The notes under the pieces were generated by a model that was not told the DNA's origin, did no database searches, and saw nothing but the letters and a program-made list of their open reading frames with translations. Position numbers and translations under genes: made by a program. From NCBI GenBank assembly GCA_965660855.1, contig CBFIBM010000005.1, positions 33,466 through 97,465 on the forward strand: a stretch of DNA of 64,000 nt, given 5' to 3'. Below, piece after piece: positions 1 through 64,000 of the stretch. This DNA is from an uncultured bacterium (GTDB taxonomy: Bacteria > Fidelibacterota > Marinisomatia > Marinisomatales > UBA1611). How positions within the stretch are numbered: the stretch's first letter is position 1; every line of letters begins with the position of its first letter.

Positions 1-359
1 GTTGACATATCTGAAAATAATTCAGTATCAATAATTGGTTTGTTATCAGTTAAGGACATTTTTTTGTCTGAATTAGAAAGTTTTTCTTGTACAACATTTG
101 AATTAGCAGATATGTTCTCTTTATTATTACCAGAATTAGAAAAATAATTAGACTCTAATTTATCTAGGTCAATATCTTTCCAATTTTTCAGTTTATTACT
201 ATTAACATGAGATTTATTAGTTTTTACTGATTTATTGGACGAATTATGTATGTTATTTTTTTTATTTTTAACTGTTGAAGATGATTGAGGTTTTGTCGAA
301 CCGCAAGCATTAATTAAAAATGTAATTATAATTGAAAAAAGAATTTGTGAGTATTTCAT
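1..359 (-). CDS. Hypothetical lipoprotein, partial (runs off the left end of the window); not in the ORF track
   Basis: ATG at 359 reads MKYSQILFSIIITFLINACGSTKPQ..., a signal peptide with an LINAC lipobox followed by an Asn/Ser/Lys-rich stretch. AGAG lies upstream and the gene starts 18 bp after the stop of 378..1337. Confidence 0.75.
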   Translation of the reverse strand, partial: MKYSQILFSIIITFLINACGSTKPQSSSTVKNKKNNIHNSSNKSVKTNKSHVNSNKLKNWKDIDLDKLESNYFSNSGNNKENISANSNVVQEKLSNSDKKMSLTDNKPIIDTELFSDMS

Positions 360-377
360 TTTTATTTCTCTAACTTA

Positions 378-1337
378 TTATAAATCTTTAACACATCTAA
401 AACCAAAATTTGTGTCCCTATAATCTGGTTTTAACTTATATCTTCTACTTACATTACAAAACACATCATTACTAAACCATGAACCACCTCTTACAACTCT
501 CTCGGTTCCATAATCTGGACCAGGTGGATTAATGTTATTTGCTATTTGAAAATAATCATCATGGTACCAATCTGAGCACCATTCCCATACATTACCACTC
601 ATATCGTAGATTCCAAGTTCGTTTGGTTTTTTTTTACCAACTGGTTGCTTACTATCAGTGTTAGCTAAGAACCATGCAACTTCATCTAATTTATTTGACC
701 CCGAATACAAATTTTTACCATTAAAATAAATCCCTCCTCTAGCTGCAAATTCCCATTCAGCTTCAGTTGGTAACCTTTTACCTACTTTTTTTGCATAATC
801 CATAGCATCATACCAAGAAACATTCTCTACGGGACATTCCATACAGCCTGAATAATCCGATGCAAACTTACCCATGACATGTCGATATTCCCTTTGCGTT
901 ACTTCAGTCTTATCTATCAAATAGCTATCTAGAGTGACTGTATGTTCTGATTTCTCATTTTTTTTCGCATTTATATTAACGCGCTTAAATTGACCTCCAT
1001 CTACATAAGCCATTCCCTCAGGAACAGTTACAATTCTAAAATTTAAAATTTTTCCAACAATAAAATCTTTGTCAATTAAAAGCCAATTTATTTCGTTATT
1101 TTTCCCAGGTAAAACTTTCATCCCAAGATCACCTTCTGCGTCTTTAATAAACGTATATGATTGTCCACCATCAATTGAATATGTCAATGCTACTTGATCA
1201 CCTCGAAATAGCTCTCCAACCATATCATATTTAATAGTTATACTTAGGCCATCTTGGTATGCCTTAACATTCTTGTAAGTCTGAGCGGATATGATATTGC
1301 ACAGAAAGTATATGTAGGTAAAAGTTTTTATTCTCAT
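378..1337 (-). CDS. Secreted FGE-sulfatase (SUMF1/EgtB/PvdO-family) domain protein
   Basis: Motifs TEVTQ, PVENVSWYDA, RLPTEAEWEFAARGG, PNELGIYDMSGNVWEW, RGGSW and GFRCV; N-terminal signal peptide plus a beta-rich domain. Confidence 0.9.
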   Translation of the reverse strand: MRIKTFTYIYFLCNIISAQTYKNVKAYQDGLSITIKYDMVGELFRGDQVALTYSIDGGQSYTFIKDAEGDLGMKVLPGKNNEINWLLIDKDFIVGKILNFRIVTVPEGMAYVDGGQFKRVNINAKKNEKSEHTVTLDSYLIDKTEVTQREYRHVMGKFASDYSGCMECPVENVSWYDAMDYAKKVGKRLPTEAEWEFAARGGIYFNGKNLYSGSNKLDEVAWFLANTDSKQPVGKKKPNELGIYDMSGNVWEWCSDWYHDDYFQIANNINPPGPDYGTERVVRGGSWFSNDVFCNVSRRYKLKPDYRDTNFGFRCVKDL

Positions 1338-1459
1338 TTTATGTATTATTTATTGTTTTTATTAACATGTAAAGATAATAAAAATAATTAATAAAATAAA
1401 TTAAAAATACTTAAAATTTTACAATGTTTATAAATCTATATATTTAATAATATATGAAT

Positions 1460-3610
1460 TTAAAGATTTCTATTAAAAAATCTAATCATCTTAGTATATA
1501 AATCTTTTCTCGCTCCTCCGCCATAAATTCCATGGTTTCTTCCTGGGTATTCATGCCAAACAACATCTTTTCCATTTCGCAATGCCTTGTCAACAAAATG
1601 TGTTGTATGTTGAGCATGGACATTATCGTCATTTGAACCATGCATTATCAATAATTTTCCTTTCATTCGATGTAACCAAGATAATGTATTAGTTGAATCG
1701 TAACCATTGTTATTTTCAGTTATAAGTCCCATTGACCTCTCAGTGTATGCTGTATCATACAATTTAAAGTCTGTGCAAGGTGCAATTGCTACTCCGGCTT
1801 TAAAATAATTACCATTTTTTGTTAACATCAAACATGTAAAGTATCCACCCCCACTCCATCCCCAAGCACCAATCCGATTACTATCAATATATTTTTTTTT
1901 AGTCAGAAATTCGATTCCTGCAATTTGATCTTTTGCTAAATACTTTGCCATATCTCCATAACTGTAATTTTTAAATTTTTCACCTCTTCCACTCATACCT
2001 CTTGTATCCATTGAAAATACAATATATCCTTGCTGTGCTAAAAATTGATCCCAAATTTTCCCCCATTTGTTCCAGACTATCTGAGTTCCAGGCATTCCAT
2101 AACCATGCATTATAACAGGATATTTTTTATTAATATCAAAATTTGGTGGTAAAATAAGAGTTCCATCAAGTGTAACATCTTTATCTGAACTAGGAAAATG
2201 AACAATTTCTGGTAGGGACCACTCATAATTGAGATATTGCGAAATATCAGTTTCTTTTATGACCCTTACAACTTTTCCTGTTTTTAGTTCTTTTAAGATA
2301 ATTTTTGGAGGAACTGATAAGCTTGAAAAATAATCAATAAAATATTTTTTATCATTTGTAACTTCAATTCTATGAACGCCACTTTCATTTGAAAGGAGTT
2401 TCATTTCTGTGCCATCATACCTTATTGAATATAAATTCAGCTCAAATGTTGATTTATTATTTGCTGTAAAATAAATTTTTTGATCTTTCTCATCAATAAA
2501 TTTTATTTTTGAGACTTCCCAATTCCCTTTAGTAACTGCCCATTTTTTTGAACCTGAATGTTTTGATAACCATATATGTTTGAATCCTGATTGTTCCGAA
2601 ATCCATAATATTTTGCCATCCTTCAAAAAATAAATTTCACCATCGTTATCTAACCATCCCTGATCATCATTTTCAGTTAATATTTTCTTAGATTTTCCAG
2701 TATTTTTGTCAGCTACAAATAAATCCCAGCGATTTTGTTTCCTATTCATTTTTAAAAAGCTTATTTTTTTATTATCAACCCACTCCATCCAAGGTAAATA
2801 ATTATCGTCAGTTACTGCCTCTGGTATCCACTTTTTCCCAGCCCCTTTCACTCTTACTACCCCTATACGCAGTGAAGGATTTACCTGACCAACCTTTGGA
2901 TATCTAATTTTTTTTACTTTTGGATAAAAACCTAATTCATCTACAATTGAGAACTCTGGGACTTGAGACTCATCCTCTTCCCAGAAAGCAATTGCTTCAC
3001 TGTCAGGAGACCATCGATAACCATCATAACCTGTTAACTCTTCTTCATATAGCCATCCGAAGTGTCCATTAGTCACTGTTTCAGAGCCACTATTTGTCAA
3101 TTGCTTTTCTCTATTCCTATGGATATCAAAGTAATAGAGGTTATTATCATCTCTTATATATGCTATTTTGTTTCCATCAGGTGAAAATTTTACGTTTCTT
3201 AAATTGGAATTATTTAAAGTTAGTGGATTCAATATTTGTAAGGTTCTATCATAGTAATAATAGGTCCCTTTTGATGAATATCTCCATATTTGTTTTGAAT
3301 CTGTTTCTATTATTATTCGCTTACCGTTTGAAGAAAAAATCAGATTATTTACATAAAGATCATCCCCTTTAAAATTAAATGCTAAACTATCTAAAAATAA
3401 AGTTGTATCACCTGATAATAAATTGACTTTAAACCAAGACCTCCAATTATCTCCTTTTCCTCTAAAAATATAAGAGCTTTCATCAGGGTAATTTATTTTC
3501 CAACCAATTGAAGCCACATCAAATGGTGAATCAAGCACAGCTTGATCTTTAGTGAGCCAAATAGCTAATAATGTTTTTGTCAATAATATTTTGTAAAAGA
3601 ATAAGCGCAT
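1460..3610 (-). CDS. Dipeptidyl peptidase IV-like serine peptidase (S9B)
   Basis: DPPIV_N propeller motifs (WLYEEEL, WSPD, RYPKVG) and catalytic GWSGGG, DDNV, NHGI. Confidence 0.92.
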   Translation of the reverse strand: MRLFFYKILLTKTLLAIWLTKDQAVLDSPFDVASIGWKINYPDESSYIFRGKGDNWRSWFKVNLLSGDTTLFLDSLAFNFKGDDLYVNNLIFSSNGKRIIIETDSKQIWRYSSKGTYYYYDRTLQILNPLTLNNSNLRNVKFSPDGNKIAYIRDDNNLYYFDIHRNREKQLTNSGSETVTNGHFGWLYEEELTGYDGYRWSPDSEAIAFWEEDESQVPEFSIVDELGFYPKVKKIRYPKVGQVNPSLRIGVVRVKGAGKKWIPEAVTDDNYLPWMEWVDNKKISFLKMNRKQNRWDLFVADKNTGKSKKILTENDDQGWLDNDGEIYFLKDGKILWISEQSGFKHIWLSKHSGSKKWAVTKGNWEVSKIKFIDEKDQKIYFTANNKSTFELNLYSIRYDGTEMKLLSNESGVHRIEVTNDKKYFIDYFSSLSVPPKIILKELKTGKVVRVIKETDISQYLNYEWSLPEIVHFPSSDKDVTLDGTLILPPNFDINKKYPVIMHGYGMPGTQIVWNKWGKIWDQFLAQQGYIVFSMDTRGMSGRGEKFKNYSYGDMAKYLAKDQIAGIEFLTKKKYIDSNRIGAWGWSGGGYFTCLMLTKNGNYFKAGVAIAPCTDFKLYDTAYTERSMGLITENNNGYDSTNTLSWLHRMKGKLLIMHGSNDDNVHAQHTTHFVDKALRNGKDVVWHEYPGRNHGIYGGGARKDLYTKMIRFFNRNL

Positions 3611-3612
3611 AA

Positions 3613-4281
3613 TTATATGTTTTGTTTTATTTTTTTTAGAAGACTTACCATCATTTCAAATGTTAATTTTCTTGTGTTTACATTTCGTGGACTTGGATGA
3701 TAAGAACCAATCAAAATCAATCCATTTGGTAATAAATATTTCGCACCATGTCCAAACTTATAATCTCTCATTTTTATTGAATGATTTTTTCTTACAAATT
3801 TCAAACATGAATCAAATCCAATTTTACCTAAGGCTAAAACAATCTTTAGATTTGTCATCATTTTAAATTCCTTGGATAAAAAAGGCTCGCAGTTTTCTTT
3901 TTCACTTGATGATGGTTTATCTCCTGGAGGAACACATTTAACGGCAGCAGTAATATAACCGCTTAATTGTAACCCGTCATTTCTGTGATCTGAATTAGAT
4001 TGATTAGAAAGTCCAACATGATGTAAACATTTAAATAAGAAATCTGCTGATTTATCTCCTGTAAAAACTCTACCAGTTCTATTACCTCCATGAGCAGCAG
4101 GAGCTAAACCTAAAATCATAATTTTCTTATTTACATCCCCATATCCAGGCACTGGCTTCCCCCAATAATCCCAATCTTGGTATGATTTTCTTTTTTCAAA
4201 TGCTATCTTTTCTCTAAATTCAACTAGTCGACTACATTTTCTACAATTAATTATTTGTTTTTCTAATTTATCTATTGTCAT
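3613..4281 (-). CDS. Uracil-DNA glycosylase, family 5 (UdgB-like, Fe-S)
   Basis: CxxC near the N-terminus, GLAPAAHGGNRTGRVFTGD, KCVPPGDKP and YHPSPRN motifs. Confidence 0.92.
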   Translation of the reverse strand: MTIDKLEKQIINCRKCSRLVEFREKIAFEKRKSYQDWDYWGKPVPGYGDVNKKIMILGLAPAAHGGNRTGRVFTGDKSADFLFKCLHHVGLSNQSNSDHRNDGLQLSGYITAAVKCVPPGDKPSSSEKENCEPFLSKEFKMMTNLKIVLALGKIGFDSCLKFVRKNHSIKMRDYKFGHGAKYLLPNGLILIGSYHPSPRNVNTRKLTFEMMVSLLKKIKQNI

Positions 4282-4461
4282 GTGTTCTTAAAACTTATCA
4301 ACGACCTATTATTTACTAATAAAAATAAGAATAAATTAGATCCAATTCGATTATATTTTATTCTTGCTCATTGTTTCATGAAAAACGTAGATATAAATTA
4401 TTAGGCTGTATTAGTATTAAAATGATAATTTTAAAATCAATTTAAATTTCGAGGCTTTTTT

Positions 4462-6294
4462 ATGGCTTTAATGACTTCAATGAGAGAAAAAATGCATGTT
4501 GTGCTCTGGGCACTTTTGTTTATGTTCCTTTTAAGTATGACAATAGGAGGTCTTGTTGGTGGAGCAAATATTCTTGATCAACTTATCGGTAGAGTTAATC
4601 CTCAAACTACCATTGCACAAATAAATGAAATAAATATTTCTCCAGACAGATTTAATAGTTTAGTTAACCAGCAAGTTGAAAGTGCGAGAAGCTCTGGAAG
4701 ACCTATAAACGATTTTGTCCTTCAAAGAGCTAGAAAGACTGCTTGGGATAACCTGATACAAGATGTTTTAGTTTCACAAGAAGTAAAAAGACTAAATATT
4801 TCGGCAACCAATGAAGAAGTTATATATCACCTAAGAAATAATCCGCCTCCTTTTTTACAACAAAATCCAAACTTTCAAACAGATAATAAATTTGATATTA
4901 CAAAATATAGACAAGCATTGGCAAATCCTCAAGGTGATGAATGGGCTCCAATTGAATCATTCATGCGTGAGACATATATCCCAAATTTTAAACTTCAAAA
5001 AATGGTAGATGAAAGTATCATTATAACAAATTCAGAAATAAAAAACGAGTTTTTAAAACGTAATATCAAATATACTGTTTCTTCAATACATGTTACATCC
5101 GCAAAAGTTCAAAAAGATGTTCTAGAACCATCTGATGATGATATTGATAATAAATATAGTGAATTAAAGGAAGATTTCAAGCATGATGAATTAAGATCAA
5201 TAAATTATGTATCTTGGGCAAAACAGCCATCAAAGCAAGATTCTTTGAATACAAAAAACTTAGCAAATGAATTATATGCTAGGGCAAAATCAGGTGAAGA
5301 TTTTTCTTCTCTAGCAAATGAATATTCAATGGATCCAGGTAATCTAGGTACAAAAGGAGGAGATTTAGGCTGGTTTAAGAAAGGTCAAATGGTTAAAGAA
5401 TTTGAGGAAGCAGCATTTAGTTCAAAGAAAAATAATATAATTAAACCAATAATTTCCAATTTTGGAGTTCATGTAATCTATGTTAAAGATTTCAGGGTCA
5501 ATAAAACTGATGAAAAAGAGGTTTCAGCATCGCATATCCTATTAAAGATTGAACCTAGTTCAACAACCTTATCGAACTTAAAAAGAGATGCAACTCTTTT
5601 TAGCTATGATGCTCAAGATAATGGTTTTGATAAAACATTATCTGAATACAACTATAAAGCCGAAATTGTTGATAATTTAAATATTGAAGATTATTCTTTA
5701 AAAGGAATTGGTGGCCTACGATCAGCAGTAAGTTTTGCATTTAACAATAAAATTGGAGATATTTCAGATATTATTGAAAATGATGATTATTTTGTAATAT
5801 GTCAATTAAAGTCAATCACGCCTCCAGGCTATAAATTAATAGATGATGTAAGAGATAATTTAATTAAGAATATAAAACAAGATAGATTAAAACAATTAAC
5901 CTTAGATAATGCCAATGATATTTTAATAGATATAACAGGTACAAATTTAACTCTAGATAAAATGCTTACACCTGAAAAAGGAATAGAACTAATTAAAGAA
6001 GATATAAAAACCTTATCCGAAGGTTTCACCTCTATTGGTAAAAATGATAGAATAACCGGTGCAGTTCTAAATGGAAAAATCGGTGATCTAATCGGTCCTC
6101 TCGAGACTCGAAATGGGCATGCAATTATACAAATTAATGATATATCTACTTTTGATTCTACAGAATTCGAAGTTCAATTAGAATTAATTAGAGGGTCAAT
6201 ATTTAATAAAAAACAAAACAACTATTTTCAAGCATGGTTAAATGATCTGAAAGAAAGTGCGAAAATAATTGATAATAGAAGGTATTATTTTTAA
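4462..6294 (+). CDS. ppiD: Membrane-anchored periplasmic chaperone/parvulin PPIase (PpiD/SurA_N family)
   Basis: N-terminal TM anchor, SurA_N-like helical region, parvulin motif FSSLANEYSMD..GGDLGWFKKGQMVKEFEEAAF, FGVHVI. Confidence 0.8.
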   Translation: MALMTSMREKMHVVLWALLFMFLLSMTIGGLVGGANILDQLIGRVNPQTTIAQINEINISPDRFNSLVNQQVESARSSGRPINDFVLQRARKTAWDNLIQDVLVSQEVKRLNISATNEEVIYHLRNNPPPFLQQNPNFQTDNKFDITKYRQALANPQGDEWAPIESFMRETYIPNFKLQKMVDESIIITNSEIKNEFLKRNIKYTVSSIHVTSAKVQKDVLEPSDDDIDNKYSELKEDFKHDELRSINYVSWAKQPSKQDSLNTKNLANELYARAKSGEDFSSLANEYSMDPGNLGTKGGDLGWFKKGQMVKEFEEAAFSSKKNNIIKPIISNFGVHVIYVKDFRVNKTDEKEVSASHILLKIEPSSTTLSNLKRDATLFSYDAQDNGFDKTLSEYNYKAEIVDNLNIEDYSLKGIGGLRSAVSFAFNNKIGDISDIIENDDYFVICQLKSITPPGYKLIDDVRDNLIKNIKQDRLKQLTLDNANDILIDITGTNLTLDKMLTPEKGIELIKEDIKTLSEGFTSIGKNDRITGAVLNGKIGDLIGPLETRNGHAIIQINDISTFDSTEFEVQLELIRGSIFNKKQNNYFQAWLNDLKESAKIIDNRRYYF

Positions 6295-6332
6295 TTCAAT
6301 GCTTATTGTTTACCCATTTTGGTTAAAATTAT

Positions 6333-7931
6333 ATGCCTACTCTCAAATCTAAAACCGATATTAATTCAGAAGAATACCAAAAGAACTATAGGCATAATAA
6401 GTCCTTAGCCAATGAACTAAAAATATTAGAAGAAAAAATAAAAAAAATGGGTCCAAAGAAATATGTTGAAAAACATATTGAAAAAGGAAAAATTACAGCT
6501 CGAGATAGGATTAATTTATTGAAAGATGAGAATACAAGATTTCTTGAATTCTCATGCTTGGGTGGTTATAAATTATATGATGATTACATACCTGCAGCAG
6601 GAATCATCACTGGTCTCATATACATTCATCAAAGATTATGTATTGTCATAGCAAATGACGCGACTGTAAAAGGCGGTACATATTATCCAATTACAGTAAA
6701 AAAACACCTTAGAGCGCAAGAAATTGCTTTCGAAAACAAACTACCTTGTATTTATCTAGTCGATAGTGGCGGTGCATTTCTTCCTAAACAAGATGAGGTA
6801 TTTCCTGATAAAAATCATTTTGGAAGAATTTTCTATAATCAAGCTAGGATGAGCTCAAATGGTATTCCACAACTTTCTGCAGTTATGGGCTCATGCACCG
6901 CAGGGGGAGCTTATGTTCCTGCAATGAGTGACGAATGTATTATTGTAAATAAAACAGGTACAATTTTTTTAGGCGGGCCTCCATTAGTTAAAGCTGCAAT
7001 TGGTGAAATTACAACAGCAGAGGAATTAGGCGGTGCAAAACTACATACTAAGATTAGTGGAGTAGCTGATCATTTTGCAAAAGATGATTCTCATGCAATA
7101 AAAATATTACGTGGAATAATAGACCATTTTCCAGAACACAATATTATTGAAAATAATACATATAAAAGACCATTACACGATATAAATGAAATTTATGGTA
7201 TTTTATCTAGAACATTTCAAAAGCCATTTGATGTTCATGAAATAATTTCTCGTATCGTTGATGAATCAAATTTTGAAGAATTTAAAAAAGAATATGGAAA
7301 AACTTTAGTTACTGGATTTGCAAAAATAGGTGGATTCCCAATTGGAATTGTTGCGAATAATGGAGTCTTGATTAGTCAAACTTCTTTGAAAGGGGCTCAT
7401 TTTATTGAGATTTGTTCCCAGCGAAAAATCCCCTTATTATTTCTTCAAAACATAACCGGCTTTATGGTTGGAAAAAATGCAGAGTCAAATGGTATCGCAA
7501 AAGATGGAGCAAAAATGGTGCAGGCTGTTGCGACAGCTAGTGTTCCTAAACTAACTGTAATAATTGGTGGTAGTTTTGGAGCTGGAAATTACGCAATGTG
7601 TGGAAGAGCATATCAACCAAGATTTTTATGGATGTGGCCAAATGCCAGAATATCAGTAATGGGTGGAAATCAGGCAGCTCATGTTATGGCTACTATAAAA
7701 GAAGATCAACTGTCAAAAAAGAATCAAACAATTTCAAATGAAGAGATTGAAGGCCTCAAGAAACCAATTATTGATAAATATGAAAAAGAGGGGAGTCCAT
7801 ACTACTCCAGTTCTCGTTTGTGGGATGATGGTATTATAAATCCCATCGATACTAGAGATATTCTTATAATGGCCTTAAAAGTTATACAAAATACAAATTC
7901 TTTAAATAAAGCTCCAGTATTTCGAATGTAA
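6333..7931 (+). CDS. Acyl-CoA carboxylase carboxyltransferase subunit (methylcrotonyl-CoA carboxylase beta-like)
   Basis: [73 protein letters not shown]. Confidence 0.92.
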
Positions 7932-7934
7932 GTC

Positions 7935-8819
7935 ATGTCTATATACATTACTAGGGACAAATTAATATTCCAAATATTGCTACTTATTGGAATGTTAACC
8001 TGGGGACTATCATGGACTAATGGTAAAGTTTTAGGCAATTATGATAATGTTAATGTCATAATTTCTTGGAGATTCTTTTTTGCATTTATAGCATTTTTGC
8101 CTTTTCTTATTTCGAGTGAACACCCATTAATTCCACCTAAAAAAAGTATTCCATTTATATTATTAAATTCAATTTTTATTATATCTTATAATTTATTCTA
8201 TTTTTCAGGTACCAAAATTGGTTATGCATCGACTGGAGGTATTTTGGTTACTACATTGAATCCAATTCTAACTGCAATTTTTACAAGGATAATATTTAAA
8301 ACTTATATAAAAAATACAGATTTAATTGGTTTAGGTATAGGCCTCGTTGGGAGTTGTATTTTAATTAAAATATGGTCACTCGATATAGATTTAATGCTAA
8401 AAACAGGTAATCTATTTTTCATATTTGCTTCTTTTTCTTGGGTTTGTGTTACAATAATTACGGCATTCTCGAAAGATTATATACACTTCATACCTTATAC
8501 CTTTTGGAGCTTTTTTTCTGGATTTATATTTTCACTACTATTTTCTATTGATGAAGATTTATTTATTATTTACAGTTTTGATTATATTTTTTGGATTAAC
8601 TTTATATTAATTTCTGTAGGAGCTATGGCATTTGGTCAAGGTATTTATTTCAAAGCAACATCAACTTTAGGGCCTAAAAAGGCGAGTTCTTATATATTAA
8701 TTGTACCAATAGCTGCTGCTTTTTTTGCAATCTTAATTTTAGGAGAATCTATTGATATCTTTGTAATCTGTGGAGGGATTTTAAGCATTGTTGCGGTATT
8801 CATTTTAAATAATTATTAA
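7935..8819 (+). CDS. DMT/EamA family transporter
   Basis: About 10 hydrophobic segments in two EamA repeats, WG motif near the N-terminus, C-terminal LILGE. The true start may be slightly downstream. Confidence 0.85.
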   Translation: MSIYITRDKLIFQILLLIGMLTWGLSWTNGKVLGNYDNVNVIISWRFFFAFIAFLPFLISSEHPLIPPKKSIPFILLNSIFIISYNLFYFSGTKIGYASTGGILVTTLNPILTAIFTRIIFKTYIKNTDLIGLGIGLVGSCILIKIWSLDIDLMLKTGNLFFIFASFSWVCVTIITAFSKDYIHFIPYTFWSFFSGFIFSLLFSIDEDLFIIYSFDYIFWINFILISVGAMAFGQGIYFKATSTLGPKKASSYILIVPIAAAFFAILILGESIDIFVICGGILSIVAVFILNNY

Positions 8820-8829
8820 ACAGTATTAT

Positions 8830-9861
8830 TTATATCTCTTTTTTAATTTTTTCTAACTGTTTTAAATAGTATTTATCATCTGGTTTAAATTTTATACATT
8901 TTTTTATTTCATTAAGTGCCAGATTATACTTTTTAAGCTTATATAAAATCTCAGCTTTTGTATCTATAAACATATATTTTTGTTTTTCATCTTCCACTTT
9001 TAAAATAGCATAATTTATTTTTTCTAATGCTATATCTAATTTTATTTCTAGTTCACTCATCCTCCAAGAGAAACTATTTAACATACGTAATGAAACATTA
9101 TCATCATATTCAATTAACTTTAAAAAAATATCAGCTTCAAGCTTTTCTAATCCTCCCTTCTTACGAATAAAATACATAGCCTCTGAAAGAGCTGTTTGAA
9201 TATTAGGACTTTCTGGATTTTCATCAACATATGTCAAAAGAAGATTATAATCTTGATTTTCTCTAGCATCATATAAATAGGAAAAAAATTCTGCAATACC
9301 GGATGAATCAACGTTTTCAACTAAAATAGCATCAATCATTTGTTTTGCAGATATAAAATCACCTTTTTCTTCATATTTTCTAGCTAATGTGAACATGGTA
9401 TTAAAGCTACGTGGATCTAATTGAAACTTATTTAGTAAAGATTTTATAGTATTCTTTCCTCCTTTAATTCGCTTGAGTTGTTTTAAAAAATCAGGTGCTT
9501 TTTTGTAACCAACAATCCTATCTATTTCTGTTCCTTTATTATTTGTTATTACAACAGTAGGATAACCACGTATATTGTATCGCTTTGCGATTTCAGGACC
9601 ATTCCCGCTCTCTGCATCAACCTTAATACTAATTAGATTATTGAAAGCATATTTTATTACATTATTATCACCAAATGTATCGGCATCCAGCCGGTCACAC
9701 CAAGTTCACCAATCAGTCTCAAAGTCAATTAAAATTAATTTATCTGTTTCGATATTAAAGATTTGATTCAGATCTTCGTAAGGATACCAAGGATATTCAA
9801 TTTTTTTACTACAATTACTAATTAAAAAAAAAGTAAAAAAGGAAAGAATAATCTTATTCAT
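8830..9861 (-). CDS. Probable selenoprotein: lipoprotein thioredoxin-fold protein (UxxC, Sec52) fused to a TPR-like helical domain, 343 aa
   Basis: Manual translation from ATG 9861 gives MNKIILSFFTFFLISNC...KLILIDFETDW-[TGA 9708-9706]-TWCDRLDADTF...KVDAE...RYNIRGYPTVVI...GTEIDRIVGY, continuing in frame with no other stop into the listed ORF 8830..9396. The start overlaps the upstream stop (ATGAATAA). Confidence 0.88.
9670..9705 (-). promoter_or_regulatory. Putative bacterial SECIS element directly 3' of the in-frame UGA
   Basis: mRNA reads UGA ACUUGG UGU GAC CGGC UGGAU GCCG AU ACA UUUGGU: a CGGC/GCCG upper stem, a 5-nt apical loop with G at position 2 starting 16 nt after UGA, and a UGU/ACA lower stem. 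It is built from GC-rich codons (CGG CTG GAT GCC) unusual in this AT-rich DNA. Confidence 0.75.
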
Positions 9862-10267
9862 TATTAAAATGTGAATTTATTTTATTCAAAACTAATTTAG
9901 GTGCTCTAGTTGGTTTGCCATTTTTTTTCATAAATGCATGCCAGGTATACCCTTTTACAATTATCTCATTTGTACTATTTACTTTAATGATATAATTGAT
10001 CTTTAATTTAGAAACTGGGATTTCATTGATTTGCGATATTATAACTAATTTATCTTCAAACTTAGCACTTGAAATATATTCACAATGTGCAAGAATCACC
10101 GGTAATGTTATTCCACTCTCTTCAATATCTGTGACTGTTAAACCTTTATTTTTTAACAGTTCCGTTCTTGCTTGTTCAAAAAATTCAAAATATCTAGAAT
10201 AATAAACAATACCCATTTGATCAATATCTTTGTAATAAACCCTACAATAAAAATGATGTTCAATCAT
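9854..10267 (-). CDS. Acyl-CoA thioesterase, YbgC/FadM (4HBT) family
   Basis: RVYYKDIDQMGIVYYSRYFEFFEQARTE hotdog-fold motif. Confidence 0.9.
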   Translation of the reverse strand: MIEHHFYCRVYYKDIDQMGIVYYSRYFEFFEQARTELLKNKGLTVTDIEESGITLPVILAHCEYISSAKFEDKLVIISQINEIPVSKLKINYIIKVNSTNEIIVKGYTWHAFMKKNGKPTRAPKLVLNKINSHFNNE

Positions 10268-11214
10268 TATACTTCTTCAAAAAATCCTAGTTTATCGTAT
10301 TTAGAAATACGATTTTGAAGAAAATCACTTTTATCTAGATTAGATAATTGTTCTAACTCTTCTATCAAAACTCTTTTTAAGGAATCACAGGATGCTTTAA
10401 AATCACGATGAGCTCCACCATTTGGTTCCTCTATAATCCTATCACATATTCCAAGCTCTAGGAGATCTTCAGGTGTAGGTTTTAGAGCTTCTGCTGCATC
10501 CTCAGCACGTTTTGCATCTCTAAAAAGGATAGAGGCACAACCTTCTGGGCTGATAACTGAGTACCATGTATTTTCCATCATCAACATTCTATCGCAAATA
10601 CCTATTCCTAACGCACCTCCACTAGCACCTTCACCAATTACAACTGAAATAATTGGTACTTCAATACCTGACATTTCAATTAAATTATTCGCAATTGCCT
10701 CTCCTTGCCCTCTTTCTTCAGCTCCTAAACCAGGATAAGCTCCAATTGTATCTAGAAAGGATATAATAGGCAGATTAAATTTTTCCGCAATTTTCATGAT
10801 TCTTATTGCCTTCCGGTACCCTTCTGGACGCATCATTCCAAAGTTCCTATACAAATTTTCCTTAGTATTACGTCCCTTCTGCTGCCCAATCCAGGCAATT
10901 TTTTGCCCACTAAAATGCCCAATACCAGCTATGACAGCAGGGTCATCCCTGAAATGTCTATCTCCATGTAATTCAATAAAGTCGCTTGAAAATATATCAA
11001 TATAATCTTTTGAATATGGACGATTTGGATGTCTTGCTAGTTGAACTCTTTGCCATCTTGATAATTTAGAATATATATTTTTAATCAAATCGGTTCTTTT
11101 ATTATATAGTTGATTTAAAATATTCTGATCAGGATTTTGAAGACTCTCCATCTCAAGAATTTCTATATCAATCTGTTCAAATGGTTTTTCAAATTCTAAA
11201 TAATATTTTGACAT
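10267..11214 (-). CDS. accA: Acetyl-CoA carboxylase carboxyltransferase alpha subunit
   Basis: WQRVQLARHPNRP, ELHGDR, NFGMMRPEGYRKA, GAEERGQGEAIA, YSVISPEGCASIL. Confidence 0.97.
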   Translation of the reverse strand: MSKYYLEFEKPFEQIDIEILEMESLQNPDQNILNQLYNKRTDLIKNIYSKLSRWQRVQLARHPNRPYSKDYIDIFSSDFIELHGDRHFRDDPAVIAGIGHFSGQKIAWIGQQKGRNTKENLYRNFGMMRPEGYRKAIRIMKIAEKFNLPIISFLDTIGAYPGLGAEERGQGEAIANNLIEMSGIEVPIISVVIGEGASGGALGIGICDRMLMMENTWYSVISPEGCASILFRDAKRAEDAAEALKPTPEDLLELGICDRIIEEPNGGAHRDFKASCDSLKRVLIEELEQLSNLDKSDFLQNRISKYDKLGFFEEV

Positions 11215-11217
11215 AAT

Positions 11218-12267
11218 TTATTTATAGTTCTTATCAAGTTTAATAAAAGCCAAAGCACCTATCACAATGGTAAATATAAAAATAATATTAGCATTTAAGA
11301 TTGATAAATTTAGACATAAATAACCAATCATGCTCATCACAAGTGAAATACCATGAATAATTAAAACAGAATGATTTATTGGAATATTAAAATTAGATAA
11401 ACGATGAAAAGTATGATCTCTAGAGGCCTTATAAATTTTCTTTTTTCTTTTAATTCTTGATAGAACAACTAAAACTAAATCAAAAAGTGGCATATAGAAT
11501 ATTAATATGGGTAAAAACCAAGATGAAGATTGAAAACCTTTAGATGGGTTATATATTATTGCTATAGCAGCTAATATAAACCCCAGGGTCTGAGCACCAG
11601 AATCTCCTAAAAATAATTTTGCAGGATGCGAATTGAAAAAATATATTCCAATACATATCCCAAGTAAAATTGAACAAAATAAAAATAATTCAACTTGTCC
11701 TGTGGTTAAAGAAATTATAAAAAAAAATAAAGTAGATACCCCACTTAATCCAATAGTTAATCCGTCAATACTATCAATGAAATTAAATGCATTTGTTATG
11801 GCTAATAACCAGAATATCGTAAAACTAATATTTAATAGATTTGCTATATCAGGTCCTAATGAAAAAAAGAATTCAGGAGAATTAAATAAATTTACTTGCA
11901 CCCCATTATAAATTAATATAATTGACCCAAGAGCCTGACCAAGTAACTTTTGTAAAGGCTTTAAATGGAAATAGTCGTCCAAAATACCCAATCCAGCTAT
12001 TAAAGAACTAGAGAGTATAATAGCAAAAATATTTGTATTTGACCATAAACCAGTAAATACCATCAAAATTAAAATAGTGTCGAAGAGCACTAATCCACCT
12101 GTTATGGGTGTTGGTTTATTATGTTTTTTATGGTCAGCTGTTTTGGGGTCATCCATAAGCTTAATTTTTGGTGCAATAATTAAACTTATCCAACATAAAA
12201 TTGTAGATATCAAAATACTACAAAAGAGCATAAAAATACCACTATCAAAGTATTCAATATTTTGCAT
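11218..12267 (-). CDS. Undecaprenyl-phosphate alpha-GlcNAc-1-phosphate transferase (WecA/TagO, MraY-like)
   Basis: Multi-TM protein with GILDD, NAFNFIDSIDGL, FNSHPAKLFLGDSG and DHTFHRL motifs. Confidence 0.88.
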   Translation of the reverse strand: MQNIEYFDSGIFMLFCSILISTILCWISLIIAPKIKLMDDPKTADHKKHNKPTPITGGLVLFDTILILMVFTGLWSNTNIFAIILSSSLIAGLGILDDYFHLKPLQKLLGQALGSIILIYNGVQVNLFNSPEFFFSLGPDIANLLNISFTIFWLLAITNAFNFIDSIDGLTIGLSGVSTLFFFIISLTTGQVELFLFCSILLGICIGIYFFNSHPAKLFLGDSGAQTLGFILAAIAIIYNPSKGFQSSSWFLPILIFYMPLFDLVLVVLSRIKRKKKIYKASRDHTFHRLSNFNIPINHSVLIIHGISLVMSMIGYLCLNLSILNANIIFIFTIVIGALAFIKLDKNYK

Positions 12268-13134
12268 CTAAGATTTTATTAAAAACAGTATCTGAGAAAA
12301 AATTAATTTTACTAACATTATTATTTTATAAAAGATATTAAAAAATATAGAATAATTCCTTTGAAAATGTTTTTTATAATACAAATAATAAGATTTGTGC
12401 CATTCGAAAATAGCTTTCATTGGTACAGAATTTGATCCTCCAACTCCTCCTTTATGAATAATTTGGACACCAGGAAAATATAATACTTTCCAACCTTTAT
12501 TTATTGCCCTCAGGCAATAGTCAGAATCCTCTTGATAAGCAAAATATCTTTCATCAAAATATCCAATATCATTTATTACTATTTTCTTAATTACCATGCA
12601 ACTTCCAGAAACTCCATAAACTTCATTTTCTTTATTTTCATCTAAATGATTTAATTGATAGCCCGTAAAAATTTTATTATCTGGAAAAAGTTTAGATAAA
12701 CCAAAAAAGTATGATAAGACAGCTTGAGGTTTTGCAAGCCCTCTCCTGCATGATTTTTGAAAAGTACCATCTTCGTTAATAACTTTAGGGCCAATAATTC
12801 CAATGTTTTTATTATTTTTTAACGCATTAACTAATTTAGCAATCGATTCTTTTTGAAGAATTGTATCTGGATTTAAAACTACTAAATAATCACCTTTAGC
12901 TTGAACAAGTCCTTTATTTATGGCTTTAGTATAGCCTTCATTCTTCTTATTTTGAATAATTTGATAATCTCTAAAAAGAGTTTTTACCATCAATTGAGAA
13001 TTATCTGATGAATTATTATCTACTATTATAACCTCATAGGTTAGATCCTTAATAGATCCAGGGATAGACTTTAAACAATTAAAAAGAACATCTCTAGCAT
13101 TTAGATTGACAATACAAAAAGAAATATTAATCAA
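12268..13134 (-). CDS. Glycosyltransferase family 2 (WbbL/rhamnosyltransferase-like)
   Basis: IIVDNNSSD, LNPDT, VSGSCM, FDERYFAYQEDSDYC; TTG start. Confidence 0.88.
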   Translation of the reverse strand: MINISFCIVNLNARDVLFNCLKSIPGSIKDLTYEVIIVDNNSSDNSQLMVKTLFRDYQIIQNKKNEGYTKAINKGLVQAKGDYLVVLNPDTILQKESIAKLVNALKNNKNIGIIGPKVINEDGTFQKSCRRGLAKPQAVLSYFFGLSKLFPDNKIFTGYQLNHLDENKENEVYGVSGSCMVIKKIVINDIGYFDERYFAYQEDSDYCLRAINKGWKVLYFPGVQIIHKGGVGGSNSVPMKAIFEWHKSYYLYYKKHFQRNYSIFFNIFYKIIMLVKLIFSQILFLIKS

Positions 13135-13137
13135 ACT

Positions 13138-13851
13138 TTAAAACCATTTAAAAAATTTTAAAACTCTTAATCTCCATACAACCCATATTGCTTCAAACAT
13201 TATAGATTTAGACATTTTTGATTCACCGATTGTTCTATCAACAAATATAATTGGACATTCTTTTATTTTTGCATCCAAAATCCAAGCTCTGAAATTCATC
13301 TCTATTTGAAATGAATATCCTTGTGATTTGATAGTATCTAGATCTATTTTTTTTAGCAGATTAATTCTCCAAGCCTTAAAGCCTCCTGTTCCATCTTTTA
13401 TTGGCATACCTGTAATTAACCTAGAATACAAATTTGCGCAATAGCTCAAGAGTAATCTTCTTATAGGCCAATTCACAACACTTACACCTTGAATATATCT
13501 ACTGCCAATAACCAATTCACTCTTTCTTAAACCAGATAAAAGTTCTGGTATCTCCCTTGGATCATGAGAAAGATCTGCATCCATTTGAATGACAGTATTG
13601 TAATTTTTATTAATTGCCCATTTAAAACCAAAAATATAGGCTGTTCCTAAACCTGATTTTGACGGGCGTACTTCAAGATATAAGTTTTTATATTTTTTTT
13701 GAAGTTCTTGGATTTTTTTTGAAGTTCCGTCAGGAGAATTATCATCAATAACTAAGATATCAGACTCTTTTGAATTTAAAAATATTTGTTCTATCAATGA
13801 TTCAATATTCTTTTTTTCATTATAAGTAGGAGTTATAATAAGGTTCTTCAT
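13138..13851 (-). CDS. Polyprenol-monophosphomannose synthase (Dpm1-like GT2)
   Basis: PTYNE, DDNSPDGT, GLGTAY, QMDADLSHDP, IGSRY, GYSFQIEM, PIIFVDRTIGESKMS. Confidence 0.9.
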   Translation of the reverse strand: MKNLIITPTYNEKKNIESLIEQIFLNSKESDILVIDDNSPDGTSKKIQELQKKYKNLYLEVRPSKSGLGTAYIFGFKWAINKNYNTVIQMDADLSHDPREIPELLSGLRKSELVIGSRYIQGVSVVNWPIRRLLLSYCANLYSRLITGMPIKDGTGGFKAWRINLLKKIDLDTIKSQGYSFQIEMNFRAWILDAKIKECPIIFVDRTIGESKMSKSIMFEAIWVVWRLRVLKFFKWF

Positions 13852-14711
13852 TTTATACTCTTTAAGAAAATTTGGTCCAGGCAGTTATCAACTGATGGAG
13901 CTTTTATTTTTAATAAAGTTTCTAAATTTTCTTTTTTAAGTCCTCCTTTCAAAGGTCTTGGTGCAATTTGACCTAATTCTTTTGTAGATATTTTCTTTAT
14001 TAAAGAACTATCTAGATTGAATTTTTTGGCAATTTTCAATGAAAATTCATATCTACTTAAATAACTATCATCACCCCAGTGAAATAAACCATGAATATTA
14101 TTTGTGATACACAAATTTATTACTTTCGCAATAGACATTGTCCAAGTTGGATTATTGTACTGATCATCAACAATATTAATTTGTTTTCCACTTTTTAAAT
14201 TTTCAATTATCCAATTTAAAAAGTTAAACTTATTGTTTGGAAAGGCATCATATAGAACATTCACTCTTAAAACTAAATTCTCTTCCCTTTTTAGTATTAT
14301 CTTTTCTGATTCTAATTTTGTTTTTCCATAAATAGAAATCGGATTTACTTTATCTTCCTCAAAATATGGTCCATTTAAACCATCGAAAACATAATCCGTA
14401 GATAAATGTATTATTTTTCCATCGAATGAATCATAAATATTCTTTACACCATTAGTATTCACCTCTGCTGCTAAATTAGAATTTGACTCACAAAAATCTA
14501 CATTTGTTAATGCGGCTAAATTGATAATTAGATCAGGCTTTATATAATTTACAAGACTTTTGACTTGAACTTTATCTAAAATATTTAAATGTAAACCTTT
14601 TTTATTTTTTGGAATATTAATACCTGTATTAAAAATATCATGATTTATATTAAGAATTTGATATAATGAAACTCCTAATTGGCCATAAGCTCCTGTGATT
14701 AATATACGCAT
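13848..14711 (-). CDS. rfbD: dTDP-4-dehydrorhamnose reductase-like SDR
   Basis: GAYGQLG, AALTNVDFCE, STDYVFDG, YGKTK, DQYNNPT, APRP. Confidence 0.85.
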   Translation of the reverse strand: MRILITGAYGQLGVSLYQILNINHDIFNTGINIPKNKKGLHLNILDKVQVKSLVNYIKPDLIINLAALTNVDFCESNSNLAAEVNTNGVKNIYDSFDGKIIHLSTDYVFDGLNGPYFEEDKVNPISIYGKTKLESEKIILKREENLVLRVNVLYDAFPNNKFNFLNWIIENLKSGKQINIVDDQYNNPTWTMSIAKVINLCITNNIHGLFHWGDDSYLSRYEFSLKIAKKFNLDSSLIKKISTKELGQIAPRPLKGGLKKENLETLLKIKAPSVDNCLDQIFLKSIK

Positions 14712-15736
14712 TATAAGTTTGTAGAAAATGTTTTAATCATTAAATCTAATTTCCTCATATAAATGGATTTGTTATTTCCCGGGTGATGTATCAAATAATT
14801 GATATAATAAGTTTTATTACTAACTTTATCGTAAAATAAATAAGAACAAAAGGGACCACCTTTGGCATCTACTTTATTAATTGTCTCCCAAACTCCTTTT
14901 GCTCGCCATGCAATTGAGCCATTAAAAGGCATCTCATCAAGACTAAACTTATAGTTATTGAATCGAATATTTTTATAAAATTTTTCTGGCCAATCCCATA
15001 TATATTGTCCTACATCTAAAGAATTCAATTCTGAAACTATATCACCATTAGAATAACTAATACCAATCCATTGAAAAGGCATCTCTTTTCCAATCCATAC
15101 AAAGTTTGAATCTTTATTACTTTTAATTTTAATCCATCCCCAAGGAATTTTCATTTTCCAACCAAAATTGGTTTGTAAAGTATCCTCAAGATTTATGTTC
15201 CTATTTTCATGAGCTAAATAATACTTTTGCCTTAAGTTAAAATGCTCATTAAATATTCTTCTAAATGTATTTCTTTTTATTTTTATGTCTTTAAAAAGAG
15301 ATGTTTCTGTATTTGCATTAATAACCATAAATAATTGTTTATTAGAATAAACATCTTTAGATAAGATTACAGGATTATTTTTTAGTGTACTATTATACTG
15401 TTTTTCTGGTAAAATTTTTTTTAATAATTTTCTCCCAGGATTAGCTAAATCCTGATTAACTGCAGCAACTATAATTTTAGATTGAGTTTTTAGATTATCA
15501 TAAGTTTCAGGCGATGAAAATTTAAAATGGTAAAATGGTTCTGGTTCTGGGCAAAAAAGAGTATCATTAAAAATTTGATTTAAGTACTGGTTTACTATTT
15601 TCCTATCTATATCCGAACATATTACTCTTATTTCATTATCAGCGCCCAAAGCATCTCTTTTTATATTACAACTGTAAATAATTATGAAGAATAGGAAGTT
15701 TAGTTTTAGTTTTAGTTTTAGTTTTTTTTTATTCAT
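14711..15736 (-). CDS. Lipoprotein, DUF4837-like; start corrected to ATG 15736
   Basis: MNKKKLKLKLKLNFLFFIIIYSC lipobox; PEPEPFY, GVWE...GGPFCSY and PGNNKSIYMRKLD motifs resemble DUF4837 from memory. Confidence 0.7.
   Translation of the reverse strand: MNKKKLKLKLKLNFLFFIIIYSCNIKRDALGADNEIRVICSDIDRKIVNQYLNQIFNDTLFCPEPEPFYHFKFSSPETYDNLKTQSKIIVAAVNQDLANPGRKLLKKILPEKQYNSTLKNNPVILSKDVYSNKQLFMVINANTETSLFKDIKIKRNTFRRIFNEHFNLRQKYYLAHENRNINLEDTLQTNFGWKMKIPWGWIKIKSNKDSNFVWIGKEMPFQWIGISYSNGDIVSELNSLDVGQYIWDWPEKFYKNIRFNNYKFSLDEMPFNGSIAWRAKGVWETINKVDAKGGPFCSYLFYDKVSNKTYYINYLIHHPGNNKSIYMRKLDLMIKTFSTNL
15699..15722 (+). repeat. (TTTAGT)x4 microsatellite followed by a T run, encoding the KLKLKLKL signal-peptide n-region
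   Basis: Read directly: tttagt tttagt tttagt tttagt at 15699-15722, with T continuing to 15730. Confidence 0.85.
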
Positions 15737-15758
15737 AACTGAGTAAAATATAATGGGA

Positions 15759-17087
15759 TTAAAATATTGACACCAATTTAAAATGGACCTTCCCATCTGT
15801 AGGGTTAAAGTTGCTTAGTGCATATTCAGCTTCAATTAAATATTTATTTGTGATCTGATAAAAACCAAATCCATATCCAACTTTCAATTTCTCTACACTA
15901 TATAGACTATTTGATGAATAATCTGTGAAAAATTTTATCTGAGAGGCATTATTTATATTGTAACCTAATTCTAAACAAAAAATATTATATTGCTCTGAAA
16001 AAAATTGATTCTCATCGTATCCTCTTAGGGACTTTACCCCACCATAACTTTTATACCTACTTTTTGGTGTTTCTCCTTTTAAAGCAATAATTCCTTCAGA
16101 TTTATATTTAAAATTAATTAAAATATTATTTTTAAATATTTTATATAAAAAGTATTCGTTTTTAAAATCAAAATAAGAAGTACTATTCTGAACTCCTACA
16201 TTTATTTCATTTGAAAAAAGCGACCCATTAGTAGCTAAGAACCTTTTATTTCTATTATCTTTAGTGGTCTTTAATAAAAATGCTTGGAATGTATTCTTTT
16301 TATAATCATTCTGTTTTCCTTCATATGTAGGAGTTGTTGATCCAATTACATAACCTAATTCTAAATTATTAATTATTGGAAAAAATGATTTTAAAGAATA
16401 TTCTTTTTTTTCATTTATGTACATACCATTAATAGTTTCAAAATTATATTTCCAATGAATACCTGTATTGTAACCAAATGGATGTGGGAATAAAATATCA
16501 AAATTTAATTTTTGAGATAATGAATCTATTTTTTTCCAATTAATTATAAATATCTCAGCTTGCTTTAAATAATTTTCAAGTTGCAGATTAAATTCTCCAT
16601 TCAAATTCCAACTTTTTGAATTTTTATTTATTCCAAAAATAGCGGAGGCAGAGTTTGTAAATCTAGAAAAGAGATCTATCTCTAATGCAATCTTGTTTTT
16701 ATTAAAAATTAACAAATTAGTATTTGGTGGATTATCTACAAAATAATATTTAGAGACCATTCTTCTTCCAATATCCTCAAAATTTGTATTTAAATGTTTT
16801 TTTTGGTAATTGAGAAGAATCTGATTATTTATTAATTCTGTCATTATATCATCATTTTTTAAAAAGACTGAATCAATCATCTTTTCTTCTGTTTTTTTTT
16901 TATACACAACGGTTTTAGGACTTAAAATAATTGAATCTATTTGATAATAGATATCAAAACCATTCTCAGTATCTAAATAAAAATTTAAAGTATCAGATAT
17001 TAATTCTTTATCAAAAGATGATATCTCTATCTTACTGTCCTGACAAATTAATAGGTTGAAAAATACTAAATAACTAAAAATACGCAC
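15759..17087 (-). CDS. Omp85 (BamA/TamA-like) outer-membrane beta-barrel; probable GTG start at 17087
   Basis: Loop-6 motif YGGVKSLRGYDENQF, GYGFG strand and terminal Phe (KVHFKLVSIF). A signal-like segment VRIFSYLVFFNLLIC starts at GTG 17087, overlapping the upstream stop. Confidence 0.75.
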   Translation of the reverse strand: MRIFSYLVFFNLLICQDSKIEISSFDKELISDTLNFYLDTENGFDIYYQIDSIILSPKTVVYKKKTEEKMIDSVFLKNDDIMTELINNQILLNYQKKHLNTNFEDIGRRMVSKYYFVDNPPNTNLLIFNKNKIALEIDLFSRFTNSASAIFGINKNSKSWNLNGEFNLQLENYLKQAEIFIINWKKIDSLSQKLNFDILFPHPFGYNTGIHWKYNFETINGMYINEKKEYSLKSFFPIINNLELGYVIGSTTPTYEGKQNDYKKNTFQAFLLKTTKDNRNKRFLATNGSLFSNEINVGVQNSTSYFDFKNEYFLYKIFKNNILINFKYKSEGIIALKGETPKSRYKSYGGVKSLRGYDENQFFSEQYNIFCLELGYNINNASQIKFFTDYSSNSLYSVEKLKVGYGFGFYQITNKYLIEAEYALSNFNPTDGKVHFKLVSIF

Positions 17088-20000
17088 GAAGCTCGCCTTT
17101 AAAATTAAAAGAGTTATTATATCTATTATCATCCACGCCATTAATTGAAATAATGGAGGAAAAAGATTTAGTTATAAAATATTGAAATCTTGATTGAATA
17201 AATAAACTTTTTCCTAGGCCATAACCATTCGATGCCTCTGGAGGGATATAATTCAAATTATTATTTTCATTTACATATATCAGTTTAATTTGATTATCAA
17301 AGCTACCTCTTTTTATAAAAAAATATTTGCTTCTAATTGCAACCCCTCTTGAAATAGTTTCAAATTTTATATTTTGAAATTTGCCCTCATCAAAACCACC
17401 AAATATGCTTACATTAAAATCCATATATTTTTTATACCTATATTGCCATTCTAATTCATTCCACAAACTAGAAACTTTTCTTACAGGTTTATTTAAAAAA
17501 TCTGCTTCATAAGATTGCTTTTTAATTGAAAATTCATTTTCAATTAATACCGCTTTTTGAACTTTTTTATTAAATGTAATTCCATAAACTGTTTTATTTC
17601 TTAATTCATTTCCTCTTGGGTCTAAACCAGACATTGTACAATCACTATTAATCCAAAATCTATAATTATTTTTAGAATTAAATATTAATTCAGATCTGAA
17701 CTGAAAGTTTGCGAAAAGGATATCTTCGTTTTGAATACTCACCTTATAAAATTCAAATAATTGATTATAATTTCCTAAAAGATCTTGTCTCGTATTTATA
17801 TGAAAAATAATGTTTGAAAATTTATTAAACCATGGCAGGTTATATCTTACATCCTGTGTTCCTTGAAATTTTGTATTCTTCTTTTTTTCTCCAGTATAAA
17901 TATTATAAGAAATATAATCACCATTCGGATCAAGTATATACATATTAAAATTATTATCATATCTATACTCGCCGAGTCCAACACCTACTGAATCATATAT
18001 AGTGGCAAGTTCCTCACTTTGGGATATTTCTTTTCTACCTTGAATACTTAAACTTAATCCTTTTTCATAATTCCCATATGCAATTTTATAATCAGCAAGT
18101 GAATAGTTTAAATTATCTTGTCCTATTACTTTATTTAATGATGTTTTTATTCTTTTTTTGAATAATAATTTATTATCCCAACCACTATTTGACTTATAGT
18201 TATAATTGATAGTTGATACAATATCTCCAGTTTTTTTTTCGAATTTATCGTTAATATATTCTTCATTAATACGATTTTCAATGCCAGAATTAATACTCCA
18301 TTTAGAGGACGTTTTTTTAACTCCAACTGCAATTTTATTAAATCTTTTAAAAGAGCTCTCTTCTTCATTAAGAAAATTAATATAAGGAGTTATTCTTTGA
18401 TTATTAACTTGAAATTGAGTGTTTAACCTATGAAATTGATTACTAGTTGAGTTTTTTACTTTTATAAAATTGAAAAAAGAGCCTTTTAATAAATTATAAT
18501 TAATTTCAGAATTTAATTTTGTCCTTTTAAGAAATATAGCTTTATGTTTTAAAGTTGCAAATTCTAAAACAGAATTGCCGATAGAAAAATTATTTATTGA
18601 TGATTTGATTGATCTTTCTTTAATACTTTGATTTATCGCACTATCTAAATTCCAAAACCTAGAACGCTGAATTTGATTTTCTCTTGATATTGGTGAATAG
18701 TCATCTCCAAGAATATTTTCAATATATTCTAATTTAAATCTATTATCTAAAACTTTAATTGAATCAATCCTAGCATGAAAATTATAAGCTCGACCAATTT
18801 TATAAGAATTAGCATCCTCTAAATTGTTATTAACTTTTGTCCCTTTTAATTGCCAACCTATATTAAAATATTTATTAATAGAATAATTTGTATTTACATA
18901 TCCAAATTGTTTCTTTTTTGGAAATCTAAAAATATCATAAGGACTATAATAATCATTTCCTTTGATTTGATTGTCTGGATGCAAATAGGTGTAATATATT
19001 TGACCATCCTGTGATATTTCTCTTTTATATTCACCATTTGAATCATAATTAAAAACAACTGTATATCTTTCTAAATCATTATAATTCTTTAATGGATCAA
19101 AAATAAATATTGAATCTAAAAAAATATATTTACCATTTTCATCAAGTTCAAAAGTCTCAATTTTTAATTCATTTAAATTTTCACTAATTAAGCTTTCATT
19201 AAAATTATTAGGAATTATATCTTTATTATAAATATCAGATTCCTCATATAAACCAAATGATATTTCACCAGATCCAAACTTCTTATTTTTCACGCTTCCA
19301 CCAATAAAACTTTTTTCATATTTGAAGTCAGAATATTCAAATTCAACATATATCCTTGAATCATCGTGAATTAAATTTTTTGGTGTAAAAAAAACTCTTC
19401 CCATTGAATAATCTATCGTATAATCATAATTTTCTCCCCTAATTAATTTTTTACCATCAATCCATATTTTCTCTGTACCTGATAAAATAATAATATCTTT
19501 ACTACCATTGAGACTTATCAATTGATATGGCCCCTGATCTCCATCTCTTCCATAAAGTTCTAAAGATCTGAAAATACCTTTGGATCCAGAATAAACGGAA
19601 GAAATAGTTATATCATTCACATCAAAAGAACTCTGTAATCCTACAAGTTTTTTTTGAATATTAATTGATTCTAGAGAATCCTTAAAATAAATATCACCAG
19701 CATTTAAATTAAAATTAGGGTGATTAATATTTAAAAATACCCTATCTAATTCATCTAAGTCTTTGGTTGTCCCCTCAGGTTGTATTGAGATATCCTGATC
19801 AGATATTACACCACTAATCTTAATATCATCTCCTAATGTTCCATTGATTTGCATTTGAATACCTCCGGACAGATTTGAACCTCCATAAGGAGACATATTT
19901 ATATTTCGAAAAAATGAACCTGATGAATAAAAATTATTTGTGTTATAAAAATATACTTTTTTATCTGTTATATTATTTTTATTAAGTTTAGAGGTATCAC

Positions 20001-20337
20001 TTAAAGAAGGTAAACTTTTCCACCTTGGCCCTATTAAGTTAGGAATAATTCCTTTTAAATATTGATATTCTACAGTTACAATTTTTTTATCAATAGTGTC
20101 TGGAATTGTTATAAAAAGCTTAGATTTAGAAAAGTTGAAATTTTTAATTTCCACTTTTTTTTCTTTTATTCTTACATCTATTGTAGATTCAATTATAAAT
20201 GATTTCGATAAATTTAAGACAGATAGCGTATCATTCAATATGAAGGTATCAATTGCTAGAGTACTTGTAGTTTGAGAAAATATTTTATAACAAACTAAAA
20301 TAAATAAATTAATATATAAACATTTTCTAATAAACAT
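17074..20337 (-). CDS. Large hypothetical outer-membrane beta-barrel protein (1087 aa)
   Basis: Signal peptide, alternating beta-strand pattern, terminal beta-signal FKGELRAYF, internal GTEKIWIDGKKLIRGENYDYTIDYSMGRVFF motif. Confidence 0.75.
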   Translation of the reverse strand: MFIRKCLYINLFILVCYKIFSQTTSTLAIDTFILNDTLSVLNLSKSFIIESTIDVRIKEKKVEIKNFNFSKSKLFITIPDTIDKKIVTVEYQYLKGIIPNLIGPRWKSLPSLSDTSKLNKNNITDKKVYFYNTNNFYSSGSFFRNINMSPYGGSNLSGGIQMQINGTLGDDIKISGVISDQDISIQPEGTTKDLDELDRVFLNINHPNFNLNAGDIYFKDSLESINIQKKLVGLQSSFDVNDITISSVYSGSKGIFRSLELYGRDGDQGPYQLISLNGSKDIIILSGTEKIWIDGKKLIRGENYDYTIDYSMGRVFFTPKNLIHDDSRIYVEFEYSDFKYEKSFIGGSVKNKKFGSGEISFGLYEESDIYNKDIIPNNFNESLISENLNELKIETFELDENGKYIFLDSIFIFDPLKNYNDLERYTVVFNYDSNGEYKREISQDGQIYYTYLHPDNQIKGNDYYSPYDIFRFPKKKQFGYVNTNYSINKYFNIGWQLKGTKVNNNLEDANSYKIGRAYNFHARIDSIKVLDNRFKLEYIENILGDDYSPISRENQIQRSRFWNLDSAINQSIKERSIKSSINNFSIGNSVLEFATLKHKAIFLKRTKLNSEINYNLLKGSFFNFIKVKNSTSNQFHRLNTQFQVNNQRITPYINFLNEEESSFKRFNKIAVGVKKTSSKWSINSGIENRINEEYINDKFEKKTGDIVSTINYNYKSNSGWDNKLLFKKRIKTSLNKVIGQDNLNYSLADYKIAYGNYEKGLSLSIQGRKEISQSEELATIYDSVGVGLGEYRYDNNFNMYILDPNGDYISYNIYTGEKKKNTKFQGTQDVRYNLPWFNKFSNIIFHINTRQDLLGNYNQLFEFYKVSIQNEDILFANFQFRSELIFNSKNNYRFWINSDCTMSGLDPRGNELRNKTVYGITFNKKVQKAVLIENEFSIKKQSYEADFLNKPVRKVSSLWNELEWQYRYKKYMDFNVSIFGGFDEGKFQNIKFETISRGVAIRSKYFFIKRGSFDNQIKLIYVNENNNLNYIPPEASNGYGLGKSLFIQSRFQYFITKSFSSIISINGVDDNRYNNSFNFKGELRAYF

Positions 20338-21160
20338 CCATAAACAATATATGGTCTTTAGTTAAAACAGCTAAAGATTGGTTAATATTTTTTATATCTA
20401 TAATTGTATTATAACCAAGATCAATATAATATTTAGTTTTATCACCAAGTTTGAAAGCATTACCATGATTATTAAAAATTAGCCAATCAGAACTGTATGA
20501 AATTAAATATTTACTATCAATTAACTGATTTGAGTATGTATTTTTTTTCATACCATTTTGATTAAAAATAGTTAGTTTCCCATCACAACTTAATATTCCT
20601 ATATCACCATTCTCATTTATATTTAAGTCATTTAAACAAAGATTAGTACCAAATTCTTTAAAAAAGTTAATAAATAAGCTTTCATCCAGAGAACCATTTG
20701 AAAATAAAAATAGTCCATTAAATGATTTTGAATACATAATTATATCACCCCACGGAAAAACAGCGGCTTTATTGGGATATATATTTTTTTCTAATTTGAT
20801 AGATTGAATATGATTGAGATTAAAATCTAAGTGTATAAGTGTATTTTCTAACCTATCTAGAACTTTAACCCCATCATGAAAACTATCCATCCAAATATAA
20901 TCTCCATATATAAATTCGTTATTTACCAACCCACCAGAAAACTTAATTTTATTTTGCTCACTGATTTCAATTATTATTCTTTTAGATTTATCTAATATTA
21001 AAATTCCATTAGCGAAAGATCCTGTAAAACTACTTGCTTTAAAATCATATTTTTTAACAGTTTTTGGGATAAGCTTCGATTCAATAATCTTAATTTTTTT
21101 CTCAGAAAATATTAAATTATTGAAAAGGATAAATAAGTATATGAATCTATGTTTTATCAG
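20327..21160 (-). CDS. Hypothetical secreted beta-rich (possibly propeller-like) protein; frame extends 77 codons upstream of the listed TTG
   Basis: The frame is open from 21166 to 20327. The extension LIKHRFIYLFILFNNLIFSEKK looks like a signal peptide, with only CTG (21160) or ATA (21157) available as a start, just after AGAGGA. Confidence 0.6.
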   Translation of the reverse strand: MIKHRFIYLFILFNNLIFSEKKIKIIESKLIPKTVKKYDFKASSFTGSFANGILILDKSKRIIIEISEQNKIKFSGGLVNNEFIYGDYIWMDSFHDGVKVLDRLENTLIHLDFNLNHIQSIKLEKNIYPNKAAVFPWGDIIMYSKSFNGLFLFSNGSLDESLFINFFKEFGTNLCLNDLNINENGDIGILSCDGKLTIFNQNGMKKNTYSNQLIDSKYLISYSSDWLIFNNHGNAFKLGDKTKYYIDLGYNTIIDIKNINQSLAVLTKDHILFMDVY

Positions 21161-21998
21161 ATTCCTCTAATTTTATCGGTTGAATAATAAAATATATTCC
21201 AATTAAAACCATTAAAGCGGATAAAATTTGTGCACCAGAGAATAGATCAAATAAATATTTCTCATTTGTTCTCAAAAATTCAATGATAAATCTTTCAGAG
21301 CCTGCTAAAATCAAATATGTGAAAAATAAAGATCCTTGATGCTTTATTTTTGTTCTACTTTTCCATAAAAATATAAAAATAAGGGTACAAATAAAAGTTT
21401 CATATATTTGTGTTGGATGAACGGATAATAAACCTGGTGAAAAATTAGAAAGATCAATCCAAGGGTACCTATACTCAAAAACGTCATATGTCGTCGGCGG
21501 GAGTCCATTTGGAAAGGAAATACCCCATGGTAAATTTGTTGGAATACCGTAATCATCTCCTACTAGAAAACATCCAATTCGCCCTATTGCATAACCTAAA
21601 ATAATTAAAGGTGCTAAAATATCAGCAAACAGTAACCATGGTAAATTATATTTATTAAGTATCATAGATACTGCGATCACTGCTCCAATAAGGCCACCAA
21701 TAAAAACTAATCCAGCTCCACTAAAAATCATTCCAAAAGGATCTGAAGATGATAACAAGTCGTCTAAGTTCTCTAAGATATAGTAAGTCTTTGCACCCAA
21801 GATTCCTCCCAAAGCAGACCAAAAAATAATATCTGATGCTAATTTCTCTTTATAGCCAAATCTTTTAAAGTCATAATTCAAAAGGAAATAACAAGTATAA
21901 AAAGCAACTACTAGCATTAATCCAAAAGAATAAATTGCCAATTTAAATTTAAAGCCTAAAATATTTACTATTCCAAAATCAAAAATTATAGGATACAT
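21147..21998 (-). CDS. lgt: Prolipoprotein diacylglyceryl transferase
   Basis: MYP start, GRIGCFLVGDDYG, HPTQIYE, RFIIEFLR; multi-TM. Confidence 0.92.
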   Translation of the reverse strand: MYPIIFDFGIVNILGFKFKLAIYSFGLMLVVAFYTCYFLLNYDFKRFGYKEKLASDIIFWSALGGILGAKTYYILENLDDLLSSSDPFGMIFSGAGLVFIGGLIGAVIAVSMILNKYNLPWLLFADILAPLIILGYAIGRIGCFLVGDDYGIPTNLPWGISFPNGLPPTTYDVFEYRYPWIDLSNFSPGLLSVHPTQIYETFICTLIFIFLWKSRTKIKHQGSLFFTYLILAGSERFIIEFLRTNEKYLFDLFSGAQILSALMVLIGIYFIIQPIKLEESDKT

Positions 21999-22074
21999 CT
22001 TATTATAAATTCCTCACATAAAGCTTTTAACTGAAGGCTTTAAATTACATTATCTGTAATTATATCAAAAATAA

Positions 22075-22794
22075 TCATTCCGTAGTTATTTTTGTTAATA
22101 TTATCAAATCATAAATTGAATGAGACCATGCTGTTATACCAAACCCTCTTAATAAATATAAAATACCTAAAAATACACCTGCCAAAAATCTCACCATAAA
22201 TATTTTGAATGAAAAAAAATCTCCAAATTCACCAATAAAATGGAACGCAGAAAAAATACCTGCAGAGATAATGATTGCTATGATACTTACATTATTTTTA
22301 CTCCATTTAAAAATCATGGTTAAAATTGAAGACATAATAAAAACCAAAACAACACGAAAAAGAAATTCTTCATATATACCCGCACCAATTGCAAGTGTAA
22401 TTTGCTGTATTAAAAGCTCACCATTTGGGTTCATTAACAAAATATTCATGTTGGACATTAGAACAAATAAAACATATGACCAAAAAAAGCTTTCCAAGGT
22501 CATTATAAAAAAATAATTACCAACAATTACTGATTCTTTCCATTTCTTTTTTTGAAGAATAAAAGAAATTATAAAAACTATAAAAAAAAGACCACCCAAC
22601 CAGTATAATCCAATTATCCCAAACCTAGATAAGGCTTGACGCATCAGAGCATCTGCACCATTTCTAATGACAGCCAAGTCATCTTGAGATGTGAAAAGAA
22701 TACCTATTTCATAAAATACAAAATACGGTAGGGTAAAAAGAAAGCTGTATAATGGTGTTTTTGAAAATTTCCAATAATTTATTAATTGAATCAA
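22075..22794 (-). CDS. CPBP (CAAX protease/Abi) family intramembrane metalloprotease
   Basis: EELLFR-type motif AGIYEEFLFR, FSAFH, WSHSIYD. Confidence 0.85.
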   Translation of the reverse strand: MIQLINYWKFSKTPLYSFLFTLPYFVFYEIGILFTSQDDLAVIRNGADALMRQALSRFGIIGLYWLGGLFFIVFIISFILQKKKWKESVIVGNYFFIMTLESFFWSYVLFVLMSNMNILLMNPNGELLIQQITLAIGAGIYEEFLFRVVLVFIMSSILTMIFKWSKNNVSIIAIIISAGIFSAFHFIGEFGDFFSFKIFMVRFLAGVFLGILYLLRGFGITAWSHSIYDLIILTKITTE

Positions 22795-24593
22795 TCGTTT
22801 TGTACCTGTAAAACAGCTAATAATGCTTCTTGAGGAACTTCTACTTTCCCTATCATTTTCATCCTTTTTTTACCTTTCTTTTGTTTCTCCCATAATTTTC
22901 TTTTTCTTGAAATATCTCCACCGTAACATTTTGCAGTAACATTTTTCTTAAGCGCTTTAACTGTTGATCTTGCTATAATTCGTCTATTAAGAGAAGCTTG
23001 AATCGCAACTTCAAACATTTGCCGTGGAATTAACTCTTTAAGTTTACTACATAAAGCAACGCCTCTATGATATGCATCATCTGAGTGGCAGATAATTGAT
23101 AAAGCATCTACAGGTTCATCATGAATTAAAATATCTAATTTTTGAAGACTGGCTTCCTTAAATTTTTTGAATTCATAATCAAATGAGGCATAACCACTTG
23201 ATAAGGATTTTAACCTATCATAAAAATCAAAAATGATTTCACCTAAAGGTAAATCATAGTGCACTGAAGCTTTTTCTGGAGACAAGTAGTTAGTGGTTTT
23301 GTAAATACCTCTTTTCTTTTGACACAAAGTCATTACACCTCCAAGATATTCTTTTGGAGTTATTATCTCAGCTCGCACAATTGGCTCTAAAATATTCTCT
23401 ATTGCACCAGAACCAGGCATTTTAGCTGGTGTATCAACACTTATAGTTTCTCCACTGCGTGTGTTGATTTTATAGACAACATTTGGAGTTGTTGTAACAA
23501 GATCTAAATTGAATTCACGTTCCAATCTTTCTTGAATAATCTCCATATGAAGAAGGCCTAAAAACCCACATCGAAACCCAAAACCAAGAGCCTCACTTGT
23601 TTCTGGAGTAAAATCCAATGAGGCATCATTTAATTTAAGCTTTTCGAGCGCCCGGCGTAATTGATCATAATCGTCTGAATCTGCTGGATATAATCCTGAG
23701 AAAACCATAGCTTTAATTTTTTTGTATCCAGGCAATCTTTCCTTAGCTTCATTTTTCTTTGTTGTTATGGTATCACCTGGTTCGATGTGACTCATGTCTC
23801 TAATACTTGCTACAATATAGCCAACCTCTCCAGATTTGAGTTCATTAGTTTTTACTTTATCAAGAATAAAATGCCCCGTCTCGATTATTTCATATTCTCT
23901 ATCATGTGAAAAAAACTTTATAGACATCCCAGGTTTCAATATACCATCAAAGATTCTTACATAAGGTATGGCTCCTTTATAATTATCATACATAGAATCA
24001 AAGATTAATGCCCTCGTTTTATTTTTTGAATTATCTGGAGGTGGTTTAATTCTATTTATAATAGAATCAAAAATTTCCTTTATACCTATTCCACTTTTTG
24101 CACTAGCTTGAATTATTTCTGATTCATCACACCCAATGAGCTCAACAATTTGATTTTGAACCTCTTCAACCATTGCTGATTTTAAATCAACTTTGTTAAT
24201 TATAGGTATTACTGTTAAGTTATTCTCAATAGCCAAATAAGTATTAGAGACAGTTTGTGCTTCTACTCCTTGTGCTGCATCAACCAATAAAAGTACGCCT
24301 TCACAAGCTGCAAGGGACCTTGAAACTTCATAACTAAAATCAACATGACCAGGTGTATCAATTAAATTCAAGACATAAATATCACCATCTGAATGTTTAT
24401 ATTCCATTCTTATTGGATGACTTTTGATGGTTATACCGCGCTCTCTTTCAAGATCCATACTATCTAACACTTGATTTTTCATTTCTTTTTGAGTTAAAGT
24501 ATTTGTCTCTTCTAACAATCTATCTGCTAATGTTGATTTTCCATGGTCAATATGTGCAATAATGCAAAAATTTCTAATATTTTTAGTATTCAT
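22791..24593 (-). CDS. lepA: Elongation factor 4 (LepA)
   Basis: IRNFCIIAHIDHGKSTLADR, ERERGITIK, GFRCGFLGLLH, AKCYGGDISRKRKL. Confidence 0.98.
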   Translation of the reverse strand: MNTKNIRNFCIIAHIDHGKSTLADRLLEETNTLTQKEMKNQVLDSMDLERERGITIKSHPIRMEYKHSDGDIYVLNLIDTPGHVDFSYEVSRSLAACEGVLLLVDAAQGVEAQTVSNTYLAIENNLTVIPIINKVDLKSAMVEEVQNQIVELIGCDESEIIQASAKSGIGIKEIFDSIINRIKPPPDNSKNKTRALIFDSMYDNYKGAIPYVRIFDGILKPGMSIKFFSHDREYEIIETGHFILDKVKTNELKSGEVGYIVASIRDMSHIEPGDTITTKKNEAKERLPGYKKIKAMVFSGLYPADSDDYDQLRRALEKLKLNDASLDFTPETSEALGFGFRCGFLGLLHMEIIQERLEREFNLDLVTTTPNVVYKINTRSGETISVDTPAKMPGSGAIENILEPIVRAEIITPKEYLGGVMTLCQKKRGIYKTTNYLSPEKASVHYDLPLGEIIFDFYDRLKSLSSGYASFDYEFKKFKEASLQKLDILIHDEPVDALSIICHSDDAYHRGVALCSKLKELIPRQMFEVAIQASLNRRIIARSTVKALKKNVTAKCYGGDISRKRKLWEKQKKGKKRMKMIGKVEVPQEALLAVLQVQND

Positions 24594-24637
24594 CTAATCT
24601 AATTTGTGTTTTCCAAATATAAGAAGTCAGATAATAG

Positions 24638-25078
24638 TTATTTACTATAAACACTATTATATCTTTGTTGAGATCTTAGTAATCTAGAATTTGCTTTTTT
24701 CTTATCACCATCTTGGTGAAGGGAAACAATTCTTAGTGCTTCCATAATAGGAATATTTGTGTTATCTGAATTAGTGTAAAAAGCATCTAAATGCATCGAG
24801 ATAATTTGAATATTATACCCTACTTCCTCTGAAAGATATTCATTTATTATATCATAGTATCTTTCAATATAATAGGGCTCAACCCAATTATCATTATGCA
24901 TATACTGTTTTTTTACTTCCGATTTGTGATGTGCTTTTAACTTTGAGATTGCTCCAAATGCACCATTAATAAATGCTATTTTTTCATTTTCATTATAGCT
25001 TGACCAAAATTGTGCAGGAGATTTATCTTTTGAAAACAAGCTAGACATAAAAAAAATTATTACATATTTAAAAAACAT
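24638..25078 (-). CDS. Hypothetical secreted protein
   Basis: 146-aa ORF with a signal-like N-terminus, co-oriented between nadE and lepA. Confidence 0.7.
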   Translation of the reverse strand: MFFKYVIIFFMSSLFSKDKSPAQFWSSYNENEKIAFINGAFGAISKLKAHHKSEVKKQYMHNDNWVEPYYIERYYDIINEYLSEEVGYNIQIISMHLDAFYTNSDNTNIPIMEALRIVSLHQDGDKKKANSRLLRSQQRYNSVYSK

Positions 25079-25084
25079 ATTTTT

Positions 25085-26695
25085 CTATCCTTTGAAATGA
25101 TTTACGATAGGTATCCTTCTACCTAAGCCAAATGCTTTTTTGGATATTTTAAATCCAATGGGCGATTGCCTTCTTTTGAATTCCATAGACTTGATTCTAT
25201 TGTAAATAAACGTTACCAAATCTTTATCAAATCCATCTTCTATTAATTCTTTCGGAGATTTATGTTTTTCTATAAGTTCATCTACCATAGGACTTACTAT
25301 ATTATAATCAAAAGGATCTACTTGATTATACGCTAATTCTGCGGATGGTGGCTTGTTAATTATATTCTCAGGAATAAGATCTGGATAATTTTGATTAATC
25401 CATTTTGCTAATTTATAGACTTGCATTTTACTCAAATCAGAAATTACTGATAAACCTCCACTCATATCACCATAAAGGGTACAATAACCTAATGCCAATT
25501 CAGTTTTATTTCCTGTAGATAATAATAACCAGTTAAATTTATTTGATAATGCCATCAAAATATTGCCCCTTACTCTAGCCTGAATATTTTCCTCAGTTAC
25601 ATCAATCTTAGTACCAATAAAGTGAGGCTTAAGGCTACTTCCAATAACATTAACTACATCATTAATTTTTATAACTCTATGATCTACATTTAAATTTTTT
25701 GATAATTTAATTGCATCATCTAAACTGTGCTTAGATGAGTATTTTGATGGCAGAGAGATAGTATGTACTTTTGATGATGAAAGAGCTTCGGATGCTATGC
25801 ATGCTACAACAGCACTGTCTATTCCACCAGAAAGCCCTAATACAGCTTCATTATGACCTGTTTTTTTAAAATAATCTCTTATCCCTAAACTCAATGCTTT
25901 AAAAAACTGTTCTTCTTCAGGTTCGCTTATAAATTGAGTTTTTTTCTGTTTTCCTTTAAAATCAACGAGGATTATGTCCTCTTTGAATGATTTACCATTT
26001 GCTACTAATTCAGAATTTTGATTAAACGCTAATGAAGAACCATCAAAAATTAATTCATCCTGACCTCCAACCATATTACAGTAAATAAAAGGTTTATTAA
26101 ATTTGTCAACTTTTTGTTTAATTAAATTAATTCTTTCATTTATTTTATTTTTACTAAATGGAGACGACGAAATATTAATAAATAAGTCAGCTCCAGAGTT
26201 ATGTTGTACCTCAGTAACTTTATAGTCGTAGTCAGTATCCCATAAATCTTCGCAAATTTGAAGTCCTATTTTTATTATTTTATTTTCGATTGGTATTTTT
26301 ACTATTTCATTATTTACTCCTTTGTTGAAATACCTAGTTTCATCAAATACATCATATGAAGGTAATAGAGTTTTATCATAAATACTTTGAACTGAACCAT
26401 TGTAACAGACTGCAGCTGAATTATACAAATCACCATTATCACCAAGTCTTACAAACCCAAAAATTATTGGAGTTGTTGATTTTCTACTAATTTTTTCAGC
26501 ACATTCAATATTAAATTTTACAAAATCGTTATCAAACAAAAGATCTTGAGGAGGATAACCTGTAATTGATAGCTCTGGAAATACAATGATATTAGGATTT
26601 AAGTCTAATAAGCTAAAGTAATTATGTAATATTTTATCAGTATTTTCTTTACAGCCTCCAACCAGTGAATTAATCTGACATATAGCAATTTTCAT
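25085..26695 (-). CDS. nadE: Glutamine-dependent NAD+ synthetase
   Basis: Nitrilase-type domain (FPEL, YDK, ICEDLW) plus synthetase motifs SGGIDSA, ENIQAR, TGNKTE, YCTLYGD, KPPSAEL. Confidence 0.96.
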   Translation of the reverse strand: MKIAICQINSLVGGCKENTDKILHNYFSLLDLNPNIIVFPELSITGYPPQDLLFDNDFVKFNIECAEKISRKSTTPIIFGFVRLGDNGDLYNSAAVCYNGSVQSIYDKTLLPSYDVFDETRYFNKGVNNEIVKIPIENKIIKIGLQICEDLWDTDYDYKVTEVQHNSGADLFINISSSPFSKNKINERINLIKQKVDKFNKPFIYCNMVGGQDELIFDGSSLAFNQNSELVANGKSFKEDIILVDFKGKQKKTQFISEPEEEQFFKALSLGIRDYFKKTGHNEAVLGLSGGIDSAVVACIASEALSSSKVHTISLPSKYSSKHSLDDAIKLSKNLNVDHRVIKINDVVNVIGSSLKPHFIGTKIDVTEENIQARVRGNILMALSNKFNWLLLSTGNKTELALGYCTLYGDMSGGLSVISDLSKMQVYKLAKWINQNYPDLIPENIINKPPSAELAYNQVDPFDYNIVSPMVDELIEKHKSPKELIEDGFDKDLVTFIYNRIKSMEFKRRQSPIGFKISKKAFGLGRRIPIVNHFKG

Positions 26696-26717
26696 TAATT
26701 TATTTCCATAAAATATA

Positions 26718-28013
26718 TTATGGCTCTAGCCGGCTCATAGTTCGAGGGAATGGAATAGTTTCTCTAATATGTTTTGTTCCACAAATCCAAGCGACGGTAC
26801 GCTCCAAACCTAAGCCAAAACCAGAGTGAGGAACAGAGCCATATTTTCTTAAATCTAAGTACCATTTAAATGGCTCAAGTGGTAAATCATGATGTCTAAT
26901 TCTTTTAGTAAGAATTTCAATATTATCTTCTCGCTGACCACCACCTATAATTTCACCATATCCTTCCGGTGCTATCATATCAACACCAAGAGCTAAATTC
27001 TTATTTATTTCATCTCTTTTCATATAAAATGCTTTTATATCCGCAGGCCAACTGTGGATAAGAATTGGTTTTTCGAATTGCTTACTTAGAATTGTTTCAT
27101 CAGAAGCACCAAAATCATTTCCATGCTCAAATTCAGAACCATTATCATGAAGAATTTTAACAGCTTCATCATAAGTTAATCTAGGGAAAGGACCTTTAAT
27201 ATTTTGTAGCTTCGTAATATCTCTTTCTAGCGTATCTAGTTCTTTATATGAAGTAGTTAAAACTTGGCTAACTATGTATGCTACCAATTTTTCAGCCCAC
27301 TTCATGTTTTCATCAAGATCAACGAAAGCCATTTCAGGTTCAACCATCCAAAACTCTGTAAGGTGTCTTCTCGTTTTAGATTTTTCAGCACGAAATGTTG
27401 GTCCAAAACAATAAGTTTTTCCAAAGGCAGTAGCACCAGCTTCTTGGTATAATTGTCCACTTTGTGTTAAATAAGCAGAACGTTCAAAGTAATCAACTTC
27501 AAACAAAGTTGTTGTTCCCTCAACTGCATTTGCTGTAAATATTGGAGAATCAATTAAAGTAAAATCATTTGAATCAAAAAAGTCTCTTATTGCTTTTACT
27601 ACTTGATGTCTAATCCTCATTATTGCATTTTGCCTTTTTGACCTTAACCAGAGATGCCTATTTGACATTAAAAAATCAGCACCATGTTCTTTTGGTGAAA
27701 TTGGAAATTCCTCAGTAACATGGTTAACGATAATAATCTCTTTAATAGCAAGTTCGAACCCTCCTATAGACCTTGGTTCTTTTTTTACAATTCCATTTAA
27801 AATAACAGAATCTTCTTGATTTAATTTTTGTTCTAGTTGGAAAGCTTCATCACTTGCTTCTCCTTTTACCACTACACCTTGAAGCAAACCAGTACCATCA
27901 CGGAGAATAATAAACCAAATTTTTCCAATACTTCGAGTGTTGTAGACCCAACCTCTTAATTCTACTTCTTTTCCATCATAGTCTGATAAGTCTTTAATTT
28001 TTACTGTATTCAT
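26718..28013 (-). CDS. asnS: Asparagine--tRNA ligase
   Basis: LRDGTG, YLTQSGQLY, FRAEKSKTRRHLTEFWMVEPE, KAFYMK, PHSGFGLGLER. Confidence 0.96.
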   Translation of the reverse strand: MNTVKIKDLSDYDGKEVELRGWVYNTRSIGKIWFIILRDGTGLLQGVVVKGEASDEAFQLEQKLNQEDSVILNGIVKKEPRSIGGFELAIKEIIIVNHVTEEFPISPKEHGADFLMSNRHLWLRSKRQNAIMRIRHQVVKAIRDFFDSNDFTLIDSPIFTANAVEGTTTLFEVDYFERSAYLTQSGQLYQEAGATAFGKTYCFGPTFRAEKSKTRRHLTEFWMVEPEMAFVDLDENMKWAEKLVAYIVSQVLTTSYKELDTLERDITKLQNIKGPFPRLTYDEAVKILHDNGSEFEHGNDFGASDETILSKQFEKPILIHSWPADIKAFYMKRDEINKNLALGVDMIAPEGYGEIIGGGQREDNIEILTKRIRHHDLPLEPFKWYLDLRKYGSVPHSGFGLGLERTVAWICGTKHIRETIPFPRTMSRLEP

Positions 28014-28029
28014 TTTTTTAATAATTCCT

Positions 28030-28581
28030 TTACCATGTTGTCATTATATCATTCAGTATATCTTCAGAAATTTTGCTCATGGCAACTCTTGTTGCAAATG
28101 CTCTTGGCTCACCAAATTCATCGTCATCTTGGTCATCAATTTTTCCATCAAAATCATTATCAATTCCATCTGTACCTATGTCACCAGAAATACCATAAGC
28201 TCCATAACCAGAATAATTTGATTCAAGTATATTTTTATCATTTTTTAAGTCATACCATTCAATCTGTACATCTATTTTGTATCTGTATTCTGATATAGAT
28301 TCTTCTTTATTAAAGGTGTAAGGTCCATTTGAAATACTTTTTATCTTACCTTTTAATATCGAATTGCAATTTTGATCATTTTCAATTCTTAAAACACCTG
28401 ATTCATTGAACTCTTCTATAATAAAGTCAGTGATATTTTCAGCTAAATCAAATTCTGATGTTTGGTTTTCAAATAACGGTATATGAATAGATTTGATATG
28501 AGTTGGTATTGATCCTGATAATGAATAGTATGAGCAAGATAAAGATACAAATATAAAATTCATGTAAACTAAAAATTTCAT
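28030..28581 (-). CDS. lptE: LPS assembly lipoprotein LptE family
   Basis: Lipobox SLSC, then YYSLSGSIPTHIKSIHIPLFENQT and LKGKI; sits after a sigma54-type activator as in FCB-group genomes. Confidence 0.75.
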   Translation of the reverse strand: MKFLVYMNFIFVSLSCSYYSLSGSIPTHIKSIHIPLFENQTSEFDLAENITDFIIEEFNESGVLRIENDQNCNSILKGKIKSISNGPYTFNKEESISEYRYKIDVQIEWYDLKNDKNILESNYSGYGAYGISGDIGTDGIDNDFDGKIDDQDDDEFGEPRAFATRVAMSKISEDILNDIMTTW

Positions 28582-28583
28582 TT

Positions 28584-29792
28584 TTACTTCTTTTTATTAA
28601 TCTTTGGTTCCAAGCCAAACTCTTCTATTTTTCTATATAAAGTTCTTTCACTCATTCCTAAGGATCGTGCTGTTTTCCTTCTATTATTATTGAAAAAACT
28701 TAAAGTTCTAGTTATTGCTTCTTTTTCAAGATCTTTAATTGAAATATCTCCAATAGCATCATCTCTTATAAGCTTAAAACCCTCCTCTATTATTTCCATA
28801 GATTTCTGAGGTAATTCAATACTTTTATCAATTGATTCTATTTTATTAGGAACATTCGTATTAACTGAGCCTGACATTATTAATTTCTGAATTATTTCAG
28901 TATCCTGTTTTAAAAGAAATAATTGCCTGAGCATTAAATCAATCTCGGCTTTATTCGTGTCATTATCTACAACTATTGGTAATTCATTATTTACCTGGGG
29001 TTTTGAATAAATATCATTCATGGACTTATTCACCATATCTGATGTAATCCTTTCACCTTTCTCAATGACAAGTATTTTTTCCACAAAGTGTTTCAATTCT
29101 CTAATATTACCTGGCCAATCATATTGCTTCATTGTTCTTATTGCATCAGGCACAAATCCCCTATACCGAATATCATTTGATCGTGTAAATTCAAGTGCAA
29201 ACCTTTCAACAAACAATCCTAAGTCCTCAAGTCTATTTCGAAGTGCTGGAAGGTGTATATTTACGGTATTCAACCTGTAATAAAGATCTTCTCTAAATTG
29301 TTTTTTTTCAACCAAAGCTTTTAAATTTTTATTAGTTGCCGCTATAATACGAACATCTGTTTTCCTAGTTTTTGCTTCTCCTACTCTCATAAACTCGCCA
29401 CTCTCTAGAACTCTAAGTAATTTGACTTGAGTCTCTAAAGGAGTTTCACCAATTTCATCAAGAAAAATAGTTCCTAAATCTGCTTCTTCAAAATAGCCTT
29501 TCCTGTCAACATTAGCTCCTGTGAAAGAACCTTTCTTATGCCCAAATAATTCAGATTCGATGATTCCCTCAGGTATAGCTCCACAGTTTACAATTACAAG
29601 AGATGAATTTGATCTTTTACTATTTTTATGTACAGCTTTTGCTATTACTTCTTTCCCTGTGCCTGACTCTCCTGTAATTAAAACAGATATATCAACATTT
29701 GATATTTGGCTAATCATTTCAAGAACTTGCTTAATACCATTTGAATTTCCAACTATCCCAGAGCGCTTTTGGAGTATATGTATATAATTCAT
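28584..29792 (-). CDS. Sigma54-interaction AAA+ transcriptional regulator (Fis-type HTH) with no N-terminal sensor domain
   Basis: GESGTGKE, ESELFGHKKGSFTGA, FLDEIGE, FREDLYYRL, WPGNIREL, HTH RRKTARSLGMSERTLYRK. Confidence 0.93.
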   Translation of the reverse strand: MNYIHILQKRSGIVGNSNGIKQVLEMISQISNVDISVLITGESGTGKEVIAKAVHKNSKRSNSSLVIVNCGAIPEGIIESELFGHKKGSFTGANVDRKGYFEEADLGTIFLDEIGETPLETQVKLLRVLESGEFMRVGEAKTRKTDVRIIAATNKNLKALVEKKQFREDLYYRLNTVNIHLPALRNRLEDLGLFVERFALEFTRSNDIRYRGFVPDAIRTMKQYDWPGNIRELKHFVEKILVIEKGERITSDMVNKSMNDIYSKPQVNNELPIVVDNDTNKAEIDLMLRQLFLLKQDTEIIQKLIMSGSVNTNVPNKIESIDKSIELPQKSMEIIEEGFKLIRDDAIGDISIKDLEKEAITRTLSFFNNNRRKTARSLGMSERTLYRKIEEFGLEPKINKKK

Positions 29793-29857
29793 GAAATTAT
29801 TCCAAAATTAAATTTATAAAACTCAAAAAAATATTTCTCAAGATTGTAACTGTAAAC

Positions 29858-31867
29858 CTATTTTTTATCAATTGCTGTGTGTAATTCTTTTTCAATTTTC
29901 TTTATTTCATCTCGAATATTTGCAGCTTTTTCAAATTTTAAGTTCTCTGCAGCATTGTGCATCGCTTTTTTTAATTCAATTAATATATTTTCTTTATCTT
30001 CAATTAGCATATCTTTTAAATTATACTCAAAAATTGATTCATCGGTATTAACATCATTTGATCCAGCAACAGATGTTGAATCAAGAATTTCATCTAAAGA
30101 TTTATATACAGTTTTTGGAATAATATTATTTTGTAAATTAAAATCCTGCTGAATTTTTCTTCTCTTGTTAGTTGTTTTTACTAAATGATTAATAGCATCT
30201 GTTTTTTTATCTGCATATAGAATAACAAGACCTTCTAAATTTCTTGCAGCTCTTCCAGCTGTTTGCAACAAAGAACTTTTCGACCTTAGAAACCCTTCTT
30301 TATCTGCATCCAAAACAGCAACTAAACTCACCTCTGGTAAATCCAAGCCTTCTCGAAGTAAATTAATTCCCACCAAAACATCAAATTCTCCTAACCTCAA
30401 ATCTCTTAAAATTTGCACCCTCTCAACAGTGCCAATATCTGAATGTAAATATTTTACTTTTATATTAAGACCTGATAAATATTCTGTTAAATCCTCAGAC
30501 ATCTTTTTCGTTAATGTGGTAATAAGAATACGCTCTTTTCGTTTTACCCTATATCTAATTTCGCCAACTAAATCGTCAATTTGCCCTAATGATGGACGGA
30601 TATCCACCTTTGGATCAAGTAAGCCTGTTGGCCTTATAATTTGTTCGACGATTACTCCTTTAGAAAACTCTAATTCTCTATCTGATGGTGTAGCTGATGT
30701 GAAAATAACTTGATTCTGAGAGTCATGGAACTCATTATATTTTAGTGGCCTATTATCTAATGCACTTGGTAATCTAAACCCATGTTCAACTAAAGTTGTT
30801 TTTCTTGCCCTATCACCATTATACATGCCTTGTATTTGAGGTAATGTAACATGAGATTCATCCAAAATAGTTAAGAAGTCATCTGGGAAAAAGTCGATCA
30901 ATGTATTTGGCTTTTCACCTTCTTTTCTTCCAGCAAATAAACGCGAATAATTTTCTATTCCAGAACAATAACCCAGCTCTATCATCATCTCAATATCAAA
31001 ATATGTTCTCTGCTCCAATCTTTGAGCCTCTAAAAGTTTATTATGCTCTCTTAAAAACTTTAATCTATCATTAAGTTCTACTTTAATTTTCTCTATAACT
31101 GCTAAAGTTGTTTCCTTATCTGTTACAAAATGTTTGGCAGGGAAGATTACGATTTTTTCAAGTTTTTCTTTTTCTTCTCCAGTTATTGGATCAAAACGAG
31201 ATACGTATTCAACCTCATTTCCGAACAACTCAATTCTTATGCATAAATCTTCATATGCCGGGAATATATCTATAACATCTCCTCTTACTCTGATATTTCC
31301 TCTTTCAAGAACCTTATCATTCCTTGAATAATGGATATTTACAAGGCTCAAAATAAATGATCTTCTATTAAGGTTTTGACCCTTAGAAATTTTCACTGTC
31401 CCTTTTTTGTATTCTTCAGGAGAACCTATACCATAGATACAAGAGACTGAGCTTACAACAATCACATCATTTCGAGCCATTAAAGAGCTGGTTGCTTTAA
31501 GCCTCAACTTATCAATTTCTTCATTAACAGAGGAATCTTTTTCTATGAAAGTATCCGTTACAGGTAGATAGGCTTCTGGTTGGTAGTAATCATAATAAGA
31601 AATAAAAAATTCTACAGCATTGTTTGGAAATAATTGCTTGAATTCACCATATAATTGAGCAGCAAGTGTTTTATTATGAGACATTATGAGGGTGGGCTTT
31701 TGAACTTGCTCAATGACATTTGCCATTGTAAAAGTTTTTCCAGAACCTGTAACACCCATTAAAGTTTGATATTTTTCATTGTTGTTAATACCTAATACCA
31801 ATTCATTAATTGCTGCTGGTTGGTCTCCTTCAGGGTTAAAGCTTGAGGTGATTTTTAAGTCTGCCAT
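29858..31867 (-). CDS. uvrB: Excinuclease ABC subunit B
   Basis: GDQPAAI, GVTGSGKT, HNKTLAAQLY, YYDYYQPEAY, DESHVT, GINLLREGLDLPEV, C-terminal UVR domain. Confidence 0.98.
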   Translation of the reverse strand: MADLKITSSFNPEGDQPAAINELVLGINNNEKYQTLMGVTGSGKTFTMANVIEQVQKPTLIMSHNKTLAAQLYGEFKQLFPNNAVEFFISYYDYYQPEAYLPVTDTFIEKDSSVNEEIDKLRLKATSSLMARNDVIVVSSVSCIYGIGSPEEYKKGTVKISKGQNLNRRSFILSLVNIHYSRNDKVLERGNIRVRGDVIDIFPAYEDLCIRIELFGNEVEYVSRFDPITGEEKEKLEKIVIFPAKHFVTDKETTLAVIEKIKVELNDRLKFLREHNKLLEAQRLEQRTYFDIEMMIELGYCSGIENYSRLFAGRKEGEKPNTLIDFFPDDFLTILDESHVTLPQIQGMYNGDRARKTTLVEHGFRLPSALDNRPLKYNEFHDSQNQVIFTSATPSDRELEFSKGVIVEQIIRPTGLLDPKVDIRPSLGQIDDLVGEIRYRVKRKERILITTLTKKMSEDLTEYLSGLNIKVKYLHSDIGTVERVQILRDLRLGEFDVLVGINLLREGLDLPEVSLVAVLDADKEGFLRSKSSLLQTAGRAARNLEGLVILYADKKTDAINHLVKTTNKRRKIQQDFNLQNNIIPKTVYKSLDEILDSTSVAGSNDVNTDESIFEYNLKDMLIEDKENILIELKKAMHNAAENLKFEKAANIRDEIKKIEKELHTAIDKK

Positions 31868-31925
31868 AATGTCTAAAATTACATGTATTCAGTTTCAGAA
31901 TCCAGTTAGATAGTGATATAAAATA

Positions 31926-33764
31926 TTATACATTAGTAGTTTTTTTTGACAGATTAATTATTTCAGAACAGAGACTAATCGGGATACCTGTTTTTTGATG
32001 AATATCTAGTTTATTTAACTTCCGTAATTCCTTTGGGCCATCATATGTTTGCATTAATAGTTTTATTCTTTTTTTACCGAGGCCTTTAATACTAGAAAAA
32101 ATAGAGTTAATTATCGTTTTATTTCTTTTTTCTCTCTGAAAAGTTATTGCGAACCTATGTGCCTCATCTCTTATTCTCCTTAATAGTATCAAGCCTGAAC
32201 TTTGTTTATTAATCGATTGGGGATCTGAATAACCTGGCAAAAACACTTCCTCCAATCGTTTAGCAAGACCAATAATGGGAATAAAGTTAAGATTTAAACT
32301 TTTCAGTACTTCAACTGAGGTATTTAATTGGCCCTTACCACCATCAATCAATATTAAATCGGGTAATTTTTTATTTTCTTTTTTTAGCCTTTTATATCTT
32401 CTAGAAACGACTTCATTCATCGATGCGAAATCATCAATCTTATTAACATTTTTAATATTATATTTTCGATATTCATTTTTTTTCGGTTTTGCATCAACAA
32501 AACATACCATTGAAGCTACAGTATTTGTTCCTCCCAAGTGAGATACATCGAAAGCTTCTATTCTTCTTGGAGCTACGCTTAAATTTAAATCTTCTTGTAA
32601 TTGTTGTAATATTTTTGGTACGAGGTCTTTTCTCTTTTCTTTATTTATTTTCCATTCACCAAGTAAAAGTTTAGCATTTTGCAATGTAATTCTAATTTCT
32701 TTTGCTTTTTCACCCTTTTTAGGATAAATAAATCTAACAGGACCTTTTCTTTTTTTCTTTAACAATTCTAAAAGGCCTTTTTCATTTTCTGGATTATTTT
32801 GAAGTGATAATTCTCTAGGAATAAAGTCGCTATCAAAATAAAACCTTGTAATTATATTTTTTAAGTTTGTACCCTCACTGGCATCTAACTTACTGATTGA
32901 TAATTTATCTCTACTAAAAATTCTACCATTTCTAATCCTTAAAATAACTGCGATACCGAAATCATCCTCTTTTGAAAGAGCAATTACATCACGCTCAATA
33001 AAATCTGTCGCAACTAATCTTTGTTTATTTTTAAATTCGGTTATCGACTCCAGTTGATCTCTATAAATTGTAGCATCTTCATAATTTTGATGATCGGATG
33101 CCTTCTTCATCAACTTCAATATATGACCTTCAGTTGGTTTAGTTTTTCCCTTCATAAAATCTTCAATCCTACTTATCATCTGCGAATAATTTCTTTTACT
33201 AACTAGGCCTTCGCAGGGCCCTTCACACTTTTTAATATGATAATCAAGACAGACAGATATTTTTTTTTCTTCGATTACTTTGTGATCAATAAAATATGTA
33301 CAACTTCTAATGGGAAATACCCTATTAAGAGCTTTAAGTGTTTTTCTTAAATGCCTAACATCAGTAAATGGTCCAAAATATTTTGATCCATCTTTAACTA
33401 CTTCCCTAGTCAAAAATACTTGAGGATATGGTTCATTCGTAATTCTAATAAAAGGATAACTTTTATCATCTCTTAAATCAATATTATACTTGGGTTTATG
33501 TCTTTTAATTAAATTTGCTTCAGTCATTAATGCTTCAACCTCACTTCTAACAATTATCCATTCTATATTCACTACGTGTCTGAGCATAGTAGTGTTTTTT
33601 GGAGACAGCGAAGCTTTATTTTGAAAATAAGACCTAACACGATTTTTTAAATTTTTTGCCTTTCCAATGTAAATAATTTGATTATCATTGTTATAAAAAG
33701 TATAAACACCAGGATTTCTAGGAAGTTGTAATAGTTTGGTTTTAATTGATTCTTGAATATCCAT
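31926..33764 (-). CDS. uvrC: Excinuclease ABC subunit C
   Basis: GIY-YIG (PGVY...IYIGKAKNL), RIEAFDVSH, DGGKGQ, RDEAHRFA. Confidence 0.97.
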   Translation of the reverse strand: MDIQESIKTKLLQLPRNPGVYTFYNNDNQIIYIGKAKNLKNRVRSYFQNKASLSPKNTTMLRHVVNIEWIIVRSEVEALMTEANLIKRHKPKYNIDLRDDKSYPFIRITNEPYPQVFLTREVVKDGSKYFGPFTDVRHLRKTLKALNRVFPIRSCTYFIDHKVIEEKKISVCLDYHIKKCEGPCEGLVSKRNYSQMISRIEDFMKGKTKPTEGHILKLMKKASDHQNYEDATIYRDQLESITEFKNKQRLVATDFIERDVIALSKEDDFGIAVILRIRNGRIFSRDKLSISKLDASEGTNLKNIITRFYFDSDFIPRELSLQNNPENEKGLLELLKKKRKGPVRFIYPKKGEKAKEIRITLQNAKLLLGEWKINKEKRKDLVPKILQQLQEDLNLSVAPRRIEAFDVSHLGGTNTVASMVCFVDAKPKKNEYRKYNIKNVNKIDDFASMNEVVSRRYKRLKKENKKLPDLILIDGGKGQLNTSVEVLKSLNLNFIPIIGLAKRLEEVFLPGYSDPQSINKQSSGLILLRRIRDEAHRFAITFQREKRNKTIINSIFSSIKGLGKKRIKLLMQTYDGPKELRKLNKLDIHQKTGIPISLCSEIINLSKKTTNV

Positions 33765-33935
33765 ATATAGAATCTAATTATATCACCCTAAATAAATCTT
33801 TAAAGAAAAAACTAAAATAAAAAATATGTTTGTCAATTCTTATTTTAATTAGTTAATAATAAATATAAATTAGTAGGCTTTAAATATTACTTTAAATAAA
33901 TTGTAATTAATAAACATAACTATAAAAATTAAACA

Positions 33936-35411
33936 ATGTGTAGATCTAAATATTTCAAAAGCTTAGCTTTAATTTCAGTTTTTTCTTTTTTAGTCGGACA
34001 AAATACTTCCAATGATAAAAAAAGAAAAGTTTACAGAACCCAATCTGGATCAATTATAGAAGCACCTAAACCACTTTTAGATAGGGTAATTAAAAAGACT
34101 AAATCAACTGTAAAGTCAAAAAAAGAAGATAAAAAAGCAAAAGCATTGGCACGCACGAAGATTGTTGAGACAACATATAGAAATGAATTAGATAGCTTAA
34201 AATCATCAGTCTCAGCTCTTCTAAAAGAATCTAAGTTGTTAAAAGAAAATTATGAACAAAAATTAGCTGAAAAACTCACTGACACCATATTTGTATACAC
34301 AACATTATATGATACAACTAGATCACTAGATACTACATATATATATACAAATGCAACGACTACTGTTTATGATACAACTGTAGTCATTGATAGTATATAC
34401 ATAAATAACTATGATACTACCACGATTGTTCAGGCTTCATATGATACTGTCTATGTAATGGATACGACGGTTGTTGTAAATTATGATACAACTATTATGA
34501 GAGACACCATATGGGCATTTGCTTATGATACTACAACTATTTACGATACAACTTGGGTATATGCGCATGATACAACAGTCATTAGGGATTCAATTTGGTT
34601 ATTTGCAGTTGACTCCGTAAAGTCTTTTGATACTCTTGTAGTTTCAAATAATGATACGGTTACTATCCATACCTATTCAAGTAGGTTTCCTGAAAATTTT
34701 TCGCCAGATATGATAAGTGAGAATCAAAGTGCATTCCCAAAATATAAAACATTAGCCGACGCATTAAGAGCCCGGGATACAGGAGATAAATCTGCTCAAG
34801 GTTGGATAAATCAAGCTCTAAATGCAGCAGGCGGAGACTGGAATAAAGCTGAAAAAGAATATAAAAAGTTACAAGAAGTCTACTCAACAGCTATGGTAAG
34901 AGCAATAACAAGAACTCCTAAAAACCAAAATTTTATTGGTCCTGATTTAAAATACAAAACTGTAATATTTGATACCTTAAAAATTTTGACATTTGATACT
35001 ACACTTATTCAAGATACAGTCAAAAATTTAGTTAAACAGACTTATGTAAAATATGATACATCTATTGTGGATAAGAGAAGAGAAGTTATTGCTAACACCA
35101 CCCCTCCAGGTCATGAACTCATTATTAAATATCACAGGAATGGTAGAGTTAAAGAAAGAGGGCTAATGAAAAGTAATAAAAGAAATGGCGAATGGATCCA
35201 GTATGATTTTAAGGGCATACCTCTCAGAAAATCAGTTTATGATATGGGAAGAATGACTCAAGATGAGTTAATTGTGACATCTGAAGAAAATAATCAATCA
35301 AATCCTATGAAAAATGAATCTGATGATATAAAAAAGAAAAATAAGAAAAATAAATCCAAAGCAAAGAAAGCAAGTAACATTTTTAAATTACCTAAATTTG
35401 GAAAAGATTAA
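33936..35411 (+). CDS. Secreted hypothetical protein with a coiled coil, a Thr/Asp-rich YDTT repeat region, a MORN-variant-like segment and a Lys-rich tail
   Basis: Signal-like N-terminus; repeated (Y/H)DTT...D(T/S)I units; YHRNGRVKERG...RNGEWIQYDFKG resembles MORN variant repeats. Confidence 0.8.
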   Translation: MCRSKYFKSLALISVFSFLVGQNTSNDKKRKVYRTQSGSIIEAPKPLLDRVIKKTKSTVKSKKEDKKAKALARTKIVETTYRNELDSLKSSVSALLKESKLLKENYEQKLAEKLTDTIFVYTTLYDTTRSLDTTYIYTNATTTVYDTTVVIDSIYINNYDTTTIVQASYDTVYVMDTTVVVNYDTTIMRDTIWAFAYDTTTIYDTTWVYAHDTTVIRDSIWLFAVDSVKSFDTLVVSNNDTVTIHTYSSRFPENFSPDMISENQSAFPKYKTLADALRARDTGDKSAQGWINQALNAAGGDWNKAEKEYKKLQEVYSTAMVRAITRTPKNQNFIGPDLKYKTVIFDTLKILTFDTTLIQDTVKNLVKQTYVKYDTSIVDKRREVIANTTPPGHELIIKYHRNGRVKERGLMKSNKRNGEWIQYDFKGIPLRKSVYDMGRMTQDELIVTSEENNQSNPMKNESDDIKKKNKKNKSKAKKASNIFKLPKFGKD

Positions 35412-35812
35412 ACTTTCTGAGCTAATTCTACCAATACACCTCCAGTAGAAGATGGGTGTAGGAAGATTATTTTATAACCCTCCGCTCCAATATTATAACT
35501 AGATCCAATAATATTAATATTTTTTGATTTAAGCTCTAATATAGCTTCCTCAATATCTTCAATTTCAAAACACACATGGTGTAGGCCAGGGCCATTCTTT
35601 TTTAAAAATTTAGATATAGGGCTATTAGGTGATTTTTCCTTAATAAGTTCAATCCTACTATTTTTTATTTTATATATATCGGCTATAACTCCTTGGTTGG
35701 GAATTTCTTCTTGTTTTTTGAATTCTAGTCCCATTATGTCTTTCCAAAAGTTAGAACCCTTTTTAAGACTTTCAACAGCGATCGCTATATGTTCAATGCT
35801 CAGTATTTTCAT
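35408..35812 (-). CDS. mce: Methylmalonyl-CoA epimerase (VOC family)
   Basis: IEHIAIAV, SPISKFLKKNGPGLHHVCFE, FLHPSSTGGVLVELAQ. Confidence 0.9.
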   Translation of the reverse strand: MKILSIEHIAIAVESLKKGSNFWKDIMGLEFKKQEEIPNQGVIADIYKIKNSRIELIKEKSPNSPISKFLKKNGPGLHHVCFEIEDIEEAILELKSKNINIIGSSYNIGAEGYKIIFLHPSSTGGVLVELAQKV

Positions 35813-36843
35813 TTTAATAATTCTTTATATTTATTCTTTAACACAGCTCCAATTCCAGGGTTCAAACTTCCTTTCAAAACCCCATTTTCAACTATTACCC
35901 CCTTAAAAGGGTCGTTTTCTATTAAAAGATTTCCATCTAAGTCAAGAAAATCTGCCTCCCCAGAAATTTGATACATTGCAGATATTGCTGCAGAAGTTTC
36001 TATCATACACCCCAACATAATTTTCATATTATAATCTTTTGCTATTTTTATCATATCTATAGCTTCAAAAAGAGAACCACATTTCATTAATTTAATATTT
36101 ACACCATCAAATGCGGTATGTATTTTTAATATATCAAATTTATTACAACTATTTTCATCAGCAATTATATCAATTGATGATTCATTTTTTAATAGTTTTG
36201 TATTTTCAACCTCATGAGCAGGAAAAGGTTGTTCAATTAATTCAATATTATAATCTTCCAGCCACCTACAAAGATCTAACCCCTCTTCAAAAGTCCATCC
36301 TTCGTTTGCATCAACTCTAATTTTTTTATCTGTATACTTTCTTATTTCTCTAATTATATTTTTATCTTGGCCTTTGGTTCCCAACTTAACTTTTAATATT
36401 TTAAAAGCTTTAGCATCTTGAATTTTGTTTTTAATTTGACTGATTTTACCAATTGAAATAGTATAACTAGTAAAATTTGATTTTGTATCTTTAATATTTA
36501 ATAGATTGCACAATGGAATTTTATTTAATTTTCCAAAATAATCCAATAAAGCCATACTGATTGCTGCTTCCAAGGATTTAAGACCTTTTAATTTAGGTAA
36601 AAGATAATCCCAAATAGATTCATAATCATTAAGCATATCTGGAATTAAAATATTGGTTTTTAAAACATCTTCAATTAATTCTACTGTTTCTCCATATCTA
36701 ATTGATGGAGCTGCTTCACCAACACCGTAAATATTTTTATGTTTTATAAAAAGTAGAATTCGATCGTACCAATCATTTCTCTCCCTAGAAATACCAAAAG
36801 TGTATTTTAAATTAACACGATATTTTTTATATAAAATTTCCAA
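35809..36843 (-). CDS. Dipeptide (L-Ala-D/L-Glu) epimerase, enolase superfamily
   Basis: KVKLG, RVDANEGW, IEQP, ADE, NIKLMKCG, GCMIET, DLDG. Confidence 0.9.
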   Translation of the reverse strand: MEILYKKYRVNLKYTFGISRERNDWYDRILLFIKHKNIYGVGEAAPSIRYGETVELIEDVLKTNILIPDMLNDYESIWDYLLPKLKGLKSLEAAISMALLDYFGKLNKIPLCNLLNIKDTKSNFTSYTISIGKISQIKNKIQDAKAFKILKVKLGTKGQDKNIIREIRKYTDKKIRVDANEGWTFEEGLDLCRWLEDYNIELIEQPFPAHEVENTKLLKNESSIDIIADENSCNKFDILKIHTAFDGVNIKLMKCGSLFEAIDMIKIAKDYNMKIMLGCMIETSAAISAMYQISGEADFLDLDGNLLIENDPFKGVIVENGVLKGSLNPGIGAVLKNKYKELLK

Positions 36844-36864
36844 AGAATAATATTAAACTCTAAT

Positions 36865-37635
36865 TTAGAATATAGGATTTCTTTTATTTATAAAAGCATC
36901 AATACCCTCTTTGGTTTCATCCGTTAAAATCCTTTCTGAGAAACATTCTGCTTCTAATTTGAGACCATCATCAAGTGATAAAGTGAACGACTTTTGTATA
37001 CATTTAATTGAGTCTTTGACAGCACCTGGTCCATTTAATAAAATTTTATCAACTATATTCAATACATTTTTCATTAAAGTCTTTTGAGGAAAAACGGCAT
37101 TCACTAAACCAATATTCAAAGCTTTTTCAGAATTAATAATATTTCCCAATAAAATCATTTCAGTAGCTCTTGCAATTCCAATTATTTTTGGTAACCGTTG
37201 AGTTCCTCCCCAACCAGGAATCAAACCTAATTTAACTTCTGGTTGAGAAAAAGTTGCGTTTCCACTCGCAAACCTTAAATGACAGGCTAAACTTATTTCA
37301 CATCCACCTCCAAAAGCATATCCATTTATTGCAGCAATAATCGGCTTAGATGATTGCTCAATCCTATTTGTAACTTCTTGTCCTAATTTTGAAAAATCAT
37401 ACGCAGCTTTTTTATCCAAATTTTTCATGATTTTTATATCAGCACCTGCAATAAATGATTTTCCCCCTGACCCAGTTATAATTACAGCTCTAATATTATT
37501 ATTTCCAATCAAAGTTTTTAATTCTAAATCTAATTCATTTAAAACATTATAATTCATAGCATTGAGTGCTTCTTCCCTATTTATTTCTAGGATAGCAATT
37601 TTATTCTTCAATGAAGTTTTAACGAATTTTTGCAT
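36865..37635 (-). CDS. Enoyl-CoA hydratase (crotonase family)
   Basis: FIAGADI, AINGYAFGGGCE, QPEVKLGLIPGWGGTQRL. Confidence 0.92.
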   Translation of the reverse strand: MQKFVKTSLKNKIAILEINREEALNAMNYNVLNELDLELKTLIGNNNIRAVIITGSGGKSFIAGADIKIMKNLDKKAAYDFSKLGQEVTNRIEQSSKPIIAAINGYAFGGGCEISLACHLRFASGNATFSQPEVKLGLIPGWGGTQRLPKIIGIARATEMILLGNIINSEKALNIGLVNAVFPQKTLMKNVLNIVDKILLNGPGAVKDSIKCIQKSFTLSLDDGLKLEAECFSERILTDETKEGIDAFINKRNPIF

Positions 37636-37639
37636 TTAA

Positions 37640-39109
37640 CTATTTCCAATATGTTCTACTAAAAAGTACCATCACAGTAAATATTTCAAGTCTACCCAGT
37701 AACATACAAAAAGATAATAGCCATTTCCCTTGGCTGGGTAATAAAGCATAATTATCAGTTGGACCAAATTTTCCTAATCCTGGACCTATATTGCCCATTG
37801 CGGATGCTGCAGCACCAATTGAAGATTCTATATCAATTCCCATGGTAGATAGGAGAATAGTTGTAATAATAAAAGCGGACATAAAAAATAAAAAGAAACC
37901 TAAAGTATTTCTAACAACATCCTCTTTGATTGATTGTCTACCAATTTTAACAGGTATTAATGCTCTAGAATGTAACATTCGACGAGTCTCTAATGCAGCA
38001 TATTTTACTAATAATAAAATTCGTATTACCTTCATTCCCCCTGTGGTAGAACCACCCATACCTCCAACAAACATTAAAATTAGTAAAATTGCTTGAACCG
38101 CTACAGGCCAGAGCTCATAATCAGCAGAACCATAACCTGTTGTTGTTAAAATTGAAATAGAGGTAAAAAGAGATTCTCTAAAATTAAGGAGTGTAAAGTC
38201 CAGATTGTTAATAGATACAAAAATAAAGATTAATACTGTAATAATTAAAGTCACTAAGAAGTATACGGCAAATTCTTTATCTTTAATATATGCTTTAAAA
38301 TCGCCATTTATTGCTCTAAAATGAAGTGAGAAATTAACTCCTGCTAGAAACATAAAAAAAATAATAATATAGTGAATAGTTGAACTATCATAATGACCTA
38401 TACTCGCATTTTTTGTAGAAAAACCACCAGTAGGCATTGTCGTAAATGCATGGCAAATAGAATCAAATGTCCCCATTCCTGCAACAGAAAGTGCTAAGAA
38501 TTGGGCTAAAGTAATACCAACATAAACTATCCAAAGAAATTTTGCAGTTTCTCTTACTCTAGGTTTAATTTTATCAGCCACAGGTCCTGGAACCTCAGCT
38601 TTAAATAATTGTACCCCACCAACGCCCAATAAAGGTAAAATTGCAATATAAAATACTATTATACCCATTCCACCAATCCATTGTATAAATGAACGCCAGA
38701 ATAAAACACCATGTGGAAGACTTTCTATACCATTCTTTAGATTAGGAAGAGTATTTATATTGCCAAGAATAGAGGCACCAGTGGTAGTTACTCCAGACAT
38801 TGATTCAAAAAAAGCGTCAGTAATATTTGGGATAGCGCCAGAAAAATAAAAAGGAAGCGCACCAGCGATGGCTGTAAAAATCCATGAAAAAGTTACAATT
38901 GCAAAGCCATCTTTATTTGTAAGTGTTTTATTATGGCGTGTGAAAATCCAAATTGGAAGCCCCAAACCAATACATGAACTTGATGATAAGAGAAAACCTT
39001 TTAAATCATTGCCACCATAAAAATATGAAATAAAAATAGGTAATATCATAGTCAAGCCAATTATCACTAATAACCCACCTATCACATTCAATAATATTTT
39101 TAATCTCAT
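37640..39109 (-). CDS. trkH: Trk potassium uptake membrane subunit
   Basis: FESMSGVTTTGA, QWIGGMG, TGGFS, TTTGY, GSTTGGMK, GNIGPG, MLLGRLE. Confidence 0.96.
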   Translation of the reverse strand: MRLKILLNVIGGLLVIIGLTMILPIFISYFYGGNDLKGFLLSSSSCIGLGLPIWIFTRHNKTLTNKDGFAIVTFSWIFTAIAGALPFYFSGAIPNITDAFFESMSGVTTTGASILGNINTLPNLKNGIESLPHGVLFWRSFIQWIGGMGIIVFYIAILPLLGVGGVQLFKAEVPGPVADKIKPRVRETAKFLWIVYVGITLAQFLALSVAGMGTFDSICHAFTTMPTGGFSTKNASIGHYDSSTIHYIIIFFMFLAGVNFSLHFRAINGDFKAYIKDKEFAVYFLVTLIITVLIFIFVSINNLDFTLLNFRESLFTSISILTTTGYGSADYELWPVAVQAILLILMFVGGMGGSTTGGMKVIRILLLVKYAALETRRMLHSRALIPVKIGRQSIKEDVVRNTLGFFLFFMSAFIITTILLSTMGIDIESSIGAAASAMGNIGPGLGKFGPTDNYALLPSQGKWLLSFCMLLGRLEIFTVMVLFSRTYWK

Positions 39110-40458
39110 GATGAAAATAGTTTTCTTACTTTTTTAATTTCTTTTGGTTTTGCGAAAACCAATACAGTATCATCCTCAGTCAAAATGGAAGTTCCATGGG
39201 CAATTCTTATTTTACCATGGTGATTTATCATTCCGACTATACAATCAACAGGAAAATTCACCTCCTTTAGCGGACGTAAAGTAACCGGACTACCTGGCTC
39301 TGGTTGAAACTCTACAACATCTACCTCAATCTCATCAAATGACAAAACTGGTTTTTCTGTTACATCTGAATGTAATTCTTTTAATATTGCATTTACGGTA
39401 GATAAATTTTTGCTAAAAACTGCACCTGCTTTTATCTCATGGATAGCAGGTATATACTCTGTAGTCGAAACATGAATGATGCTCTGCCTTGCACCTAAAT
39501 GATTAGCTAAAAGACCTGCTATTAAATTAGTTTTTTCACTTTCAGTTACCGAAATAAAGCTATCAATATCTTGAATGTTTTCTGATTTTAAAAATTCAAT
39601 ATCGGTTCCATCGCCGTAAAGTATCATTGATTGATCTATAATATGTGAAATTTTACCAGCTTTAGGTCTGTTTTTTTCTACCAACCTAACATTTAATGAA
39701 TCATCTGGTAATTGTTTTGCTAAAGTTCGCCCAATTTTTGATCCACCAATGATCATCACCCTATTCGTATACGTTATTTCTTTATTTAAAAGAACCATCA
39801 AATTTTCTAAATCTTCTGCTTTAATAAGAAAATATCCAATATCTCCTTCTTCAAACTCAAACTCAGCCCATGGAACAATGGTTTCTTGCCCTCTAAGAAC
39901 AGCAATCACACCAAATCTAAAATGGCTATTATTTTTTGCTATTTTCCCCAGGTGTTTATTAAAAATATTCGATGATTCATTCTCAATTAACAAACCGAGC
40001 ATTTTTAATCTACCCGCTTCAAAATCAACTGCTTGAACCGCATATGGGTGTTTAACTAATCTCATGATTTCTTCACATGCAGCTTTTTCAGGGTGAATTA
40101 CAACATCAACTCCAAATTTTTCTGGTCTAATTATAGAATCCTGTGCCGTGTATTGCTGATTTCTTAGACGTGCAATAATTTTATTTGCTCCAAGCTTATG
40201 AGCTTGTTGTGAAGCAATTAGATTAACCTCATCTACTCGGGTTAAACATAATACATAGTCAGCTTCACCAACGCTTGCTTCATTTAATATTTTAGGACTT
40301 GCCCCATTACCTTCTACAACTATTACATCTAGGTTTTCTGACGCTCTTCTACATTTGGAAGGGTCAATATCAACAACTGTTATATCATAGTCTTCTTCAC
40401 TAAGTGCTTTTGCAACATGAAAACCAACTTCTCCTCCACCAATAATTACAACTTTCAT
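39106..40458 (-). CDS. trkA: Trk potassium uptake NAD-binding subunit
   Basis: Two RCK domains (IIGGGEVG, IIGGSKIG); 4-bp overlap with trkH. Confidence 0.95.
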   Translation of the reverse strand: MKVVIIGGGEVGFHVAKALSEEDYDITVVDIDPSKCRRASENLDVIVVEGNGASPKILNEASVGEADYVLCLTRVDEVNLIASQQAHKLGANKIIARLRNQQYTAQDSIIRPEKFGVDVVIHPEKAACEEIMRLVKHPYAVQAVDFEAGRLKMLGLLIENESSNIFNKHLGKIAKNNSHFRFGVIAVLRGQETIVPWAEFEFEEGDIGYFLIKAEDLENLMVLLNKEITYTNRVMIIGGSKIGRTLAKQLPDDSLNVRLVEKNRPKAGKISHIIDQSMILYGDGTDIEFLKSENIQDIDSFISVTESEKTNLIAGLLANHLGARQSIIHVSTTEYIPAIHEIKAGAVFSKNLSTVNAILKELHSDVTEKPVLSFDEIEVDVVEFQPEPGSPVTLRPLKEVNFPVDCIVGMINHHGKIRIAHGTSILTEDDTVLVFAKPKEIKKVRKLFSS

Positions 40459-40534
40459 TTATAATTCCAACCTTATTTATTTTTGCAGAAAAATTTATAT
40501 AACTATATAATTTAATAGTTAGTCATAAGACCCA

Positions 40535-41782
40535 CTATTCTCTGAAAATATTTGCACCTAAAGATCTAAATTTTTTCTCAATCATTTCATAACCTCTATC
40601 AATATGATAAATTCGACTAACGGTAGTTTTTCCTCTTGCCATAAGTCCAGCAATAATTAAAGAAGCACTTGCTCTAATATCTGTAGACATTACTGGAGCA
40701 CCAACTAATTCTTTGACTCCTCTAATGAACGCTGTATTTTTATCGACCTTTATATTTGCTCCAAACCTATTCAATTCAGGAACATGACTAAACCTATCAT
40801 GATATACAGTATCCTTTACAATAGAAGATCCATTAGCAATAGTCATTAAAGCAATCCACTGAGCTTGAAGATCCGTAGCAAACCCAGGATAAACATCAGT
40901 TGTCATATCAACAGATTTTATAGATTCTGTAGGTGAAATAGTAATTGATTGATCATTTGTTTTTATTACGCACCCTGATTCATAAAGTTTTGATGTAATA
41001 CTGTCTAAATGGTTAGGAATTATATTATTTAAAGTAATCTCTCCTAAAGAGGCTCCAGCAACCAAAAATGTTCCCGCTTCTATTCTATCAGGTATTATAG
41101 TTATATCTGCAGGTTTTAAAGAATCTACTCCTTCAATGATTAGTGTATGAGTTCCAATACCGCTAATATTTGCACCCATTAAATTTAAGAATTCACATAA
41201 TTGAACAATCTCAGGTTCCCTTGCTGCATTTTCTATTTTAGTTATACCTAGTGCTGTGGTTGCTGCCATTAAAATATTTCCAGTTGCTCCCACTGATGGA
41301 TATTCAAAAGATATATTATTGCCTTTTAATTTTTTTGCTTCTGCTAAAATATATCCACTTTCCAAAGTTATTTTTGCACCCAATTTTTCCAGAGCACTCA
41401 AATGATAATTAACTGGCCTTGGTCCCCATGCACATCCACCTGGAAGTGATACTTTCACATAACCAAATCTTGCAATAAGAGGTCCCAGAACATAAAATGA
41501 AGCTCTCATAGTTTTTACTAGATCATAAGGTGCCTCGGGGTTTACTACTTTTTCAGCGTTAATTTTTAGAGATCCGTTTTTAAAAGTACATCTTGCTCCT
41601 GTAATTTCAAGCAATTTTATCATCGTACGAGTATCTCTTAAATCAGGAACATTTTTTAAGTTAGAACTTCCATTTCCCATTAAAGCTGCTGTCATTATTG
41701 GAAGAACTGCATTCTTAGCTCCACTTATCTCTACTTCCCCAGAAAGTTTTGCTTTACCTTGTATAACTATTTTTTCCATCAA
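40535..41782 (-). CDS. murA: UDP-N-acetylglucosamine 1-carboxyvinyltransferase
   Basis: GAKNAVLP, MRAS, LPGGCAWGPRP, PDRIEAGT, YPGFATDLQAQ, HIDRGYE. Confidence 0.97.
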   Translation of the reverse strand: MMEKIVIQGKAKLSGEVEISGAKNAVLPIMTAALMGNGSSNLKNVPDLRDTRTMIKLLEITGARCTFKNGSLKINAEKVVNPEAPYDLVKTMRASFYVLGPLIARFGYVKVSLPGGCAWGPRPVNYHLSALEKLGAKITLESGYILAEAKKLKGNNISFEYPSVGATGNILMAATTALGITKIENAAREPEIVQLCEFLNLMGANISGIGTHTLIIEGVDSLKPADITIIPDRIEAGTFLVAGASLGEITLNNIIPNHLDSITSKLYESGCVIKTNDQSITISPTESIKSVDMTTDVYPGFATDLQAQWIALMTIANGSSIVKDTVYHDRFSHVPELNRFGANIKVDKNTAFIRGVKELVGAPVMSTDIRASASLIIAGLMARGKTTVSRIYHIDRGYEMIEKKFRSLGANIFRE

Positions 41783-41790
41783 TTTCTCCG

Positions 41791-43377
41791 TTAATCTGCC
41801 TGAAATAATTCTTTAATAATCTTCATACGGTCAGCATCATTTATATATTTATAATTTACAAAAGTATTCTTATTCTGAATATATTTTTCAATATGTAAAT
41901 GATGATCAGCTTTGAGAGCAATCTGGGGTAAATGAGAAATACAAATTACTTGTTTGTTTTTTGACAATTGCAATAAGTGCGATGCCACTTTGGATGCAGA
42001 TTTACCTGAAATACCTGAATCTATTTCATCAAAGACAAGTGTTTCTGCTGGATCTATATTTTCAAAAACCGTTTTAATGGCAAGCATGACTCTTGATATT
42101 TCACCCCCTGAAGCAATAAGAGACAGAGGTTTCAGAGGCTCACCTGGATTTGTAGTGAAATAGAATTCAACATTATCAATACCTTTATTATTATGAGAAT
42201 ACTTATTACCATCATAATTAACAAAATTATCATTTTTTATATAGTTTGTAATCTTAATTTCAAACTGAGCATTTTGCATATTCAAACTTTTCATTACATT
42301 TGCAATTTTTATTGAAAGCTCTGATCCAATTTTTTTTCTAGTTCTATGTAATTCAATAGCAATTTGACTAAATTTCTTTTCCAATTCAAAAATTTTATTT
42401 CTTATTTTTTCTTTTTGTTTTTCTGGATTTTTAAAATCTTTTAATTCTTGTTGAATTTCAGCTCTTTTGATAGAAATACATTCTAGTGATCCTCCATACT
42501 TTCTTTTTAATGTTTCAATTGCGCTTAGCCTTTCTTCGATTATATGAACCTCATGAGCATCAAAATCTAAGTTTGACAGCTGATCATTTATTTCATTTTG
42601 TGCTTCTTGAATATTAATAATAGATTGATCAATCAGTGTTAAAATTATATTGATACTTTTATCATACTTTTCTATTGATGCTATTTTATTCTTCATATAT
42701 TCAACTTGAGGAAGAATAGATTCATTTTTTTCAGAAATGGCATAATTAGAATCTTGAAGAGTTTCAATAATCTCTTTTAAATGGGTAAGTTTTTTATATT
42801 TTTCATGAAGATCGATATCTTCATTTTCTAAAATATTTAATGAATCAATTTCATTGGCTTGGAAGTTTAATAATTCTAGTTTTTCTTTTAATTCTGTGGT
42901 GCTTTTTACAATATTAATTAAACTGTCATTAAGATGCTGTAATTCTTTGAAAATATTTTTCAAAAAATCAACTTTGTTTTCATGACCACAATACTCATCT
43001 AAATATTCTATATGTTTAATTGGATCTAAAATTATTTGCTGATCATTTTGACCATGAAATTCAATTTTAACTAATTTATGATTCTTCAGACTATTAAGAG
43101 TTATCAATTCACCATTAAAAAATGATTTCGTTTTACCATTTTTTAATATTATTCTTTCAAAATTTAAATTATTAAAATTTGTATTGATGGTTGCTTTTTC
43201 CTCTCCATTTCTGACCATGATTTTATCTGCTTTAAATCCTAAGGAGGCTCTTAACGCATCTAGAATTAGAGTTTTACCTGATCCTGTCTCACCAGTGATA
43301 ACAGTAAGTCCTTTTTTAAATGGTATATTAAGATCTTTTATAATTGCAAAATTATTTATTGTCAGGCTTTGTATCAT
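41791..43377 (-). CDS. recN: DNA repair protein RecN
   Basis: TGETGSGKT, HGQ, ASGGEISR, FDEIDSGISG, QVICISHLPQIA. Confidence 0.95.
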   Translation of the reverse strand: MIQSLTINNFAIIKDLNIPFKKGLTVITGETGSGKTLILDALRASLGFKADKIMVRNGEEKATINTNFNNLNFERIILKNGKTKSFFNGELITLNSLKNHKLVKIEFHGQNDQQIILDPIKHIEYLDEYCGHENKVDFLKNIFKELQHLNDSLINIVKSTTELKEKLELLNFQANEIDSLNILENEDIDLHEKYKKLTHLKEIIETLQDSNYAISEKNESILPQVEYMKNKIASIEKYDKSINIILTLIDQSIINIQEAQNEINDQLSNLDFDAHEVHIIEERLSAIETLKRKYGGSLECISIKRAEIQQELKDFKNPEKQKEKIRNKIFELEKKFSQIAIELHRTRKKIGSELSIKIANVMKSLNMQNAQFEIKITNYIKNDNFVNYDGNKYSHNNKGIDNVEFYFTTNPGEPLKPLSLIASGGEISRVMLAIKTVFENIDPAETLVFDEIDSGISGKSASKVASHLLQLSKNKQVICISHLPQIALKADHHLHIEKYIQNKNTFVNYKYINDADRMKIIKELFQAD

Positions 43378-43721
43378 TTTTTTGATAGAGAGAAAGATTT
43401 AAAAGAAAATGAAATAAAACATATACCCAAAAAATCTGCAATAACATCATATATACTTGAATCTCTACCAGGAATGAAAGATTGCCAGAGTTCATCAAAA
43501 ATACCAAAAGTCAAACCAAATATTAGGGTGAAAAGATAAGTAGATTTAAAAAGTTTAAGTTTTGTTCTTAAACAAATGAAACCTAAAAATGAATATTCAA
43601 TAAAATGAATAACTTTATCAAATCCAAAATTTAATTTTCCAGGTACTGAATCACCTGGGATACTAGAAATCAAAATAATAAATAATGAAAAAAGGAAAAG
43701 ATGTAATCTTCTACTATTCAT
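43374..43721 (-). CDS. VanZ family membrane protein
   Basis: DKVIHFIEY, DELWQSFIPGRDSSIYDVIAD. Confidence 0.88.
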   Translation of the reverse strand: MNSRRLHLFLFSLFIILISSIPGDSVPGKLNFGFDKVIHFIEYSFLGFICLRTKLKLFKSTYLFTLIFGLTFGIFDELWQSFIPGRDSSIYDVIADFLGICFISFSFKSFSLSKK

Positions 43722-43730
43722 AAATAGATA

Positions 43731-44114
43731 TCAATCTAAAGTATAAATTGAAAACGCAGTAGCGTATTTTCTAATATGGGAGATAGAGACTTTAAAATTC
43801 CCTTTATGTTCAAAATGTATTTTGACTAGCGGTGCACCATCTCTTGAGTTAATTATCTCAATCATGTTTAAAGGTATAGAGTTTTTATATCCTGATGATT
43901 TTAAAGCTTTAATGATAGATTCTTTTGCAGCAAATCTTCCCGCAAAATGTATAGAAGGATTGTCAAATTGATTGCAATATTCTTGTTCTTTTAAAGTATA
44001 AATTTTATCAAGGAAACGTTTTCCATTTTTAATAAGAGAAGATCTTATTCGACCAACTTCAATAATGTCTGTTCCTATGAATGTATTATCCAAACGTAGA
44101 ATTATGCTCATCAA
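43731..44114 (-). CDS. acpS: Holo-ACP synthase (start may be TTG 44093)
   Basis: GTDIIE, FAGRFAAKESIIKAL, GAP, SISH. Confidence 0.93.
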   Translation of the reverse strand: MMSIILRLDNTFIGTDIIEVGRIRSSLIKNGKRFLDKIYTLKEQEYCNQFDNPSIHFAGRFAAKESIIKALKSSGYKNSIPLNMIEIINSRDGAPLVKIHFEHKGNFKVSISHIRKYATAFSIYTLD

Positions 44115-44787
44115 TTATCATAACTAATTGATAAATATCATTTAAATCCCAATTTGCGCCGGATTGAGTAGTTCCAAAAGTATCTCCGTACTGAGCAAAA
44201 GCGGTATACATGCCAATTTTTTTTGCACCTACAACATCTCTATCCGGCCAATCTCCAACCATAATGGTTTCATCAGGGTTAAGCCCTAATTTTTCAAGCG
44301 ACATTTTAAATGGTTTTTCAGAAGGTTTCCTTTCGCCCGTATCATCAAAAGTTACTACAACATCAAAAAAATGATATAAGTTAAGGTAATAAATCCGCAT
44401 CCATGCTTCTCTGCTTGGAGCGTCTGAGACTACACCAAGTTTAATACCTGATTTAGCAAGAGACATTAACGTTTTATTTACATTTGGATAAACCATTAAG
44501 TTTGCTTCCCTAGCTCTGCGATATGCAACTATTCCTGCTGCTAAAAATTTATGTTCCACTCTTCCTATTTGTTTTTCAATAAAAACATCAAATACTTTTT
44601 GATTCTCCCAACCAAACTCACCATAAATGGCAATAATTTCATCATAAGATTGTTTTTCATCAACAAGTAAACCTGCCTCAATCATTCCTTTGATAGCAGC
44701 TTTAACAGCAAACTCTTTCATTTTCATAAAATCGAGAAGAGTGTTGTCTAGGTCAAAGATAACGCCTTTTATAAGAGGTTTTCCCAC
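44086..44787 (-). CDS. HAD-superfamily hydrolase, subfamily IA (TIGR02253-like)
   Basis: FDLDNTL, VSD, RKP, MVGDWPDRD motifs. Confidence 0.88.
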   Translation of the reverse strand: MGKPLIKGVIFDLDNTLLDFMKMKEFAVKAAIKGMIEAGLLVDEKQSYDEIIAIYGEFGWENQKVFDVFIEKQIGRVEHKFLAAGIVAYRRAREANLMVYPNVNKTLMSLAKSGIKLGVVSDAPSREAWMRIYYLNLYHFFDVVVTFDDTGERKPSEKPFKMSLEKLGLNPDETIMVGDWPDRDVVGAKKIGMYTAFAQYGDTFGTTQSGANWDLNDIYQLVMIIDEHNSTFG

Positions 44788-44790
44788 TTT

Positions 44791-46089
44791 TTACTTTTCG
44801 TATTTTGCAGGGTTGTTTATTTCATCAATTTTACGCTCTGCCATTTTTCTCCAATCTCTATCTTTTCTTGCTTCTTCAAAATATTTTTTGGCCCTTGTAT
44901 TATTTTTCTTACCTTTTTCAGCTATTCCTAATTCAAGCCATCCTCCACCAAATTTATTTTTCAAATCCACGCAAGATTGAGCAGCTCTAGAAGCCTCAAT
45001 ATAATTTTCTAGGTGATTATAAGCAGAGGCTAAATTAAAATACTTATTGTAATCCTTTTCATCAATTTCTGTAGAAATTTTTAAATTTTCTGCTGCCTCT
45101 TTAAATTTTTCTTGTAAGATAAATAATAAACCAAGGCGCATAAATCCATCTGCATAATCCGGGTCAATCTGTGTTATAGTTTTGAGAATATCTTCAGCTT
45201 CCTTATAATTATTTTTATCAGTATATAATTTGCCCAAATTCCCATAGGCCTTTGAATACCCAGGATTAATTTCGATTGCTTTAGTGTAGTGCTCAATTGC
45301 TTGATCAACTTTCCCATCAGATTCATAAGCAGTTCCTAATGTAAACCATGTTTTATCATGATCAGGCTTAATTTCAAGGACTTTACCCAAGGTATTTATT
45401 GCCATAGAAGACTTACCTTGTTTTTTTTGTAAAACACCAAGTTGAAAATATGCTAGATAAAATGCTGGATCAAATGACAATGCTTTTTCATAATAGCTTG
45501 AAGCTTTTGATAGATCACCGCGTTTATATGCTTTATTTCCGGCGTTTAAAAACTGTTTTGTAACATTATCTAATCCTTTTCTAGCTTTGGTATGATCTGG
45601 GTAAATTTTCAATGCATTACTAAAATGTTCCGCTGCACCTTCAATATTCTTTTGTCTAAATCGTGTTAAGCCCTTGTAAAACTCTGCTTCCGGATAATAT
45701 GGATGCTCACTTAATATAACATCATAAGCCTTAATAGCTTCCTCAAATAGCCCTTGTTGTACATTCCTATTCCCATTCTGTATATATTCAGAAATTTTAG
45801 ATATTTTATTTGACCATTCTCTAAAATCTTCATCTGCTTGTACGGCTTGTATAGCATACTCATTAGCTTTTTTTAAATCGCCTTTATGAAGATATAATTT
45901 TGATAGACCTTGAAGTGAAGGTGCAAAGGAAGGATCAATTTTAAGAGATTCTCTAAGTGCATTTTCTGCATTATTAATTTCTGTTTTTTCTAACATATTC
46001 AATCCTTGATTGTACAAAAATTCAGGATCTTTTGAAAAAATTGCAGAAACTATGGTTATTAGAAAAAGTGGTTTACATATCTGTGACAT
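44791..46089 (-). CDS. Secreted tetratricopeptide-repeat protein
   Basis: Signal peptide and about 10 TPRs (e.g. AIEHYTKAIEINPGYSKAYGNLG). Confidence 0.9.
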   Translation of the reverse strand: MSQICKPLFLITIVSAIFSKDPEFLYNQGLNMLEKTEINNAENALRESLKIDPSFAPSLQGLSKLYLHKGDLKKANEYAIQAVQADEDFREWSNKISKISEYIQNGNRNVQQGLFEEAIKAYDVILSEHPYYPEAEFYKGLTRFRQKNIEGAAEHFSNALKIYPDHTKARKGLDNVTKQFLNAGNKAYKRGDLSKASSYYEKALSFDPAFYLAYFQLGVLQKKQGKSSMAINTLGKVLEIKPDHDKTWFTLGTAYESDGKVDQAIEHYTKAIEINPGYSKAYGNLGKLYTDKNNYKEAEDILKTITQIDPDYADGFMRLGLLFILQEKFKEAAENLKISTEIDEKDYNKYFNLASAYNHLENYIEASRAAQSCVDLKNKFGGGWLELGIAEKGKKNNTRAKKYFEEARKDRDWRKMAERKIDEINNPAKYEK

Positions 46090-46157
46090 CTATCTCTCTT
46101 TAGTTTTTTTATATACTTATTATTTGATATTATAAATTTAGAAAAATTTTATCTGAA

Positions 46158-47309
46158 TTACTTTTCATTAATTGGTAGAGTATCAATTTTTTTATCCATT
46201 GATATTATTTTTGAGTCCATTTTTGTTATAGAAATATTTATATCTTTTATGGAGCTCTCTAATTTAATTAACATACTATTTAAACTATTAACAACATCAT
46301 CTATTTTAGAAATTTTTTCATTAGAAACTTTTAAATCACGTGATATATCTTGTAATTTTGTATCAAGTATTAATATATCATTCTTAAGGTCGCCTAAATC
46401 TGCATTAAATTTTTCATGATCTTTTATATTTTTTTTATCAATATCATTGATTTTTTTATCTAATATTTCATTTTTATTATTCAAACTTATTACAAGTTGA
46501 TTTAATTGGATTTCAATATCACTAGTCTTGAGATCAATTTTATTATTTGTACCTTTTATGGTGTTTTTATTTTCTTCAATTGCATTTTCAATAGCACTAA
46601 AACTACTTTGAACTCTATTTACTTCTTGAATTTGATTTGCTACCGCTCCAGACATCATATCAATCTGATCTCTCTGAAGTTTTTGATTTTCTCTGTTAAC
46701 TTGGATATCCTTCTTAATATTAGAAAGGTTTCCTGTTAAAAGGTAAGATTGGTTAGAAGTAACATCTAATTTTTGTTTTACCTTAATAATATCATTATTG
46801 ATTGTAGAGACCGTATCTTTTAGCATTCCCATACCCTGTCGATTTTCTGATATACTGACTCTATGGTTTACAAGATCATCCTGAACATATTCCATTTTTT
46901 TCTTTTGGGTTGTCGATTCGCTATATAGCCTCAGAAGATCTATTTCGAATTCATTTTGTAATACTTCAAGGTTTTTAAATAATTCATTCAAATTATCGAA
47001 AACTGTTTTCAATGAATCATTCCAATGGGTTACTTTTCCTGTTAAATGCGTGACATTCCCTTGTAAATAATCTATCTTCTCAGACATAAAGGTGAGGTCA
47101 CCTTTTTTTGCAGAATCCTCTCTTCCTATAACATCCAAAGGTAAAATTTTTATTGTTCCTTGTTCGGTTTTTAAAAATATTCTATGTTGATTTTCATTAA
47201 CGACTTTTCCTTGAATAATAGATCCATCTTTTAAAAAAAATATAGAAGTACTCTGTGCAAGACATACCTTAAAACTGAAGAAAATTAATAATAATGTTAG
47301 TTTATGCAT
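46158..47309 (-). CDS. Secreted hypothetical protein with a small N-terminal beta domain and a long coiled coil
   Basis: Signal peptide, LKDGSIIQGKV motif, then about 300 aa of heptad-patterned sequence. Confidence 0.8.
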   Translation of the reverse strand: MHKLTLLLIFFSFKVCLAQSTSIFFLKDGSIIQGKVVNENQHRIFLKTEQGTIKILPLDVIGREDSAKKGDLTFMSEKIDYLQGNVTHLTGKVTHWNDSLKTVFDNLNELFKNLEVLQNEFEIDLLRLYSESTTQKKKMEYVQDDLVNHRVSISENRQGMGMLKDTVSTINNDIIKVKQKLDVTSNQSYLLTGNLSNIKKDIQVNRENQKLQRDQIDMMSGAVANQIQEVNRVQSSFSAIENAIEENKNTIKGTNNKIDLKTSDIEIQLNQLVISLNNKNEILDKKINDIDKKNIKDHEKFNADLGDLKNDILILDTKLQDISRDLKVSNEKISKIDDVVNSLNSMLIKLESSIKDINISITKMDSKIISMDKKIDTLPINEK

Positions 47310-47409
47310 AACTCATGGTTTCAATAATATATAAAATATAAACTAATGTTCTGATTAGAACAACATAATGCAGATGGTATATTGATCAACTAATTTATAT
47401 AATTTTTTG

Positions 47410-47493
47410 TACCGAAGGCCGGACTCGAACCGGCACAAGGATAACCTTACTAGCCCCTCAAGCTAGCGCGTCTACCAATTCCGCCACTTCGGC
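47410..47493 (-). tRNA. tRNA-Leu(GAG)
   Basis: Reverse complement GCCGAAGTGGCGGAATTGGTAGACGCGCTAGCTTGAGGGGCTAGTAAGGTTATCCTTGTGCCGGTTCGAGTCCGGCCTTCGGTA; anticodon GAG, long variable arm, no encoded CCA. Confidence 0.97.
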
Positions 47494-47758
47494 ATATAAA
47501 ATAAGTTTCAAAATAACTCATATCACAACTCTGATCTTGTATGAATTTAAAATTTTAGAAAAAACTTTCTTAATACTTTGATTAGAACTTTTAAAGAAGT
47601 TTTAAAAAATAAATGCTTTATTAAAGAAAATAAGCTAATGCCAACAACTTGATTGATTATATTTTTAAATTGAGTCTTATTTAGTTTAATGAAATTATAG
47701 ATATATATAAAAATTTGCGTTAGTAGTAAAAGTGCAAATAAATATATGTAAATCAATT

Positions 47759-47986
47759 TTATTTAAATGATTTATTTTTAATTAATTGTTGTATATCTTC
47801 GAGTTTATTTACAACCAATTTTATTTGAATTTTAAATTTTTTTATATTCTCTTTATCTCCACTTTCTTCTAATTGTCTTAAAATTTTTGGCGCAGATTTT
47901 GCCCATTCAACTAATGTATTATATGCCTCTTTATCTAGGTTTTTGAGATCCATTGAGTCATTCAATTTATCTTTATCCTTAGGCAT
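47759..47986 (-). CDS. Small hypothetical helical protein (75 aa)
   Basis: ATG start, co-oriented after secG, protein-like charged amphipathic composition. Confidence 0.6.
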   Translation of the reverse strand: MPKDKDKLNDSMDLKNLDKEAYNTLVEWAKSAPKILRQLEESGDKENIKKFKIQIKLVVNKLEDIQQLIKNKSFK

Positions 47987-48031
47987 TTTTAATTTAAATC
48001 GAACAGAATAAAATATTAAAGGATACTTATA

Positions 48032-48376
48032 TTATTCGCCACCCAAATCAAGCACTTCATCAGTAGGGGCACTTAAGACTTCTTCCATTTCCTGAATGGG
48101 ATTATTATCTGCTTCTTGTTTAATTAAAGATGATGATGATGAATCATCTGGACCGGTTAAAACACTAATAATTACCGCTAAGGATAGGAACAAAGTTGCT
48201 AACCATGTAGTAATTTTACTTAAAACGTTCCCAGCATTATTGCCTCCTAAAACAGAGCTAGCCGTATTACCTCCAAATGTACCAGATAGACCTCCACCTT
48301 GACTAGCTTGCATGAGTATCATACCTATTAAGAAAACACTTACGAGTGTGTGTATTACAATTAAAAAACTAACCAT
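48032..48376 (-). CDS. secG: Preprotein translocase subunit SecG; start corrected to ATG 48376
   Basis: ILMQASQGGGLSGTFGG, LSKITTWLA; AGGAG RBS upstream of 48376; follows tpiA. Confidence 0.93.
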   Translation of the reverse strand: MVSFLIVIHTLVSVFLIGMILMQASQGGGLSGTFGGNTASSVLGGNNAGNVLSKITTWLATLFLSLAVIISVLTGPDDSSSSSLIKQEADNNPIQEMEEVLSAPTDEVLDLGGE

Positions 48377-49133
48377 TATTATTTTTCTCCTGATTGGTTT
48401 CAACAATTTTAATTATGGATGCAAAGGTGTCAACATCTAAACTAGCACCACCTATAAGAAAACCGTCTACACCAGGAACATTAATTAGTTCCTTAGCGTT
48501 ATTTGAATTTACTGAACCACCATACAATATTTGGATATCATCTATGGAATTAAATATCCCCTTTACAACATTCTTGATATATGAATGAGCCTCTTCTATC
48601 TGCTCAATAGTTGCGGTCATTCCTGTTCCTATCGCCCATACTGGTTCGTAAGCTATTATTATTTCATTTAGTGTGTCAATATCTTTCAGCCCCTCACTTA
48701 TCTGGTAATTCAAAATTTCTTTAGTCTTTCCAGATTCTCTTTGTTCATAAGTTTCACCAACACAAAAAATTGGTTTCAAATTTTCTTTAAGGATTGCTAT
48801 ATTTTTTTTATTTACAATCTCATCAGTATCACCAAAAAACTCTCTTCGCTCTGAGTGTCCAGAGATAGCATACTCTGCTCCACTAGACTTAATCATTGAG
48901 GTTGAAATTTCACCGGTAAAGGCTCCTTTTTCTTCCCAATGACAATTCTGCGCTGATTTAAAAAAAGGTGATTGAACTTTAATTTGAAATAAAGCTGTAA
49001 ATGGCGGACAGAAAATAACAGTTACATTGTCGATTTTTGAAGACTTTGTTTGTACATTTTCTACAAAATTAACTCCTTCTAAAGTTTCTTTATGCATTTT
49101 CCAATTTCCTGCAACGATAGGTTTTTTTACCAT
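48369..49133 (-). CDS. tpiA: Triosephosphate isomerase
   Basis: AGNWKM, GHSERR, AYEPVWAIGTG, YGGSV, GGASL. Confidence 0.98.
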   Translation of the reverse strand: MVKKPIVAGNWKMHKETLEGVNFVENVQTKSSKIDNVTVIFCPPFTALFQIKVQSPFFKSAQNCHWEEKGAFTGEISTSMIKSSGAEYAISGHSERREFFGDTDEIVNKKNIAILKENLKPIFCVGETYEQRESGKTKEILNYQISEGLKDIDTLNEIIIAYEPVWAIGTGMTATIEQIEEAHSYIKNVVKGIFNSIDDIQILYGGSVNSNNAKELINVPGVDGFLIGGASLDVDTFASIIKIVETNQEKNNNG

Positions 49134-49134
49134 A

Positions 49135-50322
49135 TTAATTCTCCAATACTTTTAATGCCGGTAATTGGTTACCACTTAATAATTCTAGAGATGCTCCGCC
49201 ACCGGTTGAAACATGAGTCATCTCATCCAATAAATTAAAATCTTCTAATGCAGAGGCAGTATCACCTCCACCTACAATAACTTTAGATCCATTTGCTATA
49301 CAACTGACAAGGTGAATTCCCATTTCTCTTGTCCCACTTTCAAATCCTTGTTTCTCAAAAACTCCCATTGGACCGTTCCAAACTATAGTTTTAGATTTGC
49401 CAAGAATACCATTATATCTAGCTAATGTGTCAGGTCCTATATCAAGACCCATGAGGTCTTTTGGTACAGAGTTAATTTTATAAGGACCCTTGGGATTATT
49501 ATCCTCGAGGCATTGACCACAGATAACATCTTCTGGTAATAGTAATTTCACATTTTGCACTCTCGCTTTATTAATAATATTTTTTGCAGTTTGAATCATG
49601 CTTTCATCAACCAATGATCCGCCGATCTCTTTTCCTTTAGCTTTCAGAAATGTAAATGCCATACCACCACCAATAATGATGTAATCAGCCTTAGATAAAA
49701 ATTGATCAATTAAACCTAATTTTGTATCTATTTTTGCACCTCCAAGTATGAGTGTGAGAGGTTTCTTGGGATTGGTCATAAATCTTTGTAAAAAATTTAA
49801 TTCTTTATCCATTAACCAACCTATACCATAATGTTTAAAGGAGCGAACAACCCCAACATTCGAGGCATGTGCTCTATGGGCGGTACCAAATGCATCATTT
49901 ATATAGATTTGTCCGTGCCTGGCTAATTGGGTAGAGAATATTGGATCATTCGATTTTTCAGCAGAGTTAAATCTTAGATTTTCTAAAAGATGAATTTCTC
50001 CAGGCTTTAAACTTAAGGAAGTATCAATCGAATCGGTCGAGATTGGATCATTTGAAAATTTGATTGGCATTTCTAATAAACTTGCAAGTTCTTCACCAAC
50101 TGCCATCAAGCTAAGATTTTCATTCTTTATTCCAGTAGGTCTCCCCAAATGAGACATTAAAGTAATAGATGCACCTGACTCTATACATGTTAATATTGTT
50201 GGCAATGCAGATTTAATTCTAAAGTTATTTGTGACCTTCTGATTCGCAACCGGTACATTGAAATCAACGCGCATCAGAATATTTTTTCCTTCTAAATCAA
50301 ATGCTTTTAATGTTTTTATCAT
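49135..50322 (-). CDS. pgk: Phosphoglycerate kinase
   Basis: RVDFNVP, SHLGRP, LLENLRF, DAFGTAHRAHAS, WNGPMGVFE, STGGGASLE. Confidence 0.98.
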   Translation of the reverse strand: MIKTLKAFDLEGKNILMRVDFNVPVANQKVTNNFRIKSALPTILTCIESGASITLMSHLGRPTGIKNENLSLMAVGEELASLLEMPIKFSNDPISTDSIDTSLSLKPGEIHLLENLRFNSAEKSNDPIFSTQLARHGQIYINDAFGTAHRAHASNVGVVRSFKHYGIGWLMDKELNFLQRFMTNPKKPLTLILGGAKIDTKLGLIDQFLSKADYIIIGGGMAFTFLKAKGKEIGGSLVDESMIQTAKNIINKARVQNVKLLLPEDVICGQCLEDNNPKGPYKINSVPKDLMGLDIGPDTLARYNGILGKSKTIVWNGPMGVFEKQGFESGTREMGIHLVSCIANGSKVIVGGGDTASALEDFNLLDEMTHVSTGGGASLELLSGNQLPALKVLEN

Positions 50323-50338
50323 ATATTAAAAAGTTTAA

Positions 50339-50355
50339 AAACGTATCATACGTTT
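50339..50355. promoter_or_regulatory. Perfect palindrome AAACGTAT-C-ATACGTTT, candidate operator between the divergent pgk and PPDK-like genes
   Basis: 8-bp arms around a 1-bp centre, 17-33 bp upstream of the pgk ATG. Confidence 0.45.
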
Positions 50356-50480
50356 AAAATGGTTTCTTCTTTAGCTTTTAAATTTAATAGATTTTTACTT
50401 TAGATTTCAAAAAAAAAGCAAACTCGAACTTTAATGTAAGTAGAAGTTCTATATTATTTAGCACAATTGTATATTTACAT

Positions 50481-53450
50481 ATGGCAGATTTTTTTTTAGG
50501 AAATAAACATAAAATTGACTTTCAAGACCTCATGCCAAATCGAGTTCATGAGATTCTTCTGGTTGCGAGCCCGTATGATGCTTTTATTCTTGAGGAGGAT
50601 GGTCATTTAACTGAACAGATTTTATCCGAATATATTGGTATGAATTTGAATTATGCACCTAGAGCAACTAGAGTCTCAAATGGTCAAGATGCATTAGAAA
50701 TTATCAAAAAAAAGAAATTTGATCTCATTATTGTAATGCTAAGAATTGAAGATCAAGATCCCATAACTTTAGGTGCTGCTATAAAAGAAATTTATCCAAA
50801 AAAACCTGTGGTTCTTTTAGTTTTTGATGAAACTGAACTAAAACAATTACCTAATCTTATATCTCCAAAATCAATAGATCGTATATTTATTTGGTCTGGA
50901 GATGCCAGCGTTTTCCCTGCGATAATTAAATATGTTGAAGATAGAAAGAATGCAAAACAAGATATCTTAAAAGGTGATGTTCGTTCTATTTTACTTGTTG
51001 AAGATTCTCCAAGAATGTATTCAATCTTGCTTCCTTTAATTTACAGAGAAATTATGTACCAAACTAAAAATCTTATAAATAGAAGTTTGAGTGAATCAAG
51101 TAGACTGCTTCATCTTCGGGCAAGACCCAAAATTTTACTTACTCCAAATTATGAGACCGCTCAAAACTTTTTTAAAAAATATAAGCAAAATATGGTTGGT
51201 ATCATCTCTGATGTACGTTTTCCTAAAAATGGTATTAAAAATGCCAATGCAGGTCATGAATTAGCCGAATGGATTCGAAAGAGTGATCCTTCTATTCCGA
51301 TCCTCTTACAATCAACTGATATGAAAAATAAAGCACTCGCAAGCAAAAATTCTACAGATTTTTTACACAAGAACTCACCAACCCTTCTTAATGATTTAAG
51401 GCAATACATAATTGAAAATTTTGGTTTTGGAGATTTTATTTTTCGAACTAAAAAAACAAAAGAAATTGATCGAGCTTCAAATATTAAAGAATTGATACGG
51501 TTAATAGAAACTGTTCCCGAAGAATCTCTTTTCTTTCACGCAAAAAGACATCATTTTTCTAATTGGCTAGCTGCTAGAACAGAATTTGACTATGCGTCAA
51601 AACTAAGACCTATCTTAGTAGAAAATTTTCAAGAAGGTGCGGTATTGAGAAAATATTTACTAGATAAAATCAAAAAAAATCCTCATTCATCTTTTAATAA
51701 TATCGTAAGATATAATTCACATGATAATCAACCCGAGGAACCTAATTTTATACGATTATGTGGAGGGTCATTAGGTGGAAAAGCAAGAGGCTTAGGATTC
51801 GCTACTTCTCTTATAAGTAATTCAAAATTAGCTAACAAGTTTCATAACACGTTGATAAAAGTTCCAAAATTTTCAGTTATTGCAACAGATGAATTTGATC
51901 GATTTATGAAGGATAATGTGCTCTGGGAAAAAGCGCTTTCAATAAAAGATGATAAAAAACTAGAAAAAATTTTTATCAAAGGAAACTTATCTATTGATTT
52001 AATGCTAAAACTTGAATCTTTTATTGAGGAAAATAAAAATCCTCTTGCTGTCAGGTCATCTAGTTTATTAGAGGATTCTCAATATCAACCACTAGCAGGA
52101 ACATATGAAACATATATGCTTCCAAATAATTCAAGATCAAAAAAGAAGAGATTTAATGATTTGATAAAATCAATCAAACTTGTTTATGCATCCACATTTA
52201 AAGGAGAAGCAAAATCACTGTTGAGTAATACAGCACATAGGATTGAAGAAGAAAAAATGGCTGTTATTCTACAAGAAATATCAGGGAAAACTTATAACAA
52301 AGAAAGATTCTACCCTACATTTAGTGGAGTTTTAAAAAGTATCAATTATTACCCAGTTTCGTATATGAAGCGTGAAGAAGGAGTTGCATATTTATCATTG
52401 GGATTTGGTCGTACGATCGTAGATGGAGAAAAATGTTTAAGGATATCACCCAAATATCCTTCTATACTGCCTCAATTTTACTCTATCAAAGCTACGAAGG
52501 AAAATACACAAAATCACTTTTATGGTCTTTCATTAAATGCAAAAAAGAAGCTGGATGACGACCTCCAGCATTATTCATTAAAAGTTGCTGAGATCGATGG
52601 AGCATTAAAATGGGTAGGAAGTGTTATTTCTCAGGAAGATAGTATTCTTAAAGACACATTGAACATAAATGGGACTCGAATTATTTCATTTGCACCTGTT
52701 TTAAAATGGAATTCAATTCAACTAAGTGAGATCGCAAATGAGATGTTAAAAATTGGAAAAAAAGCATTGGGGTGCCCTGTTGAAATTGAATTTGCTGTTA
52801 ATCTGAATAAAAAAAGATTGCATGAATTCTGTTTATTACAAATTAAGCCCATTGTACTAACTGGTTTACATAAAAATTCTTCAAAGAAGAGTTATGAAAA
52901 TATATTTTGTAAGAGCTCGATAACTCTCGGTGATGGTAATATTACTAACATAAATAATTTCATTATTGTTAGACCAACCACTTTTGATATATCAAAAACA
53001 AAAGAAATATCAAAAGAAGTCAATGAAATAAATAGTCAATTTTCTATCAATGAGAATTATATTATATGTGGGCCTGGTAGATGGGGTTCTGCTGATCCAT
53101 GGCTTGGTATTCCAGTAAATTGGAAACAAATTTCTCAAGCAAAAGCTATCATTGAGATAGGAAGGGATGATCTTCCTATAGACCCCTCTTTTGGAAGTCA
53201 TTTTTTTCAAAATATTACAAGCTTACATGTTGCATATTTTACTATTAATAATAAGAATAAAGATGACTTACTTGACTTACATTGGCTTCAAGAAAAAAAT
53301 CTCTATAAAAGAATGAAGTTTATTGATTGGTATCAATTTGAAGAGGAATTCACCATAAACTTAGATGGAATGTCAGGTTTTGGAATAATACAAAAACCAG
53401 AAAAACCAAAAATTGAGATTATGGATGAGGAGGAATCATCAGGAATTTAA
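50481..53450 (+). CDS. Receiver-domain plus PEP/pyruvate-binding (PPDK_N/PEP-synthase-like) fusion protein
   Basis: Two receiver-like segments (ILLVASPYDAF; ILLVEDSP...GIISDVRFP), ATP-grasp motifs SLGGKARGL, LAVRSSSLLEDS, PVEIEFA, LLQIKP; C-terminal GPGRWGS...SFGSHFFQN. Confidence 0.88.
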   Translation: MADFFLGNKHKIDFQDLMPNRVHEILLVASPYDAFILEEDGHLTEQILSEYIGMNLNYAPRATRVSNGQDALEIIKKKKFDLIIVMLRIEDQDPITLGAAIKEIYPKKPVVLLVFDETELKQLPNLISPKSIDRIFIWSGDASVFPAIIKYVEDRKNAKQDILKGDVRSILLVEDSPRMYSILLPLIYREIMYQTKNLINRSLSESSRLLHLRARPKILLTPNYETAQNFFKKYKQNMVGIISDVRFPKNGIKNANAGHELAEWIRKSDPSIPILLQSTDMKNKALASKNSTDFLHKNSPTLLNDLRQYIIENFGFGDFIFRTKKTKEIDRASNIKELIRLIETVPEESLFFHAKRHHFSNWLAARTEFDYASKLRPILVENFQEGAVLRKYLLDKIKKNPHSSFNNIVRYNSHDNQPEEPNFIRLCGGSLGGKARGLGFATSLISNSKLANKFHNTLIKVPKFSVIATDEFDRFMKDNVLWEKALSIKDDKKLEKIFIKGNLSIDLMLKLESFIEENKNPLAVRSSSLLEDSQYQPLAGTYETYMLPNNSRSKKKRFNDLIKSIKLVYASTFKGEAKSLLSNTAHRIEEEKMAVILQEISGKTYNKERFYPTFSGVLKSINYYPVSYMKREEGVAYLSLGFGRTIVDGEKCLRISPKYPSILPQFYSIKATKENTQNHFYGLSLNAKKKLDDDLQHYSLKVAEIDGALKWVGSVISQEDSILKDTLNINGTRIISFAPVLKWNSIQLSEIANEMLKIGKKALGCPVEIEFAVNLNKKRLHEFCLLQIKPIVLTGLHKNSSKKSYENIFCKSSITLGDGNITNINNFIIVRPTTFDISKTKEISKEVNEINSQFSINENYIICGPGRWGSADPWLGIPVNWKQISQAKAIIEIGRDDLPIDPSFGSHFFQNITSLHVAYFTINNKNKDDLLDLHWLQEKNLYKRMKFIDWYQFEEEFTINLDGMSGFGIIQKPEKPKIEIMDEEESSGI

Positions 53451-53490
53451 ATTTTAATAGCATTCAAAGAAAATTTTAATTAGGTTATTT

Positions 53491-54864
<1,374 letters not shown>

Positions 54865-55100
54865 CTACTAAACCAGATTTCATTTGTAATAGAAAAATTA
54901 ATTTGTTTAAAAAATTTTATTTTATCAAGTTTACTTTTCATTGAAATATACTTTTAAAAAGAACTATTAAAACATGATTTAAATACCTATATTTTTTTTT
55001 ATACACTAGTTGTTATCTTATTTTTTTCATATAATTCGTATTAATTTATCGCGTTGTATTTTTTACTTTTTTGATTTATTCAAAAAAAATAAATTCTTAT

Positions 55101-55174
55101 GGCGGAGTAGCTCAGCTGGTTAGAGCACCGGAATCATAATCCGGGTGTCGGGAGTTCAAGTCTCTCCTCCGCTA
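55101..55174 (+). tRNA. tRNA-Met(CAT), probably elongator
   Basis: GGCGGAGTAGCTCAGCTGGTTAGAGCACCGGAATCATAATCCGGGTGTCGGGAGTTCAAGTCTCTCCTCCGCTA. Anticodon CAT; G1 pairs (no C1 mismatch) and no three consecutive G-C anticodon-stem pairs, so not an initiator. No encoded CCA. Confidence 0.93.
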
Positions 55175-55192
55175 CGCAAATTTATCGATGAG

Positions 55193-55218
55193 AAACCCGT
55201 TATTTTGACGGGTTTTTT
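55193..55218. terminator. Intrinsic terminator after tRNA-Met, probably bidirectional
   Basis: AAACCCGT-tattttg-ACGGGTTT followed by a T run, between the convergent tRNA-Met and ORF 55227..55493. Confidence 0.8.
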
Positions 55219-55226
55219 GTCACCCT

Positions 55227-55493
55227 CTATTTTTTCTTTTTATATTTTTTCTTTAAATCTTTTAATCGAACTTTATAAGATTTTCTCAATATTTTTTTTT
55301 CTTTCTTAAACTTAGTTTTTAGATCATTTAATTCTTCATTGTATTTATTCTTAAGTACATCTATCTCCATCTGAAATTCGGGGTTATCAACCTTAATCTC
55401 GAGAAATTTAGCTTCTTTTTGAAATTTTTGGCTAATTTGCTGTGCTTGAACAGTCACAAATATTGTTATTAAAGCTATTATTTTACATTTCAT
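55227..55493 (-). CDS. Small secreted Lys-rich helical protein
   Basis: Signal peptide MKCKIIALITIFVTVQA, purine-rich RBS-like sequence, basic C-terminal helix. Confidence 0.7.
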   Translation of the reverse strand: MKCKIIALITIFVTVQAQQISQKFQKEAKFLEIKVDNPEFQMEIDVLKNKYNEELNDLKTKFKKEKKILRKSYKVRLKDLKKKYKKKK

Positions 55494-55580
55494 TAAAATC
55501 CCTTTTTAATTATTTATATGGAGAAAATTATTTATCATCTTTAAACTTTGTCTGTAGATTTATTAGGTAAAAATACTATA

Positions 55581-58040
55581 ATGTTAAAAAAATACCTTAC
55601 TCTTTTTCTTTTTATTCTCTGTCATTCATGTGCTCCTGATATGCCAGAAGATGGTGATTTTATTAAGTGGACGACTACTTTAGATATTCCACTCATAAAT
55701 ACGGATATAACTCTTAAAACCTTAGCGGATGATTCTTTAGTTACTGTGGAAAGTATTTCTGATTTTTTCCAAAATGGTAACGTTGATGACTCTATTTATG
55801 TTTTTAATAAAAATATTAAAATAAGTAGTATTGAAGTGGGTGATAAATTAACGATGGACCCTATCACCAGTTCTTTTAGTCAAAATATTGATGATATATC
55901 AGTAGAAAATATTGAAAAAAATATTTTATCAAGTGTAGGCACTATATCTCTAACCGATATTGAACCAGCAAACACTGATCCTTTTATTTTTAGTGAGATT
56001 TATCCAGAAATAAATGATGCTCCAAATGATAATATGATTGCTATTCCTAGTTTTCAAATTTTACCTATTATAAAACAATTTATATTTGATGACTTTGATC
56101 AAGTAGAGTTTTCAGAAGGCATACTTGAACTCTCAATTACAAATAATATGATAATACCACTAGGTGCTCCGTTACTAATTGAGCTTCTAAAAGTTGAAAT
56201 GAATGATACTGTAAGTATTGAAGGTCTAACTTTTCAGTTTGAGGATGTTATTAATGCAAATAACGGTAATGCATTGAAGATGATTGATCTGGCTAATATT
56301 TCTTTACCAGGTGAAATTCTTGTAAGAGTCTCAGGCAATTGCCAAGGAACTGCAGGGGTTGAAGTACTTATTAATGAGGAGTCAAAAAACTCTAATTTTA
56401 TTGTATCAATTAGTGCGAGAGATATAAAAGCAAATTCAGCTATTGCAAAAATTCCAGAGCAATCAATACAAGAGAACAGCTTTATTGAGCTACAGCCGGA
56501 TTCGAATAAAGTTGTAAGTGCTTTAATCAAATCTGGAAGGTTGTTAATTGAAATTAATAATTATATGAACTTATCAAGTTCTTTGAATATTCTTATTCCC
56601 TCCTTAAAGAATCCATCAGGAGAATCATTTACGACCTCTATCGAAATAAATTCAAATACAATTGGAATTACAGATACAAGAGACATAGAATATTATTTAT
56701 TGACCTTAGACCCAGAAGATCAAACTGTTTTATATTCCTATGACATTATGACTAATGATTCAGGAGATGATTTTATAGAAATAAATTCTGAAGATAGTAT
56801 TGGAGTTAAAATAAAAATTGAAGGGGAGAATCAGGAATCAGGTCTTACTTTTTCTGAATTTACAGGTTACCTCAATCAAGATGCTATGATTGATTCTAAT
56901 ACCATCAATATTGAGACTGCAACCAAAGTCGATGAGGCGATACTTAATTCAGGAAAATTAGAATTATCTATACTAAATGAAATTGGAATAAATGCAGTTG
57001 TAAATTTCTCGATAAATGAAATCACAAAAGATGGAAATTATTTAGATACTTCTTTTACTATTTCAAATCAGCCGATGGATATAATGATTGATTTAAAAAA
57101 TTATAATCTAAACTTGAATCTGGATTCTAACCCACAATTTTTGACTTACACTTCTTCAATTGATATACCCACTGAAAACCTAATATCTTTAGCTTTTGAT
57201 AATTCAATTTCTATTGATGTCTATCTTGATAGTATTTCTTTTTCACAGGTTAGTGGCTATATAGATCCAGTTGATGTTATAATTGACAGCATTCAAAAAA
57301 ATATCGATCTTCCAAATCAGTTAGAAAACCTTGATTTTTCAACAATTAAAATGGATTTTTCTTTCAATTCTAATTTAAACCTACCTATTCATTTAGATTT
57401 AGAACTCTTATCAAGTAATGATGTAACAGGAGAAATATTTTCAAAGACAATTAATACTGTAAATATCACTGAAACTCCTGAGTTCTCAGTTCAAGGATTA
57501 GAAGAATTAATTAATATTAAGCCTAACAAAATTATAGCGTTTGGATCTGCTAAAATTGGATCAATTGATGATTTTGGATCAATTTCAATTTCTGATTCAT
57601 TAAATGGCTCTATAAATATTCTTGCACCTTTTTCATTTGAAATAAAAGAAGATAGTAATATTAAACTCGAACATGAAAAGCTAGATGCAATTAATATTGA
57701 CGATTTAGTTAAGGCTAAGGTTTTTGTCGATTATGAAAATAATTTAGATTTAGGTGCAAACATTATTGTTTTAACTGCAACAGATACTACTCTATTTGAA
57801 AATTTTATGGCCGATACACTTCTAGAGTTTACCCTAGAGCCTTCCAAAGCCAGTAAAGATAGTATCATACTTGATAAGTCATCGTTAGAGCTTTTATCAA
57901 AAGATAATAATTATATTGAATCTAACTTTAAACTATTAAGCCTTGATGATGAACCCTCTCGTTTTTTATCGACAGATACAATAAAATGTTCAATATATCT
58001 CAATACTGAAATTCTATTAGATCTCAATTCAGAAGAATGA
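55581..58040 (+). CDS. Large acidic beta-rich lipoprotein of unknown function; start probably ATG 55581
   Basis: MLKKYLTLFLFILCHSC lipobox; D/E/S/N/I-rich with repeated G.LE(L/I).I.N strands; 4-bp overlap with the next gene. Confidence 0.75.
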   Translation: MLKKYLTLFLFILCHSCAPDMPEDGDFIKWTTTLDIPLINTDITLKTLADDSLVTVESISDFFQNGNVDDSIYVFNKNIKISSIEVGDKLTMDPITSSFSQNIDDISVENIEKNILSSVGTISLTDIEPANTDPFIFSEIYPEINDAPNDNMIAIPSFQILPIIKQFIFDDFDQVEFSEGILELSITNNMIIPLGAPLLIELLKVEMNDTVSIEGLTFQFEDVINANNGNALKMIDLANISLPGEILVRVSGNCQGTAGVEVLINEESKNSNFIVSISARDIKANSAIAKIPEQSIQENSFIELQPDSNKVVSALIKSGRLLIEINNYMNLSSSLNILIPSLKNPSGESFTTSIEINSNTIGITDTRDIEYYLLTLDPEDQTVLYSYDIMTNDSGDDFIEINSEDSIGVKIKIEGENQESGLTFSEFTGYLNQDAMIDSNTINIETATKVDEAILNSGKLELSILNEIGINAVVNFSINEITKDGNYLDTSFTISNQPMDIMIDLKNYNLNLNLDSNPQFLTYTSSIDIPTENLISLAFDNSISIDVYLDSISFSQVSGYIDPVDVIIDSIQKNIDLPNQLENLDFSTIKMDFSFNSNLNLPIHLDLELLSSNDVTGEIFSKTINTVNITETPEFSVQGLEELINIKPNKIIAFGSAKIGSIDDFGSISISDSLNGSINILAPFSFEIKEDSNIKLEHEKLDAINIDDLVKAKVFVDYENNLDLGANIIVLTATDTTLFENFMADTLLEFTLEPSKASKDSIILDKSSLELLSKDNNYIESNFKLLSLDDEPSRFLSTDTIKCSIYLNTEILLDLNSEE

Positions 58041-59869
58041 TTATTCGTAACAAATACCTTTATTTAAGTTTTTTACTTTCAACTATTATTTATAGTCAAC
58101 AATTTATATCATCGCCAACTGAGCTTGCAACTTCTGGAGCATTTCTTGGAGGAAGACTAGGTACTAATGCAATACATTCAAACCCTGCACTCCTTGGAGT
58201 TAAAACAGGTGACTTAGTTGAACGATCTCTAATAGATACATTTAGTGTATCATATAGTGTAAAACTTGCAATTTCTGATAAAAAATCTGATTTGAAAATT
58301 CTACGTGACGTTCTTATCAAGAAAGAGTTTTATGAAGAATATAAAATTTCTAAAAAAGATTCTTTATTTATACTGAAAGCAAACGGATTTAATACTTCAA
58401 TAGCCGCATACAATTTTTCGATTAAATTACCTGTTGATATACCATTAAAAGTAATTATATCTGATACAACATGGGAAATAATCGAGAAACCCTTAGTTAA
58501 ATATAGAATAAAGTTATTTTCCACATTAGAAAAAGACACAGTAAAGTTTTATAAGAAAGTATTAAAGGAAAAACTAAAAGATTATGAGAGCAGTATAATC
58601 AAAACAGACTCCCTTTATCAGTACTTTTTGAATGTATCTAATTCAGAAGAAGAAGCAATCATATTAAAAAATAGCCCTACAATTCAAAGCATGTTTCAGA
58701 ACCCTTCAGTAGACTTTTTCTACAATTCTATTCCAGAAGGATTTTCTCCCGACTTAAGTATAACATTTCCATTACGATTTTCGATCGGTGTTGAAAATAA
58801 TCATGTCAATACAAATTGGTTCAATAAATATATCAGCGCTGATATGGTTGAAAATCCATCAATTAAAAGCAATTTTATAAAAAATATACCTTCTTCAGGA
58901 ATAAGTGGATCTTTGTATACAAATACTTCAGCATTGGAACTGACTTATCACAATTTTGGTATGTCTTTGTTTAATGTTCATACATTTTATAAAATGAATC
59001 TACCAAAAGAATTGTCGAAGATTATTTTTGAGGGTGTTCAATTTGACGAACCAAAAGATATCTCAAATTTTGATGCAAGAGCTTTAGTTTACAACGAGAC
59101 TGTTTTTTCTTATGGAAAAAAGGTTTCCTTTAAAAAAATCCCGTTTAATACATATTTAGGTATTGGAGTTCGATATTACAGTGGGCTTTTTTCTTATACA
59201 GAATCTTATACAGGTATTATCAGTACAAAACAAGATAGCATAAATATTTATTCAGACATAAATATAATATTAAATAAACCCAATAATATCGCTTCTGGTC
59301 TAGGTTTAGATTTAGGAATTTATAGTAAAATAAATGGAAAGTTTTCAGCGCAGGTAAGCTTAATTGGACTTGGGAGTACTTTAAAAAGTAAAAAGGTTGA
59401 TAATATAAAAAATATAAATAATATTTCTATTTCTAATAATGACATAAGTGAAATTATCGATTATAATTCTACCCAAAATGATTCAATAACAAATAGTTTT
59501 TCAATTCTTGATACTACCGAAATTATTAGAAACATATCAATAGATCTCCCTACTAGTTTGAATATTGCAACTAGCTATATTTTATCTAATAATTTTCATA
59601 TGAAAGCAGCATACAAACATATTGTAAGAACAAATTTTGCAGGTCAAATAAACCCTGAAATTTCATTAGGAGTAGAAATATATCCCAATAAACCTTACCC
59701 ATTATTAACCGGAATCTCGTTTGGAGGTGTAAATAAAATAACTTTTGGAGCAGGATTTGGATTAAATATTAAAAGACTATTTTTTAATTTTTCAATAAAT
59801 CAGTATGGTGGCCTTTTTAATTATGCGAAAGGATTTAATGTCGCATCAGAATTTCAATTCCTTTTTTAA
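58037..59869 (+). CDS. Outer-membrane beta-barrel protein (DUF5723-like) with an N-terminal insertion
   Basis: Signal peptide, NAIHSNPALLG motif, GLGLDLG strand, terminal FQFLF. Confidence 0.65.
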   Translation: MIIRNKYLYLSFLLSTIIYSQQFISSPTELATSGAFLGGRLGTNAIHSNPALLGVKTGDLVERSLIDTFSVSYSVKLAISDKKSDLKILRDVLIKKEFYEEYKISKKDSLFILKANGFNTSIAAYNFSIKLPVDIPLKVIISDTTWEIIEKPLVKYRIKLFSTLEKDTVKFYKKVLKEKLKDYESSIIKTDSLYQYFLNVSNSEEEAIILKNSPTIQSMFQNPSVDFFYNSIPEGFSPDLSITFPLRFSIGVENNHVNTNWFNKYISADMVENPSIKSNFIKNIPSSGISGSLYTNTSALELTYHNFGMSLFNVHTFYKMNLPKELSKIIFEGVQFDEPKDISNFDARALVYNETVFSYGKKVSFKKIPFNTYLGIGVRYYSGLFSYTESYTGIISTKQDSINIYSDINIILNKPNNIASGLGLDLGIYSKINGKFSAQVSLIGLGSTLKSKKVDNIKNINNISISNNDISEIIDYNSTQNDSITNSFSILDTTEIIRNISIDLPTSLNIATSYILSNNFHMKAAYKHIVRTNFAGQINPEISLGVEIYPNKPYPLLTGISFGGVNKITFGAGFGLNIKRLFFNFSINQYGGLFNYAKGFNVASEFQFLF

Positions 59870-59910
59870 TATTCTCCAATCATCATCCATTATCAATCTT
59901 TTCTATTCAT

Positions 59911-60249
59911 TCAGCCAATCGCCTCTTTACCCTTTTCCCCAGTCCTTATTCTTATACATTCTTCAATTGGTAAAATAAAAATTTTACCCCTACCACCGTC
60001 TTTTTTTGCGACATTTGTAATTGCTTCAATTGCAGCATCTACATATTCGTCATTTAAGGCTATTTCTAATTTCACCTTTTTTAGTAATGTTACTTGATGG
60101 GATACACCTCGGTAAACTTCATTAATTGGAATCTCTCTTCCTTGTCCTCTAGCACTAGAGATAGTGAATTTGTAAATTTTTCTTTTTAATAACTCTTCCT
60201 TTATCTCAGGAAGTTCTTCAGGTTGAATTACTGCCATAATTAATTTCAT
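59911..60249 (-). CDS. glnK: P-II nitrogen regulatory protein (GlnK-like, divergent)
   Basis: 112 aa; EVYRG T-loop, KKVKLEIA, GKIF, IRIRTGE; directly downstream of amt. Confidence 0.9.
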   Translation of the reverse strand: MKLIMAVIQPEELPEIKEELLKRKIYKFTISSARGQGREIPINEVYRGVSHQVTLLKKVKLEIALNDEYVDAAIEAITNVAKKDGGRGKIFILPIEECIRIRTGEKGKEAIG

Positions 60250-60286
60250 TTTTACCTCTTTAAGTTTTATTTGTTTTGAAAGTCCA

Positions 60287-60319
60287 AATCTCCGATAAAT
60301 GTATAATTTATCGGAGATT
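60287..60319. terminator. Perfect 14-bp stem-loop between amt and the P-II gene
   Basis: AATCTCCGATAAAT-gtata-ATTTATCGGAGATT; a T run follows on the + strand only. Confidence 0.7.
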
Positions 60320-60343
60320 ATTTTTTCATGACCTTTCTTTTAA

Positions 60344-61639
60344 TTATTCTACTGTTGTTACTTCAAAGCCAGCATAAGACTCCATCTCATGCTCACTTAA
60401 GTCTAGACCTTTAAGCTCATCCTGCTCAGATACTCTAAGTAAATCAAATGATTTAAGAGTATAAAAGACACCAAACATGGTTACAAATGCCCAGATAGGA
60501 ATTATTAGACTACCTATTATTTGAGCATCCATTGGGTGTCCACCAAAAATACCAGTGGCAATTCCACCCCAGATACCACACAAACCATGAACTGGCCATG
60601 CTCCAACAGGATCGTCAATTTTATATTTATCCAATATCATGATTCCTAGTACAACTAAAATACCTGCAAAAGAACCTATGATTATAGCCTCGTAATTTGT
60701 AACGGAATCACAGTTAGCTGTAATTCCAACTAATCCCGCCAAAGCCCCATTCAGAGCCATTGTTAAATCTGGCTTACTGAAAAGCACCCATGCAAAAATC
60801 ATTGCAAAAACAGCTCCTGCTGCTGCTGAAAGTGTTGTATTAGCAGCAATTAACATTACAGCATGAACATTTGTTGCTCCTGAAATTAATAACTGACTCC
60901 CTGGATTAAAACCATACCATCCAACCCATAATATGAATACACCAAGTGCAGATATAGCAAGATTGGATCCAGGCATTGCGTTTGAAGAACCATCTTTATT
61001 AAATCTACCAACTCTTGGTCCCAAAACAATTGCTCCAGCCAAGCCAGCAAACCCACCAACAGCATGAACAACTAAAGAACCCGCAAAGTCATAGAATCCC
61101 ATTGCATCTAAAAATCCGCCCCCCCATTTCCATGCGCCACTGATTGGATAAATAAAACCAGTAAGAACTACAGTGTAGACTAAATAGCCTATAAACTTCA
61201 TTCTTCCGGCAACTGCCCCAGAAACTATTGTTGCAGCCGTAGCGGCGAAAGCAACTTGGAATAACCAATCAACTTGAGGATCAAGTGCTCCAGGAGCAAT
61301 GCTTGTACCTTCTTGGCTTACACCAATGCCTGCAAATCCGAAGTAACCATTAAAGTCACCTGGATACATTATTCCATACCCAAAAATATAATAGAGCAAA
61401 ACGCCTAGTCCTAAATCCATAATATTTTTAAATAATATATTTACTGTATTTTTAGTAGCGTTTAATCCAGCCTCAAGCATTGAAAATCCTGCTTGCATAA
61501 ATAGAACCAGTACAGCGCAGAAAAATAAAAACATATTATCTATAGCAAATGCATTTTCATTTACAGTTAATCCGTCTGCTGATAATGTAGTTGTTAATGA
61601 TAGAAATGATAGAAATAATAAAAATAGTTTGAATTTCAT
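60344..61639 (-). CDS. amt: Ammonium transporter (Amt family)
   Basis: FMQAGFSMLEAG, FQVAFAATAATIVSGAVA, DFAGSLVVHAVGG, WYGFNPGS, NGALAGLVGITA, DDPVGAWPVHG (both pore His present). Confidence 0.97.
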   Translation of the reverse strand: MKFKLFLLFLSFLSLTTTLSADGLTVNENAFAIDNMFLFFCAVLVLFMQAGFSMLEAGLNATKNTVNILFKNIMDLGLGVLLYYIFGYGIMYPGDFNGYFGFAGIGVSQEGTSIAPGALDPQVDWLFQVAFAATAATIVSGAVAGRMKFIGYLVYTVVLTGFIYPISGAWKWGGGFLDAMGFYDFAGSLVVHAVGGFAGLAGAIVLGPRVGRFNKDGSSNAMPGSNLAISALGVFILWVGWYGFNPGSQLLISGATNVHAVMLIAANTTLSAAAGAVFAMIFAWVLFSKPDLTMALNGALAGLVGITANCDSVTNYEAIIIGSFAGILVVLGIMILDKYKIDDPVGAWPVHGLCGIWGGIATGIFGGHPMDAQIIGSLIIPIWAFVTMFGVFYTLKSFDLLRVSEQDELKGLDLSEHEMESYAGFEVTTVE

Positions 61640-61651
61640 TGAAAGGCTCCT

Positions 61652-62275
61652 TTATAAACTCATTCCAACAACGAGAAATGCATTTCCGCTATCAGGGTTT
61701 AAAATCCAGGAACAACTAAATTTATCATTACGTCCTGTTACTCCAATTTCAATTGGTGCAAATTCACCATCAGATGAATAGCCACCATCACCAAAACCTA
61801 ATAAAAACGGACCATATGTGAACCCTAAATATTTTGATAAAGGTGCTTTATCAGTATCAAATACTCCATAAAAACCAGGTTCATATAGAAACATTCCAGT
61901 GGTTATACCAATACCTGAGATTGATGCGCCTAATGAAATTTCTATGTTATGAGCACCCGTATCTTTTGCAGTTGAATTAAAATCAGTACCAGGAAAATAA
62001 TAATCTGTGATGGTTAATGAAAAATCCCCTACTGAATATGTTGCATACAGATCATTTTCCGAGCCAGTTCCACTATGTTGCCAAGCACTCCAAGCACCTA
62101 TTGTTAATGGACCAGTTGTATAGGATAATCCGGGTTGAATTGATGCACTATTTCCAAAATCGGTTCCTCTCCATACATATCTACTATATATATCACAGGT
62201 AACATCAATTTGTGAAAAAGCAATATTTGAGAAAGATATTAAATAGATAAGTAAAATTAATACTTTTTTAAGCAT
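61652..62275 (-). CDS. TorF/TIGR02001-like putative outer-membrane porin
   Basis: Signal peptide; SRYVWRG, SIQPG, GAW, ENDLY, TDYYFP motifs; first gene of the amt operon. Confidence 0.75.
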   Translation of the reverse strand: MLKKVLILLIYLISFSNIAFSQIDVTCDIYSRYVWRGTDFGNSASIQPGLSYTTGPLTIGAWSAWQHSGTGSENDLYATYSVGDFSLTITDYYFPGTDFNSTAKDTGAHNIEISLGASISGIGITTGMFLYEPGFYGVFDTDKAPLSKYLGFTYGPFLLGFGDGGYSSDGEFAPIEIGVTGRNDKFSCSWILNPDSGNAFLVVGMSL

Positions 62276-62358
62276 CTTAGCCTCTTTTTGTTTATTAAAT
62301 TAAGAATTAGTTGTATTTTAATTAATAATTTTAATTAATAATTAAAATATCTGCTTTA

Positions 62359-62387
62359 ATTCTAAACCATAGATACAAAAATTGCAA
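62359..62387 (-). promoter_or_regulatory. Putative sigma70-type promoter for porin-amt-glnK
   Basis: On the minus strand TTGCAA-N17-TAGAAT, about 85 bp upstream of the porin ATG. Confidence 0.5.
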
Positions 62388-62489
62388 GTCTTATTATTTA
62401 AAGCTTATTATCTATATTTATTTAAAATAAAATAAATTTATTTATATTATGTTAATATATTTAAGTATATGCGAGTTATATATAAATTA

Positions 62490-64000
62490 TCATTCATTAA
62501 GTAAAACATTAATTCTATCAGAAGTTTGCAAGCTGTAAATTTCATCAAGGTTTATAATATCCATTGCTTTAGGTTTAATTTTTTTAAAGTTATCTTTCTC
62601 AAAATTCCAGTTATTGATCACCTTTTTACCAAGGCTAGAATCAGTATGAAAAACGTGATTTCTTAAAAACCTTAGTATTAAGTTTTTATCTTTTAATTTT
62701 AATTCATCTTCATAAACAAAATTATAATTTAATTGATTTTTCAGGCTTTTATTTTTTGAATAAATATAAGAGATTCCACCCGTCATACCAGCTCCAAAAT
62801 TCTTTCCAATATTTCCTAAAATAATTATAGTACCCTGTGTCATGTATTCACACCCATGATTTCCAATACCTTCAATTACTCCACAAGCACCACTGTTTCT
62901 AACACCAAATCTTTCTCCAGCCTGTCCAGCTATATATACATTACCACCTGTGGCTCCATATAAGGCCACATTTCCAATTACAGTATGATCTTTATTCTGC
63001 TTTCTAATTTTATCGGGCATTCTTATTGTTATCAAACCCGAGGACATGCCTTTCCCAACGTAATCATTAGCAACACCCTTCAGTCTAAGTTCAATATTAT
63101 TTCCCAAATATGCACCAAAACTTTGTCCCGCAGTACCAAAAAGCCTACATTGTATACTACCCTTAAAATTTTGTTTACCAAATAAAAAGGCTATTTCTCC
63201 AGATAAACGAGTACCTATAGATCTATTTGTATTGTTAATATTTTTATAAACCACACCATGTCCATGTGTTAATATTTCAGACCTTATTTCTGTAAAAATT
63301 TCTTCATCAATGCTAGATGTTCTTCTCTGTTTACTGAATCTTACTTTTAACTCTGATTTAAGAGGCAAACCATTTTTAGCATTTGGATTTAATATGTTAT
63401 TCAAATTTATATTTTGATTTTTTATATAGTTTTTAAAATCTTTATTAATTTTCAATAAATCACTTCTTCCAATAACACTTTGAATCTCTTTATACCCTAG
63501 ACTTGCCAAATCCATTTGAATGTCTTTAGCTATATTTTCTAAATATTTACTTAAATTTTCTGAACTCCCTTTATACTTTTCAAGATATTTTTCATCCTGA
63601 GTTGCTATTCCTTTAGGACAATTATTTAAATGACATTTTCTTGCCATCACACACCCCAGTGCAACAAGAGCTGAAGTACCAAAGTCAAATTCTTCAGCAC
63701 CTAACATAGCAGCTACCAAAATGTCTTTAGACCACTTTAAACCACCATCAACACGTAATGTGACTTGATCACGTAAATCATTAGCTGTTAAAACTTGATG
63801 AGTTTCAGCTAGGCCATATTCCCAAGGAAAACCAGCATGTTTTAATGAACCTAGGGGACTAGCTCCTGTTCCTCCATCATAACCAGAGATTAAAATGATA
63901 TCAGCACCAGCTTTTACCACACCTGATGCTACTGTTCCAATACCCGGTTGAGCGACTAATTTTACACTAACTTTTGCACGAGAATTTGCTTCTTTTAAAT
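62490..64000 (-). CDS. gltB: Glutamate synthase large subunit, 3' part (5' end outside the window)
   Basis: The frame continues upstream of 63920 (ANSRAKVSVKLVAQPGIGTVASG). Motifs SGYDGGTGASP, 3Fe-4S CVMARKCHLNNCP, AGQSFGA, ANDYVGKG, AGERFGVRNSG, HGCEYMT. Confidence 0.96.
   Translation of the reverse strand, partial: LKEANSRAKVSVKLVAQPGIGTVASGVVKAGADIILISGYDGGTGASPLGSLKHAGFPWEYGLAETHQVLTANDLRDQVTLRVDGGLKWSKDILVAAMLGAEEFDFGTSALVALGCVMARKCHLNNCPKGIATQDEKYLEKYKGSSENLSKYLENIAKDIQMDLASLGYKEIQSVIGRSDLLKINKDFKNYIKNQNINLNNILNPNAKNGLPLKSELKVRFSKQRRTSSIDEEIFTEIRSEILTHGHGVVYKNINNTNRSIGTRLSGEIAFLFGKQNFKGSIQCRLFGTAGQSFGAYLGNNIELRLKGVANDYVGKGMSSGLITIRMPDKIRKQNKDHTVIGNVALYGATGGNVYIAGQAGERFGVRNSGACGVIEGIGNHGCEYMTQGTIIILGNIGKNFGAGMTGGISYIYSKNKSLKNQLNYNFVYEDELKLKDKNLILRFLRNHVFHTDSSLGKKVINNWNFEKDNFKKIKPKAMDIINLDEIYSLQTSDRINVLLNE

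Follow-up and report, generated by a model that had tools for sequence, protein, structure and literature searches.

An in-frame UGA very probably read as selenocysteine in a thioredoxin/TPR-like protein with a lipoprotein-type leader from Marinimicrobia

We describe a predicted selenoprotein gene in a window of 64,000 nucleotides, the whole stretch of DNA analysed here, from the genome of an uncultured bacterium of the marine Marinimicrobia/SAR406. The coding sequence of the selenoprotein precursor occupies positions 8830..9861 of the minus strand, where all features given below for this gene and for the two genes upstream of it also lie. It runs from an ATG at 9861-9859 to a TAA at 8832-8830 and specifies 343 residues. 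The frame has a single interruption, a TGA at 9708-9706 that falls on codon 52, the first position of the CxxC motif of a thioredoxin. Comparison of sequences strongly supports that this in-frame UGA is decoded as the active-site selenocysteine of a thioredoxin-like protein. The explanation that we consider very probable as a whole is that of one exported protein of 343 residues, with a SECIS-guided selenocysteine at codon 52, a thioredoxin domain and a TPR domain. The SelB/tRNA-Sec system of the host would decode the UGA guided by a small SECIS hairpin within the coding sequence, and the product would combine a signal peptide of the lipoprotein type, a thioredoxin domain similar to DsbD gamma (U52-T-W-C55, with cis-Pro101) and a C-terminal TPR solenoid.

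Translation table 11 presents the gene as two ORFs, one of 51 aa (9706-9861) and one of 188 aa (8830-9396). A sequence-only reading of this DNA had proposed that the 188-aa ORF is only the C-terminal part of a protein that continues upstream for another 155 codons. This is what we find (343 − 188 = 155), and the translated frame includes the proposed context LIDFETDW-U-TWCDRL as well as GYPT and EIDRIVGY. The start overlaps the upstream gene as described, with the ATG placed within the end of the ORF at 9854-10267 and an overlap of 8 nt (ATGAATAA). Orthologues of equal length are present in a set of 75 loci. When all 64 kb of the window are scanned for in-frame TGA codons flanked by coding potential, two candidates emerge, one of which is codon 52. 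We reject the other, TGA 43731-43733, as an ordinary stop that ends a 127-aa gene and is followed four codons later by the ATG of a membrane-protein gene; from the translations, our guess is that these two genes are acpS and VanZ-like. TGA terminates 8 of the 49 ORFs of at least 120 aa in the window, thus it is a normal stop here.

The orthologues support selenocysteine, as does each refuting condition of the sequence-only reading that was examined. The aligned codon 52 is TGA in 55 of the 75 orthologous loci and TGT or TGC in 20, so that all 20 non-TGA orthologues have a cysteine at this codon and none has a tryptophan or a glycine. This set of 75 is not a random one: 40 loci were hand-picked from the table of a phylum search with the stop column visible. 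Left out before the count were L031, a C-terminal fragment at a contig end, and L033 (from genome G022), a fragment with two TGA and one TAA; L069 was left out as a duplicate of L020. The phylum search finds a match at E<=1e-20 in 153 of 401 genomes, and among the matches listed 142 rows span the site, of which about 116, by a hand count, have exactly one TGA. A search in named genomes returned four loci only, one of them a true orthologue. The TGA itself recurs outside the contig of the window. Contigs of two further, independent DNA runs cover the gene without a difference, and contigs from RNA libraries of two runs span the codon, although such contigs may contain DNA and are no proof of transcription. 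A lone in-frame stop does resemble a fresh pseudogene, and public gene calls truncate this gene, but a nonsense mutation or an assembly or sequencing error has a negligible probability and is for practical purposes already refuted by 55 independently assembled genomes that share the TGA at this codon, by its presence in the contigs of the further DNA and RNA-library runs, by a frame that is intact on both sides, and by a hairpin co-conserved in the TGA forms only.

The host genome, which is 84% complete, includes all the selenocysteine genes that the sequence-only reading had said to look for, each above its curated cut-off. These are selA (494 bits) with an adjacent selB (303 bits), selD (389 bits, itself with an in-frame TGA and thus Sec-containing) and a tRNA-Sec (63 bits) with anticodon TCA. 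Eight more genes of the genome with in-frame TGA codons match known selenoprotein families: an Omp28-related protein (562 bits) and an ArsC, both above cut-off, two PrxQ/BCP, a UshA-like protein, two redoxins and SelD. Judged by its gene content, the host organism is a heavy selenocysteine user. The same data bear on the possibility that TGA means tryptophan or glycine (code 4/25) in the organism at large or in this gene. The low GC content of the genome (29.7%) and three database proteins (P0003-P0005) with a W at the position of codon 52 (D-W-W-T-W-C) could be taken that way. Given a tRNA-Sec(UCA) with selA, selB and selD in the genome, ORFs of the window that stop at TGA with one gene only in need of read-through, a codon 52 that specifies the catalytic residue of a CxxC motif, and Cys but never Trp or Gly in its place, we regard such a recoding as hardly conceivable.

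The SECIS hairpin lies within the coding sequence at 9670..9705, as identified by RNAfold, by covariation in 41 Sec orthologues and by the same geometry in selD. The hairpin CGGC-UGGAU-GCCG noted earlier from the sequence is found 16-28 nt from the U of the UGA, and RNAfold extends it to 36 nt with a free energy of -12.7 kcal/mol. By itself, the hairpin of the window is not thermodynamically significant (z -1.31, with 19 of 200 shuffles folding equally well). In the alignment of 41 Sec forms (40 distinct), a helix 14-19/25-30 closing the loop UGGAU has 87.5% of its cells paired, and 6 of 6 helix pairs have compensatory changes on both sides, counts that come from related sequences and therefore overstate independence. 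Of 500 shuffles, none pairs as well, and slid registers reach 15-54%. For the four inner pairs, 159 of 160 cells can pair. In the 20 Cys forms, the same helix is 45% paired. The helix thus covaries in Sec forms and is absent in Cys forms, one of which (L112) retains a 5-bp relic of it. A leucine codon in the helix and loop is CUG in 40/41 Sec forms versus 7/20 Cys forms. We also considered a longer helix, 8-19/25-37, which has 78% pairing; its lower stem is much mispaired, so only the upper 6 basepairs are kept as conserved. The conserved core, made up of helix and loop, spans 9679-9695 (nt 14-30 from the U of the UGA), with the apical loop U20-G21-G22-A23-U24 at 9685-9689.

Another type of hairpin, 21-25/30-34 with loop AGUU, is seen in a distant clade of 14 Sec forms. 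Its pairing is 100%, two of its pairs covary, and it is tentatively preferred to an alternative register, 17-22/28-33, that is 94% paired. Within the host, selD and two redoxin genes have a helix 16-19/25-28 with a loop NGGNU at +20-24; the selD hairpin is thermodynamically weak (z +1.31). An Rfam scan of 9400-9900 (E<=10) returns three chance-level matches and no SECIS family. As in the SECIS of E. coli fdhF, the hairpin is in the coding sequence just 3' of the UGA, and its apical loop, which is small and lies some 20 nt from the UGA, has conserved Gs. It differs in its shorter conserved helix (4-6 basepairs) and in its loop, UGGAU at +20-24; the fdhF SECIS has G23/U24 and a bulged U17.

The protein begins with a predicted signal peptide (9811..9861) that has a lipobox-like end (MNKIILSFFTFFLISN-C17), assigned from the sequence, the conservation of Cys17 and an N-terminal helix at residues 2-15 of the AlphaFold model. 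The lipobox LISNC of the sequence-only reading stands in part. Of 49 aligned homologues, at least 90% keep its Cys17 and a few are without it, but the Asn at position -1 is atypical of the lipobox consensus [LVI][ASTVI][GAS]-C, and the usual form among the homologues is [LFIV]x[GSA]C, with G, S or A at -1. A lipoprotein-type leader is probable from the hydrophobic leader sequence and the cysteine, which are conserved. Residues ~25-135 (9457..9789) form a thioredoxin-fold domain, DsbD-gamma/DsbH-like by Pfam, NCBIfam and Foldseek. Pfam reports Thioredoxin_2 (1.2e-12), Thioredox_DsbH and Thioredoxin_7, with Thioredoxin_2 and Thioredoxin exceeding their cut-offs, and the NCBIfam alignment covers the DsbD gamma region. 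In the model, a strand at 42-48 leads to U52 (9706..9708, where the U-T-W-C redox motif begins, assigned from the Sec/Cys alignment of orthologues) and a helix at 53-62. The putative resolving Cys55 of the UxxC (9697..9699) is invariant in 49 sequences, and so is, across the alignment, the cis-Pro101 (codon at 9559-9561). The C-terminal domain, residues 139-342 (8836..9447), is all-helical and TPR-like with 12 helices, as seen in the AlphaFold model (pLDDT 95.3) and by Foldseek, which matches it to consensus-TPR (CTPR) and OGT TPR superhelices. All Pfam TPR matches are under cut-off (18-20 bits versus 25-27). Residues N262, W266, D300 and T301 are invariant in this domain. The structure model and Foldseek support the thioredoxin fold that was first proposed and make the TPR domain joined to it probable.

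This architecture bears on a further possibility, that the UGA mostly terminates and the functional products of the gene are a leader peptide of 51 residues and a C-terminal TPR protein with a start of its own, with selenocysteine insertion marginal. Internal ATGs are present, gene callers give ORFs of 188 to ~280 aa, and to our knowledge bacterial selenocysteine insertion is never fully efficient. Two such products would have the thioredoxin fold broken apart at the active site, and the invariant P101, E112, R115 and G118, all downstream of the TGA, belong to that same domain. The Cys orthologues are single full-length proteins, and the SECIS is under selection. We consider a mostly terminating UGA very unlikely.

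The best structural matches of the thioredoxin domain are DsbD gamma (2fwg and 1uc7, with a Foldseek TM of 0.72 to target and 26% identity) and DsbH (2ju5), all of them extracytoplasmic CxxC modules. Unlike DsbD, the selenoprotein has only the gamma-like domain, without an alpha or transmembrane domain, and it has selenocysteine for the first cysteine and a fused TPR domain. The conserved domain cd02953, under which related sequences were collected before, is the one we take to be the DsbD gamma family. The family is already catalogued, listed among ocean selenoproteins in the GOS selenoproteome of 2008, where Table 2 of Zhang and Gladyshev has cd02953 with UxxC and 22 Sec sequences (PMC2398784). 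That set shares the position of the UxxC and the DsbD-gamma-like thioredoxin domain. Visual comparison gives 14 orthologues among the 22 sequences entered as '#Trx-like 2' in Dataset S1 (PMC2398784). These 14 have in common D[FY]xTxxUxxC.RL[DE] and EIDR[IL][IV]GY and, where long enough, the helical domain with NS[FY][AG]WRM.E. The motif WUTWCDRLD occurs 7 times in the dataset, and one of the 14 orthologues is a near letter-for-letter match to the orthologue in genome G014. The GOS family differs in being heterogeneous, 8 of its 22 sequences being other thioredoxin-like proteins. The words TPR and tetratricopeptide are absent from the main text of PMC2398784 and of a review, and the names SAR406 and Marinisomatota from that review.

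For the function of the protein, we propose an envelope-anchored thiol/selenol-disulfide reductase or isomerase that is re-reduced by DsbD and holds its client in the TPR groove, which has close to an even chance of being correct but no better. The selenolate would attack substrate disulfides (or sulfenic acids), Cys55 would resolve the selenenylsulfide, the three-domain DsbD of the same genome would re-reduce the enzyme, and the TPR groove would hold the client protein. This DsbD, encoded elsewhere in the genome, comprises alpha, TM and gamma domains. We find no DsbA, DsbB or VKOR in the genome, which is 84% complete, and they may lie in the missing part.

The protein might instead be an envelope oxidant or a redox-controlled holdase of the CnoX type, with the UGA read through all the same, a reading that we hold to be rather unlikely while still giving it appreciable weight. 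The E. coli 'chaperedoxin' YbbN/CnoX has the same order of domains, thioredoxin then TPR, and its structures 3qou and 3qdn are among the top Foldseek matches; with DsbA, DsbB and VKOR not found, an oxidative catalyst would otherwise be missing. The global superposition on YbbN is poor, the orientation of the domains being different (rmsd 21 A), and a search for a sequence family match of the selenoprotein in this comparison found none. CnoX is cytoplasmic and has SxxC, whereas the selenoprotein has a signal peptide and UxxC. Because disulfides are less reducing than selenenylsulfides, a UxxC protein would be a poor net oxidant. The presence of DsbD and the incompleteness of the genome also count against an oxidant or holdase.

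The genomic neighbourhood includes a probable operon partner. This is a 4HBT-type thioesterase gene directly upstream (9854..10267), identified by Pfam and overlapping the selenoprotein start by 8 nt. Of 34 orthologous loci with flanking sequence, 21 have the same neighbour immediately upstream. The next gene upstream is accA (10267..11214; Pfam ACCA 2.2e-133), which encodes the carboxyltransferase alpha subunit of acetyl-CoA carboxylase, and many orthologous loci have an ORF of ~318 aa at this position, on one of which (L021) Pfam was run. Co-transcription with envelope biogenesis genes, as claimed in the sequence-only reading, is therefore too strong a statement: the conserved same-strand partners are the thioesterase and accA, and the glycosyltransferases, at a greater distance upstream, are particular to this window. 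The contigs from RNA libraries leave a gap at 9864-9947 and are thus uninformative on a transcript shared with the thioesterase gene.

In an unrooted tree of the family, at least 11 Sec/Cys changes are needed, of which at least 6 are forced by starred branches, and the Cys forms are small tip groups. In Marinimicrobia, the family seems to have had selenocysteine first and to have replaced it repeatedly with cysteine, a direction that the unrooted tree does not prove.

As predicted, annotation truncates the gene. Public collections hold fragments of 188-285 aa, and other public calls give a full-length protein with a Trp at the active-site UGA. The NCBI family library has no model to rescue the gene, its best match being TsoB with 68 bits versus a cut-off of 805. 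The gene is one more documented failure of standard gene calling on a real gene. Its biological value is modest, and the family opens no long-standing question. SAR406 genomes have a rich and largely exported selenoproteome, and the family supplies many natural Sec/Cys pairs and two types of SECIS for comparative or experimental work. A bolder possibility, which we think improbable, is a phylum-wide envelope 'chaperedoxin' with ancestral selenocysteine, in which a lipid-anchored TPR clamp would present clients to a DsbD-fed selenolate and could replace the DsbA/DsbC-type machinery not found in the genome, one gene recording two SECIS architectures and at least 6-11 Sec/Cys switches. If true, this would be a natural system for asking what selenocysteine buys over cysteine in the cell envelope.

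The gene at 8830-9861 (-) is a 343-codon frame running from an ATG at 9861-9859 to a TAA at 8832-8830. A single TGA at 9708-9706 (codon 52) is its sole interruption, so that under table 11 it yields a 51-aa and a 188-aa ORF, which is the split that the sequence-only reading had described. Read through with Sec (U) at the TGA, the translation is MNKIILSFFTFFLISNC... LIDFETDW-U-TWCDRLDADT ... GYPT ... EIDRIVGY. At its end, the upstream ORF (9854-10267) overlaps the start of the frame by 8 nt. The window has a G+C content of 29.7%; TGA terminates 8 of its 49 ORFs of at least 120 aa and is therefore an ordinary stop here. In the whole window, two in-frame TGA sites have coding potential on both sides, 9706-9708 and 43731-43733. 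The latter we reject as a selenoprotein site, as it is a normal stop, and the gene behind it is a separate one that has an ATG of its own. There, in 43374-44114 (-), the TGA at 43733-43731 closes a 127-aa ORF, and the next 118 codons of the frame contain no stop; judging by the translation, the first part resembles a holo-ACP synthase and the second a VanZ-like membrane protein, whose ATG lies four codons past the stop. These are two genes and no selenoprotein.

The codon 52 TGA is unchanged in contigs from two DNA runs and two RNA libraries. The DNA runs belong to different studies, and their contigs span 8700-10300 with zero differences, either run being a possible source of the assembly. 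The RNA-library contigs (9144-9863 and 9633-9783) cross the TGA and leave it intact, which indicates presence in an RNA library, short of proven transcription. One RNA-library contig has, at depth 2, a G>A change (+ strand) at 9690. Counting the U of UGA as position 1, this replaces C19 of the RNA by U. The codon goes from CUG to UUG, which is synonymous, and the loop-closing C19:G25 pair of the hairpin after the UGA becomes a U:G; either strain variation or an error could account for the change.

The host genome (2.09 Mb in 81 contigs, 84% complete) has all four components of the Sec machinery: selA (494 bits) adjoining selB (303 bits), a selD (389 bits) with one in-frame TGA of its own, and a tRNA-Sec (63 bits) that ARAGORN calls tRNA-SeC with anticodon TCA. 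A scripted genome-wide list of in-frame TGAs gave 1197 raw sites, reduced to 62 by a hairpin and context filter, and from these we chose eight genes by eye. All eight lie outside the window, each with one in-frame TGA located at a redox motif (own-genome contig coordinates C1:123926-124759, C1:258098-259231, C1:261761-262645, C5:19656-20849, C6:59449-59946, C15:4401-4769, C17:11443-11898 and C19:7406-8443). Their read-through products all fall into selenoprotein families already known: an Omp28-related one (562 bits, cut-off 200), ArsC (116 bits, cut-off 106), two TPGU-bearing peroxiredoxins of the PrxQ/BCP type, a UshA-like PCGU protein (211 bits, below the cut-off of 275), two ResA/redoxin-like proteins with a WUxxC motif, and SelD. 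Most have signal peptides.

The hairpin of the window RNA (nucleotides 6-41, counted after the GG preceding the UGA; -12.7 kcal/mol) is by itself unexceptional, with a z of -1.31 and 19 of 200 shuffles folding equally well. The weight rests on the comparison of orthologues. Among 41 Sec orthologues of the common hairpin type (40 distinct), all with TGA at codon 52, base pairing in helix 14-19/25-30 extends to 87.5% of cells overall and to 159 of 160 for the inner four pairs. Two-sided changes occur at each of the six pairs, as at 18:26, where G-C, A-U, U-A and G-U occur. None of 500 column shuffles attains these values, and in slid controls the pairing is 15-54%. These 41 Sec forms do not vary in the loop T20-G21-G22-A23. 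In 20 orthologues with a Cys codon in place of the TGA, pairing in the helix columns is 45%, and only one of these keeps five consecutive pairs. The Leu codon across helix and loop is CUG in 40/41 Sec forms versus 7/20 Cys forms, so synonymous sites are constrained only where a UGA needs decoding. Rfam has no family matching the hairpin. Elsewhere in the genome, selD has a 4-bp helix 16-19/25-28 with loop CGGGU, and in two redoxin genes (L114 and L116) a helix occupies these positions too, its loop being AGGCU; the hairpin thus conforms to a consensus within this genome, NGGNU at +20 to +24.

A second hairpin type is found in a distant clade. Its 14 Sec genes (families f28 and f32) are without helix 14-19/25-30 and have an alternative helix 21-25/30-34 with loop AGUU, 100% paired with two covarying pairs, although a second register is nearly as good. 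This hairpin is shifted 3', and it encodes the peptide (R/Q)L(D/N)QLV, as against RLDA(D/E) in the common type.

Sec and Cys forms alternate at an identical codon position. From 41 related genomes we obtained 14 full-length orthologues, with TGA in 10 and TGT/TGC in 4 at the aligned first CxxC position. Across 401 genomes of the host's phylum, Marinimicrobia/SAR406, 153 have a match at E<=1e-20, including 85 of the 190 that are at least 90% complete, and by hand count about 116 of the 142 site-covering rows among the matches listed have exactly one TGA. We detailed 75 loci: the 14, a further 21 from the phylum search (30 in total, 9 already among the 14) and 40 chosen by hand from the table of that search, leaving out one duplicate (L069) and two fragments (L031 and L033). 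TGA is found at 55 and a Cys codon at 20, a ratio that is not unbiased, the hand-chosen loci being aimed at distant families and taken from TGA and Cys rows alike. With the Sec/Cys column masked, a quick maximum-likelihood tree of the 75 proteins requires at least 11 state changes, six of them forced by well-supported branches, and the Cys forms are small tip groups amid Sec forms. The one Cys form (TGC) with five consecutive pairs of the Sec-type hairpin, CGGCTGGATGCCG at L112:342-386 (+) in relative genome G273, looks like a recent Sec-to-Cys replacement, these pairs being an apparent relic. Because of the Cys tip groups and this relic, the data suggest that Sec is the older state, repeatedly replaced by Cys; the tree is unrooted, so this direction is unproven.

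In the protein, Pfam matches above cut-off are Thioredoxin_2 (1.2e-12), Thioredoxin, Thioredox_DsbH and Thioredoxin_7, and those to TPR families are all below cut-offs. The top NCBIfam matches, the DsbD-gamma-like ends of TsoB and DsbD, are far under cut-offs, and no curated NCBIfam model would name the protein. An AlphaFold model built with 49 homologues (mean pLDDT 95.3, pTM 0.83) has a thioredoxin fold in which U52 opens helix 53-62; residues 139-342 beyond it form 12 helices. Foldseek matches the first domain to DsbD-gamma (TM 0.72, 26% identity; the cd02953 family), DsbH and thioredoxins, and the second to consensus-TPR and OGT TPR superhelices. The two-domain YbbN/CnoX proteins also match, but with a poor global fit. 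Among the 49 homologues, U/C52, C55, P101, E112, R115, G118, T138, N262, W266, D300 and T301 are invariant, and the leader Cys17 is at least 90% conserved. The leader ends in [LFIV]x[GSA]C in most homologues; Asn at -1 occurs in this gene and one other lineage, and a few leaders lack the Cys. The observation is confirmed. The original claim, of a Sec-containing thioredoxin that is joined to a probable TPR domain, is probably a lipoprotein and carries a SECIS of its own, is strongly supported here, and our confidence in it is high.

Going upstream along this strand, the genes are in turn those for a 4HBT thioesterase, whose ORF overlaps the start, accA, one family-4 and two family-2 glycosyltransferases, RmlD and DUF4837; downstream, an EamA transporter gene converges on the feature. 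The thioesterase is directly upstream in 21 of 34 flanked orthologous loci, usually with an ORF of about 318 aa before it, in the position of accA. The order accA, thioesterase, Trx-TPR gene (window 9854-11214 (-)) recurs in most orthologous loci examined, which belong to several families within the window's own taxonomic order. What an acyl-CoA thioesterase of the cytoplasm would have to do with an exported redox protein is not apparent. Since the conserved neighbour is a thioesterase and other lineages have unrelated neighbours, the proposed tie to envelope biogenesis genes is weak.

The genome has a complete DsbD (L113:925-2877 (+)) with DsbD_N, DsbD_TM and Thioredoxin_7, the alpha, membrane and gamma domains; DsbA, DsbB and VKOR were not found in the 84%-complete assembly. 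In one lineage, a gene for a MauE/DoxX-family membrane protein adjoins the orthologue (L056:633-1106 and L065:2766-3239). Proteins of this family are elsewhere tied to disulfide chemistry, and it is a possible alternative redox partner. As a tentative role, at even odds or somewhat less, the protein would be an envelope reductase or isomerase fed by DsbD, with client proteins held by the TPR domain.

The selenoprotein family is already known, in print since 2008, and so the interest of the family itself is low. Reference 12 of a second source, a review, is presumably Kryukov and Gladyshev 2004. Dataset S1 of Zhang and Gladyshev 2008 (PMC2398784) has the motif WUTWCDRLD seven times and lists 22 sequences under '#Trx-like 2'. 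Of these 22, 14 are orthologues as judged by eye; the helical domain is part of several, and the sequence of one nearly equals that of the orthologue in relative genome G014. The terms TPR and tetratricopeptide have no occurrences in the main texts of PMC2398784 and the review, and within the searched text of both we found no discussion of how the domains are fused, of the taxon, of the two SECIS types or of the Sec/Cys dynamics. In passages of PMC8318568, Marinimicrobia are named only among reconstructed genomes.

The prediction that annotation would truncate the gene is borne out among 63 database relatives (E<=1e-10). Some Sec forms are post-UGA fragments of 188 aa, 202 aa (an NCBI record) and 267-285 aa, and the Cys forms are full length. 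Other Sec forms are full length with W at the UGA (DWWTWC; P0003-P0005, 343-344 residues), apparently from code 4 calls chosen for short low-GC contigs. Such Trp-for-UGA calls are a second route of misannotation besides truncation. The sole source-given names are 'tetratricopeptide (TPR) repeat protein' and 'thioredoxin-related protein'. The gene is real and its annotation deserves correction, in an organism that is a habitual user of Sec, chiefly in exported redox proteins.
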